From: Bdellovibrionales bacterium
Lineage (GTDB): Bacteria > Bdellovibrionota > Bdellovibrionia > Bdellovibrionales > UBA1609
NCBI GenBank assembly: GCA_965219095.1
Contig: CBDCMT010000001.1
Location: forward strand, 1,760,001-1,824,000
Reading direction: 5' to 3'
Length of the DNA: 64,000 nt
Each line of letters starts with the position of its first letter. The first letter of the stretch is position 1. Under the pieces are notes generated by a model. That model had not been told where the DNA came from. It saw nothing but the letters and a program-made list of their open reading frames with translations, and did no database searches. The translations under genes were made by a program, and so were the position numbers. This document shows, piece after piece, positions 1 through 64,000 of this stretch.

Positions 1-324
1 TTTTATACCTGTTTGAGGATTTCATGGATAAAAATTTAATGAGCTTAGCCCATTTTAGAGAAGAGAGATTGTAGTTTTTAAAAAACAAAAAAGGGAGTAA
101 AAACAAGTGATGAATTGATGATGAGAACTCCACAGTGAAAAAATATTTTTAAGCGTTATAACTTATTGAAATTATTTATTTTTTAGCTATCTTCTGCAAA
201 TTTAAAAAACCTGCCTGACCCCTATTTCAGCTTTTTTAAAAACTCTTAAGCTAAAGGGTTAAAAAAAAATAAAAAACTATCACTTAAGTTAGAAATTAAA
301 AGAATAAAAAAGAAAGGTTTATTT

Positions 325-573
325 ATGAAAAGAAATAAATTAAATAAAGACATAAAAAGAAAAGGAATAAAAGTTAAGAAGAAAGTAGCACGTCTTATTC
401 TTGAAAAACGTACTTTTTTAAAATCAAAAGATCTTTTAAAAAAAGCTAATCAAAGCCCTTACGATAAGAAAGTAAAACCAAAAGACCTTGTTCAAAAATC
501 CATTTCTCTTATCACTGATGAACATTTTTTTGAACTCAAAAACGCAAAACACCTTCAAATCAAGATCATATAG
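325..573 (+). CDS. Hypothetical basic protein, possibly a relic
   Basis: ORF with AAAGG upstream; no recognisable motif. Confidence 0.3.
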   Translation: MKRNKLNKDIKRKGIKVKKKVARLILEKRTFLKSKDLLKKANQSPYDKKVKPKDLVQKSISLITDEHFFELKNAKHLQIKII

Positions 574-575
574 AC

Positions 576-826
576 ATGAAATTTAAACAGTACAAAAAAC
601 AAAAAAAGAGTTTAAAGCTTCTTATGAAGATAGAAGGAGAATCTCAAGACCTTGTAAGCCTAAAAGCTCAAAGCCAAATTCTTCAAGGAAGTGCTATAAA
701 AACAGACTTAAAGAATCTTTTTGAGACCAAAATGAAGATCGAACATGATGTTTTTAAGAGCTTAAAAGTAGGTCAGGCTGTACTCATTGATAAGATCAAA
801 ACTTCACAAGATTTGTTTCAAATTTT
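576..826 (+). pseudogene. Internally deleted remnant of a VirD4/TraD coupling protein
   Basis: NLFETKMKIEHDVFKSLKVGQAVLIDKIKTSQDLFQI and QDLVSLKAQ closely match the intact gene at 39693..41321; cut by the IS66 end at 827. Confidence 0.85.
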
Positions 827-1496
827 GTAACTGCTCACCTACATTGTTCATTTATCCCTAACTTTAGACCTGTTTTAAGATAAAAGTCTTGCTCTTACAG
901 ATTTTCTTTTAAATACTTTTTTCAAATGACAATAAATAAGACCTCCATCAGAAATGAGATTGAAAATATAAGAAGTGACTTTGATAAGCTTGCAAAGAAA
1001 GGTTCTGTGCCTACTGAGATTTCTGTGATTGTTGAATCCCTCTTTAAGGTCATGAACATTCTGATTGTTGTGCTTTTAGAAAAACAGGTTCGAAAAAATT
1101 CCAGCAACAGCGGTCTTCCTTCTTCGCAAGATTTTAGTCGTCAAGGGAATCGTAAGGCTTAAAAGAGCTTCCAGAATTTCCTAAGAAAAATGGCAAGAAA
1201 GGACGACTAAAGCATACACAAGCTCAGAACCTTTGGCTGCGATTTAAAAAGTATGAAGCAGAAATACTGTGTTTTTCTAAAAGAAAGAACGTAGATCCTA
1301 CTAATAACAGAGTTGAAAGAGATCTAAGAATGACTAAGGTGAAAAAGAAAGTGTCAGGGTGTTTCAGAACAGAAGAAATGGCGAAATATTTTTGTCGTAT
1401 TACCAGCTATGTTAAAACAATGAGAAATAGAGGATATTCTTCTTTAGAAGCGATCTCTATGGCTTTAAATAAAAACTTACGAGAGTGAGCAGTTAC
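827..1496 (+). mobile_element. Internally deleted IS66-family element
   Basis: Perfect 12-bp TIRs GTAACTGCTCAC (827-838) and GTGAGCAGTTAC (1485-1496); N-terminal KNSSNSGLPSSQD and C-terminal PTNNRVERDLRMTKVKKKVSGCFRT IS66 transposase motifs; no TSD seen. Confidence 0.85.
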
Positions 1497-1623
1497 GATT
1501 CAAGATAATTTGAATTGATTTTTAGGAGGGTTAACTTAGGGCGTCATGAATTTAAAAAAGGTTCAAGATAACTTAAGTTGACTTAAAGATTTAAAATGAC
1601 TTAAAATTTATAGGATTTATGAA

Positions 1624-1693
1624 TAATGACAAGGCTTAGATGTTCCATCTATTCCCCCTAGGAGAAGAGACTGAAAACTAAACGGAAGCACTA
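1624..1693 (+). mobile_element. Degenerate 70-bp MITE copy
   Basis: Same length as, and alignable to, 17987..18056 and 62062..62131; ends in AAACGGAAGCACTA. Confidence 0.7.
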
Positions 1694-1710
1694 TTATATA
1701 GAGTAGAAAA

Positions 1711-2925
1711 ATGTCAGTAAAAATATGCAAAGTAAAGCTTCAGAATATTAGGTGCTTTAAAGAGGCTGAATTGTCTTTTGAAGATGACAAACAGAACTCG
1801 AAAAATTGGACGCTCCTTATTGGAAACAATGGCCAAGGAAAAACCACTTTTTTGAGGAGCATTGCTATGGGTTTGTGTCCAGCAGGCGAAGCTTCGGGGC
1901 TTCTTGCAGAGCTTCATAATGGCATACTCAGATCCGGTGAGAAAAAAGGTTTAATTGAAATTGAGCTAAAAGATCCAAACAAAACTTATAAAATTAGAAA
2001 TGAATTAGAGCTAAAAGGAAGTGAAGAAGTTCTAAAACAGACAGTTGAAGGGGGAGATAGAAAAGATTTTGAAAATGCCCTTTTTGTGGTAGCCTATGGC
2101 TCAGGACGTAGCATTGAAGGAACAGAGTCTTATTTAGAGTATGCTATTGTGGATTCAGTTTATGGGCTTTTTAACTCCACTTATACCCTTCAAAATGCTG
2201 AGCTTTCGGCACGAAGACTTTCAACAGATGAAAAGGGAGAAGAAAAACTTTTTGAATTACTAAAAAAAGTTTTACGTCTAGAAGACAACGATAGAATCGT
2301 TTTGAAAACGAATGGTCTTTTTATTAAGAGTATTTGGGGGGAGATTCCTTTTCAAGCTTTAAGTGATGGGTACAAATCTGTTACAACAACTATTTTAGAT
2401 TTTTTAAGTTGGAAGCAACTTCAAGAGAAGCAAGGAATGAAGGAAGACATTTCAGGGATTTTTATCCTTGATGAAGTCGAGCAACACCTTCATCCAAGTT
2501 GGCAGAGAGAAATCATAAAAATTTTATCAAAGATATTTCCTAAAGTGCAATTTATAGGGGCCACCCATGCTCCTATATGTGCTTTGGGATCGGCTGATGT
2601 AGAAAGTACACAGATTGCAAAAACTTCTTATGTAAATGGATATAGTGAAATAGAACCTTTTGATCTTCTCAAAGATTATAAAGGTTACCGAGTTGATCAA
2701 ATACTTACATCTCAACTATTTGATTTAAAGAGTTCTAGAAATATTGAAACACAACAAAAGCTTGATGAATATGCAGATCTTTATCTAAAAGAGAAGCTTA
2801 GCAATGAAGACGATAAGAGAAAAAAAGAGTTACAAAAAGAGCTTAAAAAATTACCTCTCTGGGAAACTGAAAGGGACAAGCTTGTCTTAGAGAAACTTTC
2901 AAAATCCTTAGGCTCACAAAACTAG
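1711..2925 (+). CDS. ABC/AAA_21-type ATPase, Septu PtuA-like
   Basis: Walker A GNNGQGKT, signature LSDGY, Walker B ILDEVEQHLHP, H-loop ATHAP, followed by an HNH gene. Confidence 0.85.
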   Translation: MSVKICKVKLQNIRCFKEAELSFEDDKQNSKNWTLLIGNNGQGKTTFLRSIAMGLCPAGEASGLLAELHNGILRSGEKKGLIEIELKDPNKTYKIRNELELKGSEEVLKQTVEGGDRKDFENALFVVAYGSGRSIEGTESYLEYAIVDSVYGLFNSTYTLQNAELSARRLSTDEKGEEKLFELLKKVLRLEDNDRIVLKTNGLFIKSIWGEIPFQALSDGYKSVTTTILDFLSWKQLQEKQGMKEDISGIFILDEVEQHLHPSWQREIIKILSKIFPKVQFIGATHAPICALGSADVESTQIAKTSYVNGYSEIEPFDLLKDYKGYRVDQILTSQLFDLKSSRNIETQQKLDEYADLYLKEKLSNEDDKRKKELQKELKKLPLWETERDKLVLEKLSKSLGSQN

Positions 2926-2933
2926 GAAGCTAA

Positions 2934-3662
2934 ATGATAAAAATTGAAAAAGGTACCCCTCCAACAAACACAAAGCTAGAGCAAAGCACATTGAGTCGTG
3001 AAGGAGCCAAAAAACCAGAGGAAATTAAACCTCTTTGGAAAGACCCTAAGATCAAAGAATTTCTAAGCGAAAGACAGCATGGAAAATGTTGCTATTGTGA
3101 AAGAAGAAGAGATGTGAGAAGAGAATCTGACGTGGAGCATTTCCGTCCGAAAAATGCTGTGGAAGAAGATCCAAATCATAAAGGATACTGGTGGCTTGCT
3201 CATGATTGGGACAATCTTTTGGTTTCATGTAAAAGTTGCAATCAGGAACATAAAAAAACACAGTTTCCCTTAAAAGAAGGTTCTCCTCGTGCTGACAGTA
3301 AAAATCGTGATTTAACACAAGAGAAACCTCTTTTGATCAATCCCTTAGAAGAAGATCCAGAAAAGTCTATAGAATATGACCTTGATGATTGTACTATGGT
3401 TAAGGCTATTGGCAAAAATGAGAAGGGAGAAAGAACTATTGAAATAACAGACTTGAACTCAACAGAAAAAATGAGAGAAAGACTAGAATTCAAAGAAACA
3501 TTAAAACTGATTTATGACATTCTTAAGAAAGATCCAATTAACAGCTATCAGAATCCGAGATCAGATCCTCCGGAGTTAGAAATTTATAGTAACCCTAATA
3601 GTCGATTTTGTGGTTTAGCAAAGTTCTTTTTAAAAAGTAAAAGAATTATACACTTAATATAA
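2934..3662 (+). CDS. HNH endonuclease, Septu PtuB/TIGR02646-like
   Basis: KCCYCE, DVEHFRPK, YWWLAHDWDNLLVSCKSCN, LLINP motifs. Confidence 0.88.
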   Translation: MIKIEKGTPPTNTKLEQSTLSREGAKKPEEIKPLWKDPKIKEFLSERQHGKCCYCERRRDVRRESDVEHFRPKNAVEEDPNHKGYWWLAHDWDNLLVSCKSCNQEHKKTQFPLKEGSPRADSKNRDLTQEKPLLINPLEEDPEKSIEYDLDDCTMVKAIGKNEKGERTIEITDLNSTEKMRERLEFKETLKLIYDILKKDPINSYQNPRSDPPELEIYSNPNSRFCGLAKFFLKSKRIIHLI

Positions 3663-4810
3663 TGAAACCCTCCTTTCTTTCATTCAAAGAAGTTGTGAAA
3701 ACTCCCTGTTTTATTTTTAATAAAGAAAAATTAATAGAGAACCTTTCTTTTTACAAAATCTTTAAAAAAAAATCTTGCTTTAAACTTTTGTACTCGTTAA
3801 AGTCTCTCTCCCTTATTGAGGCTCTTGAGATTATCTCAGAGCATGTGGATGGCTTTTCTGTAAGCTCACTTTTTGAAGCTAAACTTGCTCAAAAGATAAA
3901 AAAGAAAGGCCAAACAATTCATTTTGTATCTCCTAGAATTAAAAAAGAAGAGCTAGATGAACTTACCTCTCTTTGTCATTTTATCTCCTTTAACTCGCTA
4001 GATCAATTTTTGAGATTTTCTAAAAGCACAAGTTCAAGCATAGGGCTAAGAATTAACCCTGATATTTCTTTTTTAAAAGACGAAAGATATGACTCTTGTA
4101 GAAAATTTTCGAAGTTAGGAGAAAGCTTTGAGAATTTGAAAGCAAATTTTACAAATTCAAATTTAAAAAATGTTCATGGGCTTCATTTCCATAATAACTG
4201 TGAAAGCGAAAATTTTTTAGAACTTACCGAAACTTTTTCAAAAATAGAGACTCAACTAAAAGATATGTTTATAAATTTAAAATGGCTTAATCTTGGAGGG
4301 GGATATTTTGTTAAAAATTTGAGAGCTTCTGCTCCTTTATTGGAACTTCTTAGTTATTTAAATAAAAATTATGAATTTAATATCATTCTAGAACCCGGCG
4401 CAGATATTGTAAGAAGCGCTGGTTTTCTTGTGGGATCTGTGATTGATCTTATAAAAAGAGACCGAAAAAGCATTGCTATCCTAGATACAACAGTAAATCA
4501 TCTTCCAGAAGTTTTTGAATATCAATACGAACCTGATGTTTTGGGACATAAAAAAGAAGCTCCTTATGAGTACATTCTAGCTGGTTGCAGTTGTCTTAGC
4601 GGAGACTTGTTTGGCTCTTATCAATTTGAAGAACCTCTAAAAATAGGCTCCCAAATCATCTTCCAAAATGTCGGGAGCTACTCTCTAGTGAAAGCTCATA
4701 TGTTTAATGGCATAAACCTCCCTGATATTTACTTAGTCGAGGGATCTAGTTTTAAACATGTGAAGAGCTTTGACTTTGAAGACTATTTAAGCCAGCATGG
4801 CAATAGATGA
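3662..4810 (+). CDS. nspC: Carboxy(nor)spermidine decarboxylase-like PLP enzyme (fold type III)
   Basis: TPCF, YSLKS (PLP lysine), GLRINP, GLHFHNNCE, NLGGG, LEPG, GCSCLSGDLFG, YSLVKAHMFNGINLP; start overlaps the HNH stop (TAATG). Confidence 0.8.
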   Translation: MKPSFLSFKEVVKTPCFIFNKEKLIENLSFYKIFKKKSCFKLLYSLKSLSLIEALEIISEHVDGFSVSSLFEAKLAQKIKKKGQTIHFVSPRIKKEELDELTSLCHFISFNSLDQFLRFSKSTSSSIGLRINPDISFLKDERYDSCRKFSKLGESFENLKANFTNSNLKNVHGLHFHNNCESENFLELTETFSKIETQLKDMFINLKWLNLGGGYFVKNLRASAPLLELLSYLNKNYEFNIILEPGADIVRSAGFLVGSVIDLIKRDRKSIAILDTTVNHLPEVFEYQYEPDVLGHKKEAPYEYILAGCSCLSGDLFGSYQFEEPLKIGSQIIFQNVGSYSLVKAHMFNGINLPDIYLVEGSSFKHVKSFDFEDYLSQHGNR

Positions 4811-6198
4811 GGCTTTTTGAAAAAGAAATCTTACTATCAGATAGAAAAAAAAATAAAAGTGATCTTTTTTATTTGAAAAAAGATTTGACAGAGAAACTAG
4901 AAAAAGACAGCCTTTTTCCCATACGAGTAGCTGTTACTTCTAGTAATGAAAATTTGCTTAAATGTGAGGTTGGTGTTGTTGAAAAAAGCGAAGATTTTTG
5001 TAAAACAAAAGACAGCTTATTTGATTTTGAAAGGAGGAAGTTTGAAAATACTGGAAAGTTTAATGTTGTTTTTCTAGTTCCCACAGGAATAGGAGCTGAA
5101 ATTGGAGGTCATGCAGGAGATGCAACTCCTGTGGCGAAGTTGCTATCTTCTGTTTGTGATAATTTGATCACTCATCCTAACGTTTTTAATGGCTCAGACA
5201 TCAATGAAATGACTGAAAACAGCTTGTATGTTGAGGGGAGTATTATTTGTAGGCTTTTAATGGGAACAGCGGGGTTACAACCTGTTCGTGCAAATAGAGT
5301 CTTAGCAGTGATAGGTCAAAATGAACACAGTATTTTTGAAAGTTCTGCCGTTAACTCTGTTAATGCTGCTAGAGCGACATTAGGTTTAGATTGCCCCAAA
5401 ATTTTAAAAAGCTCCTCTTTAACGAAGATGTCTTCTTTTTACTCTTCCTCTGAAAGAGCTGTAGGAGTCGTTGAGAATATAAACAGCTTGTTTTCTCTTC
5501 TTGAAAAGGAAACAAAAAATTTTGATGCAATTGCTATATCTTCAGTTATAAAAGTACCTAAAAACTATCATATTGATTACTTCAAAAGTTGGGGAAAAAT
5601 GATCAATCCTTGGGGGGGAGTTGAGGCCATGTTGACTCATGCACTCTCTTATAAATTTAATGTTCCTTCTGCTCATGCTCCTATGTTTGAATCTCCTGAA
5701 ATTGCCAATATGGACACAGGAATTGTTGATGTAAGAGCTGCCTCTGAGGCAGTTTCTACTACTTTTTTCCATTCTGTCCTTAAAGGACTTCATAAAAGCC
5801 CAAAAGTCATTACAGATAGAAAAGTTTTTAATTCTCATGATATTTTATCTGCAAAAGATATTTCTTGTCTTGTAATTCCTGATGGCTGTTTAGGTTTACC
5901 AACTTTAGCAGCACTGGAGCAAGGGATAAAAGTCATTGCTGTAAAAGAAAATCAAACTCTTATGAAAAACAATTTGGAAAAACTTTCTTGGAGAAAGGGA
6001 CAGTTTTTTCAAGCTGAAAATTATTTAGAGGCTGTCGGGCTATTGAACTCTATAAAAACTGGAATCAATGTGACTTCCGTTAGAAGACCTTTTAAGACTT
6101 TAAAGTTATTTAATTCTGAAAAGCAGATTAAAATAGATAAAGATAATAAAGGCGAAGAGGTTAGGGCATCTCCTTATTTCACTAGACCTTTATTTTGA
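4807..6198 (+). CDS. DUF3326-like protein with N-terminal extension
   Basis: VPTGIGAEIGGHAGDA, LITHPNVFNG, LYVEG, AARATLGL, NPWGGVEAMLTH, PSAHAP recall the DUF3326 consensus; ATGA overlap with nspC. Confidence 0.75.
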   Translation: MRLFEKEILLSDRKKNKSDLFYLKKDLTEKLEKDSLFPIRVAVTSSNENLLKCEVGVVEKSEDFCKTKDSLFDFERRKFENTGKFNVVFLVPTGIGAEIGGHAGDATPVAKLLSSVCDNLITHPNVFNGSDINEMTENSLYVEGSIICRLLMGTAGLQPVRANRVLAVIGQNEHSIFESSAVNSVNAARATLGLDCPKILKSSSLTKMSSFYSSSERAVGVVENINSLFSLLEKETKNFDAIAISSVIKVPKNYHIDYFKSWGKMINPWGGVEAMLTHALSYKFNVPSAHAPMFESPEIANMDTGIVDVRAASEAVSTTFFHSVLKGLHKSPKVITDRKVFNSHDILSAKDISCLVIPDGCLGLPTLAALEQGIKVIAVKENQTLMKNNLEKLSWRKGQFFQAENYLEAVGLLNSIKTGINVTSVRRPFKTLKLFNSEKQIKIDKDNKGEEVRASPYFTRPLF

Positions 6199-6199
6199 A

Positions 6200-6320
6200 A
6201 TTTAAGCCAAATAAATGTATAGCCCGAGTTTGAAATTAACAATAGACCTATGAAATATTTTGACTGGAGGACTCCTTATGAAATTATGATGGAGTAGGTT
6301 GCACTAGCAAATTGCAGTTA
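6200..6320 (+). pseudogene. IS30-family transposase 3' remnant
   Basis: Translates as EINNRPMKYFDWRTPYE, followed by a GTTGCACT terminal-like sequence. Confidence 0.6.
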
Positions 6321-6377
6321 GGGAGTTTTAAATTATGCCAAAAAAGAAATTTTTGAAAAAAAAGGAAAAAACAACCC

Positions 6378-6462
6378 CTAAAGAAAATTAAAAAAAATAC
6401 CGAAGAGGATGGCAAGCAACAGTGATGATTTAGATCGTTCGGTTTATTAGGAGACTCAGATC
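6378..6462 (+). repeat. Segment homologous to ICE sequence 51668..51751
   Basis: Direct alignment, e.g. GAAGAGGATGGCAAGCAACAGTGATGATTTAGATCG vs GAAGAGGATGGTAAGCAATAGTGATGACCTAGATCG. Confidence 0.85.
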
Positions 6463-6469
6463 CCTTATC

Positions 6470-6482
6470 GGTGAGCAGTTAC
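6470..6482. mobile_element. Solo IS66 terminal inverted repeat
   Basis: GGTGAGCAGTTAC, the reverse complement of the end at 827-839. Confidence 0.65.
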
Positions 6483-6842
6483 TGCGAAACAAAGAAAGGT
6501 CGCTTAAACATGAAATCGCCCTCTAAAATTCCACCGAGAAATGAGACATCCTCCTAACCTTGGGGGGGAGCCCTGTGGTTTTCAGGCAAGCATGAATCTT
6601 CTTGAGCCTAGGCACAGGTATAATTTTCAATATAAAGTCATAGACTTTTTTACAAAAAATCGGCAATTTTTTCATCTTTATAAGCTCAACTGTTAAGTTA
6701 TTAAGTGATACTTCCGTAAAGTAATTATGGAAAGGTTCATGACACTTTAAGTTGACTTTAGTAAAGATTAACTTATTGTTATGAACCTATGGAAATAAAT
6801 AGATTTGAATAGCTTTAACTTTATTGACAGAAAAATTTAAAA

Positions 6843-8098
6843 ATGAAGAATGATAGAAAAAAGTCTGTAAAAGAACGAGTTGCAAATTTATTTACATATG
6901 TAAAAGAAATTAAGTCACGACTAGAACCGCCAACTTTAGATGAATCTAAATATGAATGGAGATTAAAGCTAACTGATCTTCCAGACCATCCATATATTTT
7001 TACAAAGCCCACAGAAGATTACTTTTTTAAGGTTAAGCGTCCTAAAGTCATCGACTGCCCGACTCCCCCACAAGAAATTCAACAATGGATAAAGCCTTCA
7101 TGGAAATATATAGATAAGGAGTTAGATTACTTAAAGTCTAGAAATATTCTTAATGAAGATGAGACATCGACAACAATATACATAGAAGACTTCCCAGAGA
7201 TAGAAGCTAAAATCGAAACATTTAAAAAGACTAGAGATGATTGGAAAAAAGCTGAGTTCCCCAGCGAAGAAGTGAGGAAAGTATTCTCTATTCTTCATGA
7301 GGCAAAAGCTCGAATTGAGAGAGATAGTGACGGGATTCAGCTTTATCTTACAGAAGGTGTTTTGATATTTAATTATCAAAATATGAAAGTAAATCACCCC
7401 CTGCTCTTTAAAGAAATTGCTATTGAATTAGATGGGGAAAAGGATGAGCCAGAAATTTCTATAACGAAGTCTTCTACAGATAGTGCTATGTTCATTTCAC
7501 TACTTCGAAAATTAGACGTAAGTGGAAGTATGCTGAATACATTAAAAGAAGAGTTTTCAAAGCTTGAAATAGATCCTGATGATGATAAAGAGAAGTTATT
7601 TTTAAAAAATTTGGTTCATAGATTATGGTCAGATGGAAAATTTTCAGAAAACAGAATCAGTCCAAGTGAGACACCGATTATTTTTTTAGAACAAAAACTG
7701 ATAATTGGACGCAAAGAAAGCTCTTTTTCAGAACAAATTGATAATTATATTAAAAAAATACATGAAATTGATGTGCTCCCTGTAGCGTATCAAAATATGG
7801 TTGGTTCTTTTGAAGAACCTAAAATGTCTTCTCTAAATGGAAATGGTTCTACTCCACAACTTCCTAAGAGTAAAAAAAGCTATTTTCTAACAAAAGAATA
7901 TAACATAGAACAAAAAAAAATAATTAATCTTTTGGAAGCTACAGGATGTGTAAGTGTTCAAGGGCCACCAGGGACAGGGAAGAGTCATACTATTGCAAAT
8001 CTTGTTGGACATCTTTTAGCAAAAGGTCAAAGTGTTTTAATTTCAGCACACAGATCAAAGGCTTTAGAGGTAATTAGAGATCAAGTTGTAGAAAGTAT
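6843..8098 (+). pseudogene. Superfamily I (Upf1/AAA_11-like) DNA helicase, 5' part, truncated by IS
   Basis: VQGPPGTGKSHTIANLVGHLLAKGQSVLISAH; the ORF runs into the IS TIR at 8099; the rest of the gene was not found. Confidence 0.8.
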
Positions 8099-9614
8099 CC
8101 TGAAATCTGTTAATTTTGGTACTAGGTTTTTATTCGGCCCTCGTAATGCTTCGCATTAGTCGGAGGGGATTTTACAACTTAAAGCTGTGTGGGATTTCTT
8201 GAGTCACATTAAAAGCTTTATAAAGGCTCTTTTGCTTACCGGACAACTCTCCTAATCTTGTTTGTCCTGTGGCCAATTTATAGAACTTTAATTTATCTAA
8301 AATTTTATAGACCTCTGTTTTTGAAAATTTCTTGTACAGATTCTTTTCTTTCATCACATTGTTTATGTGAGAGATTAAAATTAAAGCTATAAAGTTAATA
8401 AATAAACTTCCTCTCATGGTTTGTAGCGAATGAGTCCTCGCTCGCTTTTCATTTATATCATGCTTGAAAGACAAAAAAATCTTTTCAATGCTATCTTTGT
8501 TTCTATACAACCCTAAGATCTCATCTTTTGAAAGCTTTTGATCGCAATCGGTAAGTAAAATCAACACACCCATTTTTCGCATCTGCTTTTTAATATAATC
8601 CAAATCTTTCGAAATAAAAAAACTTCCCTTTTTCTTGACAACTGTAAAGCGCTTCTTGGCACTCTTTAAGGTTTCTGCTATGCACTCATCGCACTCTTTC
8701 TTTGTCCTAAATTTCTTCTTAGAAAATCTTCGCTCAAAACAATCCAACTTCAATAGCATTTCATTTTTTTTAGACACCCTTCTCTTTTCATCCAAATATA
8801 TATGAGCCATACAACGAGTCTTTCCAATTTTAATTTCTCGTCTGCAGTAAGAATAAACTTGACCACGGAATACAAACGAAGAGGGAATTGAATCAAGCTC
8901 CTTACTCACAGATCCCAATAAAGCATGGGATAGACTCGTACTAAAGCTCATAGGGACGATGTACGATGAAGCCTCCCTGTTTAAATCTTTTATGTTTTCT
9001 TGGCTGTAAAACCCTTTATCTAAAACAAAACACTTCAAATCTAAATCGTATTCCTTTTAAAAAAAGACAAATAAAGAACCTTCTCATATTCTTTCGGAAA
9101 AACTTTCTTTAACACCTTCACTAAATTTAATTGCTTGCTGATCTCTCGCAAAAGATGCACCCCCCCAACACCTACAGAACCTATAGGATGTTTGTTCAAC
9201 TTGGCTTCAAGCTTCCCCGTAGATTGATTCTTCTTGCCCAAATAAACTCTTCTCTGACGAGATTGTTTTTTTTCTTTGTCCCAGTAACTGCTTATCTCAT
9301 ACACATAGATGCTTCCATTTCTTTTCTCTTCATACCTATAAGACATAGTTCAAATTGAACTATGTTTTAGGGGCTTTGTCAACTCCCTGTTGATGGCTCA
9401 AAACTCTTAACGACAGGATCAAATTTCAATCCAAAAACAGAGCCTATGAAAAACATAGCTTTAAAAAGACCTATAAAAATAGTGTGTTATAAGTTCTCCA
9501 GAAAAACTCAATGAGACTAAATTAACTCGTTCTTATGATTTATCAGGAGTATTCTGTTGAAAAAAAACAGGCTCTTAGTCCTGAAACCTAGTACCAAAAT
9601 TAACAGATTTCAGG
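8099..9614 (-). mobile_element. IS1634-like element (IS4 superfamily) with split, internally deleted transposase (9041..9346 + 8172..9038)
   Basis: Perfect 31-bp TIRs CCTGAAATCTGTTAATTTTGGTACTAGGTTT at 8099-8129 and 9584-9614; VLDKGFYS and YRNKDSIEKIF motifs. Confidence 0.85.
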
Positions 9615-9774
9615 TAATGTAAGTCATGCGATTGAGAATTGAGGTTTTAATTTGTGCTCTAAGCTCATCTTACGAGTTAAAGCCAAAAACGATCTGAGTT
9701 TATATACACCACTCTGATTTTATACACCGCACTATTTATTGATTGTCTTATCAAACAAAAAAATTAAAAATCTA

Positions 9775-10162
9775 GGGCGTGTCCTCATTTGACTGGACCT
9801 TTGCTTTGAAGTTTAAGCCAAATAAACATACACGCTATAGATAGTATAGCTTTGAAATTTCTAGCAAGCTTTTCAAATCGAGTAGCAATGCCTCTAAAAT
9901 GTTTAAGACGAGCAAAAAGGTTTTCTATCTGATGTCGAGATTTATAAATATGACGATCAAAATCTTTATTTTTCTTTTTGCTATTTTTTCGTCTCGGTAT
10001 TACAGGCTTTATCTTCTTACTATGAGCTTTATCTCGTATCTCATCTGAATCATAGGCCTTATCAGCAATCAAATACTCACTATGAAACTCATCAATTAAA
10101 TCACCTGCAACTTGACTGTCGTGGACTTCACCCCCAGTGATTTTAAAACAGAGTGGGTGTCC
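9775..10162 (-). pseudogene. IS5-family transposase 3' fragment with right end
   Basis: IADKAYDS, YKSRHQIENLFARLKHFRGIATRFEK; end GGGCGTGTCCTCATT; near-identical to 14090..14480. Confidence 0.85.
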
Positions 10163-10336
10163 ATCGACGGAAGTTACGTATCGGTTCATCAGCATACTAG
10201 TGTTCTGACCAGTAAATTTTTTCACAATTTTCAAGACATGGTCATAGTTTTTAAAACATGCATTCGATAATTTGATCCTTCGTAATTGTTGCCAGACTTG
10301 TTCCATGGGATTTAATTCTGGACTATAAGGAGGTAA

Positions 10337-11750
10337 TACCATTTCCAAAAATTAATTCGACATTTTTTTAACGTATTGCGTCCTGGCTTTTTGATAAAAC
10401 TCTGTTAAATTTTTAGAGTCATGTCGAAAAAAGATTTAGTTACACAGATTCAAGGGTATAATTTTCTAGCTACTTACAAAGTAGAAAGAAGTGCCAACAT
10501 CAAGACAAAATTATTGGCTTTGCAGCATATGCAAGAAGGAAAATCGATTCAAGAAACAGCAGGTATGGTTTTGTATCACCGTCACAGTATCAAATCCTGG
10601 TTACAGTCTTTTTTTGTAGACTTTGATTACGAGGGATTGATAGATCGAGAAGGCAGAGGACGCAAGCCTCGTTTGCCAGTGACAGAAGAAGAGAACTTCA
10701 AAATCAAGTTAGATGAAATTCAAGACAAAAGAGAGGGAGGAAGCATAGGAGCAAAGGAAATACAGAAACTTTTAGCAGATGAATTTAACTGTTGCTATTC
10801 TCTTTCTGGGGTTTATGTTTCTTTAGACCGCCTTAATATTGTATGGATCAGTGGTCGTTCTCTTCATCCTAAAAGTTCATTAAGAAGCTATGGAACAGTT
10901 TAAGGAACATTTTCCAGAAGAGGTGGAGAAAATAAAAGAAAAGATTCAGACTCATAAAATAGAGATTTGGTGGCAGGATGAATGCAGAATAAGCTCAGCA
11001 AGGTTCTTTGAGCAGGATTTGGGCAAGAAAAGGCACACGGCCTAGAGTTGTGAGACAAAGACAATTTTTATCCACTTATATTTTTGGAGCAGTTTGTCCG
11101 GATAAAGATAAAGGCTGTGCTTGGATTTTACCGGAATGTAATTCAGGGATGATGCAAATTCACTTAGATGAGATATCTAAAAATATTCAAGAAAACTATC
11201 ATGGAATTGTTTTAATGGACAGAGCCAGTTGGCATACCACAGAGACTTTGATAGTTCCTAAGAATTTATCCCTGATGCCTTTACCTCCTTATAGTCCAGA
11301 ATTAAATCCCATGGAACAAGTCTGGCAACAATTACGAAGGATCAAATTATCGAATGCATGTTTTAAAAACTATGACCATATAGTGAATACTTGTTGTGAG
11401 GCCTGGAATACTTTTTGCGATCAGGAGGGCAGGATTAAAAAATTATGCACTCGATCTTGGACAAAACAACAAGATGAATCAAGCTTGTAAATTAATTTGA
11501 ACCTATAAATTAAATTGTGTAACTGATTTTTGTCATTTTAAATTTTACCCTCACTTTTTTACACTTATTTTAACCCATCAATCGATTTACACAACAAATA
11601 GATATACCTGAAATAAACTTATCTTATGAAAACTTAAACTCACCTTAAAAGAAGTTTTTTTAAAACCTCCTAACTGAAACTTTTCCTTAAGTCAATTTTA
11701 AAATTTTAAATTTGAACATGAAAATGTCGAATTAATTTCTGTAATTGGTA
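10337..11750 (+). mobile_element. IS630-family element, copy 1 (frameshifted transposase 10421..11490)
   Basis: Imperfect TIRs TACCA..AATTAATTCGACATTTT; WWQDE, MDRASWH, LPPYSPELNPME motifs; TAA on both flanks. Confidence 0.9.
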
Positions 11751-11981
11751 TAAAGGCATCAGAGATAAATTCTTAGGAACTATTACAATTTAAACCCTGA
11801 TCAAAGAAATATCTATAAAAAATTAGGCCTGAAATCCATTTTAACCCCTAAAATCCTATAACGCACCGTTTAAAATGTAGTGATCACGGTTTTACGTAAC
11901 CACTTGAAATCATTAGATTCTTGAAAAGAAAACGTTGAAGTCGGGACAGCACAGCCTGAGTCTTCTAAAGGGGAACAATAA

Positions 11982-12569
11982 TTGAAGAAAATAATTTTTT
12001 TAGGTATTTTAATAATATCACAACTTGCATATGCTTCAAGAGAGCCTTTGCCTAACTTCGAACTCAACTCTGCAGATGGGCTTTTTAGAATTCGTCCAAC
12101 TAAAGATGGTTCGCATCTGGTGATTCATTTAAAAACCCCTTTTTATGAAGATAGTCTAGACAGACAACTAAGAAGACTTGGTTATCCAATATTGGTGGAT
12201 GAAACAGTTACGATTCGAATACCAACTAGTCTCCCCCCTGCGTTGCAATATGAAGAAGATAATTATTTAATTTCTTTTGATAGTTGGTATGCAGAAAATA
12301 AAAAACAAATGGCCCTTATGTTCCGTACTGAGAAAGGAGAAAATTATATAGGAGAAAAAAATAATCTCCAGATTGTTTTGTCGACCACTTACGTCACTAA
12401 AAAATACGCAGGTTTAATTAGCGATTTTGGACGACCTACACCAATAGAGCATTCAGTTAAAGTGGCCTTGAAAGTGGAATTTTATGATAAAGAAAATGAA
12501 AAAGATATAAGGCTTGTTTTAGGTAAATCATTTTTTCTTAGATATGAGTATGACAAGGTGCAACCATAA
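11982..12569 (+). CDS. Secreted hypothetical protein (paralog A)
   Basis: Signal peptide MKKIIFLGILIISQLAYA; TTG start; N-terminus identical to 13223..13750. Confidence 0.7.
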   Translation: MKKIIFLGILIISQLAYASREPLPNFELNSADGLFRIRPTKDGSHLVIHLKTPFYEDSLDRQLRRLGYPILVDETVTIRIPTSLPPALQYEEDNYLISFDSWYAENKKQMALMFRTEKGENYIGEKNNLQIVLSTTYVTKKYAGLISDFGRPTPIEHSVKVALKVEFYDKENEKDIRLVLGKSFFLRYEYDKVQP

Positions 12570-12587
12570 GACTTTTTAGTGATTCTA

Positions 12588-12617
12588 ACAGAGAGCATTC
12601 GGTGGGGTGCTCCCTGT
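12588..12617 (+). other. GC-rich hairpin downstream of paralog A (possible terminator or stabiliser)
   Basis: ACAGAGAGCATTC-GGTG-GGGTGCTCCCTGT; homologous hairpin at 13790..13819. Confidence 0.5.
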
Positions 12618-12812
12618 ATTGGAAGATAGCAGTCTAGGCTGGAAAGTAGTTGTGTGAAGCAGCCTTGTTGTACACAGGCGTTTTAGATCAAGTCACAACT
12701 ATACACATGTTGATTCATTTCATTATTCTATTTTATTGTACAATTTTATTGAAATTATATCATTTTAGAAAACAAATAGAGTGTGCTAGAAAGATTCTAG
12801 AGGAGAAAAAAC

Positions 12813-13097
12813 TTGAATTTTAATAAGAGACTAAAAGCTTTAAGACAAGGTCAAGGTTGGACGGTAAAAAGTACAGCTGAGAAACTCGGAGTTCCGGAAA
12901 CTACCTATCGAGAGTGGGAGTATGGGAGAGCGATTCAAGGAGAGGAGCCGTATCCAAAAATCGCCTCACTCTTTAATCTTAGTCTATTTGAGCTTATTAC
13001 AGGGAAAAAACCGGATCAGAATAAAATTTTTAGAGAGCTTGAACTCTTGGAAGAAAAGGTAAAAAACATAAAAAAAGACCTAATGTCGTTTTTTTAA
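12813..13097 (+). CDS. XRE-family HTH regulator
   Basis: RLKALRQGQGWTVKSTAEKLGVPETTYREWEYG; AGGAG RBS. Confidence 0.85.
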   Translation: MNFNKRLKALRQGQGWTVKSTAEKLGVPETTYREWEYGRAIQGEEPYPKIASLFNLSLFELITGKKPDQNKIFRELELLEEKVKNIKKDLMSFF

Positions 13098-13222
13098 AGT
13101 GAAAGGAGGATTTTTAATAGATAAGAATAGTTTTTTCAAGTAAAGAGTATCAAGCAAAGTAGGAGGAGAACAAAATAAACAAAATAAATATAAACAAAAT
13201 AACAAAATAGGAGGATAAAATA

Positions 13223-13750
13223 ATGAAAAAAATAATTTTTTTAGGTATTTTAATAATATCACAACTTGCATATGCTTCAAGAGAGCCTTTGCCTAACTTC
13301 GAATTCAGCTCTGTAGGGGAACTTCTTAGAGTTCGCCCAGCTGAAGATGATTCGAATCAATTGGTGATTGATTTACTAAGCCATTTTAATGAAAATAGTT
13401 TAGCCAGACGACTAAGAAGCATTGGTTTTCCAATAGGGCAGTATGAAACGATTACGATTCGAATACCAACCACTAAGTTGAGGTATAGAGGTGATTATTT
13501 ATTTTACTTTAATTCTGACCGCTTATTACCACATGAAAAAACACAGGTTGCACTTATGTTTCGTAGTGCTGAGAAAAGAGAAAATTATGTTTTAAGAGAA
13601 GAGATTGCTGATTTTTACTTGTGGACCTCTGAGGTCACTATAACAGACGCACGTTATGATGGTTTGGTAAAGAGTCAACTTAGAGTGTTCTTTCAAATTC
13701 GGTTTGAGGGTGAAGAAAATATTGGGGTTAATGTAGAAGAAAGATTTTAG
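13223..13750 (+). CDS. Secreted hypothetical protein (paralog B)
   Basis: AGGAGG RBS; first 27 aa identical to paralog A; shares TIRIPT and ALMFR. Confidence 0.75.
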   Translation: MKKIIFLGILIISQLAYASREPLPNFEFSSVGELLRVRPAEDDSNQLVIDLLSHFNENSLARRLRSIGFPIGQYETITIRIPTTKLRYRGDYLFYFNSDRLLPHEKTQVALMFRSAEKRENYVLREEIADFYLWTSEVTITDARYDGLVKSQLRVFFQIRFEGEENIGVNVEERF

Positions 13751-14004
13751 TGGTTAGCAGAACCCACCCATAAGATCTTTTAGAGTCTAACAGGGAGCAT
13801 CCGGTGGGATGTTTCCTGTGTTGTGAAGATAGCAGTCTAGCTAGGCTGGAAAGTAACTGTAACTATCACACATTAAGTGCAAGAAGTTAAAAGCATCTTT
13901 AGTTGTAATAGACGTTATATGATCTGACAGTTACCCTTTAGCCAGTAAATTTTTTTCATAACTTCACCTTAGAAGAACTGTAAAAGAATTAACTGGTCAG
14001 AACA

Positions 14005-14480
14005 CTAGTGGAGCTCGGCGTGGAGAAAGTCGTGCTGTGGGAAAATCTAGAGGTGGATCCACAACAAAAATACACATGGCCTCTGATGCACATGGAAATC
14101 CGCTCTGTTTTAAAATCACTGAGAGTGAAGTGCACGACAGTCAAGTTGCAGGTGATTTAATTGATGAGTTTCATAGTGAGTATTTGATTGCTGACAAGGC
14201 CTATGACTCGGATGAGATACGAGATAAGGCTCGTAGTAAGAAGGTAAAGCCTGTGATACCGAGACGAAAAAATAGCAAAAAGAAAAATAAAGATTTTGAT
14301 CGTCATATCTATAAATCTCGACATCAGATAGAAAACCTTTTTGCTCGTCTTAAGCATTTTAGAGGTATTGCCACTCGATTTGAAAAGCTTGCTAGAAATT
14401 TCAAAGCTATGCTATCTATAGCATGTATGTTTATTTGGCTTAAACTTCAAAGTAAAGGTCCAGTCAAATGAGGACACGCC
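14005..14480 (+). pseudogene. IS5-family transposase, 3' part (5' continuation at 10163..10200)
   Basis: GKSRGGSTTKIH, IADKAYDS, ATRFEK motifs; right end AATGAGGACACGCC. Confidence 0.85.
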
Positions 14481-14654
14481 TTAATTATATTAGGTAATTG
14501 CACTCGCTGTACTGCTCTGAAACACTGAACTCAGGATTTATTTTTTGGGGTTAGCAGATTTTAACTTGACATAATAAGGAAAAGTAATGTAAGGAGGGGT
14601 ACTAATAGAAAAATAGAAATTAAATAATATAAATAAAATAAGGAGGAAAAAGTA

Positions 14655-15188
14655 ATGAAAATAATTAATTTTATCATTTTTGGAGTAGCGACTTTACTGT
14701 TAGTGACAGCTTCTTCTGATTCTGAAAATCCAAGTGATCATTTTAAAGCGATAGCGTCCAAGAATGCAGTAAGTGTGGAGGGTTTTAAATACGACCATTG
14801 GCATCAAGAAAAGATAAGTGCAGAAGAATGTATATTTGAATCTGCATTTCGTAAATATCCTAATGGAACAGAAGTAGTTAAAGTTTATATTGAAAGCGAC
14901 AAAAACGCTGAGATTAGTGTTGGCATGGCTCTTCAAAGAGAGAAGTACCCATTGGTTGATGGATATGACGGTGGTGACGTTAAATATAAAAACGGAGTTC
15001 TTTCTTTTGAGTATATAGAAGATGGTAGCACGCTGTCCATTAAGGTGACTGTTGATAATCACTTAAAGTCTCCCCAAAAAGTTGAATTGAAAAAGACATA
15101 CACTGGATTGAGAAGAAAACCTTATCGACATTATGTAACAGACTTTGTATTGACACAGTTATCTTGTGATTTTTCATCAGAAGAGTAG
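14655..15188 (+). CDS. Secreted hypothetical protein
   Basis: AAGGAGG RBS; N-terminal signal peptide. Confidence 0.7.
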   Translation: MKIINFIIFGVATLLLVTASSDSENPSDHFKAIASKNAVSVEGFKYDHWHQEKISAEECIFESAFRKYPNGTEVVKVYIESDKNAEISVGMALQREKYPLVDGYDGGDVKYKNGVLSFEYIEDGSTLSIKVTVDNHLKSPQKVELKKTYTGLRRKPYRHYVTDFVLTQLSCDFSSEE

Positions 15189-15543
15189 ATAATAAACAAG
15201 GGGGGTACCATCTATTTTTAAGTCTGTGTCCCTGGTTTTTAGTTTAAATGGCTCCTGACTTCGACACAATACATAGAGATAAATCAATAATTACAATAGG
15301 TTAAGAGATTCTGGGGTCACAGAATCAGGATCATTTATTTGGTGGGTGGAGTTTTGTGAAAGAAGCCTCATGGTAGAGTTTCTTTGAAGGTGAACGGCTT
15401 GATGGAGTCTGTGTTTCATCGTATAGGAGTGGCATAGGCTAAAAAACAGATTGCTATGTGAGCTTCTGTCTTTTCTTCCAATAATAAATAGGCCTCGAAT
15501 AATAGGAATAGATTTTATAGACAATCAATAAAGAAAGAGTTAG

Positions 15544-16309
15544 GCATTGTTAAAAAATAACTTAGATATTTCAGATTTTATGTCGTAAGATTTACATGTG
15601 CTATCAGAGAAAGATCGTCAATTAAGATTAAAGCTCACAACGACTTTTCATTTATTAAACGAAAAGCAAAGGAGGATTTTAGCTGCGGCAGAGTCGAAAG
15701 CCTATGGTCGTAGTGGCATAAGCAAGGATGATTTCTCAGATCCAGAAGTTCCAAGAGTGATACCTTACGGTGTTTATGATTTGTCTTTAAATGCATGGGT
15801 CAATGTAGGAGTAAGTGCTAATACAGCAGAATTTTCTGTTTCAAGCATTAAAAAGTAGTGGAGGTATATGGGAAAAATCTTATCCTAATGCTACACAAAT
15901 TTTAATTTGTGCAGACAGTGGGGGAAGTAATGGATATCGTCTTCATTTATGGAAGTATGAGTTACAGAAATGGTGTGATGTAGTAGGATTAAAGGTTCAT
16001 GTTTGTCACTTTCCTCCTGGAACAAGCAAATGGAATAAAATTGAACATCGTCTTTTTTCGTATATTTCAAAAAATTGGAGAGGACGTTCTTTGATTAATT
16101 ATATGACTGTAGTCAATTTAATATCTAAGACGAAACCAAAATCAGGCCTAAAAGTCAAAGCTTGTTTAGATAGAAGGAAATACAAAAAAGGAAAAACAGT
16201 GTCTAAAAAAGAGATGGAATCTATAAAAATTAGGAGAGAAGCATTTCATGGCGAGTGGAATTATAAAATACTACCCCACTAAAGTGTCTAAGTTATTTTT
16301 TAACAGTGC
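15544..16309 (+). mobile_element. ISAzo13-family element with deleted, frameshifted transposase
   Basis: TIRs GCA(T/C)TGTTAAAAAATAACTTAGA; motifs IPYGVYD, ICADSGGSNG, HFPPGTSKWNKIEHRLFS, FHGEWNY. Confidence 0.85.
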
Positions 16310-16417
16310 TTAACGTAAGTGTTTTTTAAAAGCAACCTTGCTAAAAAAAGTGTCTTATTTTGAGTTTGAACTGCACTGAAAAAATGGAGTCACAATTAAC
16401 GTATACATTGTGTGAAT

Positions 16418-16488
16418 GTAAGTCGGTTTCTTAACAGCCCTTGACTCCTACTAAGAAGGATGTTTCTTAGATTTTAAAGGAAAATTTT
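16418..16488 (+). mobile_element. Orphan IS end (GTAA-terminal, IS66-like), also present inverted at 56034..56104
   Basis: GTAAGTCGGTTTCTTAACAGCC..TGACTCCTAC shared over about 70 bp. Confidence 0.6.
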
Positions 16489-16570
16489 TTAAGGCAATTG
16501 ACATTGATTAGAGTTTAGACAATAAAAACTTATCATTTTACTCATTAATATCATATAGTTACAGAGCTTC

Positions 16571-16669
16571 TTGTCGCAAGTCTGTCGCAAGTTTGTCGCA
16601 AGTCTGTCGCAAGTTTGTCGCAAGTTTGTCGCAAGTTTGTCGCAAGTTTGTCGCAAGTTTGTCGCAAGT
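16571..16669. repeat. Tandem repeat, 9 x 11 bp (YTGTCGCAAGT)
   Basis: Counted directly; abuts the Fic stop codon. Confidence 0.95.
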
Positions 16670-17767
16670 TTAAAGATCGTTTTTAAGATAATAGACTCTC
16701 TGATTTGTAGCACCTTGAGAAACTATAATCTGTTTATCAATCAAATCTTTCAGAACTCTTTGTAGAGTTCTTCTTGTCACCTTAGATATTGTCTTATTTT
16801 TCATATTTTTATCTACTCGCCCCATCCTTATACAAATCTTGTCAAAGTCTTTAGAAGCAAGGCTTTCATGTTCTAAAATATGCTCAATAATTACTCTCTG
16901 TCGCTTCGACAGGCTGTATTTCTCTACAAGAGCATCTTTACGAATGACCTTTTTCCCTACAGCCATAACTTCGTTCATTTGAAATAAGAACCCTTCTATA
17001 AAGTACTCAAGCCAAACTGTCATGTCCATATCATTTTCTCTCACAGCTTGGATAGCGTTATAAAAGGACATACGATCTTTATCGTAATACTCACTAATAG
17101 AAAAAAGACGTTTAAAATCATAATCTGATTTATAAAGATATAAGGCACAAAGTAATCGAGAGGTGCGTCCATTTCCGTCAATAAATGGATGAATGTGTAC
17201 AAATTGAAATTGAATGATTCCGCTTTTTAATATAGAGTTGATTTTTGATTCTTCGTTAATCCAAGTAACGAATTCTCTCATAAGCCGAGGAATGTCTTCT
17301 GGTTTAGGGGGAGTATAAATAACTTTTTCAGTTAAAGAGTTGACAACATAATTTTGAACATCTCTATAAATTCCAGGTTTGGCACTGTCTCCACGCACTC
17401 CTTTTACAAGCTCTTTATGAATAGACTTAATAAGAATCTCTTCGATTCTTTCATTTGTCTTTAAATGATTTGAAATAAGATGAAAGGCATCCTTATAGTT
17501 CTTTAACTCTTTTACATCTTCTTTATCAACTCTAGAAATAGTTTTCCCTTGTAAGATTTTTTTTGATTGATCTAGAGTTAGCTGTGTTCCTTCTATATGA
17601 GTTGTATGATGAGTTTCTACAAGGAAAGCATTACGGCTCATCTTTTTAATCCATTTATCAGAAAGTTTAGCAGCCTCTAGAAAACCTCTAGCTTTTTCAA
17701 TTTCCATAAGATTGTTCAACATGGATTGAGTAATTATAAATTTGGGATTGAACTTTTTGTTGCTCAT
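16670..17767 (-). CDS. Fic-family protein with C-terminal winged HTH
   Basis: HPFIDGNGRTSR catalytic motif; TTHIEG; C-terminal VTRRTLQRVLKDL. Confidence 0.92.
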   Translation of the reverse strand: MSNKKFNPKFIITQSMLNNLMEIEKARGFLEAAKLSDKWIKKMSRNAFLVETHHTTHIEGTQLTLDQSKKILQGKTISRVDKEDVKELKNYKDAFHLISNHLKTNERIEEILIKSIHKELVKGVRGDSAKPGIYRDVQNYVVNSLTEKVIYTPPKPEDIPRLMREFVTWINEESKINSILKSGIIQFQFVHIHPFIDGNGRTSRLLCALYLYKSDYDFKRLFSISEYYDKDRMSFYNAIQAVRENDMDMTVWLEYFIEGFLFQMNEVMAVGKKVIRKDALVEKYSLSKRQRVIIEHILEHESLASKDFDKICIRMGRVDKNMKNKTISKVTRRTLQRVLKDLIDKQIIVSQGATNQRVYYLKNDL

Positions 17768-17986
17768 TTCTTACTCAAAATAGAATCTATGATTTCATGA
17801 ACACTTTGCCCTGTTTCATCTTGAGAGACAGCGAAGTGCCAAGTGCCATTTTCCTCATCTCGACTGACAGCCTTTATCCAAGAGTTCATATAGTCCCATT
17901 TAGACTCATCTTTGTCTTTTTTTTGACCTTTGACTTCAAGTATTAGATGGGTCTTATCAGAAATTTTTACTATAAAGTCAGGTATA

Positions 17987-18056
17987 TAGTGAATACGCTT
18001 AGATTTTCCAGTCGATTCTCTAGAGAAAAAACCTGAAAACTTAAACGGAAGCACTA
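17987..18056 (+). mobile_element. 70-bp MITE with TAGTG...CACTA ends
   Basis: Imperfect TIRs TAGTGAATACGCTTAG and CTTAAACGGAAGCACTA; inserted at TA within Res. Confidence 0.8.
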
Positions 18057-18062
18057 TATATA

Positions 18063-19204
18063 CTGATTGCACTTCAAAACCCACACATTAATTTTTTAGG
18101 AAAAATCATATACATGGAAGTTGTAGGTCAAGAGGTTGCTTAATTCTTTGTTATATTTTCTTGAGGATCGAAAAAAAGAGGCGCAAGCAGTTTGAAATTC
18201 ATCAAATGTTTTATAGTATTTGTTGTAAAAAACCTTTTTCTTGAAAAACCTCCAATATCTCTCTATGGGATTAAGATTAGGGCTGTAAGATGGCAAAAAA
18301 ATTAACGTTATATTTAGCTTTTTAGCTGTTTTCTTCACTAAAGCTGACTGATGAGTTCGTGCTTGATCTAACACTACAACAAGCTCTTTGGAAGAACCAG
18401 ATTGAAGTCTCAGATCTTTTAAAAACCGAGACACCGTAAACTGATTAATCGTCTTATAACTCCTGATGATTTGTTTATGATTGTTAATATTGATTGCTCC
18501 TAAATAATTGATCCTGCGACCAGCTGAGTTAGTTAAAACTCCCTTCTCCTCACCCTTCTTGATCCATGCATAAGAGAGTACTGTGTTATGGGTTGGATGA
18601 GTCGCATCCAAAAAGTAAATATCGCTCTTTTTCTTTCTTCTTAGACAAAGCTTCTTAATGAACTTTAATTGATCTTCTTTTTTAGCTTTTCCTGGAACTC
18701 CTTTGGTCTTCTTATAAACAAAGTCCAGGCGGTTAAGTAAGGTGCCACTTTCTGAATATTCTACTCTGAAAGTTTTCTTTATATACACACCAATGTCCTG
18801 ACTTTATGATAAAGATTCTTACTCAAATGGGACGAAAGGGCTTTTTCCTCTTTAAAAAAAAGCTTAGAACGTTTAGTGCTATTCTCATAGGAATCTGCTA
18901 TTAAAAGGTCTATTCCTCCTTCTTTATACTTCTGAAGCCATCGGTTAATAGAACCAGGATCAAGAAAAAATAGCTCCGATATCTTATGCTGACTATAACC
19001 ATCATCCAATAGAAGAATGATATGGAGCCGATAAGCGTATCTTTTCTTATCTTCTCGCTTTAATGCTGACGAAAGTTCTTGACGCTTTTTTTTGATAACA
19101 AGGCTCCCATAAAAAATATTGTTTACATAAAACTCTGTGTTATCAAGACATTTTAACAAAAACTAGACCTCACTCTCTGTATGTGGATTTTGAAGTGCAA
19201 TCAG
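18063..19204 (-). mobile_element. IS630-family element (second type), transposase in two frames (18779..19159, 18096..18788)
   Basis: TIRs CTGATTGCACTTCAAAA(C/T)CCACA; TA on both flanks; FLDATH, VLDQARTH, PSYSPNLNPIE motifs. Confidence 0.9.
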
Positions 19205-19583
19205 TATAGTTACGAAAAGTCCCATTATGCACATACTGTATTTCAAAGCCTAAATGATCATTTTTCCTCCACGCCTCAATACTTTTATTCTTATCTAACT
19301 CTCTTGCATGAGTTAGCTTCCAAGTGCTATCAGCGACACATCTATTCATATGTGCTTTTTTAAAAATATCAGTTTTCTTTTTTGTTCTCCATTCTAAGGC
19401 ATCTTTAATTGACCTGTATTTAGGGTTTCTATAGATAGGAGTAAGTTCTTCTGAGTTTTGGTGGGTAATAGCTGAAAAGACTTTTCTAACGATTTCCTCC
19501 ATTCCCATCATGATGGCTATTTTTGTCTTGTTCCCATCTTGATGAAAAGACTGAGGTTCAGTTTGAAATCTGTTAGAACTTAA

Positions 19584-19612
19584 GGCTCCTCCCGGGAATC
19601 TGTGGGTGAAAA
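19584..19612 (-). mobile_element. ISL3-like right end
   Basis: Minus strand ACCCACAGATTCCCGGGAGGAGCC (THRF tail then GAGGAGCC); same motif at 31117..31153. Confidence 0.55.
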
Positions 19613-19850
19613 GTAGTAGAAATCCCCCAAAAGAGCTCATATTAATCAAAGTAAGAGTAAGACATTCTATCTTGTATTTTTGAGTTCTTTGAGGCCCTTA
19701 CTGGCCTCTATCACCTCCGGTGATTGAACTCAAAAACATTCATTTTATTTGCTTTTATTTGCTGTGTTACATTAAAATTTTAAAAAAGAAGCACCTACTT
19801 CCCAGATGCCTTAAAATGTTATTCAAAAAAAAAAAAAAAGGAGGGAAGAG

Positions 19851-20671
19851 ATGCTTTTGAAGACTATACTAAATGATTGTTTAAGATGGAAGTCTTTTGT
19901 ATACGGAGACATTTATTTTTCAAAAGATAGAAAGTCAATTAATGTTCCTATTAAGGCTCGTAAAAATGGCCAAGCTTTTTGTAGTGTTTGTAAGAAGCCC
20001 TGTTCAGTGTATGACAGCAGTAAATCATCACGGGACTTTGAATCCCTTCCTATTTTAAGTTACAGGGTGTTTTTTGTTTATTTTGTAAGAAGAGTTAATT
20101 GTTCTTGCTGTGGGGTAAAAGTTGAGTATTTACCTTGGGCCGATGGTAAGAAGAGTTTAACGATCTTTTACATGAAGTACTTAGCAGACTGGTGTCGTCA
20201 CCTGTCTTGGAAAGAGGTTTCTTGTAAGTTTCATGTCAGTTGGAATCAGGTCTATGCTTCGGTAGAATGGGTCGTAGAATATGGTTTAAAACAAAGGGTT
20301 TTAAAGGGGATATATGCTATAGGAGTCGACGAGATACAATGGAAAAAGAACCATCAGTATCTCACCTTAGTCTATGAAATAAGCAAAGAAAGTGTTCGTT
20401 TGCTATGGATAGGAGAAAAAAAACAGAAAAGAGTTTTAGAAAATTCTTTGATTTACTAGGAGAGAAGTCAAAAGAGATACGGTTTGTGTGCTCTGACATG
20501 TGGAAGCCTTATTTAAAAGTCATAAAGGAGAGGGCAAGTGGAGCTTTACACATATTAGATCGGTTTCATATCGTAGCAAGACTCAATAAGGCTTTAGACG
20601 AAGTGAGAGCTTCAGAACACAAAAAAATGAAAGAAGATGGGTATGAACCCCTTTTAACAAGGGCCATCTAG
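19851..20671 (+). pseudogene. ISL3-family transposase, frameshifted and 3'-truncated
   Basis: Zn finger CSVC..CSCC, IGVDE, VCSDMWKPY, LDRFHIV; frameshift near 20420. Confidence 0.88.
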
Positions 20672-20749
20672 CTTTTGTTAAAAGGGTGAACTTCCCCTGT
20701 TTTTGCGGACAGTCAATTTTCTCTTAAAGTCTCCATAAAATGGAGGTAA

Positions 20750-22162
20750 TACCATTTCCAAAAATTAATTCGACATTTTTTTAACGCATTGCGTCCTGGC
20801 TTTTTGATAAAACTCTGTTAAATTTTTAGAGTCATGTCGAAAAAAGATTTAGTTACACAGATTCAAGGGTATGATTTTCTGGCTACTTACAAAGTAGAAA
20901 GAAGTGCCAACATCAAGACAAAATTATTGGCTTTGCAGCATATGCAAGAAGGAAAATCGATTCAAGAAACAGCAGGTATGGTTTTGTATCACCGTCACAG
21001 TATCAAATCCTGGTTACAGTCTTTTTTTGTAGACTTTGATTACGAGGGATTGATAGATCGAGAAGGCAGAGGACGCAAGCCTCGTTTGCCAGTGACAGAA
21101 GAAGAGAACTTCAAAATCAAGTTAGATGAAATTCAAGACAAAAGAGAGGGAGGAAGCATAGGAGCAAAGGAAATACAGAAACTTTTAGCAGATGAATTTG
21201 ACTGTTGCTATTCTCTTTCTGGGGTTTATGTTTCTTTAGACCGTCTTAATATTGTATGGATCAGTGGTCGTTCTCTTCATCCTAAAAGTTCATTAAGAAG
21301 CTATGGAACAGTTTAAGGAACATTTTCCAGAAGAGGTGGAGAAAATAAAGGAAAAGATTCAGACTCATAAAATAGAGATTTGGTGGCAGGATGAATGCAG
21401 AATAAGCTCAGCAAGGTTCTTTAAGCAGGATTTGGGCAAGAAAAGGCACACGGCCTAGAGTTGTGAGGCAAAGACAATTTTTATCCACTTATATTTTTGG
21501 AGCAGTTTGTCCGGATAAAGATAAAGGCTGTGCTTGGATTTTACCGGAATGTAATTCAGGGATGATGCAAATTCACTTAGATGAGATATCTAAAAATATT
21601 CAAGAAAACTATCATGGAATTGTTTTAATGGACAGAGCCAGTTGGCATACCACAGAGACTTTGATAGTTCCTAAGAATTTATCCCTGATGCCTTTACCTC
21701 CTTATAGTCCAGAATTAAATCCCATGGAACAAGTCTGGCAACAATTACGAAGGATCAAATTATCGAATGCATGTTTTAAAAACTATGACCATATACTGAA
21801 TACTTGTTGTGAGGCCTGGAATACTTTTTGCGATCAGGAGGGCAGGATTAAAAAATTATGCACTCGATCTTGGGCAAAACAACAAGATGAATCAAGCTTG
21901 TAAATTAATTTGAACCTATAAATTAAATTGCGTAACTGATTTTTTTCATTTTACATCTTAACCTCACTTTTTTACACTTATTTTAACCCATCAATCGATT
22001 CACACAACAATAGATATACATAAAATAAACATATCTTATGAAAACTCAACCTCCCTTCAAAAAAAACTTTTTTAAAGCCTCCTAATTGAAACTTTTCCTT
22101 AAGTCAATTTTAAAATTTTAAATTTGAACATAAAAATGTCGAATTAATTTCTGTAATTGGTA
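20750..22162 (+). mobile_element. IS630-family element, copy 2 (near-identical to 10337..11750)
   Basis: Same TIRs, same ORFs and frameshifts, TAA flanks; inserted just after an IS3-like end (TGAACTTCCCCTGTTTTTGCGGACA, about 20688). Confidence 0.9.
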
Positions 22163-22399
22163 TAAGAGTAAAATTCTATTTGTTCAGATTTTTCAATTTA
22201 TTTCTTAAGGCCATACTCTTTCACTGACACCATAGTTACTCTCACAAGAGGAGGGTACTTGTAAAGGTGGTAAAACTAGAGCCTATAAGGGCTTCTAACC
22301 ACCATTGGGGTTACTATCATTGAAAGGGCTATGACGAAGTTTATAACAATTAGAGTCAAATAGTTGCCCTCCATTTGTAGGGTTTCGCCCCAAGGTTTG

Positions 22400-22546
22400 C
22401 AAGCTACAAAAAACCTATCAGCGGTTCAAGTTATTCTTGGACATACGGATCAAGCCATAACGCAAAGGTATGCAAAAGCTATTGCACTTTTAAATTCACA
22501 AACAACTCAAAAAACTGCGCAATTTATAAACCTCAAATTAAAATAA
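22400..22546 (+). pseudogene. Tyrosine integrase C-terminal remnant
   Basis: ATKNLSAVQVILGHTDQAITQRY (box II LGH..Y), pointing at the tRNA 3' end. Confidence 0.75.
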
Positions 22547-22627
22547 AAAAATTTATATAACAAAAATCACGCCAAAAACAGGAAAAAATGAAAATAATAC
22601 AATAATTTCAATAACTTACGACAAGTC

Positions 22628-22703
22628 TGGTGGAGACGACAGGCCTCGAACCTGCAACCTTCTGAATGCAAATCAGATGCTCTACCAATTGAGCTACGCC
22701 CCC
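22628..22703 (-). tRNA. tRNA-Ala (TGC)
   Basis: GGGGGCGTAGCTCAATTGGTAGAGCATCTGATTTGCATTCAGAAGGTTGCAGGTTCGAGGCCTGTCGTCTCCACCA; G3:U70 pair; encoded CCA. Confidence 0.97.
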
Positions 22704-22719
22704 TTTTTCCATATTTTTA

Positions 22720-23241
22720 CTAATATCTAAATTTAGGCTCTCGTTCAATTATTTTTTTAAAATACTGTCTTTCCCTTGTAAAATCAAAGCCTACTTGTTC
22801 TCCTCCCTCAAGCACTGCAAAAAATAAACCCTCAAGTAGATAAATCTCATGCTCATTATGAGCTTTATGGAAGGCTTTTTGTAGGTCTACTATTAGGTTT
22901 TTAAGATCTTTTGTGGTCACCACTTGAGAAATAAGTCCCTCTAAGTGATTAGAGTACATATGAGGAGGAAAACCAATCCATTGAGATGTGATGAGAATTT
23001 TACGAGACTCTCTTAAGTTAACTTGAAAGCTAAAGTTCTCAGTTGCCTCTAGATTAGCAGGGAACACCTCTAATATATCGTTAAAAAACAACTCATATCT
23101 TTTATCGTCTTCAAGTTGACATATAAGGAGGCTTTGAAGGCTATATTCTTCGACTTTCAAGTTTTTAGCCTGGTTTAAAGCCTGTATGATGAGCTGTTTT
23201 GGTGAAATATACTTTTGTCTCTGCAAATTCTTACCTTTCAA
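22720..23241 (-). CDS. Hypothetical protein
   Basis: 173-aa ORF upstream of the tRNA; start uncertain. Confidence 0.55.
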   Translation of the reverse strand: MKGKNLQRQKYISPKQLIIQALNQAKNLKVEEYSLQSLLICQLEDDKRYELFFNDILEVFPANLEATENFSFQVNLRESRKILITSQWIGFPPHMYSNHLEGLISQVVTTKDLKNLIVDLQKAFHKAHNEHEIYLLEGLFFAVLEGGEQVGFDFTRERQYFKKIIEREPKFRY

Positions 23242-23311
23242 AACTTTTGCTTTCTTTATCGTACTTTGTTATAAAATATTTAGGGATTCTAATAAATTTA
23301 GGATAAAAGTT

Positions 23312-23617
23312 ATGATCATCACTCGTTGGCAAGCCTCAATTATACCTACTAAGGAACAAATTAAAGAAATTTTTTATGACGAAGGTCTTGATCCCCTAGA
23401 GGAGTTCATTCCTAAAGGAAAGTTCATAAGTGAGTTTCATAGTCCTTTTAATGAAGTACGCATGGTAGTGGAGGGAGAGCTTTTTATGACCATTAGTGGA
23501 AATCAGCTTCTTTTAAGGGCTGGAGATAAGATTCGTATTCCCTCGAACACAACACAATCCAAGAAAACCTCTGAAGACAAACATTGCCTTTGTGTTTACG
23601 CTTTTACAGCATCTTAA
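23312..23617 (+). CDS. Cupin-domain protein
   Basis: FHSPFNEVRMVVEGEL..LLLRAGDKIRIPSN; start moved to the ATG at 23312. Confidence 0.75.
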   Translation: MIITRWQASIIPTKEQIKEIFYDEGLDPLEEFIPKGKFISEFHSPFNEVRMVVEGELFMTISGNQLLLRAGDKIRIPSNTTQSKKTSEDKHCLCVYAFTAS

Positions 23618-23743
23618 AGCCTTTCTTTCAAGTTCTTTTAACAAACTCACCTAGCTTTATAGCTAAAACTTTTTAAAATTAATTTTTTTTGAGTAGAACT
23701 CTATTTCTTCAAATACTTAAAAAATCAAGTTGTTTAGATCTTT

Positions 23744-25030
23744 TTAACTTTTCATCCATTTTAAGTATTCTGATATGATTTTTTCAAAACCTCGTAAAGA
23801 AGGTTTATAAAGTTTCAAGCCTTTTAGTTTTTCAGGTAGGAAATTTTGTGAAATATAACCTTTTTCACTATCGTGAGAATATTTGTAACTTTCTTTTGTG
23901 TTAAGATTTTTGACAAGAGAACTTGAGCTTAAAGCCTGAGGTATAGGAAGAGGACCTAAATCTTTTACAATCTTTTTAGCTTCTAGAAAGGCTTTGTATG
24001 AACGATTGGACTTAGGAGCACAGGCTAAGTAAGTGGTCACTTGAGCTAAATTAATACCACATTCAGGAAGTCCTACACTTTCTACAGCTTTGATCCCACT
24101 TGTAGCTATACTTAAAGCTCTAGGATCGCTGTTACCGATATCTTCTGAAGCAAAAATGATCAGACGTCTTGCTATAAAAAGAGGATCTTCTCCTCCTTCT
24201 AACATTCGAGCTAAATAATAAACAGCCGCATCAGGGTCACTACCTCTCATACTTTTAATAAACGCTGAGATACAGTTGTAGTGTTCCTCTTTAATCCCTC
24301 CGTAGTAGTTAGGACTAAACCATGTTTTTTCCAAAGTTTTAAGATCAATTTTGTGCGAATCAAAATGTCTTTGATTCACCAAAAACTCAATATGATTTAA
24401 AAGCTGTCTTGCATCTCCTTTACAGAGACAAATGAACTTTTCAAAAGCTTCCTTTTCAAAAACGTCCTGAGAAGCTAATTGATAAGTTTGTAAAGCTTTT
24501 TTAGCTAAAAGTTCTAAATCTTTTTTTTCAAGAGCTTCGAAAACAAAAAGTCTAAGTCGGCTTAAAAGAGCAGGGCTAAGTTGAAAGCTAGGGTTTTCTG
24601 TTGTAGCGCCTATTAAAATAAGATCATTTCTTTCCATGTAAGGTAAAAGCACATCTTGTTGAGTTCTATTTAAACGATGAATTTCATCAACAAATACACA
24701 AGTCATCTGAGAAAACTCTATTCGTTTTCTTCTTCCTTCTGTGCCTATTTCCTTGAGTTGTTTAGAACTTAAGTCTACAGCATTGAGAGACATCCAAAAA
24801 GTGTCGTTTAGGTATTGAGATAAAAGTCTTGCTAAACTTGTTTTCCCTGAGCCAGGAGGCCCCCAAAATACCATACTCGAAGGTTTCGTTTTAGAAAGAA
24901 AAACCCTTTTAAGCCAAGACGAAGCACCTATAATTTTGGTCTGCCCTAAAAAACTGTCAAGAATCTGAGGACGCATGGCCTCAGCCAAAGGAGCTATAGG
25001 GCAGATTTTATTCGTCTCAAATAAAGACAT
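23744..25030 (-). CDS. rarA: Replication-associated recombination protein A (MgsA/RarA)
   Basis: PLAEAMRP, WGPPGSGKT, FVDEIHR, GATTENPSF, SAFIKSMRGSDPDA. Confidence 0.95.
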   Translation of the reverse strand: MSLFETNKICPIAPLAEAMRPQILDSFLGQTKIIGASSWLKRVFLSKTKPSSMVFWGPPGSGKTSLARLLSQYLNDTFWMSLNAVDLSSKQLKEIGTEGRRKRIEFSQMTCVFVDEIHRLNRTQQDVLLPYMERNDLILIGATTENPSFQLSPALLSRLRLFVFEALEKKDLELLAKKALQTYQLASQDVFEKEAFEKFICLCKGDARQLLNHIEFLVNQRHFDSHKIDLKTLEKTWFSPNYYGGIKEEHYNCISAFIKSMRGSDPDAAVYYLARMLEGGEDPLFIARRLIIFASEDIGNSDPRALSIATSGIKAVESVGLPECGINLAQVTTYLACAPKSNRSYKAFLEAKKIVKDLGPLPIPQALSSSSLVKNLNTKESYKYSHDSEKGYISQNFLPEKLKGLKLYKPSLRGFEKIISEYLKWMKS

Positions 25031-25121
25031 GTTATGAGTCTAGTTATAGTCTGTTTATAAAGTAAGGAAATTTTTTTTCTTGTGCATCACGAAAAAAGTC
25101 TTTAAACTAAAACTAGTAAGT

Positions 25122-25718
25122 ATGAAAACTCCTATAAAACTCACAAGAGTGTTTTGTATTTTAACGTTCATTTGGACCCTTTCAAGCTGTTCAGACAATA
25201 ACGATGCAGGGAATTTAAAAATTGATATAACACCTGAAAAACCACTTGTGATTACAGCCAAATCACCACCTCGCACAATCTGTTCCAATGATCAAGAACT
25301 GACAGCCCCTTGGATGCAGTTTATAATGCGTTTGGAAACCTATTCTGAACAGTACTTCATTTATATTACAAGTGTTGCTATTTTTGTTGAAAACATCTCT
25401 ACAGGTGAAAAAAGCAAACATGACGACTTTCAATTACCAAAAGATCGAAATTACTATTTCATATTTCCACCAAGATCTTCCGTTTCTAATTCTAATTCTC
25501 AACTCATTGGCATTTGTCTTCACGGTTTATCAAGAAACAATGAAAGTGATGGGGGTGAGGACGAGGATGAAGATAATGATGAGGATGATGATTTTGATGA
25601 GGATGAATCCTTATTTTACTCCGTAGAGGTAAAGTTTGCAGGCTGGTATTCTGAAGGACAAGACGGTGCACCTATAGCAAATTTCAAACAAGAATTTAGT
25701 TTTTTTGCAGAAAACTAA
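25122..25718 (+). CDS. Lipoprotein with acidic tract
   Basis: Lipobox LSSC; D/E run near the C-terminus; start placed at the ATG at 25122. Confidence 0.7.
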   Translation: MKTPIKLTRVFCILTFIWTLSSCSDNNDAGNLKIDITPEKPLVITAKSPPRTICSNDQELTAPWMQFIMRLETYSEQYFIYITSVAIFVENISTGEKSKHDDFQLPKDRNYYFIFPPRSSVSNSNSQLIGICLHGLSRNNESDGGEDEDEDNDEDDDFDEDESLFYSVEVKFAGWYSEGQDGAPIANFKQEFSFFAEN

Positions 25719-25835
25719 CTCAATCAAAACACACACATTAATTCTTAATAATCGGCCTAAAGTTTTTTCTTATATGACTATTATGATGGAGCCTTTATTT
25801 TGAAATAAAGGAGAGAAGAGTTTATAAAGTTAAGA

Positions 25836-26867
25836 TTAAAAAATTATTTTATTTAATGTCAAAGTTCTAAAATTTTTATCAACTTTATAGGCTATATTAG
25901 AATCACAATAATTGTGAAAATAAAACTCAAGAAGCTCAGGCTCAATATGAGTGGCTATGTTTTTAAAAGATTCTCTTCTTTCATATTCAGAAGAGTAAAT
26001 GATCTCACCTGCTTCTGCTCTGTCTTCAACTTCATTACTAGTACCTACAACTCGCTGTCCCTCATGAACAAAAAGAGCTTTCTTGTTATGACACTTAAGG
26101 TTTATAAAAGACCCTGAAATATCATCTAAAGTAGGACATCTATGGCCTAGCCTTCTTTTGATCACTCCTTCATTTCTTCGTATTTTCATCCAACTAAGAT
26201 TGTGGCAAGTATGGCTTTGTATGTAATCTTTTCTAGTTTTAGGTTCATTTTTTTTCATCTTTTTTAAATGAGGTTTTGTTAAAACTGAAGTAATTCTTGC
26301 TTGAAGATAGGGGTCTTTAAAGCAGGAATCTAAGTCTTCTTTGTTTGCTACCTTGTCTATATCGATCTCAAAAACAGGGATATTGCCTTTTTTGCGGTAT
26401 CGTATCGGCATAGGAATCAGGGCTTGATCCACTCCTGAATGATGAAATTCATCCTCCAGAACATAATCAGGACTCACAAGACAGTTGTGAGGCTTAAGAC
26501 ATTTTTCTTGAAGAGAGGAGATCTTCTTTCTTGGAATACGAAAAGTACCTTTATAATTAATAATCCTAATGAGCTTAAAATCCTTTTCAGGTGCCACACA
26601 ATGACCTGCTGTAAGAAGAAGAGGGTCTTTACACTTTTTTTCTCCTCTTTTAAGTCTTATCACAAGTCCTGAACAAGTGCCTGCTCCTATCACTCTTACA
26701 GTAGCCTTTCTGATGTTTTCATCAACAGGGGTGTTGAAAAAATGACAGGGCGGGTGAGGACAAAAAAGAGTTACTATGGGATTAAGTTTTGAGAAGGGAT
26801 TTTCTTCATCACAAGCCTCTAAGAGGATGGGAAGAAAGATAAGAAAAAAAAGAATCAAAAACCTCAT
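25836..26867 (-). CDS. Secreted trypsin-like serine protease
   Basis: CSG, LLTAGHC, DQAL and non-canonical DISGS motifs; signal/lipoprotein leader. Confidence 0.7.
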   Translation of the reverse strand: MRFLILFFLIFLPILLEACDEENPFSKLNPIVTLFCPHPPCHFFNTPVDENIRKATVRVIGAGTCSGLVIRLKRGEKKCKDPLLLTAGHCVAPEKDFKLIRIINYKGTFRIPRKKISSLQEKCLKPHNCLVSPDYVLEDEFHHSGVDQALIPMPIRYRKKGNIPVFEIDIDKVANKEDLDSCFKDPYLQARITSVLTKPHLKKMKKNEPKTRKDYIQSHTCHNLSWMKIRRNEGVIKRRLGHRCPTLDDISGSFINLKCHNKKALFVHEGQRVVGTSNEVEDRAEAGEIIYSSEYERRESFKNIATHIEPELLEFYFHNYCDSNIAYKVDKNFRTLTLNKIIF

Positions 26868-26915
26868 ACTTAAGTTCTATTTTAACATGTAAAGAGGGCT
26901 AAAAATAAAGATTTT

Positions 26916-28436
26916 TTAATGCTCATACTTACAATCAAAAAGTTGGCCTTTCAGACAGATAGTTCTTAAAACTTCATTGTTTTTTTCAATTAAGTCTATG
27001 TAGTAGGGAAGGTAATCGATCTTGCTCTTTGTTTGAGTTGCACTTCCTGAAAGGCCTCTGTCTTTATTCAATAAGGATCTAAGTTCCTCAGCTAAGTTTT
27101 TTTTCTTATCTCTTTTAAAGGAGGTGGTTTTTTTGATTTGAGAAGGAGGAATTTTAAAGCCTATGTAATTTTTACGAAATTCTGCTTGTTTATTAAAGCC
27201 CTTTCCTAAAACCCTGCTCTCTTCTTCTGAAAGATAGGAGTTTTGTTTTGTTTCAGGTGAGGTAGGTTTTGAGAAGGGCTGGGAGTTAAGAAGAGATCCG
27301 CTACTGTGGGCTTTTCCTTTGTTAAGGCCTGTGAGTGAGTTTTGAGAGGCTTTAGGTTGTAGATTTTTATCATTAGGTAAAGAAAGAAGAGGGGAATCAT
27401 AATCATAGGAAGACTTATGCTGAATATTTTTTACTCTTCTAGCTGTATCTGGAGGAAGAAGGCTAAAAGAGGGCTTTGGGTATTTTTTACCTTTGTGTCG
27501 AGCTTGATTTAACAAACCTTTAGATAAAGTAAGAGCACAGGCTATGTTTTTTGCAGAACTCTGATGGCTTGATTTTTCTTGCTTCACCAGTTTGTTTCGG
27601 GAAACTTCGTTATTGGCACATTCCGATAAATACTCCGTATCAACATTACCACAAACCTTTTGACACTCATTGATAGCTCTTGTGCAAGCTGTATGGTGTG
27701 AGTTTGTATCGTATCTTAGAACAGCAGAGTTCACAGCCCCTTGAGAGCAGGAAGCTAGAGTGCCCATGGTGCCTGCAGCAGAAAGAGTAGGGTCTTTGGA
27801 GAAGGTAAGCAACATAGCACCTAAGCTTCCTAGAGTGGGCATGATTTTAACTTCTGTGGCTTGGTTGAGAGCTTGAGTGAACTCTTCTCCGCATTGAGCA
27901 TCGGAAGAACAGCAGTTTTGAGTTTCTTGGATCTTTTTTAAGCAGAGTTGTTGAGTTTCTTGTATTGACATTTGCTTTTTGTCTTTTTTACAAACACCAT
28001 CAGCAAGCATTTGTTCTTCATTATCACAAACGCAAACCCCTTCTTTGCGTGAAGAATTTTCAGGACAAGAAAGAAAACAACTAATAGTCCCGTTATCAAA
28101 GTCGTCAGAACAAGCTTTATAACAACAATTACCTCTTTTTTTGTACCCTTCTTTACAAACAGATCCGCTTGAATCAGGTTTCGAAAATATCAAAACACCG
28201 TTAGGGTCATGATGATAACCTGGACTACTGGGATCATTCATGCACCTTGATATTACCATATTAAATCTTTCTCCCTCAGGACAGAAGTAGCATCCACTTT
28301 TTCCAAAACTTTCTTGAACTAAAAAAATACCCAAAAGAAAAAGAAGAAAACTTAAAATATTTATGAAAAAGTGCTGTTTTCTCTTTACTCTTCTATTTTT
28401 TGAAAAAATTCTATTATAAAACAAAATGAAGTTCAT
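26916..28436 (-). CDS. Cysteine-rich exported hypothetical protein
   Basis: N-terminal hydrophobic segment, many paired Cys, low-complexity C-terminal half. Confidence 0.7.
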   Translation of the reverse strand: MNFILFYNRIFSKNRRVKRKQHFFINILSFLLFLLGIFLVQESFGKSGCYFCPEGERFNMVISRCMNDPSSPGYHHDPNGVLIFSKPDSSGSVCKEGYKKRGNCCYKACSDDFDNGTISCFLSCPENSSRKEGVCVCDNEEQMLADGVCKKDKKQMSIQETQQLCLKKIQETQNCCSSDAQCGEEFTQALNQATEVKIMPTLGSLGAMLLTFSKDPTLSAAGTMGTLASCSQGAVNSAVLRYDTNSHHTACTRAINECQKVCGNVDTEYLSECANNEVSRNKLVKQEKSSHQSSAKNIACALTLSKGLLNQARHKGKKYPKPSFSLLPPDTARRVKNIQHKSSYDYDSPLLSLPNDKNLQPKASQNSLTGLNKGKAHSSGSLLNSQPFSKPTSPETKQNSYLSEEESRVLGKGFNKQAEFRKNYIGFKIPPSQIKKTTSFKRDKKKNLAEELRSLLNKDRGLSGSATQTKSKIDYLPYYIDLIEKNNEVLRTICLKGQLFDCKYEH

Positions 28437-28442
28437 ATAGTT

Positions 28443-28469
28443 TTTTCGACAAAAGTCTATAAAAACTTA
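28443..28469 (-). promoter_or_regulatory. Sigma-28-like promoter of the Cys-rich gene
   Basis: TAAG-N15-GTCGAAAA, with ATG 6 nt downstream. Confidence 0.6.
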
Positions 28470-28964
28470 AATGAAAGTGTTTCATTTTGAAACACTTTCA
28501 TTTTGAAGAACTCATTTCATTTTAAACGAATTTACGAACGTAGTTTACGATAAATGTTTTCTGTGAAACGCTCTCTATAACCAAAGTATTTTTCCCCTCT
28601 TTTACACTAAAAGAATACCAATATACCAATGAAAGTTTGTTTTTTTGCGACTAAAAAGTGAAAACTCTCCTTTTTCTTGTTTTAAAAAAACCTAACTGCA
28701 ATTTACTAATGCAACCTTTTTTTTCATCATTGATTTTATAAATTCACCCTTGATTCCTGATAAAAGGCTAAAAGTTTTAAAAAAATTAAGTTAAGTTTAT
28801 TTAAAAAACAAGCTTTTTAAAAGATTTCTTTTTGAAAGTAAAAAGACTGCCGCAATTGTCTCAAAATGAGTCTAGCCTTATGTCGTATTTTAAAAAAAAT
28901 TGATCTGTTTTTCTTTCTTTTTAAAAAAACTCGACCGATGAAGTTATAAACTAATGGAGGTTTT

Positions 28965-30008
28965 ATGCCAATTCAATTAGAAAGTGTGGTTAAAGAAATT
29001 GAAACTACAAACAAAATTTTACTTACAACCCACAAACAGTGTGATGGAGATGGCTTAGGATCTTGTATGGCTATGTACCATGCTTTGAAAAAAATCGGAA
29101 AAAACGTTGAAATTATGACCATAGATGATGTTCCTGAAAAATACGCTTTCCTAAACACTCGCCACATAGAGGTTTTTCAAAAACCACATAGACCTATAGA
29201 AGAGTTTGATTTGACTCTGATCTTTGATACAAACGATTCCAAACTTGTAGAACCTCTTTTCCAAGAATTAGAAAGAAAGTCAAAAAGTATTGTATTTATT
29301 GATCATCATCCTCCCCTTTCTTATGGAATCTTACACCCTCGATCTTTCATCGACACAGAAGCTACAAGTACAGGAGAGATTGTTTTTTCTATTCTCAATC
29401 TGATGAAAATTAGAATGGACAGAGACATTGCTAGAGCTATTTATACAAGCATTGTTTTTGATTCCATTATGTTTAAATATGTCAAAAACCCTTCTAAAAC
29501 CCATTCCATATGTGCTGAACTTTTAAAATATGAAACTCAACCTAAAGAAATTCATTCTCATCTTTTCGGTACTCAGTCGTTTAATAAAATCAATTTTCTA
29601 AGCCATGCTTTTTCTACTGTAGAGCTTCATTTTGACAACAAGCTTGCTCTTTTTTGTGTGAAAAGAGAAACTCTTAACGCTTACGGCTTAAGTTATAATG
29701 AAGTTTATGATATGTTAGAGTTGTTAATGAATGTCCAGGAGATACAGTGTGTTGTTATGATAAGAGAAGAAAGTCATAACAGCTACAAAATTAGTTTGAG
29801 AAGTAAAAATGATTTAGAAATCTTAAGTATTGCTGAGCATTTCAGAGGGGGAGGGCATTTTTTTGCTGCAGGTGCTACCATTCACGGTGATGAGAAAACC
29901 ATTAGAGATCAAATTTTAAACCTCTTGAAACCAAGGCTGAAAAATGGTTTATCAAATGATCAAAAAAAATACGGTAAAATAAAGACCACCAATGATAGTA
30001 AAACTTGA
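28965..30008 (+). CDS. nrnA: DHH/DHHA1 phosphoesterase (NrnA-like)
   Basis: HKQCDGDGLGS, IDHH, ISLRS, GGGHFFAAG. Confidence 0.88.
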   Translation: MPIQLESVVKEIETTNKILLTTHKQCDGDGLGSCMAMYHALKKIGKNVEIMTIDDVPEKYAFLNTRHIEVFQKPHRPIEEFDLTLIFDTNDSKLVEPLFQELERKSKSIVFIDHHPPLSYGILHPRSFIDTEATSTGEIVFSILNLMKIRMDRDIARAIYTSIVFDSIMFKYVKNPSKTHSICAELLKYETQPKEIHSHLFGTQSFNKINFLSHAFSTVELHFDNKLALFCVKRETLNAYGLSYNEVYDMLELLMNVQEIQCVVMIREESHNSYKISLRSKNDLEILSIAEHFRGGGHFFAAGATIHGDEKTIRDQILNLLKPRLKNGLSNDQKKYGKIKTTNDSKT

Positions 30009-30036
30009 AAAACCGAGAAAAAGGCAGTATTAAGAG

Positions 30037-30285
30037 TTGAAAAAAAAGAAACGAAAACAAGTAATCTGTCTTTGCAATCATGTTAGAAAAGAAACTATTG
30101 AGCAAGCTATAAAAAAATACAATTTAAAGGAAATTAACGAAATCTTTGACAAAACAACAGCAGGAGTAGGAGCTTGTGGAGGTTCTTGTCAGCCTCTGTT
30201 AAAAAAGATTTTAGAGCATTATAAAAAAACAGAATCGTTTTTAGAAAAGATTCATGATCCTAGAGTGAGAAGAAAAAGTAAATGA
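30037..30285 (+). CDS. BFD-like [2Fe-2S] protein
   Basis: ICLCNHV..AGVGACGGSC. Confidence 0.85.
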   Translation: MKKKKRKQVICLCNHVRKETIEQAIKKYNLKEINEIFDKTTAGVGACGGSCQPLLKKILEHYKKTESFLEKIHDPRVRRKSK

Positions 30286-31043
30286 AAGTGTTTCAAATAC
30301 CAGGTTTTGTGGACAATTATTTTTATATTTTAAATAGGGGCGGATTATGGGCTGTTGTAGATCCGGGAGACTTCCAGCCCATTTTTAATTTCTTAGAGGA
30401 TCACAGGGTTAAAAAACTGGACTTTATTTTCAACACTCATCATCACTTTGATCATATAGGAGCTAATTTAGCTCTTAAAAAAAAGTATAATTGTCAAATT
30501 CTATCCTCCCATTATGATAAAAAAAGAATCCCTCTTGTAGATAAAAGTCTTTGTGACAAGGACACCTTTTTCTTTTCAGACTTAGAAGTAAAGGTGATCT
30601 TTTGTCCTGGTCATACTTTAGGTCATATTGCTTATTGGTTTGAAAAAGAAAAAAAACTTTTTTGTGGTGATACACTTTTTGCTATGGGCTGTGGCAGACT
30701 TTTTGAAGGCTCCCCTGAGCAGATGTTACATAGCTTAAATCGATTCAAGACCCTCCCTTCTGAAACCTCTATTTACTGTGCCCATGAGTACACACAAAAA
30801 AACGCTCTTTTTTCTTTATCTGTGGACCCTAAAAACAAAGCCCTGAAAGAAAGACAACTTCATATCAAAGCTTTAAGAAAAGCCCATCAACCCACAGTTC
30901 CATTTTTTCTCAAAGAAGAATTAGCTACAAACCCTTTTCTGAGATCCAATAACAAACAACTGAAAAACACTTTAGGCTTTAAAGACAGTGAATCCGAACT
31001 TACAGTGTTCACAGAACTAAGAAAAAGACGAGATGTCTTTTGA
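30282..31043 (+). CDS. gloB: Hydroxyacylglutathione hydrolase
   Basis: DNYFY, THHHFDHIG, PGHTLGH, GDTLFAMGCGR, CAHEYT, TNPFLR. Confidence 0.95.
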   Translation: MKVFQIPGFVDNYFYILNRGGLWAVVDPGDFQPIFNFLEDHRVKKLDFIFNTHHHFDHIGANLALKKKYNCQILSSHYDKKRIPLVDKSLCDKDTFFFSDLEVKVIFCPGHTLGHIAYWFEKEKKLFCGDTLFAMGCGRLFEGSPEQMLHSLNRFKTLPSETSIYCAHEYTQKNALFSLSVDPKNKALKERQLHIKALRKAHQPTVPFFLKEELATNPFLRSNNKQLKNTLGFKDSESELTVFTELRKRRDVF

Positions 31044-31116
31044 TACATCTTGTAAGAGAAGGGAGAATCTTTGATAGAAAGAAGAACTTTAAAATCTGAT
31101 AAGCCTAACAAAAAAG

Positions 31117-31153
31117 GGCTCCTCCGGGAACCCACAGATTCTTTTGAGGAGGC
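31117..31153 (+). mobile_element. 37-bp ISL3-derived minimal element with 8-bp TSD
   Basis: GGCTCCTC...GAGGAGGC ends; CAAAAAAG at 31109-31116 and 31154-31161. Confidence 0.7.
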
Positions 31154-31343
31154 CAAAAAAGAAAGAATAACCCTAAGGTTTTGAGCCTATAATAAATTGC
31201 GTAACTTAATTTTTTCATTTTTTAGATTTTTTATAATTTTCTAGCTGGTTTCTTATAAAATAACGCAGCACAAAATAATTTTCTTATCCTCTTCTAAGTA
31301 CAAAATTGACAAAACTCTAAAAAACTTTTACATTTAAGTTCAT

Positions 31344-31526
31344 ATGGCTAGTAAAAAAGGCAAAGTCCGTATCATCACTTTAGAATGCACAGAGGCTCGC
31401 AAATTAGGTCGCCCTCCCTCTCGCTATACAACTAAAAAAAACATTCAAAAGCACCCTGAAAGACTTGAGAGAAAAAAATATAACCCCCACCTTCAAAAAC
31501 ATACTGTACATAAAGAGATTAAGTAA
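31344..31526 (+). CDS. rpmG: 50S ribosomal protein L33
   Basis: [28 protein letters not shown]. Confidence 0.96.
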
Positions 31527-31546
31527 AAAATTGATTCAAGGTAATT

Positions 31547-32797
31547 TTAAAAAAGACATCCTATTTTCTTATTAAAGCCTTTTATTGTGATATCAATTTC
31601 AGAATTTTCCTTGATAAAACAACTTTCAGGTAACAAAACTTTCCAATAATCTCGGCTTAAGCCTTTTGTTTTATTTTTTAAAACTAAGACTTTCTTTACA
31701 CTTCCTATTTGCTGATAAGCAAGCTTCCGAAACCTCTCATAACTTAAAGCCCTTAAACGTCTTGCCCTATGGACTACAACTTTACGATCTAAGCCTTTTA
31801 GTTTTAAAGCGTAAGTATAAGGACGAGGGGAGTAGGGAAAAACGTGAATTTGAGACCAAAAGCTATTTTCTAAACTCTTGTATGTTTCTAAAAACTGAGT
31901 TTCGCTTTCTGTTGGAAAACCTGCAATAACGTCCATACCTACAAAAGCTTCTGAGAATTTTTTGTGAATTTTTTCAAAGGTCTTTAAAACTTCTTTTGCA
32001 CCATATTTTCTTTTCATAGATTTTAAAACAGAGGTAGAAACACTTTGTATACTCATGTGAAAATGCTTGCACATTTGACAGGAAGAATAAAGTTCTAAAA
32101 GCTCGTCAGTGAGTTCTATGGGTTCAAGGCTTGATAGACGAAATCTCGGCATAGGAGTTTTAATCAAAAGCTCTTTTACAAGAGATTCAAGACCTCCCTT
32201 GTAATCACCTATATGAACTCCTGTCAACACAACCTCTCTTATTCCTTTTTCATAGAGTTCAAAAACTTTATCTAAAAGGATTTGTAAAGGAAGGCTTCTG
32301 CTTTTCCCCCTAGAAAAAGGAATCACACAAAAAGTACAAAAACTATTACAACCATCTTGGATTTTTAAAAAACTCCTTGTATGAGAAAACTCCTCACCTC
32401 CCCCTTCCTCTAAGTCTTCTTTTTTGAAGATGTTTGATTTAAAAATACGATTGTCATTGAGATGGTAAACATAATTTTTGATGATTTGAGGTAAAGAGCT
32501 TTTATGTGAGTTAGCTATAATCAGATGAGCTCCTGAAGAGCTTAGAACATCTGTATCCACTTGAGCAGAACAGCCTGTAAGGACAATTTTAGAAAAAGGA
32601 TGTTTTTTTCTCTTTTTCCTCACCCAACGGAGAGCTTCTTTCGTAGATTCTGATGTCACTGCACAAGTATTGAGGATAAAAACGTCAGGTTTTTTTTCAT
32701 CATAAAGAAAGTTTTCTTTTAAAAGTTTTTTTTGTAATAAACCAGTATCATAAGAGTTCACTTTACAACCTAAGGTTTCCACGGAAAATCTAATCAT
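31547..32797 (-). CDS. mtaB: tRNA t6A methylthiotransferase
   Basis: TLGCKVN, NTCAVT, KIQDGCNSFCTFCVIP, HVFPYSPR. Confidence 0.93.
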   Translation of the reverse strand: MIRFSVETLGCKVNSYDTGLLQKKLLKENFLYDEKKPDVFILNTCAVTSESTKEALRWVRKKRKKHPFSKIVLTGCSAQVDTDVLSSSGAHLIIANSHKSSLPQIIKNYVYHLNDNRIFKSNIFKKEDLEEGGGEEFSHTRSFLKIQDGCNSFCTFCVIPFSRGKSRSLPLQILLDKVFELYEKGIREVVLTGVHIGDYKGGLESLVKELLIKTPMPRFRLSSLEPIELTDELLELYSSCQMCKHFHMSIQSVSTSVLKSMKRKYGAKEVLKTFEKIHKKFSEAFVGMDVIAGFPTESETQFLETYKSLENSFWSQIHVFPYSPRPYTYALKLKGLDRKVVVHRARRLRALSYERFRKLAYQQIGSVKKVLVLKNKTKGLSRDYWKVLLPESCFIKENSEIDITIKGFNKKIGCLF

Positions 32798-33874
32798 TCA
32801 AAGCACCCAGCCTCCCCCTAAAAGTTGATGACCTCGATAAAAAACAGCTGCTTGCCCTGGTGTGATGGCTCTCTGTGGTTCTAAAAAACAAGCCTCAAAA
32901 CCTTCTTTCTTACGGTACACTTTTGCTTTCGCACCTCTATGAGAAAATCTTACTTTAACATTAAGAGTTTCTCCATCACAAATTTTATCTAAAAGATGAA
33001 CTTGAGAGATTTTGAAGTTTTGAGAGTAAAGACAGTCTTCAGTGCCTAGCCATACAACTCCGTTGTTTGCATCCATTTTTACAACAAACAAAGCTTCGTT
33101 ATAACCTGACACACCTAGACCTTTTCTCTGCCCATAAGTGAATTTATGAACTCCCTTATGAATTCCCAAAACTTCTCCAGTTTTAATGTTCTTGAAAACA
33201 CCAGGTTTGATTTTACTGGAGGGAATTTGAGATTCAATAAAGTGAGCATAACCTTGTTTTCCAACAAAACATAGATCTATGGAATCCTTCTTATTAAAAA
33301 CAGGAAGTTGTTTTTTTTGTGCATATTCTCTAACCTGTTTCTTATTCATGGATCCTACAGGGAACATAAGATACTGTAAGTTCTCTTTAAGTAAAGTAAA
33401 TAAAAAATAGGTTTGATCTTTCCAATCATCACAACTTGTCATAAGTTTGTATTTACCCTGATCTTTTTCTATGCAAGCGTAATGTCCTGTAGCTAAAAAG
33501 TCACACTCAAGTTCTCTCATTTTTTTGAATAAATGATCAAATTTCAAAAAAGTATTACAGTTTACACAAGGAATGGGAGTTTCTCCTTTTAAGTAAGAAC
33601 TTATAAAAGGATCAATAACTTTTTGTTTAAAAAAGTTTTCACAGTTTAAAACATAGAAAGGAATGTTAAGATGAGAAGCTACGGTGCGGGCGTCATTGAC
33701 ATCCACACTAGAACAGCATGTTCCATAACCCTCTTCTAAATTGCACTCAGAGTAATCCCAAACTTGCATGATCATACCTATGACTTCATAGCCTTGATCA
33801 ACTAAAAGACTTGCCGATACAGAACTATCCACTCCTCCGCTCATAGCTACTAAAATTCTTTTTTTTCTTCTCAT
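32798..33874 (-). CDS. mnmA: tRNA 2-thiouridylase
   Basis: AMSGGVDS, PCVNCN, ATGHY, KDQTYFL, TPGQAAVFY. Confidence 0.96.
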   Translation of the reverse strand: MRRKKRILVAMSGGVDSSVSASLLVDQGYEVIGMIMQVWDYSECNLEEGYGTCCSSVDVNDARTVASHLNIPFYVLNCENFFKQKVIDPFISSYLKGETPIPCVNCNTFLKFDHLFKKMRELECDFLATGHYACIEKDQGKYKLMTSCDDWKDQTYFLFTLLKENLQYLMFPVGSMNKKQVREYAQKKQLPVFNKKDSIDLCFVGKQGYAHFIESQIPSSKIKPGVFKNIKTGEVLGIHKGVHKFTYGQRKGLGVSGYNEALFVVKMDANNGVVWLGTEDCLYSQNFKISQVHLLDKICDGETLNVKVRFSHRGAKAKVYRKKEGFEACFLEPQRAITPGQAAVFYRGHQLLGGGWVL

Positions 33875-35028
33875 AAATCTAAACTCCTTAGACGTAAAAC
33901 CTCATTCTTAAAAACTTCACAAAATAAATCAACCTCTTTTTTTTGTGTAAACCAAGACAGACTGACTCTCACAGAAGTTTGAATTTCATGCTCTTCAAAG
34001 CCCATAGCTAAGAGAACAGGACTCAAGCTAGTGTTGCCAGAAGAACAGGCCGAACCTGAACTCAAACAAAACCCTTTAAGGTCCATACTCATAATAAAAG
34101 TTTCTGCATAGACTTTGTCAATGAAAAAACTTGAAGTGTTTGACACTCTGGCTTGATGTTTTCCTATGATATGAACACCCCCTACAGCTTCTAATTGTTT
34201 TTCCATATCATTTCTTAAAGTCCGCAGTCTTTCATTGGTTTCTATAACATGATCTTTATGGGAGGAACATACCTCTGCTAAACTACAGATAGCTAAAAGG
34301 TTTTCCGTTCCAGCTCGTCTTTTCCTTTCCTGCCCCCCTCCTAAAATGAGGCTTTGTAAGGGTGTCTTCCGAGCTACGTACAAAACACCACAACCCTTAA
34401 GAGCATAAAACTTATGAGCTGAAAAACTAGCTAAATCAATGCTTAAGTCTTTTAAAGCCAGATCAATTTTTCCTAAGGACTGAACCATATCACTATGAAA
34501 GAAAGCTCCTTTTTGATGAGCTTTCTTACAAAGTCTTTTAATAGGAAAGATATGGCCTGTTTCATTGTTCACATGCATAATAGAGACAAGAGCTGTTTTT
34601 TCATTAAGCTCTTTTTCATAACAGTCTTCATCAAAACACCCTTCTTTGTTAACAGGGATAACAACCACCTCAGCTCCTCTTTGGCTTAACCAATGCTGAA
34701 TTTCTCTTACACTAGGATGCTCCACAGAGCTAAAAATATAGCGATTTCTTTCAGACGATGAATTTTTAAGGGCTTCAAACAGACCTTTAAGGGCTTGGTT
34801 GTTACCCTCACTTCCCCCTGAATTAAAAACAAGCTCTAAAGGATCCACTTTGAGCATTTCAGCAATTTGAGTACGTGCTGTGTTAAGAAAGTGCTTAGCA
34901 TTTTGTCCTTCTTTATAAATGGAACTGGGATTACCCCATTCCCTTAGCCATTGGTCTAGTTTTTGAAACAATCTTTCGTCTGGCTTTGTTGTCGCATTGT
35001 TATCTAAATACACTCTTCCCATAATCAC
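33871..35028 (-). CDS. iscS: Cysteine desulfurase (IscS/NifS family)
   Basis: YLDNNATT, GNPSS, SAHKFY, RAGTEN, SSGSACSSG. Confidence 0.9.
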   Translation of the reverse strand: MIMGRVYLDNNATTKPDERLFQKLDQWLREWGNPSSIYKEGQNAKHFLNTARTQIAEMLKVDPLELVFNSGGSEGNNQALKGLFEALKNSSSERNRYIFSSVEHPSVREIQHWLSQRGAEVVVIPVNKEGCFDEDCYEKELNEKTALVSIMHVNNETGHIFPIKRLCKKAHQKGAFFHSDMVQSLGKIDLALKDLSIDLASFSAHKFYALKGCGVLYVARKTPLQSLILGGGQERKRRAGTENLLAICSLAEVCSSHKDHVIETNERLRTLRNDMEKQLEAVGGVHIIGKHQARVSNTSSFFIDKVYAETFIMSMDLKGFCLSSGSACSSGNTSLSPVLLAMGFEEHEIQTSVRVSLSWFTQKKEVDLFCEVFKNEVLRLRSLDL

Positions 35029-35058
35029 CTTCTTTTACCATAAACACGAATAAAAAAC

Positions 35059-35085
35059 TAAAAAAAACTCACTTTTTGCCGATAA
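35059..35085 (+). promoter_or_regulatory. Consensus sigma-28 (FliA) promoter
   Basis: TAAA-N15-GCCGATAA exact match, with ATG 6 nt downstream. Confidence 0.75.
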
Positions 35086-35091
35086 AGTCTT

Positions 35092-36198
35092 ATGAAATGG
35101 ACTCAGTTTTTTAACATTTCAAAAGAGCAAATGCGTCATCTAATGAAACACAAGCCTAGCAACATTGACCTGCTTGTATGGTGTTTAGAGACCGGTAAAA
35201 TTGATAAAGCAAAGTATTTAGAATGGGCTAAAAATCATTACAAAATTCCTATTTTAAAATCTTCTTTTTTTCAAAAATCTAAAGCCGATCTGAATTGGAT
35301 CAAAAGTGTTTATCATGATTTTCAAAAGTACGAAATGATAGCTCCTCTTTTTTATTGGGAAAAAAAAGGGTTTGTGGCTTGCTTGGAGCCTTTAAAAAAT
35401 CCTCCCTGGAATTTTCAAACACAGTGGGTTTTGTGTAACTATCAGGATTTAAAAGTTTATAAACTTTATTTGAAAAAAACTTTTAGTAAGGGCTCCCAAG
35501 ATAAGGGTTCTGAAAAGATAAAATCTGAAAAGATAAAAAATTTACATGATGACTTAAAGCCTTATGTTCTTTATGAAAAAAAACCTTCTTTCTTAAAAAA
35601 TGAAGCCATCATTTACGAAGCTTTCTCAGAGCTTCAAAAAAAATTTGAAAAAGTGCTATTTCTAGGTTACGGAAAAAACAAGGTTTTAAAGTTTTTAAGG
35701 TGTGATGAAAACTGGGATATCAAGAATTACGTCAAAATTAGTAAGCCCATTGATCTATCTAAAAACAGTGTTTTTAAAATTTTACATACAACAGCACATC
35801 CTTTTCACGGTCCTGTCTACCCTAGCGAAGAAAACAATCGTTTCTTTCAAGCTTGTGGTTACGAAAACAGCTTGCCTCAGCACCTTACAGCTCTTCCTGT
35901 ATTTAGCGATGCGAGTATGACAAGATTGTTAGGATTTCTCTTAGCAGTGGGATGGCCTCGGAATTTTTCTACAGACACCTTAGTGTGGGCTCAAAAAATC
36001 GCTCAAAAATTATCAAGAAAGTTTATCATCTTACAAGAAACTATCAATAAGGCTGTCAAATTAGGAAAAGAAAAAAATAAGGAACTTTACGAAAGAAATC
36101 CTCAAAGCAAGAATGAGAAGTTACGAGCGGAGAACAAAGTTCAAAGTAAAATAATTGAGAAAGAAAACGTTCAAGGCCGTATGAAAAAAAGCTCATGA
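35092..36198 (+). CDS. Hypothetical protein
   Basis: 368-aa ORF behind the sigma-28 promoter. Confidence 0.75.
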   Translation: MKWTQFFNISKEQMRHLMKHKPSNIDLLVWCLETGKIDKAKYLEWAKNHYKIPILKSSFFQKSKADLNWIKSVYHDFQKYEMIAPLFYWEKKGFVACLEPLKNPPWNFQTQWVLCNYQDLKVYKLYLKKTFSKGSQDKGSEKIKSEKIKNLHDDLKPYVLYEKKPSFLKNEAIIYEAFSELQKKFEKVLFLGYGKNKVLKFLRCDENWDIKNYVKISKPIDLSKNSVFKILHTTAHPFHGPVYPSEENNRFFQACGYENSLPQHLTALPVFSDASMTRLLGFLLAVGWPRNFSTDTLVWAQKIAQKLSRKFIILQETINKAVKLGKEKNKELYERNPQSKNEKLRAENKVQSKIIEKENVQGRMKKSS

Positions 36199-36429
36199 AA
36201 GACATCAAATAAGTAATTTAAAAAATGCTTTTATGTTGATTTGAGAGCAAAAATACTAAAATTTCATATAAATTTAATCGATTCTGATTTTTTCTTCAAA
36301 CTAGAGGAAAGTCGGGTTGACATTAAAAATGTTGAAAGTTTTTAAGGACTTGGTAAAATTTTTAAAGAAAGCTTCCTTAAGATTATGTGAAAAGTCTTTC
36401 TAAAACCAAAAGATGGGAGAAGTAAAATT

Positions 36430-36765
36430 ATGAGTAATCTCAAAAAAAGCGGAAAACCACTTTTAAATAAAAGCGAGCAGTACACTCTTACAAAAGCTGA
36501 TCTTATAGAAAAAATCTATGAAAAGATAACTCATTCTAAACAAGAGGCTCAATATCTTATGGCCTTGGTTTTTAAAAAGATCCAAATAGGCCTTGTTAAA
36601 GATGAAAAAGTCAAAATATCAGGGTTTGGTATTTTTATCGTACAACATAAAAAACAAAGAAACGGCAGAAATCCTAAGACAGGTGAGCCTATGCTCATCC
36701 CTTCTAGAAAAACTCTCACCTTTCACACAAGTCAAATCCTTAAGGATCATTTAAATAAAGAATGA
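36430..36765 (+). CDS. ihfA: Integration host factor alpha-like protein
   Basis: LTKADL, VKISGFG, RNGRNPKTGE; ihfA-MerR-tRNA-Pro synteny. Confidence 0.88.
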   Translation: MSNLKKSGKPLLNKSEQYTLTKADLIEKIYEKITHSKQEAQYLMALVFKKIQIGLVKDEKVKISGFGIFIVQHKKQRNGRNPKTGEPMLIPSRKTLTFHTSQILKDHLNKE

Positions 36766-36783
36766 TAAAGATAGGAGGTTAAT

Positions 36784-37245
36784 ATGCCTACAGAAGTCGT
36801 GGTTTTAGAAACAAAAAAAGAAAATTATCCAAAAACTCAATTCAGTGATAAAACTCAGTTTTTATTTGATGAAATGTTACGAGTGGAGTTTGATTCTATT
36901 CCTGATCGTCTTGAGTTTAAAATTGGTGATGTTGTCAAAATTACTGGTATTAAAACTTATGTCTTACGCTACTGGGAAAGCGAATTCAAAACCTTAAAGC
37001 CTAAGAAATCGGCGAAAAACCAAAGAATTTATAAGAAAAAAGACATAGAAATGGTATTTCTTATAAGAAAACTTCTCTATCGTGACAGGTACTCAATTCA
37101 AGGAGCTTGTGAGGTGTTGAAAAAATACTCTTGTTTAGGTAAATCTAAGTTTGAAACACGAAGCCTAAAAATTCATATGAAAAAAATAGCATATTCTTTA
37201 CAAAATATTTATGATCGACTGAAAGTATTGGAAAAAAAGCTCTAA
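36784..37245 (+). CDS. MerR-family regulator
   Basis: FKIGDV..YVLRYWESEF..QRIY. Confidence 0.9.
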   Translation: MPTEVVVLETKKENYPKTQFSDKTQFLFDEMLRVEFDSIPDRLEFKIGDVVKITGIKTYVLRYWESEFKTLKPKKSAKNQRIYKKKDIEMVFLIRKLLYRDRYSIQGACEVLKKYSCLGKSKFETRSLKIHMKKIAYSLQNIYDRLKVLEKKL

Positions 37246-37364
37246 AATTAAAGAAACGCCACTTTAAGCTTTCATTTATTTCCAACTTGTAAAAAATTTT
37301 TTCAAAGGTTGGAAATTTTAGTAACGTTTGAAAAACTTTTTAAAATATGTCTATAATAAACTTA

Positions 37365-37441
37365 CGGGCCGTAGCGCAGCTTGGTAGCGTGCCACCTTGG
37401 GGTGGTGGAGGTCGTCAGTTCAAATCTGATCGGCCCGACCA
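37365..37441 (+). tRNA. tRNA-Pro (GGG)
   Basis: CGGGCCGTAGCGCAGCTTGGTAGCGTGCCACCTTGGGGTGGTGGAGGTCGTCAGTTCAAATCTGATCGGCCCGACCA. Confidence 0.97.
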
Positions 37442-37572
37442 AAAGGCGGGAGCCTTTTTGCCATTCCGCAAAACCTCAGTTTTTTCTGTAACTTAGTCTA
37501 TTTTCATTTGAGAACCATTTTTAGCTTGAAATGTCTGAAAATTTTGTGAAATTTTGCGAAATTTTTGAGCTT

Positions 37573-37633
37573 TGTCTTCACATGTCTTCACTGTGAAGAC
37601 ATGCACTATTTTGGTGCAAAATCACGTCTTCAT
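37573..37633. promoter_or_regulatory. Putative integrase arm-type sites (GTCTTCA repeats)
   Basis: TGTCTTCAC at 37573 and 37583, inverted GTGAAGACA at 37593, CGTCTTCAT at 37625. Confidence 0.5.
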
Positions 37634-37647
37634 TCTATAAGAAAAAG

Positions 37648-38760
37648 TTATGATTTTTTAGGGAACTGAATTAGTGTACCTATCCCTCCTTTCGTGCAAG
37701 GAACTTTTAAATTAAGGCTTTCTGTAGCTCCTTTTACATCTTCCCCACACAGCCTTAAATAACCTTGTGTTGTTCTTAAAGAAGCATGTCCTACTATACT
37801 CATCACTTTTGCTAGAGGTGCTCCATTGATAAGCATTTGAGTTATGAAAGTAGCTCTTAAATCATGAAACCTTACAGGCGTGATATTAAGAGCATAACAA
37901 AATTCCCTTAAAACCCTAGCTTGATCGCCACTTTCCCAATCACGAAGACGAGGCAGTACGAATTTTTCTTCTGGAAACTTCATTTTTAAGTCTTTAAGAA
38001 ACAAAGAACACTCTTTTGAGATAGGAACAACTCGATTTTTAGCTGTCTTTGTAGTGGTAAGACCATTAAATCTTGACCACGCCTTATTGACATGGATAAG
38101 ATCGCCTGAAAAGTCAATGTCTGTCCATTTTAAAGCAAAAAGTTCTCCTGATCTCATACCTGTTAAAAGAGCTAAAACCCATATAGGATAATACCTATGG
38201 TTATAGTTGTTAGCACTTTTTAAAAGAATTTGGATTTCTTCTTTGTTTAAGACTTTTTGTTTTGCCTCTGCCACTTTTACTTTAATTCCTACTGTGGGGT
38301 TTCTGTGCAAAATTCCGTCATCAACAGCCATTTGAAAAATTTTCCTCGTGGTTTTCAATACATTTTTTCTTGAATGAGATGAAAGAATGTCTATGGAGAA
38401 AACTAAGTCATGGATATTTGACGTTGTAATATCTTTTAGAAGAAGATTTCCTATGCAAGGAAAAATCCACTTTCTTAGGATTCCTTTGTGTCTTTGATAA
38501 GTAGAGTTTAAAAGTTGAACTCTTATCCTTTCAAGACATTTTTCTGACCATTTTTTAAATGCGTAAGCCTGTTTTACATCAAGCAATTCACACTTGAGTT
38601 TGAACTCCTGTTCTTGTGCTTTTTTTCTCGTGAGAAAACGTCTCTTAATTTGAACACGCTTCTTTTGAGCATCTTTGGCGGCAAGTCGTACCTCGTAATA
38701 TTTTTTTCCGTTATTATTGATTTCTACTATTGACATAATTAATTCCTTTCTTGAAAGCAA
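37648..38760 (-). CDS. Tyrosine integrase
   Basis: TGMRSGEL, TKT, FHDLRAT, VGHASLRTTQGY; true start may be the ATG at 38736. Confidence 0.95.
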   Translation of the reverse strand: MLSRKELIMSIVEINNNGKKYYEVRLAAKDAQKKRVQIKRRFLTRKKAQEQEFKLKCELLDVKQAYAFKKWSEKCLERIRVQLLNSTYQRHKGILRKWIFPCIGNLLLKDITTSNIHDLVFSIDILSSHSRKNVLKTTRKIFQMAVDDGILHRNPTVGIKVKVAEAKQKVLNKEEIQILLKSANNYNHRYYPIWVLALLTGMRSGELFALKWTDIDFSGDLIHVNKAWSRFNGLTTTKTAKNRVVPISKECSLFLKDLKMKFPEEKFVLPRLRDWESGDQARVLREFCYALNITPVRFHDLRATFITQMLINGAPLAKVMSIVGHASLRTTQGYLRLCGEDVKGATESLNLKVPCTKGGIGTLIQFPKKS

Positions 38761-38993
38761 TCTTTTAAGTCAACCAACTTAAATCTTAATCTTCTTTTGA
38801 ATTTATAGGCTTTGATTTTCTTGCGAAAAACTAAAATACGAAGTGCATTCTCACTGATTCCTAAGTATCGGGACGCTTGAAGTGTTGTTAACCAACTGTC
38901 TAAATTGTCAAAGAACAAGCCCTCTTTATAAGGGCGAATAGTGCTCTCTAAACTACTACTTTTTTTGATTGGTTTCAATCCTTTTGTATTCAT
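38739..38993 (-). CDS. Excisionase-like HTH protein
   Basis: WLTTLQASRYLGISENALR..IKAYKFKRRLRF; adjacent to the integrase. Confidence 0.85.
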   Translation of the reverse strand: MNTKGLKPIKKSSSLESTIRPYKEGLFFDNLDSWLTTLQASRYLGISENALRILVFRKKIKAYKFKRRLRFKLVDLKDCFQERN

Positions 38994-39018
38994 TTCTTTT
39001 TCTCCTTTCGATTTGAAA

Positions 39019-39046
39019 GCTAGGGAGCTTTAAAAAGCCCCCTAGC
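39019..39046 (-). terminator. Probable intrinsic terminator
   Basis: GCTAGGGGGCTT-TTTA-AAGCTCCCTAGC followed by TTTC on the minus strand. Confidence 0.55.
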
Positions 39047-39064
39047 AGTTGATTTTTTAGCCTT

Positions 39065-39292
39065 TTAAAAAGGCTCTTTTTCTGTCTCGCTTTTTTTCTC
39101 TTTTTTTGGCACTCTTCCTACAACTAAAAGCTCTCCTGAAACAGGCAAGCTTGAGAGCTTAAGAGAGAAGCCCTCTTTTGTTTTTAGAGGGAAGGCTACG
39201 CCCACCTTTAAAAACTCTGATTTTTCCTTACCGGATATGGTGAATTTACGCACTGAAAAAGCCTCGTAAATTTTACTTTTTTCGTTTTGCAT
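39065..39292 (-). CDS. Small putative ssDNA-binding protein (DUF736-like)
   Basis: FLKVGVAFP..EGFSLKLSSLP; SSB-like acidic EPF tail. Confidence 0.6.
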   Translation of the reverse strand: MQNEKSKIYEAFSVRKFTISGKEKSEFLKVGVAFPLKTKEGFSLKLSSLPVSGELLVVGRVPKKEKKSETEKEPF

Positions 39293-39406
39293 TATGCTAC
39301 TCCTTTCATAATTGATTTGTTATTTGTTTTTTGACCTTTTTTTACTCCTTTCTTGGCTATTAAAAAACTTAAGTTAAACTTAAAAAAACAAGAATCCTTT
39401 AACCTG

Positions 39407-39627
39407 ATAGAGAAAATTTTTAGGACTTTTAAGCTAAAAATTTTCTCTATTTTTTCTCCTCCCACACCCCCTTTCCTTTCCCCACATTTACACACCCCAC
39501 TCTGCGGTACCGTGACCACCCTCTTCCATACTAAACAAAGTGTGTGTGGGAGAGGGTGGTCACGGTGAAAACCGAAGGTTTTAGCAGAGTTGGGTGTGTA
39601 AAACCAAAGGGAAAAGGAAAGGGGGTG
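39407..39627. other. Large secondary-structure region (candidate sso/oriT)
   Basis: Perfect 17-bp IR at 39407-39423/39434-39450; long branched hairpin at 39465-39627. Confidence 0.75.
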
Positions 39628-39692
39628 CATGCAAGACATGTTTTCAGCACTATAAGAAAATCCCAGAATTTTTTTAAAACCTCTCATAAAGC

Positions 39693-41321
39693 TCACTCCT
39701 TTAAGTTAAAAATTTGAAACAAATCTTGTGAGGTTTTGATCTTATCAATGAGTACAGCCTGACCTACTTTTAAGTTCTTAAAAACATCATGTTCGATCTT
39801 CATTTTTTTGGTCTCAAAAAGATTCCCTAAGCCTGTTTTTTCAACCTCTCCAGAATGCGATTCACTGACCTGAAAACTCCTACCTACAGTGTCCATAGTG
39901 CCGGCTGTAGAAGCCCATGTTTCGCAGTCTTCTTTCACATCTTGTCGAAGTATGATTTTAGTGGCTGTATTTCCAAACACTTGATTGCTAAAACTCTGAC
40001 TTACAACATTTAAATCAGCTAAGCCTTGGCAAAATAAGTGAACTCCTATACCAGCAGATCTCACTTGCTTTAAAAAATCCGAAAAATCAGGTGTAGCAAA
40101 AGATCCAAATTCATCAATTAAGACCCCTAAAAACAGAGGCTTAAAATCCACCTGTCCTGATTGAATTTGAGAGCTTATAACCTTTAGGTCTTGAACTAGA
40201 ATTTTACCGATTTTCTTACCTAAAAAACCATAGCCGTTTAAATTCAACTGGAAATAGGCTATTTGATTTTTTTTCATAACATCCAGGAGATCGATTTCTT
40301 TTTCTTCATGTATAGAGGAGTTTCTAAATTCTGGAGAAGTGAGGGTTTGGATTTGAGCTTTTAAGCCTGCAAGGTCTTGTGTCTTAATAGACTCAATAGC
40401 TTTTAAATCCTGAAGCATACTGTGAGAAAGTTCTCTATTTTGAGAAAGAGAGTTAGCCTGTAAGGCTTGCTTTAACTTTTCAAAGCTTGGAACTTCTTCT
40501 TCCTCTTTCCAAAGAGAAAGAACTGTGCCTATAAACTGGCTTGCTTGAGATTTGTAATAGTCATGAGAAAACTCCAAACTGCACATGATTTTTGACCTTA
40601 ATTGTTCTGCTGTACCATTTTTTAAGGGGTTATAGGAAAAAGAACTCTTAGGCTTAGCAAGGCTAAAAAGCTTAAAATCTTCCTTTTTTCTTCCGCAATT
40701 TTCAAATAGTTTTTGAATAAGATCTATATCAGCTTTATCTCCTTTAGGATCAATCACAATAAGAGGGTGTTTGTGTAAAAAAGCATGCTTTAAAAAAGAG
40801 AGCATTAGAGTGGTTTTTCCCATGCCTGTAGCACCAGAGACTATGACATGCTCTGTTCTCTGTTTCATAGGTAAAAACAAAGGCTTATTTTGAGTAAGAC
40901 TCATACCTAAGGGGACCTTTTTTTCATCTAAAAAATGCTTTTCAAACCCATCAAAAGAAGGCTTTTTAAAGCTCTTTAATAAGCTTAAAGGAAGCCTTTT
41001 TTCCTCCTCTTCAAAAAAACGAAAAAATTTACAAACAATCAGCACTAAGAAAGCTTGAAAGAACCAAAAACTAAGAAAAGAAAGTGAGAAAAAAAGATAC
41101 CAAGATTCCCAAAAAAAAGAGCTTAAAGCACCTAAAACAAGACTTACAAGAAAGAAGATTCCCAAGAGTTTTAAATTGTCTTGAATTTTCCTTGCACTTT
41201 CTGGTTTTTTCTTTAAAAGTTGTACACTTAAAATTCCTCCTAAAAAACAAAACATAAGACATGCTTTTAGAAAGCCTTCTAAGAAGTCGTTGATTTCATC
41301 TTCATAGTGTTTGTTTTTCAT
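39693..41321 (-). CDS. Type IV coupling protein (VirD4/TraD-like)
   Basis: N-terminal TMs, SGATGMGKT, IDPKGD, YNPL, LIDEF, RSAGIG, QGLADL. Confidence 0.9.
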   Translation of the reverse strand: MKNKHYEDEINDFLEGFLKACLMFCFLGGILSVQLLKKKPESARKIQDNLKLLGIFFLVSLVLGALSSFFWESWYLFFSLSFLSFWFFQAFLVLIVCKFFRFFEEEEKRLPLSLLKSFKKPSFDGFEKHFLDEKKVPLGMSLTQNKPLFLPMKQRTEHVIVSGATGMGKTTLMLSFLKHAFLHKHPLIVIDPKGDKADIDLIQKLFENCGRKKEDFKLFSLAKPKSSFSYNPLKNGTAEQLRSKIMCSLEFSHDYYKSQASQFIGTVLSLWKEEEEVPSFEKLKQALQANSLSQNRELSHSMLQDLKAIESIKTQDLAGLKAQIQTLTSPEFRNSSIHEEKEIDLLDVMKKNQIAYFQLNLNGYGFLGKKIGKILVQDLKVISSQIQSGQVDFKPLFLGVLIDEFGSFATPDFSDFLKQVRSAGIGVHLFCQGLADLNVVSQSFSNQVFGNTATKIILRQDVKEDCETWASTAGTMDTVGRSFQVSESHSGEVEKTGLGNLFETKKMKIEHDVFKNLKVGQAVLIDKIKTSQDLFQIFNLKE

Positions 41322-42042
41322 AAAGTCCTCCTTTTTTTTCTTTTTTGAGCCATGTTTTTAAACTCAAAACTCCCCATCTAAAGGTTTCTATTTCAAAAGG
41401 ATCTGTGTAGTGGCAGAGTCCTATTTTATCAGCTTTTTGAAGTTCATTTCTTAAGGTTTTTTTATGTTTTTTTGTGATATAAACATAAAGAGCATGGGTG
41501 TAGATAGAGTTTAAATAGTCATTTAATCTACGGCTGTAGCGATTTTTACTCTTCATAGTGCTTTCTATCTCTACGGCTAATTTAAACTCCTCACATTCCA
41601 TAGAAAAATCACATACAGGTTCCTTCTTTCTTGAAAGAAAAGAGGACTTCATTTTTTCTAAATCTGTAGGAAAAATAAAAACATTATGAGGAAAACTCTT
41701 TTTCAACTGAAAAAAGATGCTCTCTAAAACAAACTGATGGATTAAGAAGTGGGATGAGAAGACTTTTTTTAACTTTCTAGACGTGTAGATTTTAGAACGA
41801 GGTTTTACGCCTATTTGTCTGAGAACCATAAGCCCGGATCTTTTCTTACACAAATTTAAAAGCTCACTAAAGCTCAAAGAATAAAGAAAGCCAGCTTTTC
41901 TGAGCTTAGAAAGTCTTACCTCGCAAGAAGCGTTTGAAGAAAAGAAATGACGTCTTAATTGAGGGAAAGTACAAAACCTTTGGTCTTTTAAAAAAACCAA
42001 AAGCTTTCTATCCCTTTTCTGAAGAACTATGTTATCATTCAT
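41302..42042 (-). CDS. Replication-relaxation (Replic_Relax-like) putative relaxase
   Basis: RD..LL..L..RFCTFPQL winged helix, H in FLIHQ, PD-(D/E)XK-like CDF..AVEIESTMKSKNRY. Confidence 0.7.
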   Translation of the reverse strand: MNDNIVLQKRDRKLLVFLKDQRFCTFPQLRRHFFSSNASCEVRLSKLRKAGFLYSLSFSELLNLCKKRSGLMVLRQIGVKPRSKIYTSRKLKKVFSSHFLIHQFVLESIFFQLKKSFPHNVFIFPTDLEKMKSSFLSRKKEPVCDFSMECEEFKLAVEIESTMKSKNRYSRRLNDYLNSIYTHALYVYITKKHKKTLRNELQKADKIGLCHYTDPFEIETFRWGVLSLKTWLKKEKKGGLYEKQTL

Positions 42043-42043
42043 A

Positions 42044-42319
42044 CTATCCCTCTTCTTTTAAAGTAGATATGAAATCTTTTATTTTTTCTTGGTGGTTCTT
42101 GTTTTGAGAAAGCTCCTTTATCTTGTATTCAAGAGGGGTCATTTCTTCTAAAACCTCCTTTAGAAAAGATTCCTCCTGGTTTTCTAAGGCTCTTTGGAAT
42201 AAAAGACTTAAATCCACCTTAGATAAGCCTCTCTTTTTAAGCTCTTTTTTGAAAGATTGCATTGTTTCATATTGCTTTTCATTTAATATGATTTTTAAGG
42301 GTTTGTTTTCTTGTTTCAT
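42044..42319 (-). CDS. Small hypothetical protein (possible relaxosome accessory)
   Basis: In operon, RBS GGAGG. Confidence 0.6.
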   Translation of the reverse strand: MKQENKPLKIILNEKQYETMQSFKKELKKRGLSKVDLSLLFQRALENQEESFLKEVLEEMTPLEYKIKELSQNKNHQEKIKDFISTLKEEG

Positions 42320-42990
42320 TTTAAACCTCCTTTTGTTGGTTGATTGTTAATAATGACAATTTTTACAAAAAAAGGAGCTTTTAAATAAGAAAAGCTCTCT
42401 TTTTTGTTTTCCTTAATGTAGCTTTGTAAGTCTTTAAGCTCTAAAAGTGATTGAGACACAAAGCTGTTTTTTTGTTTGCTAAGAGAGGATAGACGTCCTA
42501 AGACATAATTTAAAACTCTCCTTTTTCTCTCTCTTTTAAGTTTGAAAATTTTAAACGGTAAACTACCTTCTAAACTTTGAGCCTGAAAGTTTGTTATCAC
42601 TTGAGAATTAGGAAGTATCATTTTATTGAAATAAAACTGTACTCTCTTGAAAGAAGCTAAAAGTTTAACTTCTCCTATGAGTTTAGCACTCTTGTATTTT
42701 CCTTCTTCCACAATTCCTAAAACAGGAAGAGGCATCTCAGTGACAAAAAAATCATAGGGGATTTTAAGATTTAAAACCTCTCCCAGTAACAAGGGAGATG
42801 CTTGATTATAGATAATACGAGCTCTACTTTTTGAAGTAGCAGTTCTTAAAAGTTCTTTGGGAAGGTTTCCAGATTCCTTTACCAAAGGGAATACTTCAAG
42901 AGAGCGGAGAGGTTTTTTGCTCCAAGAAGACTTCCCCCAAGCAAAAGATACTCCTAAAAGACTTAAAACAAACCACATAAAAAACCTCAT
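42316..42990 (-). CDS. VirB10/TrbI-like protein (short)
   Basis: Signal peptide; AKLIGEV..KRVQFYFNKMILPN beta motif; operon position. Confidence 0.5.
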   Translation of the reverse strand: MRFFMWFVLSLLGVSFAWGKSSWSKKPLRSLEVFPLVKESGNLPKELLRTATSKSRARIIYNQASPLLLGEVLNLKIPYDFFVTEMPLPVLGIVEEGKYKSAKLIGEVKLLASFKRVQFYFNKMILPNSQVITNFQAQSLEGSLPFKIFKLKRERKRRVLNYVLGRLSSLSKQKNSFVSQSLLELKDLQSYIKENKKESFSYLKAPFFVKIVIINNQPTKGGLK

Positions 42991-43421
42991 CTCAGACTTC
43001 CTTTCATATGGGATCCGTCAATTTTTTTCATTGTAAGCCTAGGAGCTTTAAAGCCGGATAAAATTTTAAGATAATCTTGGTGGCTTGCTCGGTTGGCATA
43101 AACATCAAAAATAAAAAATCTTTGGTCACATTTTACAATCAAGTTTGAGCTTTGAGCTTTAGGACTTTCAAGCCATAAGTAAAGCTCTTTAGGTGAGTTT
43201 TTATCCCTATGCACTTTTAGATCATTTGCAGAGCCTAAAATGATCTTTTCAACCGCACATGGAAACTCAATGAGACTTACTCTCCCAGAATAAAGATAAA
43301 GTTTTTTATTTTTTGAAAGATCAAAAAACTGACTTAAAATCCTTTGAGGTTGAGCTCCCCATACTTCTAAAAAATAAAAAGAGCAAATAAATAAGATTAA
43401 AAATTTATAAAACCTTAACAT
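42987..43421 (-). CDS. VirB9/TraK-like protein (short)
   Basis: Signal peptide; GRVSLIEFP..IILG..SSNLIV; operon position. Confidence 0.5.
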   Translation of the reverse strand: MLRFYKFLILFICSFYFLEVWGAQPQRILSQFFDLSKNKKLYLYSGRVSLIEFPCAVEKIILGSANDLKVHRDKNSPKELYLWLESPKAQSSNLIVKCDQRFFIFDVYANRASHQDYLKILSGFKAPRLTMKKIDGSHMKGSLR

Positions 43422-43950
43422 CTTCTACCTCCCAACCGTAAAAGTTCGTATCCGTAATTTTTGTTTTTTTTATTTGAAGAAGGATTTTTCCCTCTCTTTC
43501 TTCGCTTTTTTGATTTTTAAAAACAAGAACTTTCACTTTCACCTCATAAGTATGAGGTGAGGTTTTAGTGATTTTTACAATCTCTACAAACTGTGAAATC
43601 TTATCTTTTTTCACTTCTTCAAACACCTTGAGAAAGTAAGCTCTTTTCTCCTTCCATAACTTATCTGACATAAAGTTTCCAGCCTCTGAAATATGATCTT
43701 TAAAAGAAGCCCTATCATAAGAAAAACACAGTGTGATAAAATAAGATAAGAACACCTTTTCTGTTGTGCCCCTTTCCTCTTCCGTAAGAGCTTTTAAAAA
43801 GCCTTTTTCATTTCTCTCTAAGATGATGATCTCTTGATCACTAAAGCTTAGAAAAAGACTCGAGAAAAAACCCCAAAGAAAAAGAGAAAGAATAAGTGTG
43901 TAAAACACAAACTCATCTCTATAAAATTTTAAAAATATTTTCATGCTCAT
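43405..43950 (-). CDS. VirB8/TraE-like protein
   Basis: Single N-terminal TM; ending NFYGWEVEDV. Confidence 0.55.
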   Translation of the reverse strand: MSMKIFLKFYRDEFVFYTLILSLFLWGFFSSLFLSFSDQEIIILERNEKGFLKALTEEERGTTEKVFLSYFITLCFSYDRASFKDHISEAGNFMSDKLWKEKRAYFLKVFEEVKKDKISQFVEIVKITKTSPHTYEVKVKVLVFKNQKSEEREGKILLQIKKTKITDTNFYGWEVEDVKVL

Positions 43951-45059
43951 CTCCTTTCATTTTTTAAGTTTTTTGATTGGTTAGACTTGATTTCTATTTG
44001 TTTGTGTGCTTCTAAGTTCTCTTTATTAGAAGCTCTTTCAAAATTTTTCTCATAAGCTCTCTTCTGGCTGTTTTGAAACGAGCTTTCTTTTAGACCTTCA
44101 AAACTCCTAGTTTCCTTCATCATAAGCTCGTGAGGATTTTTTTGGAAATCTGGTTTGTAAGGAAGTTGCCTTTGAGAGCTTTTGAAACTCTGATGATAAG
44201 AAGCATTGTATTGCTTTGTAAGGTCTTGCTTGAAACCACCCCTAAACTGAGAACTTTTAAATTTTAAATTCCTTTTCATTCTTTTAAAGGAGTTTGAAAC
44301 TCTATGAGTGTGCCTGCTCTGTCCTGTAGCATTTAAAGTTTGAACTCTCTTTTTCTCAAAAAAAGAGGCTAAACTTAAGGCTGCTCCTCCAAGGCTTACT
44401 ATTTTCAAAGCCACACCACTCGAAAATTTCGACACAAACGAAAAAAATAAAAGCGGAAAAAAGATTTTAAGGAGACTTCCTAACATGAGAAGAATGTTGT
44501 TGGCAAAAGGATTTTCCGTAAGAAGAATGTGAACTAAAGCAAAATTCACTCCATACCAGAACACAGGCCAAAGGCTTGTAAGAACAAATACGCCTACATA
44601 CATCTTTAAAGATGTATAAGAAGATAGTGAAGAACTTAAAAAAATCAGAAAAGCACTTAAAAGAATAAGAAGTGAGATGATAAAAACATAGATTCCAAAA
44701 CTGATCCAATAAGAAATAACAGCAAACCATCTTGTAAGACGATAAACAAAAGCTCCTATAAAACCCTCACCTTGAAGAGGTATCTCAAAAACCTCACTTC
44801 CTTCAAAAAGAGAGGTGAAAAAGTAAGGGATCTTCATAGCGAGTACGACAAAATCACTGAAAAAATAAAAAAGCCCCCATAAAATAAGGCTGTCCTTTAA
44901 AATTTCAAGAAAGCCCCCTTCTTGTTTAAAGCACACAAAAGCTAAAACCACTCTTAGGAGAAAAATCAAAGGAAAAAATTTTAAAAGCTCACCCCTAAAG
45001 CTTTTGAAAATTTCAAGCATTTTTATAAAAACCTCATACTCAAAAGGAAAATCTGTCAC
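43947..45059 (-). CDS. VirB6-like polytopic membrane protein
   Basis: Multiple TMs, LWPVFW, hydrophilic tail. Confidence 0.55.
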   Translation of the reverse strand: MTDFPFEYEVFIKMLEIFKSFRGELLKFFPLIFLLRVVLAFVCFKQEGGFLEILKDSLILWGLFYFFSDFVVLAMKIPYFFTSLFEGSEVFEIPLQGEGFIGAFVYRLTRWFAVISYWISFGIYVFIISLLILLSAFLIFLSSSLSSYTSLKMYVGVFVLTSLWPVFWYGVNFALVHILLTENPFANNILLMLGSLLKIFFPLLFFSFVSKFSSGVALKIVSLGGAALSLASFFEKKRVQTLNATGQSRHTHRVSNSFKRMKRNLKFKSSQFRGGFKQDLTKQYNASYHQSFKSSQRQLPYKPDFQKNPHELMMKETRSFEGLKESSFQNSQKRAYEKNFERASNKENLEAHKQIEIKSNQSKNLKNERR

Positions 45060-45664
45060 TTTTTTCTCCTTTCTTTAAAAGGATGAAAAGCTCCAAAACC
45101 GCTTTTTGAGTGATTTCTTATACTTTGAATCTGTTTCTCTAAGAACTCATCTTCCTCTTTTAAGAGTTGAAGCCTTCTTTTTTCTTTAGAAAGCCTTTCT
45201 CTTTCTTTTCTTATCTCTAGTAAGTACTGGTTTTTAAGGGATTCATTTAAAACAAAGTTGGTTTTCATCTGCTCGATAGCAGTAACAGCTGAAGAAGAAG
45301 CCCCTAATTGAGAAATTCTTTTTTTAAAGTTTTTAACTCTCCTTATGTAGTTGACAGAGTATCTGACCTTTTGGTGAAGGCTGTGAAGAGATTTGGAAGG
45401 GTTTAAAAGATCTAAAGTCTCTTTTGAAAGGTATTTGTACCCTCTCGCCTCCTTTGACAAAGAAGCTATGTCTTTACTTAAAAGCCTCAATTCCTTTTCT
45501 AAACTGTTATCCCCCTGCAGTTCATGAAGTAAATCTGAAAGACTTTCTAAAATCAAAGCTTTGTCTGCGATCTTTTCTAGAGGCTTAAAAAAAGAATCTA
45601 TAAAACAAGAAGCCTTTTGACAAAGAAAAAACGAAAAAAGAAAGAACATACAAACTTTCATCAT
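45056..45664 (-). CDS. VirB5/TrbJ-like secreted helical protein
   Basis: Signal peptide, coiled-coil character, position after VirB4. Confidence 0.45.
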   Translation of the reverse strand: MMKVCMFFLFSFFLCQKASCFIDSFFKPLEKIADKALILESLSDLLHELQGDNSLEKELRLLSKDIASLSKEARGYKYLSKETLDLLNPSKSLHSLHQKVRYSVNYIRRVKNFKKRISQLGASSSAVTAIEQMKTNFVLNESLKNQYLLEIRKERERLSKEKRRLQLLKEEDEFLEKQIQSIRNHSKSGFGAFHPFKERRKK

Positions 45665-47745
45665 GATAAGCCCTCTAAAAACCGAAACACTTGAGATAAA
45701 TTCTCATCACCGATAAAAGGATACAAGCTCCTTAGAGTTTTAAGTTTGATTAACTCTCTTGGATTTGTGGTGCTTTCTATGTACTCTTTATCGCTTAACC
45801 GCAAAAAGCCTACTTTTGAACAAAGCGAGTCCTTTAGAAAAAACTGAGAGTACTCTCCTTTTTGAGATCTCAAGGTCTTTAAAATTTCAAGCTCTTCATT
45901 TTTTAGAAAAAACCTCTCCTGAAATTCTTTTTCTTTATCATCTAGGGAAAAAAACACCTTAAATTCACTGTTGTCTAAAAGAGACTTGTCTTCTCTCACA
46001 ACTAAATCACTTGAGCTTTGAGCGATTAAAATAAGCGAAGCATTGAGCTTCCTTACGTTTTTACTTAATAATTTAAAGGTCTCAAATGAGTTTCTTATAA
46101 AGAAAGGTGTTTCATCTACAATAAAAAGAAGCTTCTCATAAGGCTCTTTAACAAGAAGCTTATGTGAAAAATCACACATAACAGAAGCTATGACTGCTTT
46201 TGCTATGTTCTTGTCTTCGGCTGTAAGAATCTCCTGGAAGTTAAAGTAATTGAGGTCTTTTAATTCAAAATCTCTTTTTGAAGAAAAGATATTCTCTCTC
46301 AACCTCCCCTTGGTCCAACGCTCTAGAAGAGCTTTTTTCTTAAAATTCTTAAGAACTTTCACAAACTCATGAAAACAAGGCCTAGTTGTTTGAGAATAGC
46401 TTATGAGCTTTTTCTCAAGTTCTCCCTCTTCTACAAAACTCATCTCATCTCCTATGAGAGTTTTTAAAAATAACATAAGCATCTCAACACTTTCTCTTTT
46501 GGAATTTAAGCATTGAAAGGGATCAAAGCCCTTAGGCTTTTCTAAGGAGATATGAAAAGCTTGCCCTTTAAGCTTTTCCACTCGTTTGGTGTAAGAACCT
46601 CTCACATCTACTAAAATCACTTTTAAATGGCTATCAGAGCATAAACTTTCTAAAAGAAGGTTCGTAAACACAGATTTTCCTCGCCCTGATTTTCCTATAA
46701 TAATGCCACAGTAATTGTCGTATTTTTTATGAAAGGGATTAAAAAGGTCTAAAGAATGATCGATTCTGTGAAAGAGAAGCCCTGAACTTAAAGGAAACAA
46801 ACTCCCCCTTGTTAAAAGAGGAAGAAAGTTTAAAAGCTCTTTATTTTGCAAAATCAGAGGAACATGAAAACTTTCTCCCGGCAAGAGGGAAAGAAAGCTT
46901 TTAAAAGCTCCCCATTTTTCCATCTTAAATTCACCTAGAAGAGAAAGAGTGTTTTTAGAGGCTGAGATGTCCTCTCTTAAGTCCTTCTCGCAGTCTCGTC
47001 TCAAAATCACATGGACTTCAAATTCAAAAAACTCGCTTCCCTGAAATTCCATCTCACACAAAGCCTCCTCACTGGCCTTGTAACGAAGAAAGCTCTCATG
47101 ACTTTGCCCTGCTCTCTCTTGAACCTTCACCCTTGAAAGAGCGTACTTTTGCTTTAAAGGATCAATTTTTTTCAATTTTATGTGGTATTCAAAGGGCAGA
47201 GGAAGCTTCTCTGTTAAAAAGATAAGATTCTCTAAACTTACATAAGAATTAGAAAGAGAGTTCATCTTAAAAGAAGCTAAATACTCTCTTTCATTAGAAA
47301 GCCCAAAAGCCTCAAGCTTTACCTTCTTAAAATCAAACAAGACTTTAAAAAAATCTTTCACAAACACAGGTTTTAATTTTAAAAACTTGTTTTCAAATTT
47401 GTTTATTTTATGCACCTTTTCTAAAACACCCTCTTCTTTGTGAAACAAAGAAACTTCCTTTTTAGAAAAAATATTAAAAAAGAGCTTTTTTCTGACAAAA
47501 CCTATTTCTTGTAAATCCTTAGACCTTTTGTTTTTGATGTCACAGTTATAGGAAAGGTGTGAAAAAAGATGAAAACTCACAAACTCACCAACTTTCAAGC
47601 TTTTGAAAAAACTCTCTAAAGAGTCTGTATAGACTTCCTTTTCAAAAGACTCAAAATCTTTCATTTCACATTTAAAGGTCTTTCCTATAAAACCATTGGA
47701 AAGCCAAACATAGTCTTTTAGTTTTTTAAACCTCTTTTCTAACAT
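45661..47745 (-). CDS. virB4: VirB4/TraC-like ATPase
   Basis: GKSGRGKS, VDVRGSY, IVDE, RKLNASLILIAQ, KGEYSQF. Confidence 0.85.
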   Translation of the reverse strand: MLEKRFKKLKDYVWLSNGFIGKTFKCEMKDFESFEKEVYTDSLESFFKSLKVGEFVSFHLFSHLSYNCDIKNKRSKDLQEIGFVRKKLFFNIFSKKEVSLFHKEEGVLEKVHKINKFENKFLKLKPVFVKDFFKVLFDFKKVKLEAFGLSNEREYLASFKMNSLSNSYVSLENLIFLTEKLPLPFEYHIKLKKIDPLKQKYALSRVKVQERAGQSHESFLRYKASEEALCEMEFQGSEFFEFEVHVILRRDCEKDLREDISASKNTLSLLGEFKMEKWGAFKSFLSLLPGESFHVPLILQNKELLNFLPLLTRGSLFPLSSGLLFHRIDHSLDLFNPFHKKYDNYCGIIIGKSGRGKSVFTNLLLESLCSDSHLKVILVDVRGSYTKRVEKLKGQAFHISLEKPKGFDPFQCLNSKRESVEMLMLFLKTLIGDEMSFVEEGELEKKLISYSQTTRPCFHEFVKVLKNFKKKALLERWTKGRLRENIFSSKRDFELKDLNYFNFQEILTAEDKNIAKAVIASVMCDFSHKLLVKEPYEKLLFIVDETPFFIRNSFETFKLLSKNVRKLNASLILIAQSSSDLVVREDKSLLDNSEFKVFFSLDDKEKEFQERFFLKNEELEILKTLRSQKGEYSQFFLKDSLCSKVGFLRLSDKEYIESTTNPRELIKLKTLRSLYPFIGDENLSQVFRFLEGLS

Positions 47746-47998
47746 GAAGAACTCCTCTTTTTATGAATTTAACAAAAAAATAAAAAACCCCATCTCTTAT
47801 AAGTTTTTTTCGGTATTTGAGCCTTAAAGGCATGAGAATAAGAAGCGTTAAAATTACAATAACAAAACTTAAGACCTCAAGACCTAAAGGGAAAAAAATC
47901 ATTTGACTTACTATGTAAACCAAACTTAGAAATAAAAAATCTAAACTTCCAAGACCAAAAAAAGAGCTCTTTTTGTTTAAAATTTTTGAAGTTCTCAT
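47726..47998 (-). CDS. VirB3-like membrane protein
   Basis: FFGL start motif, two TMs, directly upstream of VirB4. Confidence 0.55.
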   Translation of the reverse strand: MRTSKILNKKSSFFGLGSLDFLFLSLVYIVSQMIFFPLGLEVLSFVIVILTLLILMPLRLKYRKKLIRDGVFYFFVKFIKRGVLHVRKEV

Positions 47999-48009
47999 AA
48001 CCTCCTCCT

Positions 48010-48324
48010 TTAATTGAATGAGTTGAAAATTAAACTAAAAATCGTGGAAGAAAGTGCAATAATAAGAGTTCCTATAGCAGCAGACTGAAGCCTCTCTAAG
48101 CCCAGCCTTTTTGAAAAATAAAAACACACACCTGAAATTAAAAATGACAAACCTCCTAAAATAATCCCTAAAGCTCTTACCGTATCAGAAATCCCTCTTA
48201 AGGAAGCTTCTAAATCACGTGCTTGAAGACAAAAACAAAATATGAAGATGAGAGTAAAAAGAATGAAAAGAAACTGCCTTCTAAAAGGACTTATTTCACT
48301 CATCTTTGTTTTAAAAATTTTCAT
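48010..48324 (-). CDS. VirB2/TrbC-like pilin
   Basis: Signal peptide plus two TMs, about 100 aa. Confidence 0.6.
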   Translation of the reverse strand: MKIFKTKMSEISPFRRQFLFILFTLIFIFCFCLQARDLEASLRGISDTVRALGIILGGLSFLISGVCFYFSKRLGLERLQSAAIGTLIIALSSTIFSLIFNSFN

Positions 48325-48887
48325 TTCACAAACTCCTTTCTTAAAAGAGGATTGATTCGAGCTGGCTTTATCTCAAAAAGATGATTTCTTCTTAAAACCC
48401 GAAAAGGCTCTATCTGTACCCAGTCTTCTCTTCCCACAACTCCCTCTAACTTATAAAGACTCCACTCCCCTGGAACTACAAGATGTTTTAAATGAGAAGG
48501 AAGTGGTTTTTTAGAAAAAGAAAGAACACCTTTTTGTAAAAGACTTTTGTTCTTTCCTAAAAAAGAAAGCCCGTTTTGTTCTTTCAAAATCTTAACCTCC
48601 TCCTTTAAGAGTTTCATTTCTTCTGTTTCTCTAAAATGATAAATCCCATAAACAGACATACCTAAACCTAAAAGACTTGAAAAAAGAATGACATTCTCTT
48701 TTTTGTTCTCTTTAAAAGAAGCACCATAAACTCCACCCACTAAAGAACTTAAAGCTATTTTCTTAAAAAGATCTTTTTTGACCTTTGCTTTTGAAACATG
48801 AGAACAAGCACATAAAAGACTTAAGAACAAAAAAAGAAGAAACCTTATAAACATGGGAGCTCCTTTTTTGATCCAAAAAGAACACAC
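48321..48887 (-). CDS. Lipoprotein of the transfer operon
   Basis: Lipobox LCAC; likely start at MFIRF; glycine-zipper-like hydrophobic segments. Confidence 0.6.
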   Translation of the reverse strand: MCSFWIKKGAPMFIRFLLFLFLSLLCACSHVSKAKVKKDLFKKIALSSLVGGVYGASFKENKKENVILFSSLLGLGMSVYGIYHFRETEEMKLLKEEVKILKEQNGLSFLGKNKSLLQKGVLSFSKKPLPSHLKHLVVPGEWSLYKLEGVVGREDWVQIEPFRVLRRNHLFEIKPARINPLLRKEFVK

Positions 48888-49657
48888 ACCTTGCCGTACT
48901 CTCCGCTTTCTCCTTTTTCACCCCTCTTTCCTCTCTTACCTCTTAATCCTTTTTTTCCTGCATAAGCATGGCATAAGTGAGTTCTGTCACCTTCTCCGCT
49001 TTCACCTCCAACTCCTCCTAGTCCTCCTAAACCACCTTTACCTCCTTCTCCTCTCACAAACTCATAAGACAATTCAAAACCTTCTGTCTCCTTAGCAAAA
49101 ACTCTAAGAGTACCTGTAGCTCCTCCTGAAAAACCTTTTTTTCCTTCTCTCCCTTCTGCTCCCTCGCCACCATTTTCACCATGACGAAGACCCGGACAAT
49201 AACAATGATCCACAACAGGAGAACAACGTTCTTTAACACTCCTCCCTTTACGCCCCCTTCTTCCCCTTCCTTCAAATAACTCTAAATCACGAGCCTTCAA
49301 TCCCTCACCACCATTTTCTCCTCTTAGAACCACATGAAGTTTTCCTCTGATTCTTCCAGCTACAATAGTAAGCACAGCTCCATCTCTTCCTTTAAAACCT
49401 AACTCAGCGGTCTGATTCTCAGGAAAAGTCTCAATCACAGTGTCCTCAAAGAAAACTGTTTCCCCCTCAATACGCAAACCTCTCCCATAAGTTGTTAACA
49501 CTCCTTTAGGAAAAAAAATGTGCCTGGCTTTTAAGTGTTCTTTCTTAAGCTCTGTTATATCTAAAAACTCCTCCTCAAAAACTTGGAACTGAAAATTCCC
49601 TCCACAAGCTAAAAAGAAAACACTTAAGAAAAAGCATGTAAATTTAAAAAACCTCAT
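48845..49657 (-). CDS. Collagen-like (Gly-X-Y) lipoprotein
   Basis: Lipobox FLAC; several GXY runs; GGGAGG RBS. Confidence 0.75.
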   Translation of the reverse strand: MRFFKFTCFFLSVFFLACGGNFQFQVFEEEFLDITELKKEHLKARHIFFPKGVLTTYGRGLRIEGETVFFEDTVIETFPENQTAELGFKGRDGAVLTIVAGRIRGKLHVVLRGENGGEGLKARDLELFEGRGRRGRKGRSVKERCSPVVDHCYCPGLRHGENGGEGAEGREGKKGFSGGATGTLRVFAKETEGFELSYEFVRGEGGKGGLGGLGGVGGESGEGDRTHLCHAYAGKKGLRGKRGKRGEKGESGEYGKVCVLFGSKKELPCL

Positions 49658-49924
49658 AACTCCTCCCTTCTTTAAACCTTATGTCTTATGTCTTTTGTAT
49701 TTTGTCTGTACTGTCTAAAAACCCCGTCCTCTCCCTTATAGAGAAACACTACTGGTTCTTCTATCTTTATAAGAGCCTTAAACTCTTTTTTTGTTCTTTG
49801 CTTCATACACACTCCTTTCTTTTTGGTTTTATAAAAGAGTTCTTTTTATAAAACTTTTTGCTACAATAAAGTTTTAAATGAAAAAAAAAGGTTTTTTTTA
49901 TTTTTTTTTGAAAATTTGCATATT

Positions 49925-50114
49925 TGTTACAAATTTGCTGAATCCGATACATTTGTAACAGATCTGTTACATTTGTAACATATATGCAAATTTGTAACAT
50001 ATATGTTACATTTGTAACAAATATGCAAATTTGTAACAAATATGCAACATTCAAACAACATTCAAGTCTGTATTTATTTCAAACAGATTCTTAAAAGTTT
50101 GCATATATGCAAAC
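49925..50114. repeat. Iteron/operator-like array of ATTTGTAACA
   Basis: Direct copies at 49951, 49971, 49990, 50010 and 50029; inverted copy at 49925; palindrome GTTTGCATATATGCAAAC at 50097-50114. Confidence 0.85.
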
Positions 50115-50249
50115 AATAGCTTGGGTTTTTAGAGAAATTTAAAGAAAACAGATCAATATCTTTACTTTATATTATGAAATTGATATAAAAAACATTGAGA
50201 TAGTAATATAAATTTGTTTAGTAACAAAAACCAAAAAGGAGGGAATAGT

Positions 50250-50639
50250 ATGAGAATGGGAAGTAAGATTTTAGAGCTTATGCATGCCCAACAGATCAAT
50301 GCAAATGAGCTATCTGATCTTTCTGGTGTAGGACGGGCTACTTTAAGCCGGTTTTTAAACACTCGTTCAGACATAGGTACAACTAAGCTCGTAAACCTAC
50401 TGTATTCTTTAGACGTAGACTTAGATCAAATGATTGAAGATAGAAAGAACAGTCTAGATAAAAATAAAACAAGACACACTGTGAATTCTGATGTCTTAGA
50501 GGTATTTTGGAACTTGTCAAAAGTAACGAGAAGAGGTGTTTTATTAACGCTTGTTAGAGACCGCAAAAAAGGCAGAGGCTTAAAAATGAAACAAGCTGTT
50601 TTGAGACTTAATTCGTATGTGAAAGGAGAGTTATGTTAG
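50250..50639 (+). CDS. XRE-family HTH regulator
   Basis: INANELSDLSGVGRATLSRFLN; AGGAGG RBS before the ATG at 50250. Confidence 0.85.
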   Translation: MRMGSKILELMHAQQINANELSDLSGVGRATLSRFLNTRSDIGTTKLVNLLYSLDVDLDQMIEDRKNSLDKNKTRHTVNSDVLEVFWNLSKVTRRGVLLTLVRDRKKGRGLKMKQAVLRLNSYVKGELC

Positions 50640-51163
50640 AATCAGGAAATCAACAATTAAACAAAGAAAATAAAAATTTTGATGAAATTCTAGATGTCTA
50701 TCATAGTAATTCCGTGTGGCAAGCTCTTCATGCTCTGATTACAGTTCGACCCCTATCAGAAAATCAACAAAAAATAGCTAAAATTTTTGATGTGTCTTTA
50801 GAAGATATTGTAGAGGCGATAGAAGGTCTCATCACTTTAGGACTTGTAGTTTATGAGACAGGAGCATACAAAGCTAAAAAACAGAGCTTTATCTATAGAA
50901 CTCAAAAAGAAGACCTCGTTCAAGGACATAAAGATCAAGCACGAGAGATTATAAACAGGTTTTCTATAAATAAAGGCCTAGGAGCAAACTATCATTTTAG
51001 CTCAAACAAAGAACATATGAATCGGTTTAGACAGGAATTTTCAAAGTTAGTGAAAACAACTTTAATCGATAAAGGAAATGTAAACCCTGATGGGATTTAT
51101 GGTATTACAATGACAGCTGTCAACTTTATAGGGGATCTTAACAGCACAAAGGAGGCTTTATGA
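50633..51163 (+). CDS. Winged-helix protein (DUF4423-like)
   Basis: IAKIFDVSLEDIVEAIEGLITLGLV; C-terminal helix then IYGI strand. Confidence 0.55.
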   Translation: MLESGNQQLNKENKNFDEILDVYHSNSVWQALHALITVRPLSENQQKIAKIFDVSLEDIVEAIEGLITLGLVVYETGAYKAKKQSFIYRTQKEDLVQGHKDQAREIINRFSINKGLGANYHFSSNKEHMNRFRQEFSKLVKTTLIDKGNVNPDGIYGITMTAVNFIGDLNSTKEAL

Positions 51164-51504
51164 AAAAAATAGGTTTAACTTTAATTTTTGGAAGTGTGTT
51201 GAGCTTCAGTTTTTCAGTTTTTTGCGGAGGAGGTGGTGGAGAAATAGGAACCTTTTCTTCTGTAAAAGAAAGAGAGTTTGAAAGTTATTTAACAAGCGAA
51301 AACTTCAATGGTTTTTCTACAATCATTGCAAGCTATAATAAAGTTGCAAATAGGAATGATGAACTTTCTGATGAAGAAGAAAAAAGAATGAGACTGATTC
51401 AAGACTATCTTGAGTTTCTGGGCTTAGATAAAAATAACGAATCACTTATTCAAAATGTTCGTTTGGCTTTTGAAGAGGAGGCAGAGAATCAAATTGAGAT
51501 TTAA
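51160..51504 (+). CDS. Secreted hypothetical protein
   Basis: Signal peptide followed by GGGGG. Confidence 0.65.
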   Translation: MKKIGLTLIFGSVLSFSFSVFCGGGGGEIGTFSSVKEREFESYLTSENFNGFSTIIASYNKVANRNDELSDEEEKRMRLIQDYLEFLGLDKNNESLIQNVRLAFEEEAENQIEI

Positions 51505-52012
51505 TTTAAAGAAAGGTTGGTCAATGAGAAATGACCCTTTTCTAGGTGAGGAGGAAGTTAAAAAAACTCCACTTTTTGACTCATACCACAGATAGCTGAG
51601 TGATAGACATAGGAATAAAGATGAGATAAAAAACTTAAAAAAGATAGGAAAAAAAACAAAAAAAACTCTAAAGAAAAGTAAAAAAATACTGAAGAGGATG
51701 GTAAGCAATAGTGATGACCTAGATCGCTCGGTTTATCAGGAGACTCAGATCGCTTGATCTATGAGTTAAAAAAAGCTCGTTAACCGGATAGAACCTGATA
51801 AACAAGGAATAAAACCATGAGGTGATCTATCTTCAAAAAGGTAGATTAAGGTCTTGGATAGTCGAAATCAAAAACGGTCATTAGGAGCTAGACTTGATGG
51901 GACTGGCGTGTCTCTAGGATAGGACCTCCATAGCTGGTGAAAGGAAAAATCAAGAGAAATTCATAAAATTAAAACTAAAAGCTAGCCTTACGGTGTAATA
52001 GTTCTATTTATT

Positions 52013-52039
52013 TAAGTTCTCAAATTATTTTGTCGATAA
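52013..52039 (+). promoter_or_regulatory. Sigma-28-like promoter
   Basis: TAAG-N15-GTCGATAA upstream of the LRR lipoprotein. Confidence 0.6.
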
Positions 52040-52090
52040 ATAAAACATATGCAACCAAAGTAAGTTAAGGACGTAAGGACAGCTTCTCTA

Positions 52091-53947
52091 ATGAATAAAT
52101 TTCTTTTATACAATATCTTTCTTTTAAGCCTTTTTCTCTTTAGTTGTAACGATTCTAAAAAACCATCCGTTACAAATCCTCCATCTATAGATTGTAATGA
52201 TGATCAACATATAGAAAACGAAGAATGTGTTTCCAACACAAGAAGTTGTGTTATTAGTAATGGTGAAGGATCTCAAACTTGGAGGAATAATTCTTGGAGT
52301 GCTTGTACAGCTTTGAGTTGCAATGCAAATTATCATAAAGAAAGTGGTTCCTGTGTTTCAAACACAAGGGATTGTGGCATTAGTAATGGTGAAGGATCTC
52401 AAACTTGGGCAAACGGTTCTTGGGGTAATTGTACTGTTTCAAACTGTAATTCAGGTTATCAAGAACGCACAGGTACTTGCATTTTAAGTTGTTCTGATGA
52501 TCAACATATAGAAAATAACCTATGTGTTTCTAACACAAGAGATTGTGGCATTAGTAATGGTGAAGGATCTCAAACTTGGAGGAATAATTCTTGGAGTGCT
52601 TGTACAGCTTTGAGTTGCAATGCAAATTATCATAAAGAAAGCGGCTCCTGTGTTTCCAACACAAGAGATTGTGGCATTAGTAATGGTGAAGGATCTCAAA
52701 CTTGGAGGAATGATTCTTGGAATGATTGTACAGTTTCAGGCTGTAATTCAGGTTACCATGAAGAAAGTGGCTCCTGTGTTTCCAATACAAGAAGTTGTGG
52801 TATTAGTAATGGTGAAGGATCTCAGACTTGGAGGAATGATTCTTGGAATGATTGTACAGTTTTGAGTTGCAATGCAAATTATCATAAAGAAAGTGGTTCC
52901 TGTGTTTCCAACACAAGAGATTGTGACATTAGTAATGGTGAAGGATCTCAGACTTGGAGGAATGATTCTTGGGACATTTGTACTGTTTCAGGCTGTGATT
53001 CAGGTTACCATGAAGAAAACAGTGCTTGTGTTTTAAGTACAAGCTCAACTAGTCATACTTGTTTTGCTTTTAATGTAAATAGAACTATCATTACGTATTA
53101 CTATGGGCTAGATTTAATTACTGGTCTTCCTTGTCCGAGAGATGTTATTATACCTGAAGGGGTTTTTTATATTGGTAGTCTTAATTTTCATCATACCTCA
53201 ACACCTGCTTTTTCCAATAGTTTTTTAACTTCGGTAATCATTACAAATGGTGTGGAGAGCATTGGTGAACGGGCTTTTTCTTATAATAATTTAACTTCGG
53301 TAATCATTCCAAATAGTGTGGAAGCAATTGGTGAATATGCTTTTGTTTACAATAATTTAACTTCGGTAATCATTACAAATGGTGTGGAGAGCATTGGTGA
53401 ATGGGCTTTTTCTTATAATAATTTAACTTCTGTGATCATTCCAGAAAGTGTAACAAGTCTTTCAGGGTTTTCTAACAATAATTTAGCTTCGGTAATCATT
53501 CCAAATAGTGTGGAGGTAATCGGTGAAAATGCTTTTTCTGGTAATAATTTAACTTCTGTGATCATTCCAGAAAGTGTAACAAGTCTTTCAGGGTTTTCTA
53601 ACAATAATTTAGCTTCGGTAATCATTCCAAATAGTGTGGGTGAAATTGGTAATTTTGCTTTTTCTGGTAATAATTTAACTTCGGTAATCATTCCAAATAG
53701 TGTGGGGGCAATTGGTGAATATGCTTTTTCTGGTAATAATTTAACTTCAGTGATTATTTCGAATAGAGACTCTCACCTCAGAATTTACAATAATACTTTT
53801 ACAAGAAATAATGATTTAACCATTTGTATAGAACTAAGTAAAACGCAAAGCGATAATCTAATAACAGAAGGTAACAATTATACATACAATCCTGGCGTAA
53901 CTGTAGTTTATGATGACGATGGGGATTGCACTAACAATTCACCTTGA
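52091..53947 (+). CDS. Surface lipoprotein with six 42-aa Cys repeats and BspA-type (LRR_5) repeats
   Basis: Lipobox LFSC; CVSNTRxCxISNGEGSQTW repeat x6; about 8-9 LTSVIIPxSVxxIGxxAFxxNN-type repeats. Confidence 0.9.
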   Translation: MNKFLLYNIFLLSLFLFSCNDSKKPSVTNPPSIDCNDDQHIENEECVSNTRSCVISNGEGSQTWRNNSWSACTALSCNANYHKESGSCVSNTRDCGISNGEGSQTWANGSWGNCTVSNCNSGYQERTGTCILSCSDDQHIENNLCVSNTRDCGISNGEGSQTWRNNSWSACTALSCNANYHKESGSCVSNTRDCGISNGEGSQTWRNDSWNDCTVSGCNSGYHEESGSCVSNTRSCGISNGEGSQTWRNDSWNDCTVLSCNANYHKESGSCVSNTRDCDISNGEGSQTWRNDSWDICTVSGCDSGYHEENSACVLSTSSTSHTCFAFNVNRTIITYYYGLDLITGLPCPRDVIIPEGVFYIGSLNFHHTSTPAFSNSFLTSVIITNGVESIGERAFSYNNLTSVIIPNSVEAIGEYAFVYNNLTSVIITNGVESIGEWAFSYNNLTSVIIPESVTSLSGFSNNNLASVIIPNSVEVIGENAFSGNNLTSVIIPESVTSLSGFSNNNLASVIIPNSVGEIGNFAFSGNNLTSVIIPNSVGAIGEYAFSGNNLTSVIISNRDSHLRIYNNTFTRNNDLTICIELSKTQSDNLITEGNNYTYNPGVTVVYDDDGDCTNNSP

Positions 53948-54345
53948 TATGAAATAGTTTAAACTTCATTTTCTGGAAAGTGAAGAAATTAGAGAAATTT
54001 AAACTTGGATAGGGCGGTCAGATAACCGAGTTACCTTGAACTCAATAAAAACTTTACTAAGGCTTTCGGAGAATGTGAGGCTAAGTTTATACAAGGAGTT
54101 GTGTAAAGTGGAGTTGGAAGGCTAAGGAAATCTTTATTTTCAGGTTAAAGGACTTTTCTTTAAGTCTGCTCTTCCAGAAAAAGATAAAAAATCATCTTCT
54201 TCTCGTTCAGCTAAAAAAAAGAAGTAAGTCCTAAGAACTACTTCTTTTGAATCTAGATAAATTGATGATCATCTGCTCTCATAATTGCAAGAAGTCTTGA
54301 ACCCTCATTTTCATTGGATGGAAGATGCATGTAGAAAAAGTAATT

Positions 54346-54924
54346 TTATTTCTTTTCTGTTCCTCTGAACTTTTCATAAAAACACTCAACATTATAGATA
54401 TCAAGAGAAGTGAAAAAAAATTTATCATTCATTGTTGCATTTAAAAACTCACATAACTTGAATATTTGGTCACCTTTTATTTCGTAAAGGTGATTTTTGT
54501 CTTCTGCTTGCCTTATTTTAGAAACAGGCAAGTTTAAAAAATCTGCTAATTGCTTTCTCGTTTTATTTTCTCTCAGTCTCATTTCTTTTATTTTATAAGA
54601 TATGCAAAATCTAAACATTTTATCTAATTTTTTATTCTTATGGCTTCTGGTCTTGTTTTTTTTGACTGTAACCATTTTGATGTCATGCAATTTCTCTTGC
54701 ATTACGAAAAACTCCGTAGCTTTTTTTATATCAATTTTATATAATTTTATTAGACTCATAAGAGTTTTTTGCGAAAAAGAAGAAAGCCCTCTTTCTAACC
54801 TTGAAAGCATATTTACGTTAATATTACTCAAAGCCCTAGCTACATCTTCTTGGCTTAAACCATTTTTTATCCTTTTGTGTCTAAAATATCTCCCTATGTT
54901 TTTATTTTTTGGATTTATTTTCAC
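54346..54924 (-). CDS. Regulator with two XRE-type HTH domains
   Basis: RIKNGLSQEDVARAL..LSRLERG and RLRENKTRKQLADFL. Confidence 0.8.
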   Translation of the reverse strand: MKINPKNKNIGRYFRHKRIKNGLSQEDVARALSNINVNMLSRLERGLSSFSQKTLMSLIKLYKIDIKKATEFFVMQEKLHDIKMVTVKKNKTRSHKNKKLDKMFRFCISYKIKEMRLRENKTRKQLADFLNLPVSKIRQAEDKNHLYEIKGDQIFKLCEFLNATMNDKFFFTSLDIYNVECFYEKFRGTEKK

Positions 54925-55379
54925 TTCTTGCCTTTATATCCTCTTCTTGCTTTTTTAGTTTTTCTTTTTTTAATTAAATTTTTTCTAGCTGTTTCTGTCA
55001 AAGATAGCCAAAATTGTATTGTACTTCTATACTGTGCTTCTGGTAAAAGTGAACCAAAATTTGAAAGTATTTCTGTTCTTCGATCCTCTAGTTCTTTTGA
55101 GTTTATTTTTGAAATATAAGGTGTTACAATAATAATTGTACTTGTAGCATACTCCATTCTTAGCTCCATTTCAGTGACTTGTTTACTAAACTCAACTTTT
55201 ATTTTCTCAGCTATGAAACCAGAGAGGTTATCTTTACTGTTCTTAGAATTTCGATACTGTTTGTTAATAAAGCTAACTAGAGAGTCAATACTTAGGGCTA
55301 GCTCTTTGGCAGACTTGAATACTTCATAGGGATAGAGACCTTGTTTATTTTGAACTTTTGGTCTCTTCTTTGAATTCAT
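54921..55379 (-). CDS. Hypothetical protein
   Basis: GAGG RBS; overlaps the next gene. Confidence 0.6.
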   Translation of the reverse strand: MNSKKRPKVQNKQGLYPYEVFKSAKELALSIDSLVSFINKQYRNSKNSKDNLSGFIAEKIKVEFSKQVTEMELRMEYATSTIIIVTPYISKINSKELEDRRTEILSNFGSLLPEAQYRSTIQFWLSLTETARKNLIKKRKTKKARRGYKGKK

Positions 55380-55398
55380 TCTCTCTTACCTCAAATAA

Positions 55399-55444
55399 TG
55401 ATTTTATATATAAATTATTATTTTATAATTTATATATAAAATCA
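55399..55444. promoter_or_regulatory. Perfect 20-bp inverted repeat between divergent genes
   Basis: TGATTTTATATATAAATTAT-N6-ATAATTTATATATAAAATCA. Confidence 0.6.
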
Positions 55445-55499
55445 AGGAAAAACCTATGAAATTTTCAAAAATGGGTAAAAAAGTGGTATAAAGAAAATT

Positions 55500-55955
55500 A
55501 TGAAAGATAAAAAAGCATCTAAGACCCAATTATTGAAAATATCAGCACCCATTAGAGAGCTTCTTCAAGAATTATTGACACAGAAAATCAAAACAGGTGA
55601 AGATAAGGAGAAACTCGCTAAGTTTTTAGGCAAGTCAGTGGCTACTATCAACAAAATGGTCTATTCAGGAGAAATGGGTTTAGATTTATGGGTTAACAGC
55701 CTTGTCTATTGTTATGACTTTGAGCCAAGTGCATTAAAACATTATATCAAAAATTTACCTTACTTTTTATACAATCAGAGACCTATTTCTTCTGCCGATA
55801 AGATATGGGCAGAGATTTCAGGACAACTTACTCAAGATGAAAAAATTCACTATGGACATTTGTTAAAATGTTCTGTTAAAGCTAATCGTCATTTAGGAGC
55901 AAAACAAAAAACAAGACAAAAAAGAAAACCAAAACAAAAAAGGAAAAGTAAATAA
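55500..55955 (+). CDS. Putative HTH protein
   Basis: KEKLAKFLGKSVATINKM. Confidence 0.6.
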   Translation: MKDKKASKTQLLKISAPIRELLQELLTQKIKTGEDKEKLAKFLGKSVATINKMVYSGEMGLDLWVNSLVYCYDFEPSALKHYIKNLPYFLYNQRPISSADKIWAEISGQLTQDEKIHYGHLLKCSVKANRHLGAKQKTRQKRKPKQKRKSK

Positions 55956-56459
55956 AAAGCCACTTCTTCTTTGAGAGTTTCTGTTATGAAGTTTTCAACC
56001 TTATAAGCCCAGTAATAGTTTTTTTCATCAATAAAAACTTCTCCTTTAAAATCTAAGAAATATCCTCCTCGTAGGAGTCAAAGGCTGTTAAGAAACCGAC
56101 TTACGGTCAAACCCGGCTTAGTACGACTGGTTTTGTTTGGGCATAAAGCCCCAGGCGTATCTTTTGAGGGCGAACTTCTATAAAATAAATGACATTAGCT
56201 AGATTTCCTTGTGCTTTTCTTTGGGAGCTAAAGGGTCTAAAGAAAGAGCTTTATGGGCTTGTGGCGAAATAAAGGATAAAAATAGGCATAACAAACTACG
56301 ACAAAATAATAAACTTTCAACAATGACAGTATATGTAATGTCTTTAAAGCACTCTAATTCTATACGTATTCATTACTTTATGAATTTGTGGAAAATCTTT
56401 TGTGCAATTGCTAAGGATTAAAAAATTTAAAACTCTTCCTTGATAAAGATAGGTTAAAT

Positions 56460-56651
56460 ATGTACCTTTTCTTTATGACTATAATTACCGAGCACGAATT
56501 TGAAAACATGAAAAAAGAGCTAGAAGCAATAAATAGTCTCGTGGGCTTTGAAGCTCCTGAAATACTTCAACAAAGAAAAAAAAAGCTCCTAAATAGGCTA
56601 GAAAAGTCAAAACAAGCTCGTATCAAAAGAGCAGGCTTAAGATTATTGTAA
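56460..56651 (+). CDS. Small hypothetical protein
   Basis: Helical 58-63 aa ORF converging on the type ISP gene. Confidence 0.4.
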   Translation: MYLFFMTIITEHEFENMKKELEAINSLVGFEAPEILQQRKKKLLNRLEKSKQARIKRAGLRLL

Positions 56652-56655
56652 ACTC

Positions 56656-59600
56656 TTATTCTTTTTTCTCTTTTGTTTCGGATATATCTACAGGTGTTTC
56701 TAAAATTAACTTCTTAAACTGCTTTTCTTCTAGATAAGAGGCCTCTTTAATGCGTGGGAGTGATTTTATTAGCTTTATACTCTCTATACTAACACTAACG
56801 ACTCTTTGAATAAGATCAATTATATATTTTGGGTTATCTGAAAATTTATTAGGATTATTTGTAATTTTACTCTTCTTATCCTCTTTAGCTTGATATCTAT
56901 CCATTATCCACTCAATAGCACTTCTGCCATTAACTTGATACTCATAGGCTTCTTGAGGGATTTCACTCAAAGTAATGCTGTTATTGTAAATGATACTACT
57001 TTTATCAGTTTTAGAGAGAAATTTCATTTTTGAGACTTCAAAATTATTATTTTTTAATTCCTCTATTTTAAGGGGATATTTTTTGACTTTTTCATAGTTG
57101 ATATGTAAATCAGCCAATTCTTTCCCAATTTTAGAGTATTTTTCAAACCCATTTACTAAGGGAATGCGAGGGAGCATTTTGCCAAAATTAGAGGCATACC
57201 TTTTTTTATAGTCTTCTGAATGAAGAAGTCCGTAAACATAGTAAAAAATAGCATCACCATCAATTTTTTTATCCTTATAATTTTCTTGAAATTTTTTAAC
57301 GACCTTTTGAGAAATGTTATCCTCTTTTTTAAGCTCTCCTTGAGAGTTTTTTTCATAGAAGTATCTTGAGAAACATTGAGTTTTAGACAATAAATCAAAA
57401 TTAGGAGTTGTATCCACCATCAAAGCTGAAAGACTTCTTGAGCCTACCCCACTTACACAAATGGCTAGGTTTTTTGTGTCAGGTTCTGGGAAGAGCTTGT
57501 ATGTAAGATAGCGTCTTTCATTTAATTCTTTAGAGTAGTATAAATTGGACTTTGTAAAGGGACGGTAAAGAGATTGTCTTAAAGATTCACCTCTATATTG
57601 ATATTTTTTATTTTTCTTTAGGTCGCCTTTAACGTTATGTGTCCAGCTTATCTTTTCAGGATCAGTGTTTAAAAAACTTTCTAATTTTTTAGGCTTTTTT
57701 TCTTGATACCTTTTCAACTCCTTATTATAAAAGGAGATCATGTTTCTGATATTTTTTTCTAATTGTGATTTATTGTAATTATAAGCCCAAGCATCTCTAG
57801 CTGTGACAACACCATTAGAATAAAGAGTGAATATGCCTTTCTCAGGATTCTTCTTATCCCCCATAGGAAAAAATTTCTCGTATGTTCCATCTCTTTGATT
57901 GATCCAATCATGATCTGCGTTTGGCTTAATAGGTTCCCAATCAATAGCTGAAAAGCTTTTAAGCTTTTTTATTTTCTTAAGCTTTTCTTCTCTATTTAAA
58001 TAATCTCCAATATCATAGTAATGAATCTTACAATCTTTTTTTGCTGGATTTTTTACTAAAAAAGAAATAGCCACTGGCACACGAGAGCCTTGACCGAAAA
58101 TTTTTCCACCTTCTTTTCTACTTTCTTTTCCTTTAGTTCTTTGATTACCTCTCAAATTAAAAATATAAAGACTCGTGAAGTCTTTTTCTAAATGACAACG
58201 AAGCCCGTCCATATTATTAGCATCTATAAAAGAGCCATTAGTTACAAAAGAGACGACTCCCTTGTTCCCTACTCGATCTGTTGCCCAACGTATAGCACGA
58301 ATATAAGAATCGTATAAATTCTTACAAAGAGTAGAGTTAGAGCTTTCAACATAAGTGTCTTTAATATCTTTGTCCAATCTTTTATACTCAAGATTCTTAT
58401 TATTATCATTTTCACTTTTCTGTCCAGAAGAATAGGGTGGGTTTCCCACAATGGCTCGAATAGCATATTTCTTTTGTTTTCTGATTTGTTTAAGATTTTC
58501 TTTAAGAAAATCATTGTTCTCATTTCCTTTATCTTCTTCAGACATTTGAAACGTATCTGTAAGTACTGCTCCCTTGAAACTTTCATAGGTGTTTTGTGAA
58601 ATTTTAAAGTGATAAGAATTTTCAATGTTTATTGCAGTAATATAGTAGGCAAGAAGAACTAACTCATTTGAATGAAGTTCTTCCTTGTATTTATATCTTA
58701 AATCTTCTTTTTTTATTAAATCAGACTGGATAAGACGAGCTAAAAATGTTCCTGTTCCAGAGAAAGGATCTAAAATATGGACATTTTTATCTGTCAAGCC
58801 CTCTCCAAACTCTTTTTTCAAAATTTCATCAGAGCTTTTTAATATAAAATCTACAATTTCAATAGGCGTGTAAACAATCCCTAATCTATCAGATAACTTT
58901 GGGAAACCCTCTTTAAACACTTTCTCATAAAGTTCTTTAATAACTCTTTGTTTTCCCTCTAAATTATCAATGTTTTCAACTCTTTTTTTGATACTTTCAT
59001 AACTACTTTTTAAATCTTTTGTTTCAGCTTTTGCTTGATTTTCAAATAGTTTCACAATAGATTCCATGCTTTTAGAGATGGGATTTTCTTTCGAAAAATT
59101 TCTATTTCTAAATAGAGCATCAAAAATAGGCTTAGTTAACATGTGTTGAGAAAGCATTTCTATAGCATCATTTTCTGAAATTGTATCATTTAAATTTTTT
59201 CTCAAGCTTTTTAGAAACTTATTAAATTCAACTTTTATTTTTGAATTTTTACTTTTTAAAGAACCTTTCATTCTTCCTGCAAGAATTCTTGTAAGAGTTC
59301 CTGTAAGGATTTTAGATTTTTTTGAAATATCTTTAGCTAAAACCTCGAGATACTGTCTGTTTCCACACTTAAGAACTAGTTTTGCACAAATGGCACCCTT
59401 CAATTCTTCAAGCTTATAATATGGGAGTTCTAGCCGTTTAGTTTCCCCTTTCTTATTTTTAGAATTATTTTTGTCATCATTCTTATCAAAGCCAACACCA
59501 ATAATCTGAATAGCCTTTGGCCTTTTTCTATTAAATTCTATCTTATTTATCATAGCATCAAACCTGTTATCATGAGATCTTAAAGCTTGTAAAACTTGCC

Positions 59601-61461
59601 AGACTACTTGGTAGGTTTTATTATCATCTAAGGCTTTTTCCGCAGGAATATCGGCAGGGACAACAATAGGAAGAATTATATGACCATAATTTTTTCCCTC
59701 TGATTTTCTCATGACTCGACCAACGGACTGCACTATATCTACTTCTGATTTTCTCGGATTTAAAAACATCACAGCATCAAGGGCTGGAACATCTACGCCC
59801 TCAGAAAGACAACGAGCATTTGTTAAAATACGGCACTCATTTTCTCCTACATTATCTTTTAACCACCTTAATTCTTTGTTTCTGATTAAAGCATTTTGCG
59901 TTCCATCTACATGATGGACTTCGCAGTTAAGAATTTTTTCTGTTTTTTTAGTTGAATTTCTAGCAAAAGCTTTTATGATTTCATTAAAGTATTTTTCAAT
60001 ACGTTTTGAAGATTTAATAGTTCCTGAAAAAGCAACAGCTCTTTTCATAGGGGTTTTGTCTTCTTTTGCTTTCTTCTCTTTTTCTTCTGAATCTGAAATG
60101 TATTTTTTAGAAAGACCGTTCCAGCAACCCACAATTTTAATCACATCTTGTGTGTTGATCTCACTATTTTGAGAAAACTCTTTCTGCATAACTTTTGAAA
60201 CATAATTCTCACTAATTGCTAATATAGATACTTTATAGTCGGATAAAAGGTCTTTCTCAATCGCATTAGAAAAATCAAGTCTATAAAGCTCTTTTCCATA
60301 CTTTTCTTTATCGTCCATTGAATAAACTTTGATTTCATTTTCTTCAGCTTTTTTCTTAGAACTTTCTGAATATATTCTTGGAGTAGCTGTCATATAAAGT
60401 CGCTTCTTAGCTTTAATAAAATCCCTATCGTGGACTTTAGTAAAATAAGAACTTTTCTTTCTAGTCTTTTCTTCAACTCCAGTTGTTCTATGTGCTTCAT
60501 CACAAATGATTAAATCAAAATTTTTTAAACTCCCTTTTTTTTGAGCATCAGAAATAACCTTAATAGAATGATATGTAGAGAAAATAACATTAATAGTGTC
60601 TTTTTTATTTTTTAAATTTTTTCTAGTATTCTCAAGAGCCATGGATAGTTTTTTATAGTCTGTTGTAGGAGGAAGTGCTAAATCAGTTGTTTGAATGTCT
60701 TCCTCTTCACTTTTTCCAGCTTGGCTGTCTGAACAAACTACAAAACTATTTATATTTCTCTGAGTGTTTTGTGTCCATTCACGTAGTGTTTGAGAGAGTA
60801 GAGAAAGAGAAGGAACAAGAAATAGCACATTACCTTTAGAGCTTACTAAATTTTCCGCAATTCTAAGAGAGGTAAAGGTCTTGCCTGTCCCACAAGGCAT
60901 AATGAGTTTTCCTGCATTTTTATTTTCAAAGCCTTCTTTAACTTTTTTAAGAGCTTCTGCTTGATGCGGACGTAACTTCTTTTTTATACGAGAGACTTCT
61001 CGTTTTTTTAGTAAATTCTTCCAATCAACATCAGACTCTTCTAAATCACTAATTCCTATCCTTTGGCAGGGTTTGCTTCTTCTATTGAGAGCTTTTTCAG
61101 CATTAGAACTCCATAGGTCAGTTGTTGAAATGATAATTCCTTTTGTGAAAGGCTTTTTCCCTAGCTCGCTTAGAAAAGAATCAATATTTTCTTTTCTGAG
61201 TTCAACATCTGATTCATAAAACTTGCATTGAATAGCATAGATGTCGCCAGCATTGCTTTCTGCAACTATATCAACACCTGTATCAGGCCCTTTTCTTTGA
61301 GGCCAGTCTTTCCAAAGCCATACATTCTTAAAATAGCTTTTATAAATGGAATCGTTCTTAAAGAATGCAAGCATAAGTTTTTCAAAGTACTCTCCCTTTT
61401 GCCTTTCGCTTTTAGCCTTCTTTCTCAGATCCTTAAGAGTATTTTGTAAATTGCTTGACAT
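56656..61461 (-). CDS. Type ISP restriction-modification enzyme (LlaGI/LlaBIII-like)
   Basis: Mrr-type DTGVD..AIQCK nuclease, MPCGTGKT, DEAH, SEGVDVP helicase motifs, ILDPFSGTG and GNPPY methyltransferase motifs, C-terminal TRD. Confidence 0.93.
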   Translation of the reverse strand: MSSNLQNTLKDLRKKAKSERQKGEYFEKLMLAFFKNDSIYKSYFKNVWLWKDWPQRKGPDTGVDIVAESNAGDIYAIQCKFYESDVELRKENIDSFLSELGKKPFTKGIIISTTDLWSSNAEKALNRRSKPCQRIGISDLEESDVDWKNLLKKREVSRIKKKLRPHQAEALKKVKEGFENKNAGKLIMPCGTGKTFTSLRIAENLVSSKGNVLFLVPSLSLLSQTLREWTQNTQRNINSFVVCSDSQAGKSEEEDIQTTDLALPPTTDYKKLSMALENTRKNLKNKKDTINVIFSTYHSIKVISDAQKKGSLKNFDLIICDEAHRTTGVEEKTRKKSSYFTKVHDRDFIKAKKRLYMTATPRIYSESSKKKAEENEIKVYSMDDKEKYGKELYRLDFSNAIEKDLLSDYKVSILAISENYVSKVMQKEFSQNSEINTQDVIKIVGCWNGLSKKYISDSEEKEKKAKEDKTPMKRAVAFSGTIKSSKRIEKYFNEIIKAFARNSTKKTEKILNCEVHHVDGTQNALIRNKELRWLKDNVGENECRILTNARCLSEGVDVPALDAVMFLNPRKSEVDIVQSVGRVMRKSEGKNYGHIILPIVVPADIPAEKALDDNKTYQVVWQVLQALRSHDNRFDAMINKIEFNRKRPKAIQIIGVGFDKNDDKNNSKNKKGETKRLELPYYKLEELKGAICAKLVLKCGNRQYLEVLAKDISKKSKILTGTLTRILAGRMKGSLKSKNSKIKVEFNKFLKSLRKNLNDTISENDAIEMLSQHMLTKPIFDALFRNRNFSKENPISKSMESIVKLFENQAKAETKDLKSSYESIKKRVENIDNLEGKQRVIKELYEKVFKEGFPKLSDRLGIVYTPIEIVDFILKSSDEILKKEFGEGLTDKNVHILDPFSGTGTFLARLIQSDLIKKEDLRYKYKEELHSNELVLLAYYITAINIENSYHFKISQNTYESFKGAVLTDTFQMSEEDKGNENNDFLKENLKQIRKQKKYAIRAIVGNPPYSSGQKSENDNNKNLEYKRLDKDIKDTYVESSNSTLCKNLYDSYIRAIRWATDRVGNKGVVSFVTNGSFIDANNMDGLRCHLEKDFTSLYIFNLRGNQRTKGKESRKEGGKIFGQGSRVPVAISFLVKNPAKKDCKIHYYDIGDYLNREEKLKKIKKLKSFSAIDWEPIKPNADHDWINQRDGTYEKFFPMGDKKNPEKGIFTLYSNGVVTARDAWAYNYNKSQLEKNIRNMISFYNKELKRYQEKKPKKLESFLNTDPEKISWTHNVKGDLKKNKKYQYRGESLRQSLYRPFTKSNLYYSKELNERRYLTYKLFPEPDTKNLAICVSGVGSRSLSALMVDTTPNFDLLSKTQCFSRYFYEKNSQGELKKEDNISQKVVKKFQENYKDKKIDGDAIFYYVYGLLHSEDYKKRYASNFGKMLPRIPLVNGFEKYSKIGKELADLHINYEKVKKYPLKIEELKNNNFEVSKMKFLSKTDKSSIIYNNSITLSEIPQEAYEYQVNGRSAIEWIMDRYQAKEDKKSKITNNPNKFSDNPKYIIDLIQRVVSVSIESIKLIKSLPRIKEASYLEEKQFKKLILETPVDISETKEKKE

Positions 61462-61825
61462 AACTTTTTTTCGGAAAATTCAGATAGAACATTTAGGAGG
61501 GAACTAAAAATCAGGTCGAATATCCCTAATCTAAAAGTAAAGTTTTTTGTTTAAAAAAAAGATTTACCTGAAACTCTGTAGCAGGTAGATACTATTGCCA
61601 GCCCTTAGGGCAAAGAAAGGGATCTCTTTTTGCTTTCTCGTCTGTTCGAGAAAGTTCTTGAGTTACTCTTTATGCCATTTTTAGCATTTTGCCTCACAAA
61701 GACTTCACTGACTCCGATTATTATTGCTGTGGCTTTTGGATTTCCAAATTTTTGTATTAAGGTCTTTAGTTCAGTCACAAAAAGAACTTGTAGGTTCAAT
61801 CTATATTCCAAATTCAGACGTTAGT

Positions 61826-61848
61826 CACTGTTAAAAAATAACTTAGAC
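61826..61848. mobile_element. Solo ISAzo13-type end
   Basis: CACTGTTAAAAAATAACTTAGAC matches the TIRs of 15544..16309. Confidence 0.65.
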
Positions 61849-62061
61849 GGTAAATCAAAAAGATAGGTCACTGGTTTAACTATAGGGTTAGTTTTTTTCT
61901 CATAATTCTCCCTTTCAAAATAAGGTTGATATTTTGTATCAGAGAGATTGAGGGAGAATGTACTTGGGTTGATGAGACTTTGAAGTTTGTCTTGGAGATA
62001 GTTTTCTGGTTTGCCTTTTTTTGTAAAGTAGAGAGTTATAACAAGGGTTATTGAACCTATG

Positions 62062-62131
62062 TAGTGCTTCCGTTTAAGTTTTTAGGTTTTCTTCTCTAGA
62101 GAATCGACCGGAAAATTAAGTGTATTCACTA
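62062..62131 (-). mobile_element. 70-bp MITE copy
   Basis: Reverse complement closely matches 17987..18056. Confidence 0.8.
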
Positions 62132-62309
62132 TATAAACAATGGGAAATTTTAAAGTGGTTTGTCCGAATAATAGGTTGCTGATTGAGAGGTAGAGAAAAA
62201 TTAAGAGTAAGTCTATGACTTCAAATCTTAGTGTTAGTTTTCCCTCAAGTTGGCGAGGTGTTTTTGATGTGAGTAAAACTATACAGCCTCCAAGCTGTAT
62301 AGCGAGAGA

Positions 62310-64000
62310 TTAATTTCTTAAAGTGTTAAACATTGACTCTAATTCTCGATCAGAAATTATATCAATATGATTTCTGTTACTACCATAACTTCCGGTTCCA
62401 TTCTCATCATAATCAGCATATTCTTGTTCTTGCTCTTGAGCCAAGCTTTCTAACTCATTGCTTAAGCCAGATTCAAAACCATAAGCAGATTCTATCTCTG
62501 CAAGTTCTTCTGCGACTTCTCTCATTTCAGAGCTACTATAGCTACTCTTATATTCACTAAAAGTTTCATCAATATAAGAGCATGCCTGATCATCAACGTT
62601 TTCTTTTGTTTCTTCATCAATAAAACTAAAACTATTAAGGAATTCTTTCACAATAATTAAATCTTGTCCGTCAATATCAGTGCAAAAAGCAACCTTAGCT
62701 CTTTCTAAAAGTAGTTCTCTATTTTCAAAATAGAGAGTTTGCTTTTCTTCAAATATCTTCAAACAATCTATAGCCTCAACCAAAGATATGGATTGTTTCC
62801 ACATGGGAGGCTCAATATAACTCCAAAAAATTTTTGAGAAATTCTTAAAGAAATCATTATTTTGGCCTATCATTTTTTCAGTAGAATTTTTAAATACTAT
62901 AGAGAAAGTAGGATTAAATTCTAAGAAATGAGCATTTTTTTTAGCCAACTTTATTTTAAGTATTTTACTTTTTATGGATTTAAAAATACTTTTAAAAACC
63001 TTTTTTTCACAAGACAGATTAAGAAGTTTACTTATTTGTTCTATGTATTTTGAATGGTTTAATAAATCAGTGAATAAATTTTTATTTTCACACAAGTATT
63101 CCTCTATAAAATCACTTATAGCTGGGTTAATAAATTTTACATAAATTTCATATCTATTGTAATTTTGTTTCCTTTTAGTAGAGATAAATGATCCTTCTAA
63201 CTCTTTAAGAGATTTTGTGAAATCATTGAGAGAAGTTTTAGATTGATGTTTTTTTGACAGTTCTTGTTTAAGAACAGTGTAGGAATCTTCTAATATGCCA
63301 AGTGAAATGTTGCCTTTAAAGCTAGCGATAGTTAAAATAAGATACTGAGCTACTGCTGAGAGTTGATTGAAAGCATGTCTCCAGATTTGCTCTGGATTAT
63401 CTAAATTCTCAATGAAGTATTTACTATATTCACTTGGAGTTACATTTTTTAGCTTATTTATTTCTGTCATTGTTTCTATTGATCTTGGGTTAAAGTTCTT
63501 ATGGCGTATAATATTCAAATAAGCTCTGTTATCAAGAAAGCTTTTTATATATTTTGTTCCTATGCTAGAGAAAAAAAGATGGTTGTATAGTATTTTTGCT
63601 TTATTATAGTCTGTGTATTTATCCAATTTTAAGACATACTTGTTCATATCTAGATTGGAACTAGACAGTCTTTCTAGAGAATCATAGGCTTGCTGTAAGA
63701 TATATTCTCTAGTTGTAAGTATTATTTTATGAGGGTTATTCTTTGAAGATATTTCCTCTAAAAAGCTTATGATCTTAGAGTCCTCATTTTTTTCTAACTT
63801 GCTTTCTAAAAATGTGGTTCCTAAAAAGTCATCATAATAGAATATGGTTTTATTTTTTGATCTTAAAAACTTATAACCTTCTCTTATATTGCTTGAAATT
63901 TTTGAAAATCTATATCCTCGTTCCATATAATAAAAAGAGCTCATTTCAGCTAGTGTAGTTTTTCCAACACCAGGTTCTCCTGAAATAACACAGCAACTTT
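62310..64000 (-). CDS. STAND-type P-loop NTPase (nSTAND3-like), 5' end outside the window
   Basis: Frame stays open upstream of the listed ATG: VISGEPGVGKTTLAEM; IFYYDDFLG, ILTTREYI, KAKILYNHL, NFNPR. Confidence 0.8.
   Translation of the reverse strand, partial: SCCVISGEPGVGKTTLAEMSSFYYMERGYRFSKISSNIREGYKFLRSKNKTIFYYDDFLGTTFLESKLEKNEDSKIISFLEEISSKNNPHKIILTTREYILQQAYDSLERLSSSNLDMNKYVLKLDKYTDYNKAKILYNHLFFSSIGTKYIKSFLDNRAYLNIIRHKNFNPRSIETMTEINKLKNVTPSEYSKYFIENLDNPEQIWRHAFNQLSAVAQYLILTIASFKGNISLGILEDSYTVLKQELSKKHQSKTSLNDFTKSLKELEGSFISTKRKQNYNRYEIYVKFINPAISDFIEEYLCENKNLFTDLLNHSKYIEQISKLLNLSCEKKVFKSIFKSIKSKILKIKLAKKNAHFLEFNPTFSIVFKNSTEKMIGQNNDFFKNFSKIFWSYIEPPMWKQSISLVEAIDCLKIFEEKQTLYFENRELLLERAKVAFCTDIDGQDLIIVKEFLNSFSFIDEETKENVDDQACSYIDETFSEYKSSYSSSEMREVAEELAEIESAYGFESGLSNELESLAQEQEQEYADYDENGTGSYGSNRNHIDIISDRELESMFNTLRN

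Follow-up and report, generated by a model that had tools for sequence, protein, structure and literature searches.

In this work, we describe a four-gene operon from a Bdellovibrionales bacterium in which genes for the Septu proteins PtuA and PtuB are followed by genes for a polyamine-type decarboxylase and a DUF3326 protein. Since this four-gene package recurs in distant bacteria, it looks, from its sequence, like an undescribed Septu-type defence variant, carried as cargo of a decaying mobile or defence island. We estimate the probability at roughly 60% that these genes form a single operon and act as a single functional unit, with the two enzymes producing an amine by which PtuAB is controlled or assisted. 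The core of the original prediction, a candidate undescribed Septu-type system, is borne out by comparative evidence, recurrence and tight spacing, but its description of DUF3326 as uncharacterised no longer fully holds.

The operon occupies positions 1711-6198 of the stretch of DNA that was analysed (the window, 64,000 nucleotides), and reading of its open reading frames identified four intact, full-length genes, all on the forward strand, in the order PtuA, PtuB, PLP decarboxylase and DUF3326 protein. The frames at 1711-2925, 2934-3662, 3662-4810 and 4807-6198 are open throughout, in agreement with the four intact co-directional genes that had been predicted, and the junctions match their earlier description exactly. 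After the ptuA stop codon TAG (2923-2925) come 8 nt, GAAGCTAA, and then the PtuB ATG at 2934; the PtuB stop codon TAA (3660-3662) shares a base with the decarboxylase ATG (3662-3664), giving TAATG; and the DUF3326 ATG at 4807 overlaps the decarboxylase TGA (4808-4810) as ATGA. Upstream on the same strand, positions 1557-1607 hold a candidate promoter/operator region, in which the 28-nt motif AAAGGTTCAAGATAACTTAAGTTGACTT overlaps a sigma-70-like site (TTGACT-18-TAAAAT, 1578-1607) that scores 10 of 12, although such sites are no commoner here than in shuffled sequence. The motif belongs to a repeat family with a weaker copy at 1494-1521 and a further copy at 6731-6758, and it occurs four times in the genome compared to zero times in a reversed control. 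The 5' leader of the operon folds no better than its shuffles (z = 1.27), and a search for riboswitch or retron RNA in positions 1-9000 returned no Rfam match at E-values up to 1 except a chance match to a miRNA.

The first two genes encode a Septu pair. PtuA (404 aa; 1711-2925, forward strand) is an intact ABC/SMC-like ATPase that matches the PADLOC model PDLC00292 (3e-65), more than 20 further PtuA models and the Pfam domains AAA_15, AAA_21 and AAA_23. It carries the Walker A motif GNNGQGKT, the Walker B/D-loop ILDEVEQHLHP and the string ATHAP, and an alignment of relatives shows conservation of Walker A, Walker B and the H-loop. PtuB (242 aa; 2934-3662, forward strand) is an intact HNH nuclease supported by PADLOC PDLC00339 (1.2e-55) and TIGR02646 (59 bits, cut-off 52), and within its motif string CCYCE...DVEHFRPK...NLLVSCKSCN the HNH residues and zinc cysteines C52, C55, H69, N94, C99, C102 and N103 are invariant among the aligned relatives. 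The locus thus shares with type I Septu each of the features by which we tested for it, namely PtuA profile matches and Walker motifs, PtuB profile matches and catalytic residues, and two adjacent, co-directional genes with intact motifs. It differs in having two translationally coupled downstream enzyme genes, which this PtuA lineage retains, whereas Septu as published comprises two genes. Current annotation tools would label the locus plain Septu and omit both extra genes.

The third gene (3662-4810, forward strand) encodes an intact, divergent carboxy(nor)spermidine-decarboxylase-like PLP enzyme of 382 aa with the Pfam domains PF02784 and PF00278. Against the nspC model TIGR01047 it scores 299.1 bits, which is below the equivalog cut-off of 409.05, and its best solved relatives are the CANSDC structure 9eaf (1e-68) and then 3n29 (1e-62). 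It aligns with 9eaf at K47, HFH, GGG, EPG and CLSGD, which we take to be active-site positions, with K47 as the PLP lysine. The PLP lysine and catalytic Cys motifs had been described as looking intact, and the motifs of PtuA, PtuB and the decarboxylase are indeed all kept in the alignments. The fourth gene (4807-6198, forward strand) encodes a DUF3326 protein of 463 aa, in which an N-terminal domain of about 85 aa precedes a PF11805 core (7e-94; residues 87-425; 315 bits against a gathering cut-off of 25; profile positions 2-336 of 337). Taken together, profile searches of the kind proposed with the original prediction, here run with PADLOC, Pfam and TIGRFAM-type models, support the identities of PtuA, PtuB, a decarboxylase-like enzyme and DUF3326.

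The DUF3326 protein is the probable partner enzyme of the decarboxylase. Its predicted model (pLDDT 80) contains Rossmann-like domains; a sequence-profile search against the PDB gave nothing below an E-value of 0.1, Foldseek found no clear match and the ESM Atlas no usable one. VIA-align returned halves of GT-B enzymes (Z about 10), lumazine synthase (9.3), saccharopine reductase 1e5l (9.2) and 4ina (8.6), all of them generic Rossmann-like matches within the range that the tool calls common, and these fold searches singled out no specific enzyme family. In some proteins DUF3326 is fused to a CANSDC-type domain. Moreover, a recent preprint describes the DUF3326 protein PavB and a carboxynorspermidine-decarboxylase-like domain as both needed for a triamine, and PavA and PavB as together yielding N-(5-aminopentyl)pentane-1,5-diamine (bioRxiv 10.64898/2026.06.12.731819). 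Because of these fusions and the triamine made by PavA and PavB, we regard the decarboxylase and DUF3326 as a functional couple, and the view of DUF3326 as wholly uncharacterised is outdated now that the PavB study ties a member of the family to triamine synthesis.

Two sets of loci show that the arrangement is not peculiar to this genome. Among the DUF3326 loci nearest to ours (the best 80 of 469 relatives, one genome per species), PtuAB adjoins DUF3326 in 22, of which 12 read PtuA-PtuB-nspC-like-DUF3326 and 10 combine PtuAB and DUF3326 with a decarboxylase of the AdoMetDC fold. These PtuAB-linked loci come from at least five named phyla (Bdellovibrionota, Thermodesulfobacteriota, Fidelibacterota, Bacteroidota and Planctomycetota). 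A decarboxylase adjoins DUF3326 in 75 of the same 80 loci, and those with a decarboxylase and no PtuAB comprise 43 of the nspC type and 10 of the AdoMetDC type. The second set was seeded with PtuA and consists of its 80 nearest metagenomic relatives, of which 55 were evaluable and 25 were not. Here a decarboxylase lies directly 3' of PtuB in 45 of the 55 evaluable loci and is absent from the other 10, and DUF3326 comes next wherever the contig continues, with the exception of one decayed locus. The spacing is tight, with a median gap of 5 nt between PtuB and the decarboxylase (at most 60 nt in 61/65) and of 3 nt between the decarboxylase and DUF3326 (at most 60 nt in 51/54). The decarboxylase itself is either of the PLP type or of the unrelated pyruvoyl (AdoMetDC-fold) type, while DUF3326 is constant, and the nspC type occupies at least five places on the PtuA tree. 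Some cassettes carry extra enzymes, a 4-HFC-P-synthase-like aldolase in 16/55 loci and a protein of roughly 272 aa in 8/55. The neighbourhood search that the original prediction called for has located a decarboxylase of either type beside PtuAB elsewhere, together with DUF3326 in genomes (22/80) and directly after PtuB in metagenomes (45/55), and the outcome named beforehand as fatal, a pair beside PtuAB only here, is not the case. We believe that the fixed order, the tight gaps, the 45/55 linkage, the decarboxylase fold swaps and the spread over at least five phyla with different flanks make chance or hitch-hiking an inadequate explanation.

The surroundings of the operon are those of an island of broken genes, as had been predicted, with pieces of transposases, from at least four families, flanking it on both sides. 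An insert of 1.5 kb, bounded by perfect inverted repeats of 31 nt, interrupts a helicase-like open reading frame. On its right-hand side the cassette breaks at an IS-end-like 54-nt repeat (6162-6215, forward strand), which shares 85% identity with a copy at 9773-9826 that abuts a DDE_Tnp_1 transposase fragment. The final 37 nt of the DUF3326 reading frame lie inside this repeat, which affects the unconserved C-terminal tail alone. The left flank together with the first 315 nt of ptuA (827-2025, forward strand) has a decayed second copy on another contig of the source genome (positions 10485-12568 of locus L225, contig C1; blastn identity 93.5-96.7%), and this copy is interrupted by an IS66 transposase gene. 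In the clade of the operon no conserved fifth gene was found, the flanking reading frames of the operon match nothing in the fetched loci, and PtuA and DUF3326 sit in matching clades built from the same loci. The lack of a flanking gene common to the other loci and the matching clades indicate that the travelling unit is exactly these four genes. Within the same clade, PtuA is broken in three loci and PtuAB is missing in one, and the enzymes are intact in 14/14 evaluable loci.

The operon is partially similar to three known systems. Like the type I-A retrons (Ec78/Eco7), it combines a PtuAB module with a further component that may control it; retrons co-opt PtuAB and restrain it (PMC12819146). 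It differs from them in that the accessory is a metabolic enzyme pair, with no reverse transcriptase among the reading frames scanned on either flank and no Rfam-matched RNA, and the retron-type equivalog models score far under their cut-offs (NF041760, 113.5 against 500; NF041761, 60.1 against 150). The pavettamine cluster of Burkholderia sensu lato shares the core of a carboxynorspermidine-decarboxylase-like domain and DUF3326. The pavABC cluster comes without PtuAB and includes the Rieske domain of PavA and the JmjC hydroxylase PavC, neither of which is found in our operon, where the 382-aa decarboxylase has no Rieske domain and no gene encodes a JmjC or cupin protein. In the CASDH/CANSDC route to (nor)spermidine, the resemblance lies in the decarboxylase, which is nearest to solved CANSDCs. 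The differences are its nspC score below the cut-off and the lack of any match to the saccharopine-dehydrogenase/CASDH family (PF03435) in the 94%-complete source genome, in a search whose control was positive in 13 of 14 genomes; DUF3326 here occupies the place expected for CASDH. The source genome likewise gave no match to AdoMetDC. A housekeeping role of the enzyme pair in this lineage was considered and rejected, with DUF3326 found in only 2/40 relatives searched. In the literature covered on Septu, DUF3326 and polyamines (most subscription journals lie outside it), we found no published description of the four-gene combination, consistent with the earlier statement that none was known.

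For the chemistry of the module, the role of its ligand and the direction of control, we infer the following scheme. Judging by their sequences, PtuA and PtuB would form a nuclease effector, as in Septu, and the PLP decarboxylase and DUF3326 would be a two-enzyme module producing a polyamine-type amine. In the classical route the amine-joining step is carried out by carboxyspermidine dehydrogenase, and DUF3326 may be a Rossmann-type enzyme that performs this step. We propose that the amine product, and not the enzyme proteins, links the module to PtuAB. A complex prediction with PtuA, PtuB and DUF3326 (residues 87-430) lent no support to an assembly (score 0.00), a result that counts neither for nor against one. 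In the version that we favour, the amine would keep PtuAB inactive, by analogy with msDNA in retron-Septu, and infection would lower the free amine, through host shut-off or through titration by replicating or packaged phage DNA, and so release the nuclease. Among viral loci the decarboxylase and DUF3326 pair is present in 50/53, with PtuAB beside it in 0/53, and under restraint by the amine such phage-borne pairs could act in counter-defence. That a dedicated polyamine-type metabolite serves a Septu nuclease as its immune checkpoint, a small-molecule "antitoxin" replacing msDNA, and that phage pairs keep this checkpoint satisfied, is a tentative proposal which we consider on balance doubtful. 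A checkpoint should be labile, and polyamines, which are usually stable and abundant, fit this poorly. The PtuAB-adjacent DUF3326 proteins share 51-57% identity with their counterparts in Dehalococcoidia that lack PtuAB, which gives no sign of a specialised product. The asymmetric decay, in which PtuAB is lost and the enzymes are kept, is equally explained by enzymes that are useful alone. In addition, intact PtuAB without enzymes or TIR in loci L097 and L126, and in L143, which retains a decarboxylase remnant and has neither DUF3326 nor TIR, makes an obligatory antitoxin role for all members unlikely.

The relatives that lack the enzymes could hint at a different use of the pair. In 6 of the 10 enzyme-less evaluable loci of the same PtuA radiation, a TIR domain is fused to the PtuA N-terminus (two further TIR loci, one with LRR-Roc-COR-TIR, were not evaluable), and no enzyme-linked PtuA carries TIR, so that the two accessories look like alternatives. 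This distribution, together with the added aldolase and roughly 272-aa protein of some cassettes, would suit an enzyme pair that is a second metabolic effector or signal arm beside the HNH nuclease rather than a restraint. During infection it would act, like TIR, on a pool of small molecules, either using up a polyamine precursor or a diamino acid or producing an amine that is toxic or serves as a signal. We nevertheless find such an arm unlikely: neither enzyme, each a protein of its own, has a regulatory domain that can be seen, their frequency in viral loci suggests that the product helps rather than harms phages, and near-identical pairs serve in Dehalococcoidia without PtuAB.

The pair might also be ordinary polyamine-synthesis cargo with no mechanistic link to PtuAB; either PtuAB would defend or stabilise the element, or the pair would offset a cost. 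The pair works alone in the genomes that have no PtuAB among the best 80 of 469 and occurs in phages without it, PtuAB decays where the enzymes persist, and the source genome may depend on the pair because it has no CASDH-family or AdoMetDC match. Simple cargo is distinctly unlikely in our view, as it leaves unexplained why the gene order is fixed, why only a few nucleotides separate the genes, and the PtuA-side linkage, which is kept through decarboxylase fold swaps and at least five phyla with differing flanks. Finally, the enzymes could make or attach an amine that marks self DNA or tRNA, which PtuAB would then spare in a manner resembling restriction-modification. In keeping with this, two reports state that stand-alone PtuAB nicks DNA and link retron/Septu PtuAB to cleavage of tRNA-Tyr (PMC12819146, PMC13096335), and the DUF3326 model is similar, in one of its halves, to halves of GT-B transferases. 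Such marking is highly improbable, given that these structural matches are generic, that neither enzyme shows a detectable nucleic-acid-binding or transferase family, that the Pav pair yields a free triamine (bioRxiv 10.64898/2026.06.12.731819), and that phage copies have no nuclease partner.

How stand-alone Septu is silenced and how it senses infection are debated, and a large PtuAB radiation that is wired to an amine-making module, or to TIR, offers a natural handle on Septu control. Should the nuclease prove to be regulated by the amine, no earlier case would exist of a polyamine-type metabolite acting in a dedicated anti-phage system, and there would be a reason for the presence of the enzyme pair in many phages. 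The same result would also provide a biological setting for DUF3326, a widespread enzyme family with one genetic study so far.

The operon comprises four co-directional genes on the + strand, and their extent and junctions read from the sequence exactly as the original prediction had given them. The first gene, ptuA (window 1711-2925), encodes a 404-aa ABC ATPase (PADLOC, 3e-65; Pfam AAA_15, AAA_21 and AAA_23) with Walker A, Walker B and H-loop all present on alignment, and an 8-nt gap separates its stop codon from the start of ptuB (2934-3662), whose 242-aa HNH nuclease product (PADLOC, 1.2e-55; above the cut-off of TIGR02646) aligns with the HNH and zinc-cysteine residues in place. A 1-base overlap, TAATG, leads into the gene for a 382-aa PLP decarboxylase of the alanine-racemase fold (3662-4810), which in turn overlaps by 4 bases, ATGA, with that for a 463-aa DUF3326 protein (4807-6198; PF11805, 315 bits). 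The decarboxylase is closest to carboxynorspermidine decarboxylases (CANSDC) and matches the solved enzyme 9eaf (1e-68), although its TIGR01047 score of 299 bits lies under the equivalog cut-off of 409 bits. Its PLP lysine and catalytic motifs had been predicted to be intact, and the alignment with 9eaf bears this out at the lysine, HFH, GGG, EPG and CLSGD motifs, which we take to be the active site. Profile searches, including PADLOC, thus identified all four products as foreseen. The final 37 nt of the DUF3326 gene lie inside a 54-nt repeat that is found again at the end of an insertion sequence.

We scanned one genome per species for DUF3326, which returned 469 relatives; the ORFs called in the best 80 of these were then compared with the four window proteins and with an HMM built on a small gene seen in the gaps, which proved to be AdoMet_dc (PF02675) in 8/8 proteins scanned. 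PtuAB beside a decarboxylase and DUF3326 was not confined to the window and occurred in 22 of these 80 loci: 12 carry PtuA, PtuB, an nspC-like gene and DUF3326, and 10 carry PtuAB and DUF3326 together with a decarboxylase of the AdoMetDC fold, with the gene order reversed in one (L083). Of the other loci among the best 80, 43 have only the nspC-like gene, mainly in Dehalococcoidia, 10 have only an AdoMetDC-like one and in 5 a decarboxylase was not seen; upstream sequence was shorter than 3.5 kb in 11 of the 58 loci without PtuAB. The PtuAB-linked loci come from Bdellovibrionota, Thermodesulfobacteriota (including Dadabacteria), Fidelibacterota, Bacteroidota, Planctomycetota and unclassified MAGs, and the cassettes nearest to that of the window, among the best 80 of 469, are from Bdellovibrionales MAGs. 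On the DUF3326 tree the window falls within a 15-row clade (SH-aLRT 94) in which PtuAB is present in 13 rows and missing from one (L018), the remaining row (L009) being cut off by a contig end; over the whole tree the PtuAB label requires at least 8 changes. Two Thermodesulfobacteriota MAGs show elaborated arrangements, with two tandem PtuAB pairs ahead of the enzymes (L011, 4285-8840) and an additional PtuA-like ATPase after DUF3326 (L015, 11411-12766).

The linkage was also seen from the PtuA side. Our metagenome scan matched at least 590 stretches, with 293 PtuA relatives among the matches listed, and the best 80 of these, 32-41% identical to the window PtuA, were analysed. A decarboxylase lies directly 3' of PtuB in 45 of these 80 (40 AdoMetDC-like, 5 nspC-like) and is missing from that position in 10 evaluable loci, while 25 were not judged because they had no PtuB match or less than 700 nt beyond PtuB. 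From the search table, DUF3326 is visible in 34 of the 45 decarboxylase-linked loci; 10 of the 45 stop at a contig edge, and one, L143, holds a decarboxylase remnant only and is without DUF3326. One metagenome locus, L107, has two DUF3326 genes. Median gaps over all cassettes are operon-tight at -4, 5 and 3 nt, with start codons approximate. On the PtuA tree, enzyme-linked rows occur throughout the radiation, and the loci of the 12-row window clade (support 100) are those also grouped in its DUF3326 clade; since the nspC type is scattered over at least five places, the decarboxylase fold has been exchanged time and again, with DUF3326 and PtuAB kept together. The genes flanking the operon in the window recurred in none of the fetched loci, and shared flanks were found only among four Thermodesulfobacteriota loci, with one another. 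The travelling unit is the four genes, and we put the probability that they form one unit at about 0.75-0.8.

The source genome (3.1 Mb, ~33% G+C; the window is C2:1760001-1824000) carries the operon inside a ~35-kb variable region flanked by housekeeping genes, namely a Clp ATPase, an M48 peptidase and a CCA/polyA polymerase on the left and RarA/MgsA (window 23744-25030) on the right. The operon had been placed in an island of broken genes, and it is indeed surrounded by fragments of DDE_Tnp_1, DDE_3, ISAZ013, ISL3 and IS66 transposases and by an insert-cut helicase-like ORF (6843-8159). This ORF, 3' of the operon, gave only Hhe/ProA-like P-loop matches in profile searches and breaks off at residue 438, where a 1.5-kb insert cuts it. 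Perfect 31-nt inverted repeats (8099-8129 and 9584-9614) close the insert at both ends, and it contains two ORFs without a match in Pfam. ORF and insert together span 6843-9614, and the P-loop of the ORF matches the defence helicases Hhe, ProA and MkoA. The same island contains an 834-aa fusion of a ResIII helicase to a TnsA-like nuclease domain (12405-14909 of L167, another stretch of this genome), an Hjc-like nuclease gene (L167, 16031-16525) and a Fic gene (window 16670-17767), possibly further defence or toxin genes amid the IS debris. Moreover, window 827-2025, which runs from the left flank into ptuA as far as its nt 315, has a decayed copy on another contig, C1 (at L225, 10485-17224), which also includes the Hjc-like region upstream of the cassette (L167, 15437-17209); the copy is 84-97% identical to these segments and ends within ptuA at nt 315. 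Further 3', C1 encodes a Schlafen protein (AlbA_2/HATPase_c_4), the YhcG nuclease and DruA of Druantia, and genes for a tyrosine integrase and an IS66 transposase are close by, so that the C1 copy looks like the same island family bearing other defence cargo, and the place of the cassette looks like a slot for cargo within a repeated island. DUF3326 is present in just 2 of 40 relatives searched and is therefore no housekeeping gene of the lineage. Copies of a 25-28-nt motif, GGTTCAAGATAACTTAAGTTGACTT, which contains a -35-like TTGACT, lie upstream of ptuA, the broken helicase gene and the decayed C1 ptuA copy, plus one further island site (window 1494-1521, 1557-1584 and 6731-6758; C2:1757189; C1:444948). 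The degenerate pattern matches 4 times genome-wide versus 0 in a reversed control, and the motif may be a common promoter or operator of island genes.

The product of the enzyme pair is most likely a polyamine-type amine. DUF3326 has a decarboxylase gene as its neighbour in 75 of 80 genome loci (best 80 of 469), and an AdoMetDC-like one in 50 of 53 viral contigs (L172-L224); PtuA and PtuB were seen in 0/53 of these viral contigs, whose DUF3326 proteins mostly begin near position 85 of the window protein, without its N-terminal domain. Proteins P0125, P0126 and P0128 are fusions of DUF3326, either with a C-terminal domain of the CANSDC type (818 and 831 aa) or, in a protein of 1106 aa, with adenylation (AMP-binding) and carrier domains. 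In a preprint of June 2026 on the pavettamine cluster, PavA joins a Rieske domain to a CANSDC-like decarboxylase and PavB belongs to DUF3326, with PavC encoded by the third cluster gene; pavettamine needs each of the three, and a C5-C5 triamine was seen only with PavA and PavB together (bioRxiv 10.64898/2026.06.12.731819). Genome searches of the source genome gave a spermidine-synthase-like gene and no match to AdoMetDC or to the saccharopine-dehydrogenase/carboxyspermidine dehydrogenase (CASDH) family, which fits a role of DUF3326 in taking over the amine-joining step. Its AlphaFold model (pLDDT 80) has Rossmann-like alpha/beta domains, and no specific family emerged from any sequence-profile or structure search. 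In addition, 16 of 55 cassettes, every one of them with the AdoMetDC-type decarboxylase, are immediately preceded, in either orientation, by a gene for a 4-HFC-P-synthase/MfnB-like class-I aldolase (PF04476, ~245 aa), and a ~272-aa gene recurs in the flank of 8/55, downstream of DUF3326 in 7; one of three members scanned gave a weak, sub-threshold nucleoside 2-deoxyribosyltransferase match. Loci listed for these two genes are L027, L034, L061, L093-L095, L114, L115, L118, L119, L124, L128, L145 and L148-L150; neither gene is in the window, and PF04476 had no match in the source genome.

How the two halves might work together can be framed by known PtuAB systems. Stand-alone PtuAB makes nicks in DNA and ATP damps it, and retrons co-opt PtuAB and keep it inactive via msDNA (PMC12819146); tRNA-Tyr cleavage has also been linked to Septu and retron-Eco7 (PMC13096335). 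Judged by its sequence, the window PtuAB would act as the nuclease effector, and we believe that the enzyme product, rather than protein contact, may join it to the enzyme half, because the constant partner, DUF3326, is an ordinary-looking enzyme common to non-defence loci, the decarboxylase fold is interchangeable and no regulatory domain is visible. The model that we favour, tentatively and at odds well below even, is that the amine would hold PtuAB off and that free amine would drop upon infection, in which case phage copies of the enzyme pair would serve as counter-defence.

In favour of this model, within the window clade PtuA is broken by ~1-kb inserts in L007 and L016 and by a frameshift in L013, and is lost in L018, and the enzymes are intact in 14/14 evaluable loci. 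Decay of PtuA only would be equally expected if the enzymes were useful by themselves, which counts against restraint, as do the normal stability of polyamine pools and the intact PtuAB held without the enzymes by L143, L097 and L126, all three lacking a TIR domain. The TIR domain found as an alternative to the enzymes points rather to a second arm of the system, for effector action or signalling: TIR is fused to the PtuA N-terminus in 6 of 10 evaluable enzyme-less loci (best 80 of the 293 PtuA relatives listed) and in two non-evaluable loci (together L127, L140, L141, L146, L154, L164, L132 and L120). One of the six, L140, has COR domains ahead of TIR in a contig-truncated COR-TIR-PtuA ORF, and one of the two non-evaluable loci, L132, encodes a complete LRR-Roc-COR-TIR-PtuA of 1337 aa. 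An HMM from these TIR domains matched no enzyme-linked PtuA among the fetched loci.

Finally, in the open literature that we searched PtuAB was nowhere described together with a decarboxylase and DUF3326, in agreement with the claim made at the outset that the combination was undescribed, and the cassette fits best as a novel Septu variant.
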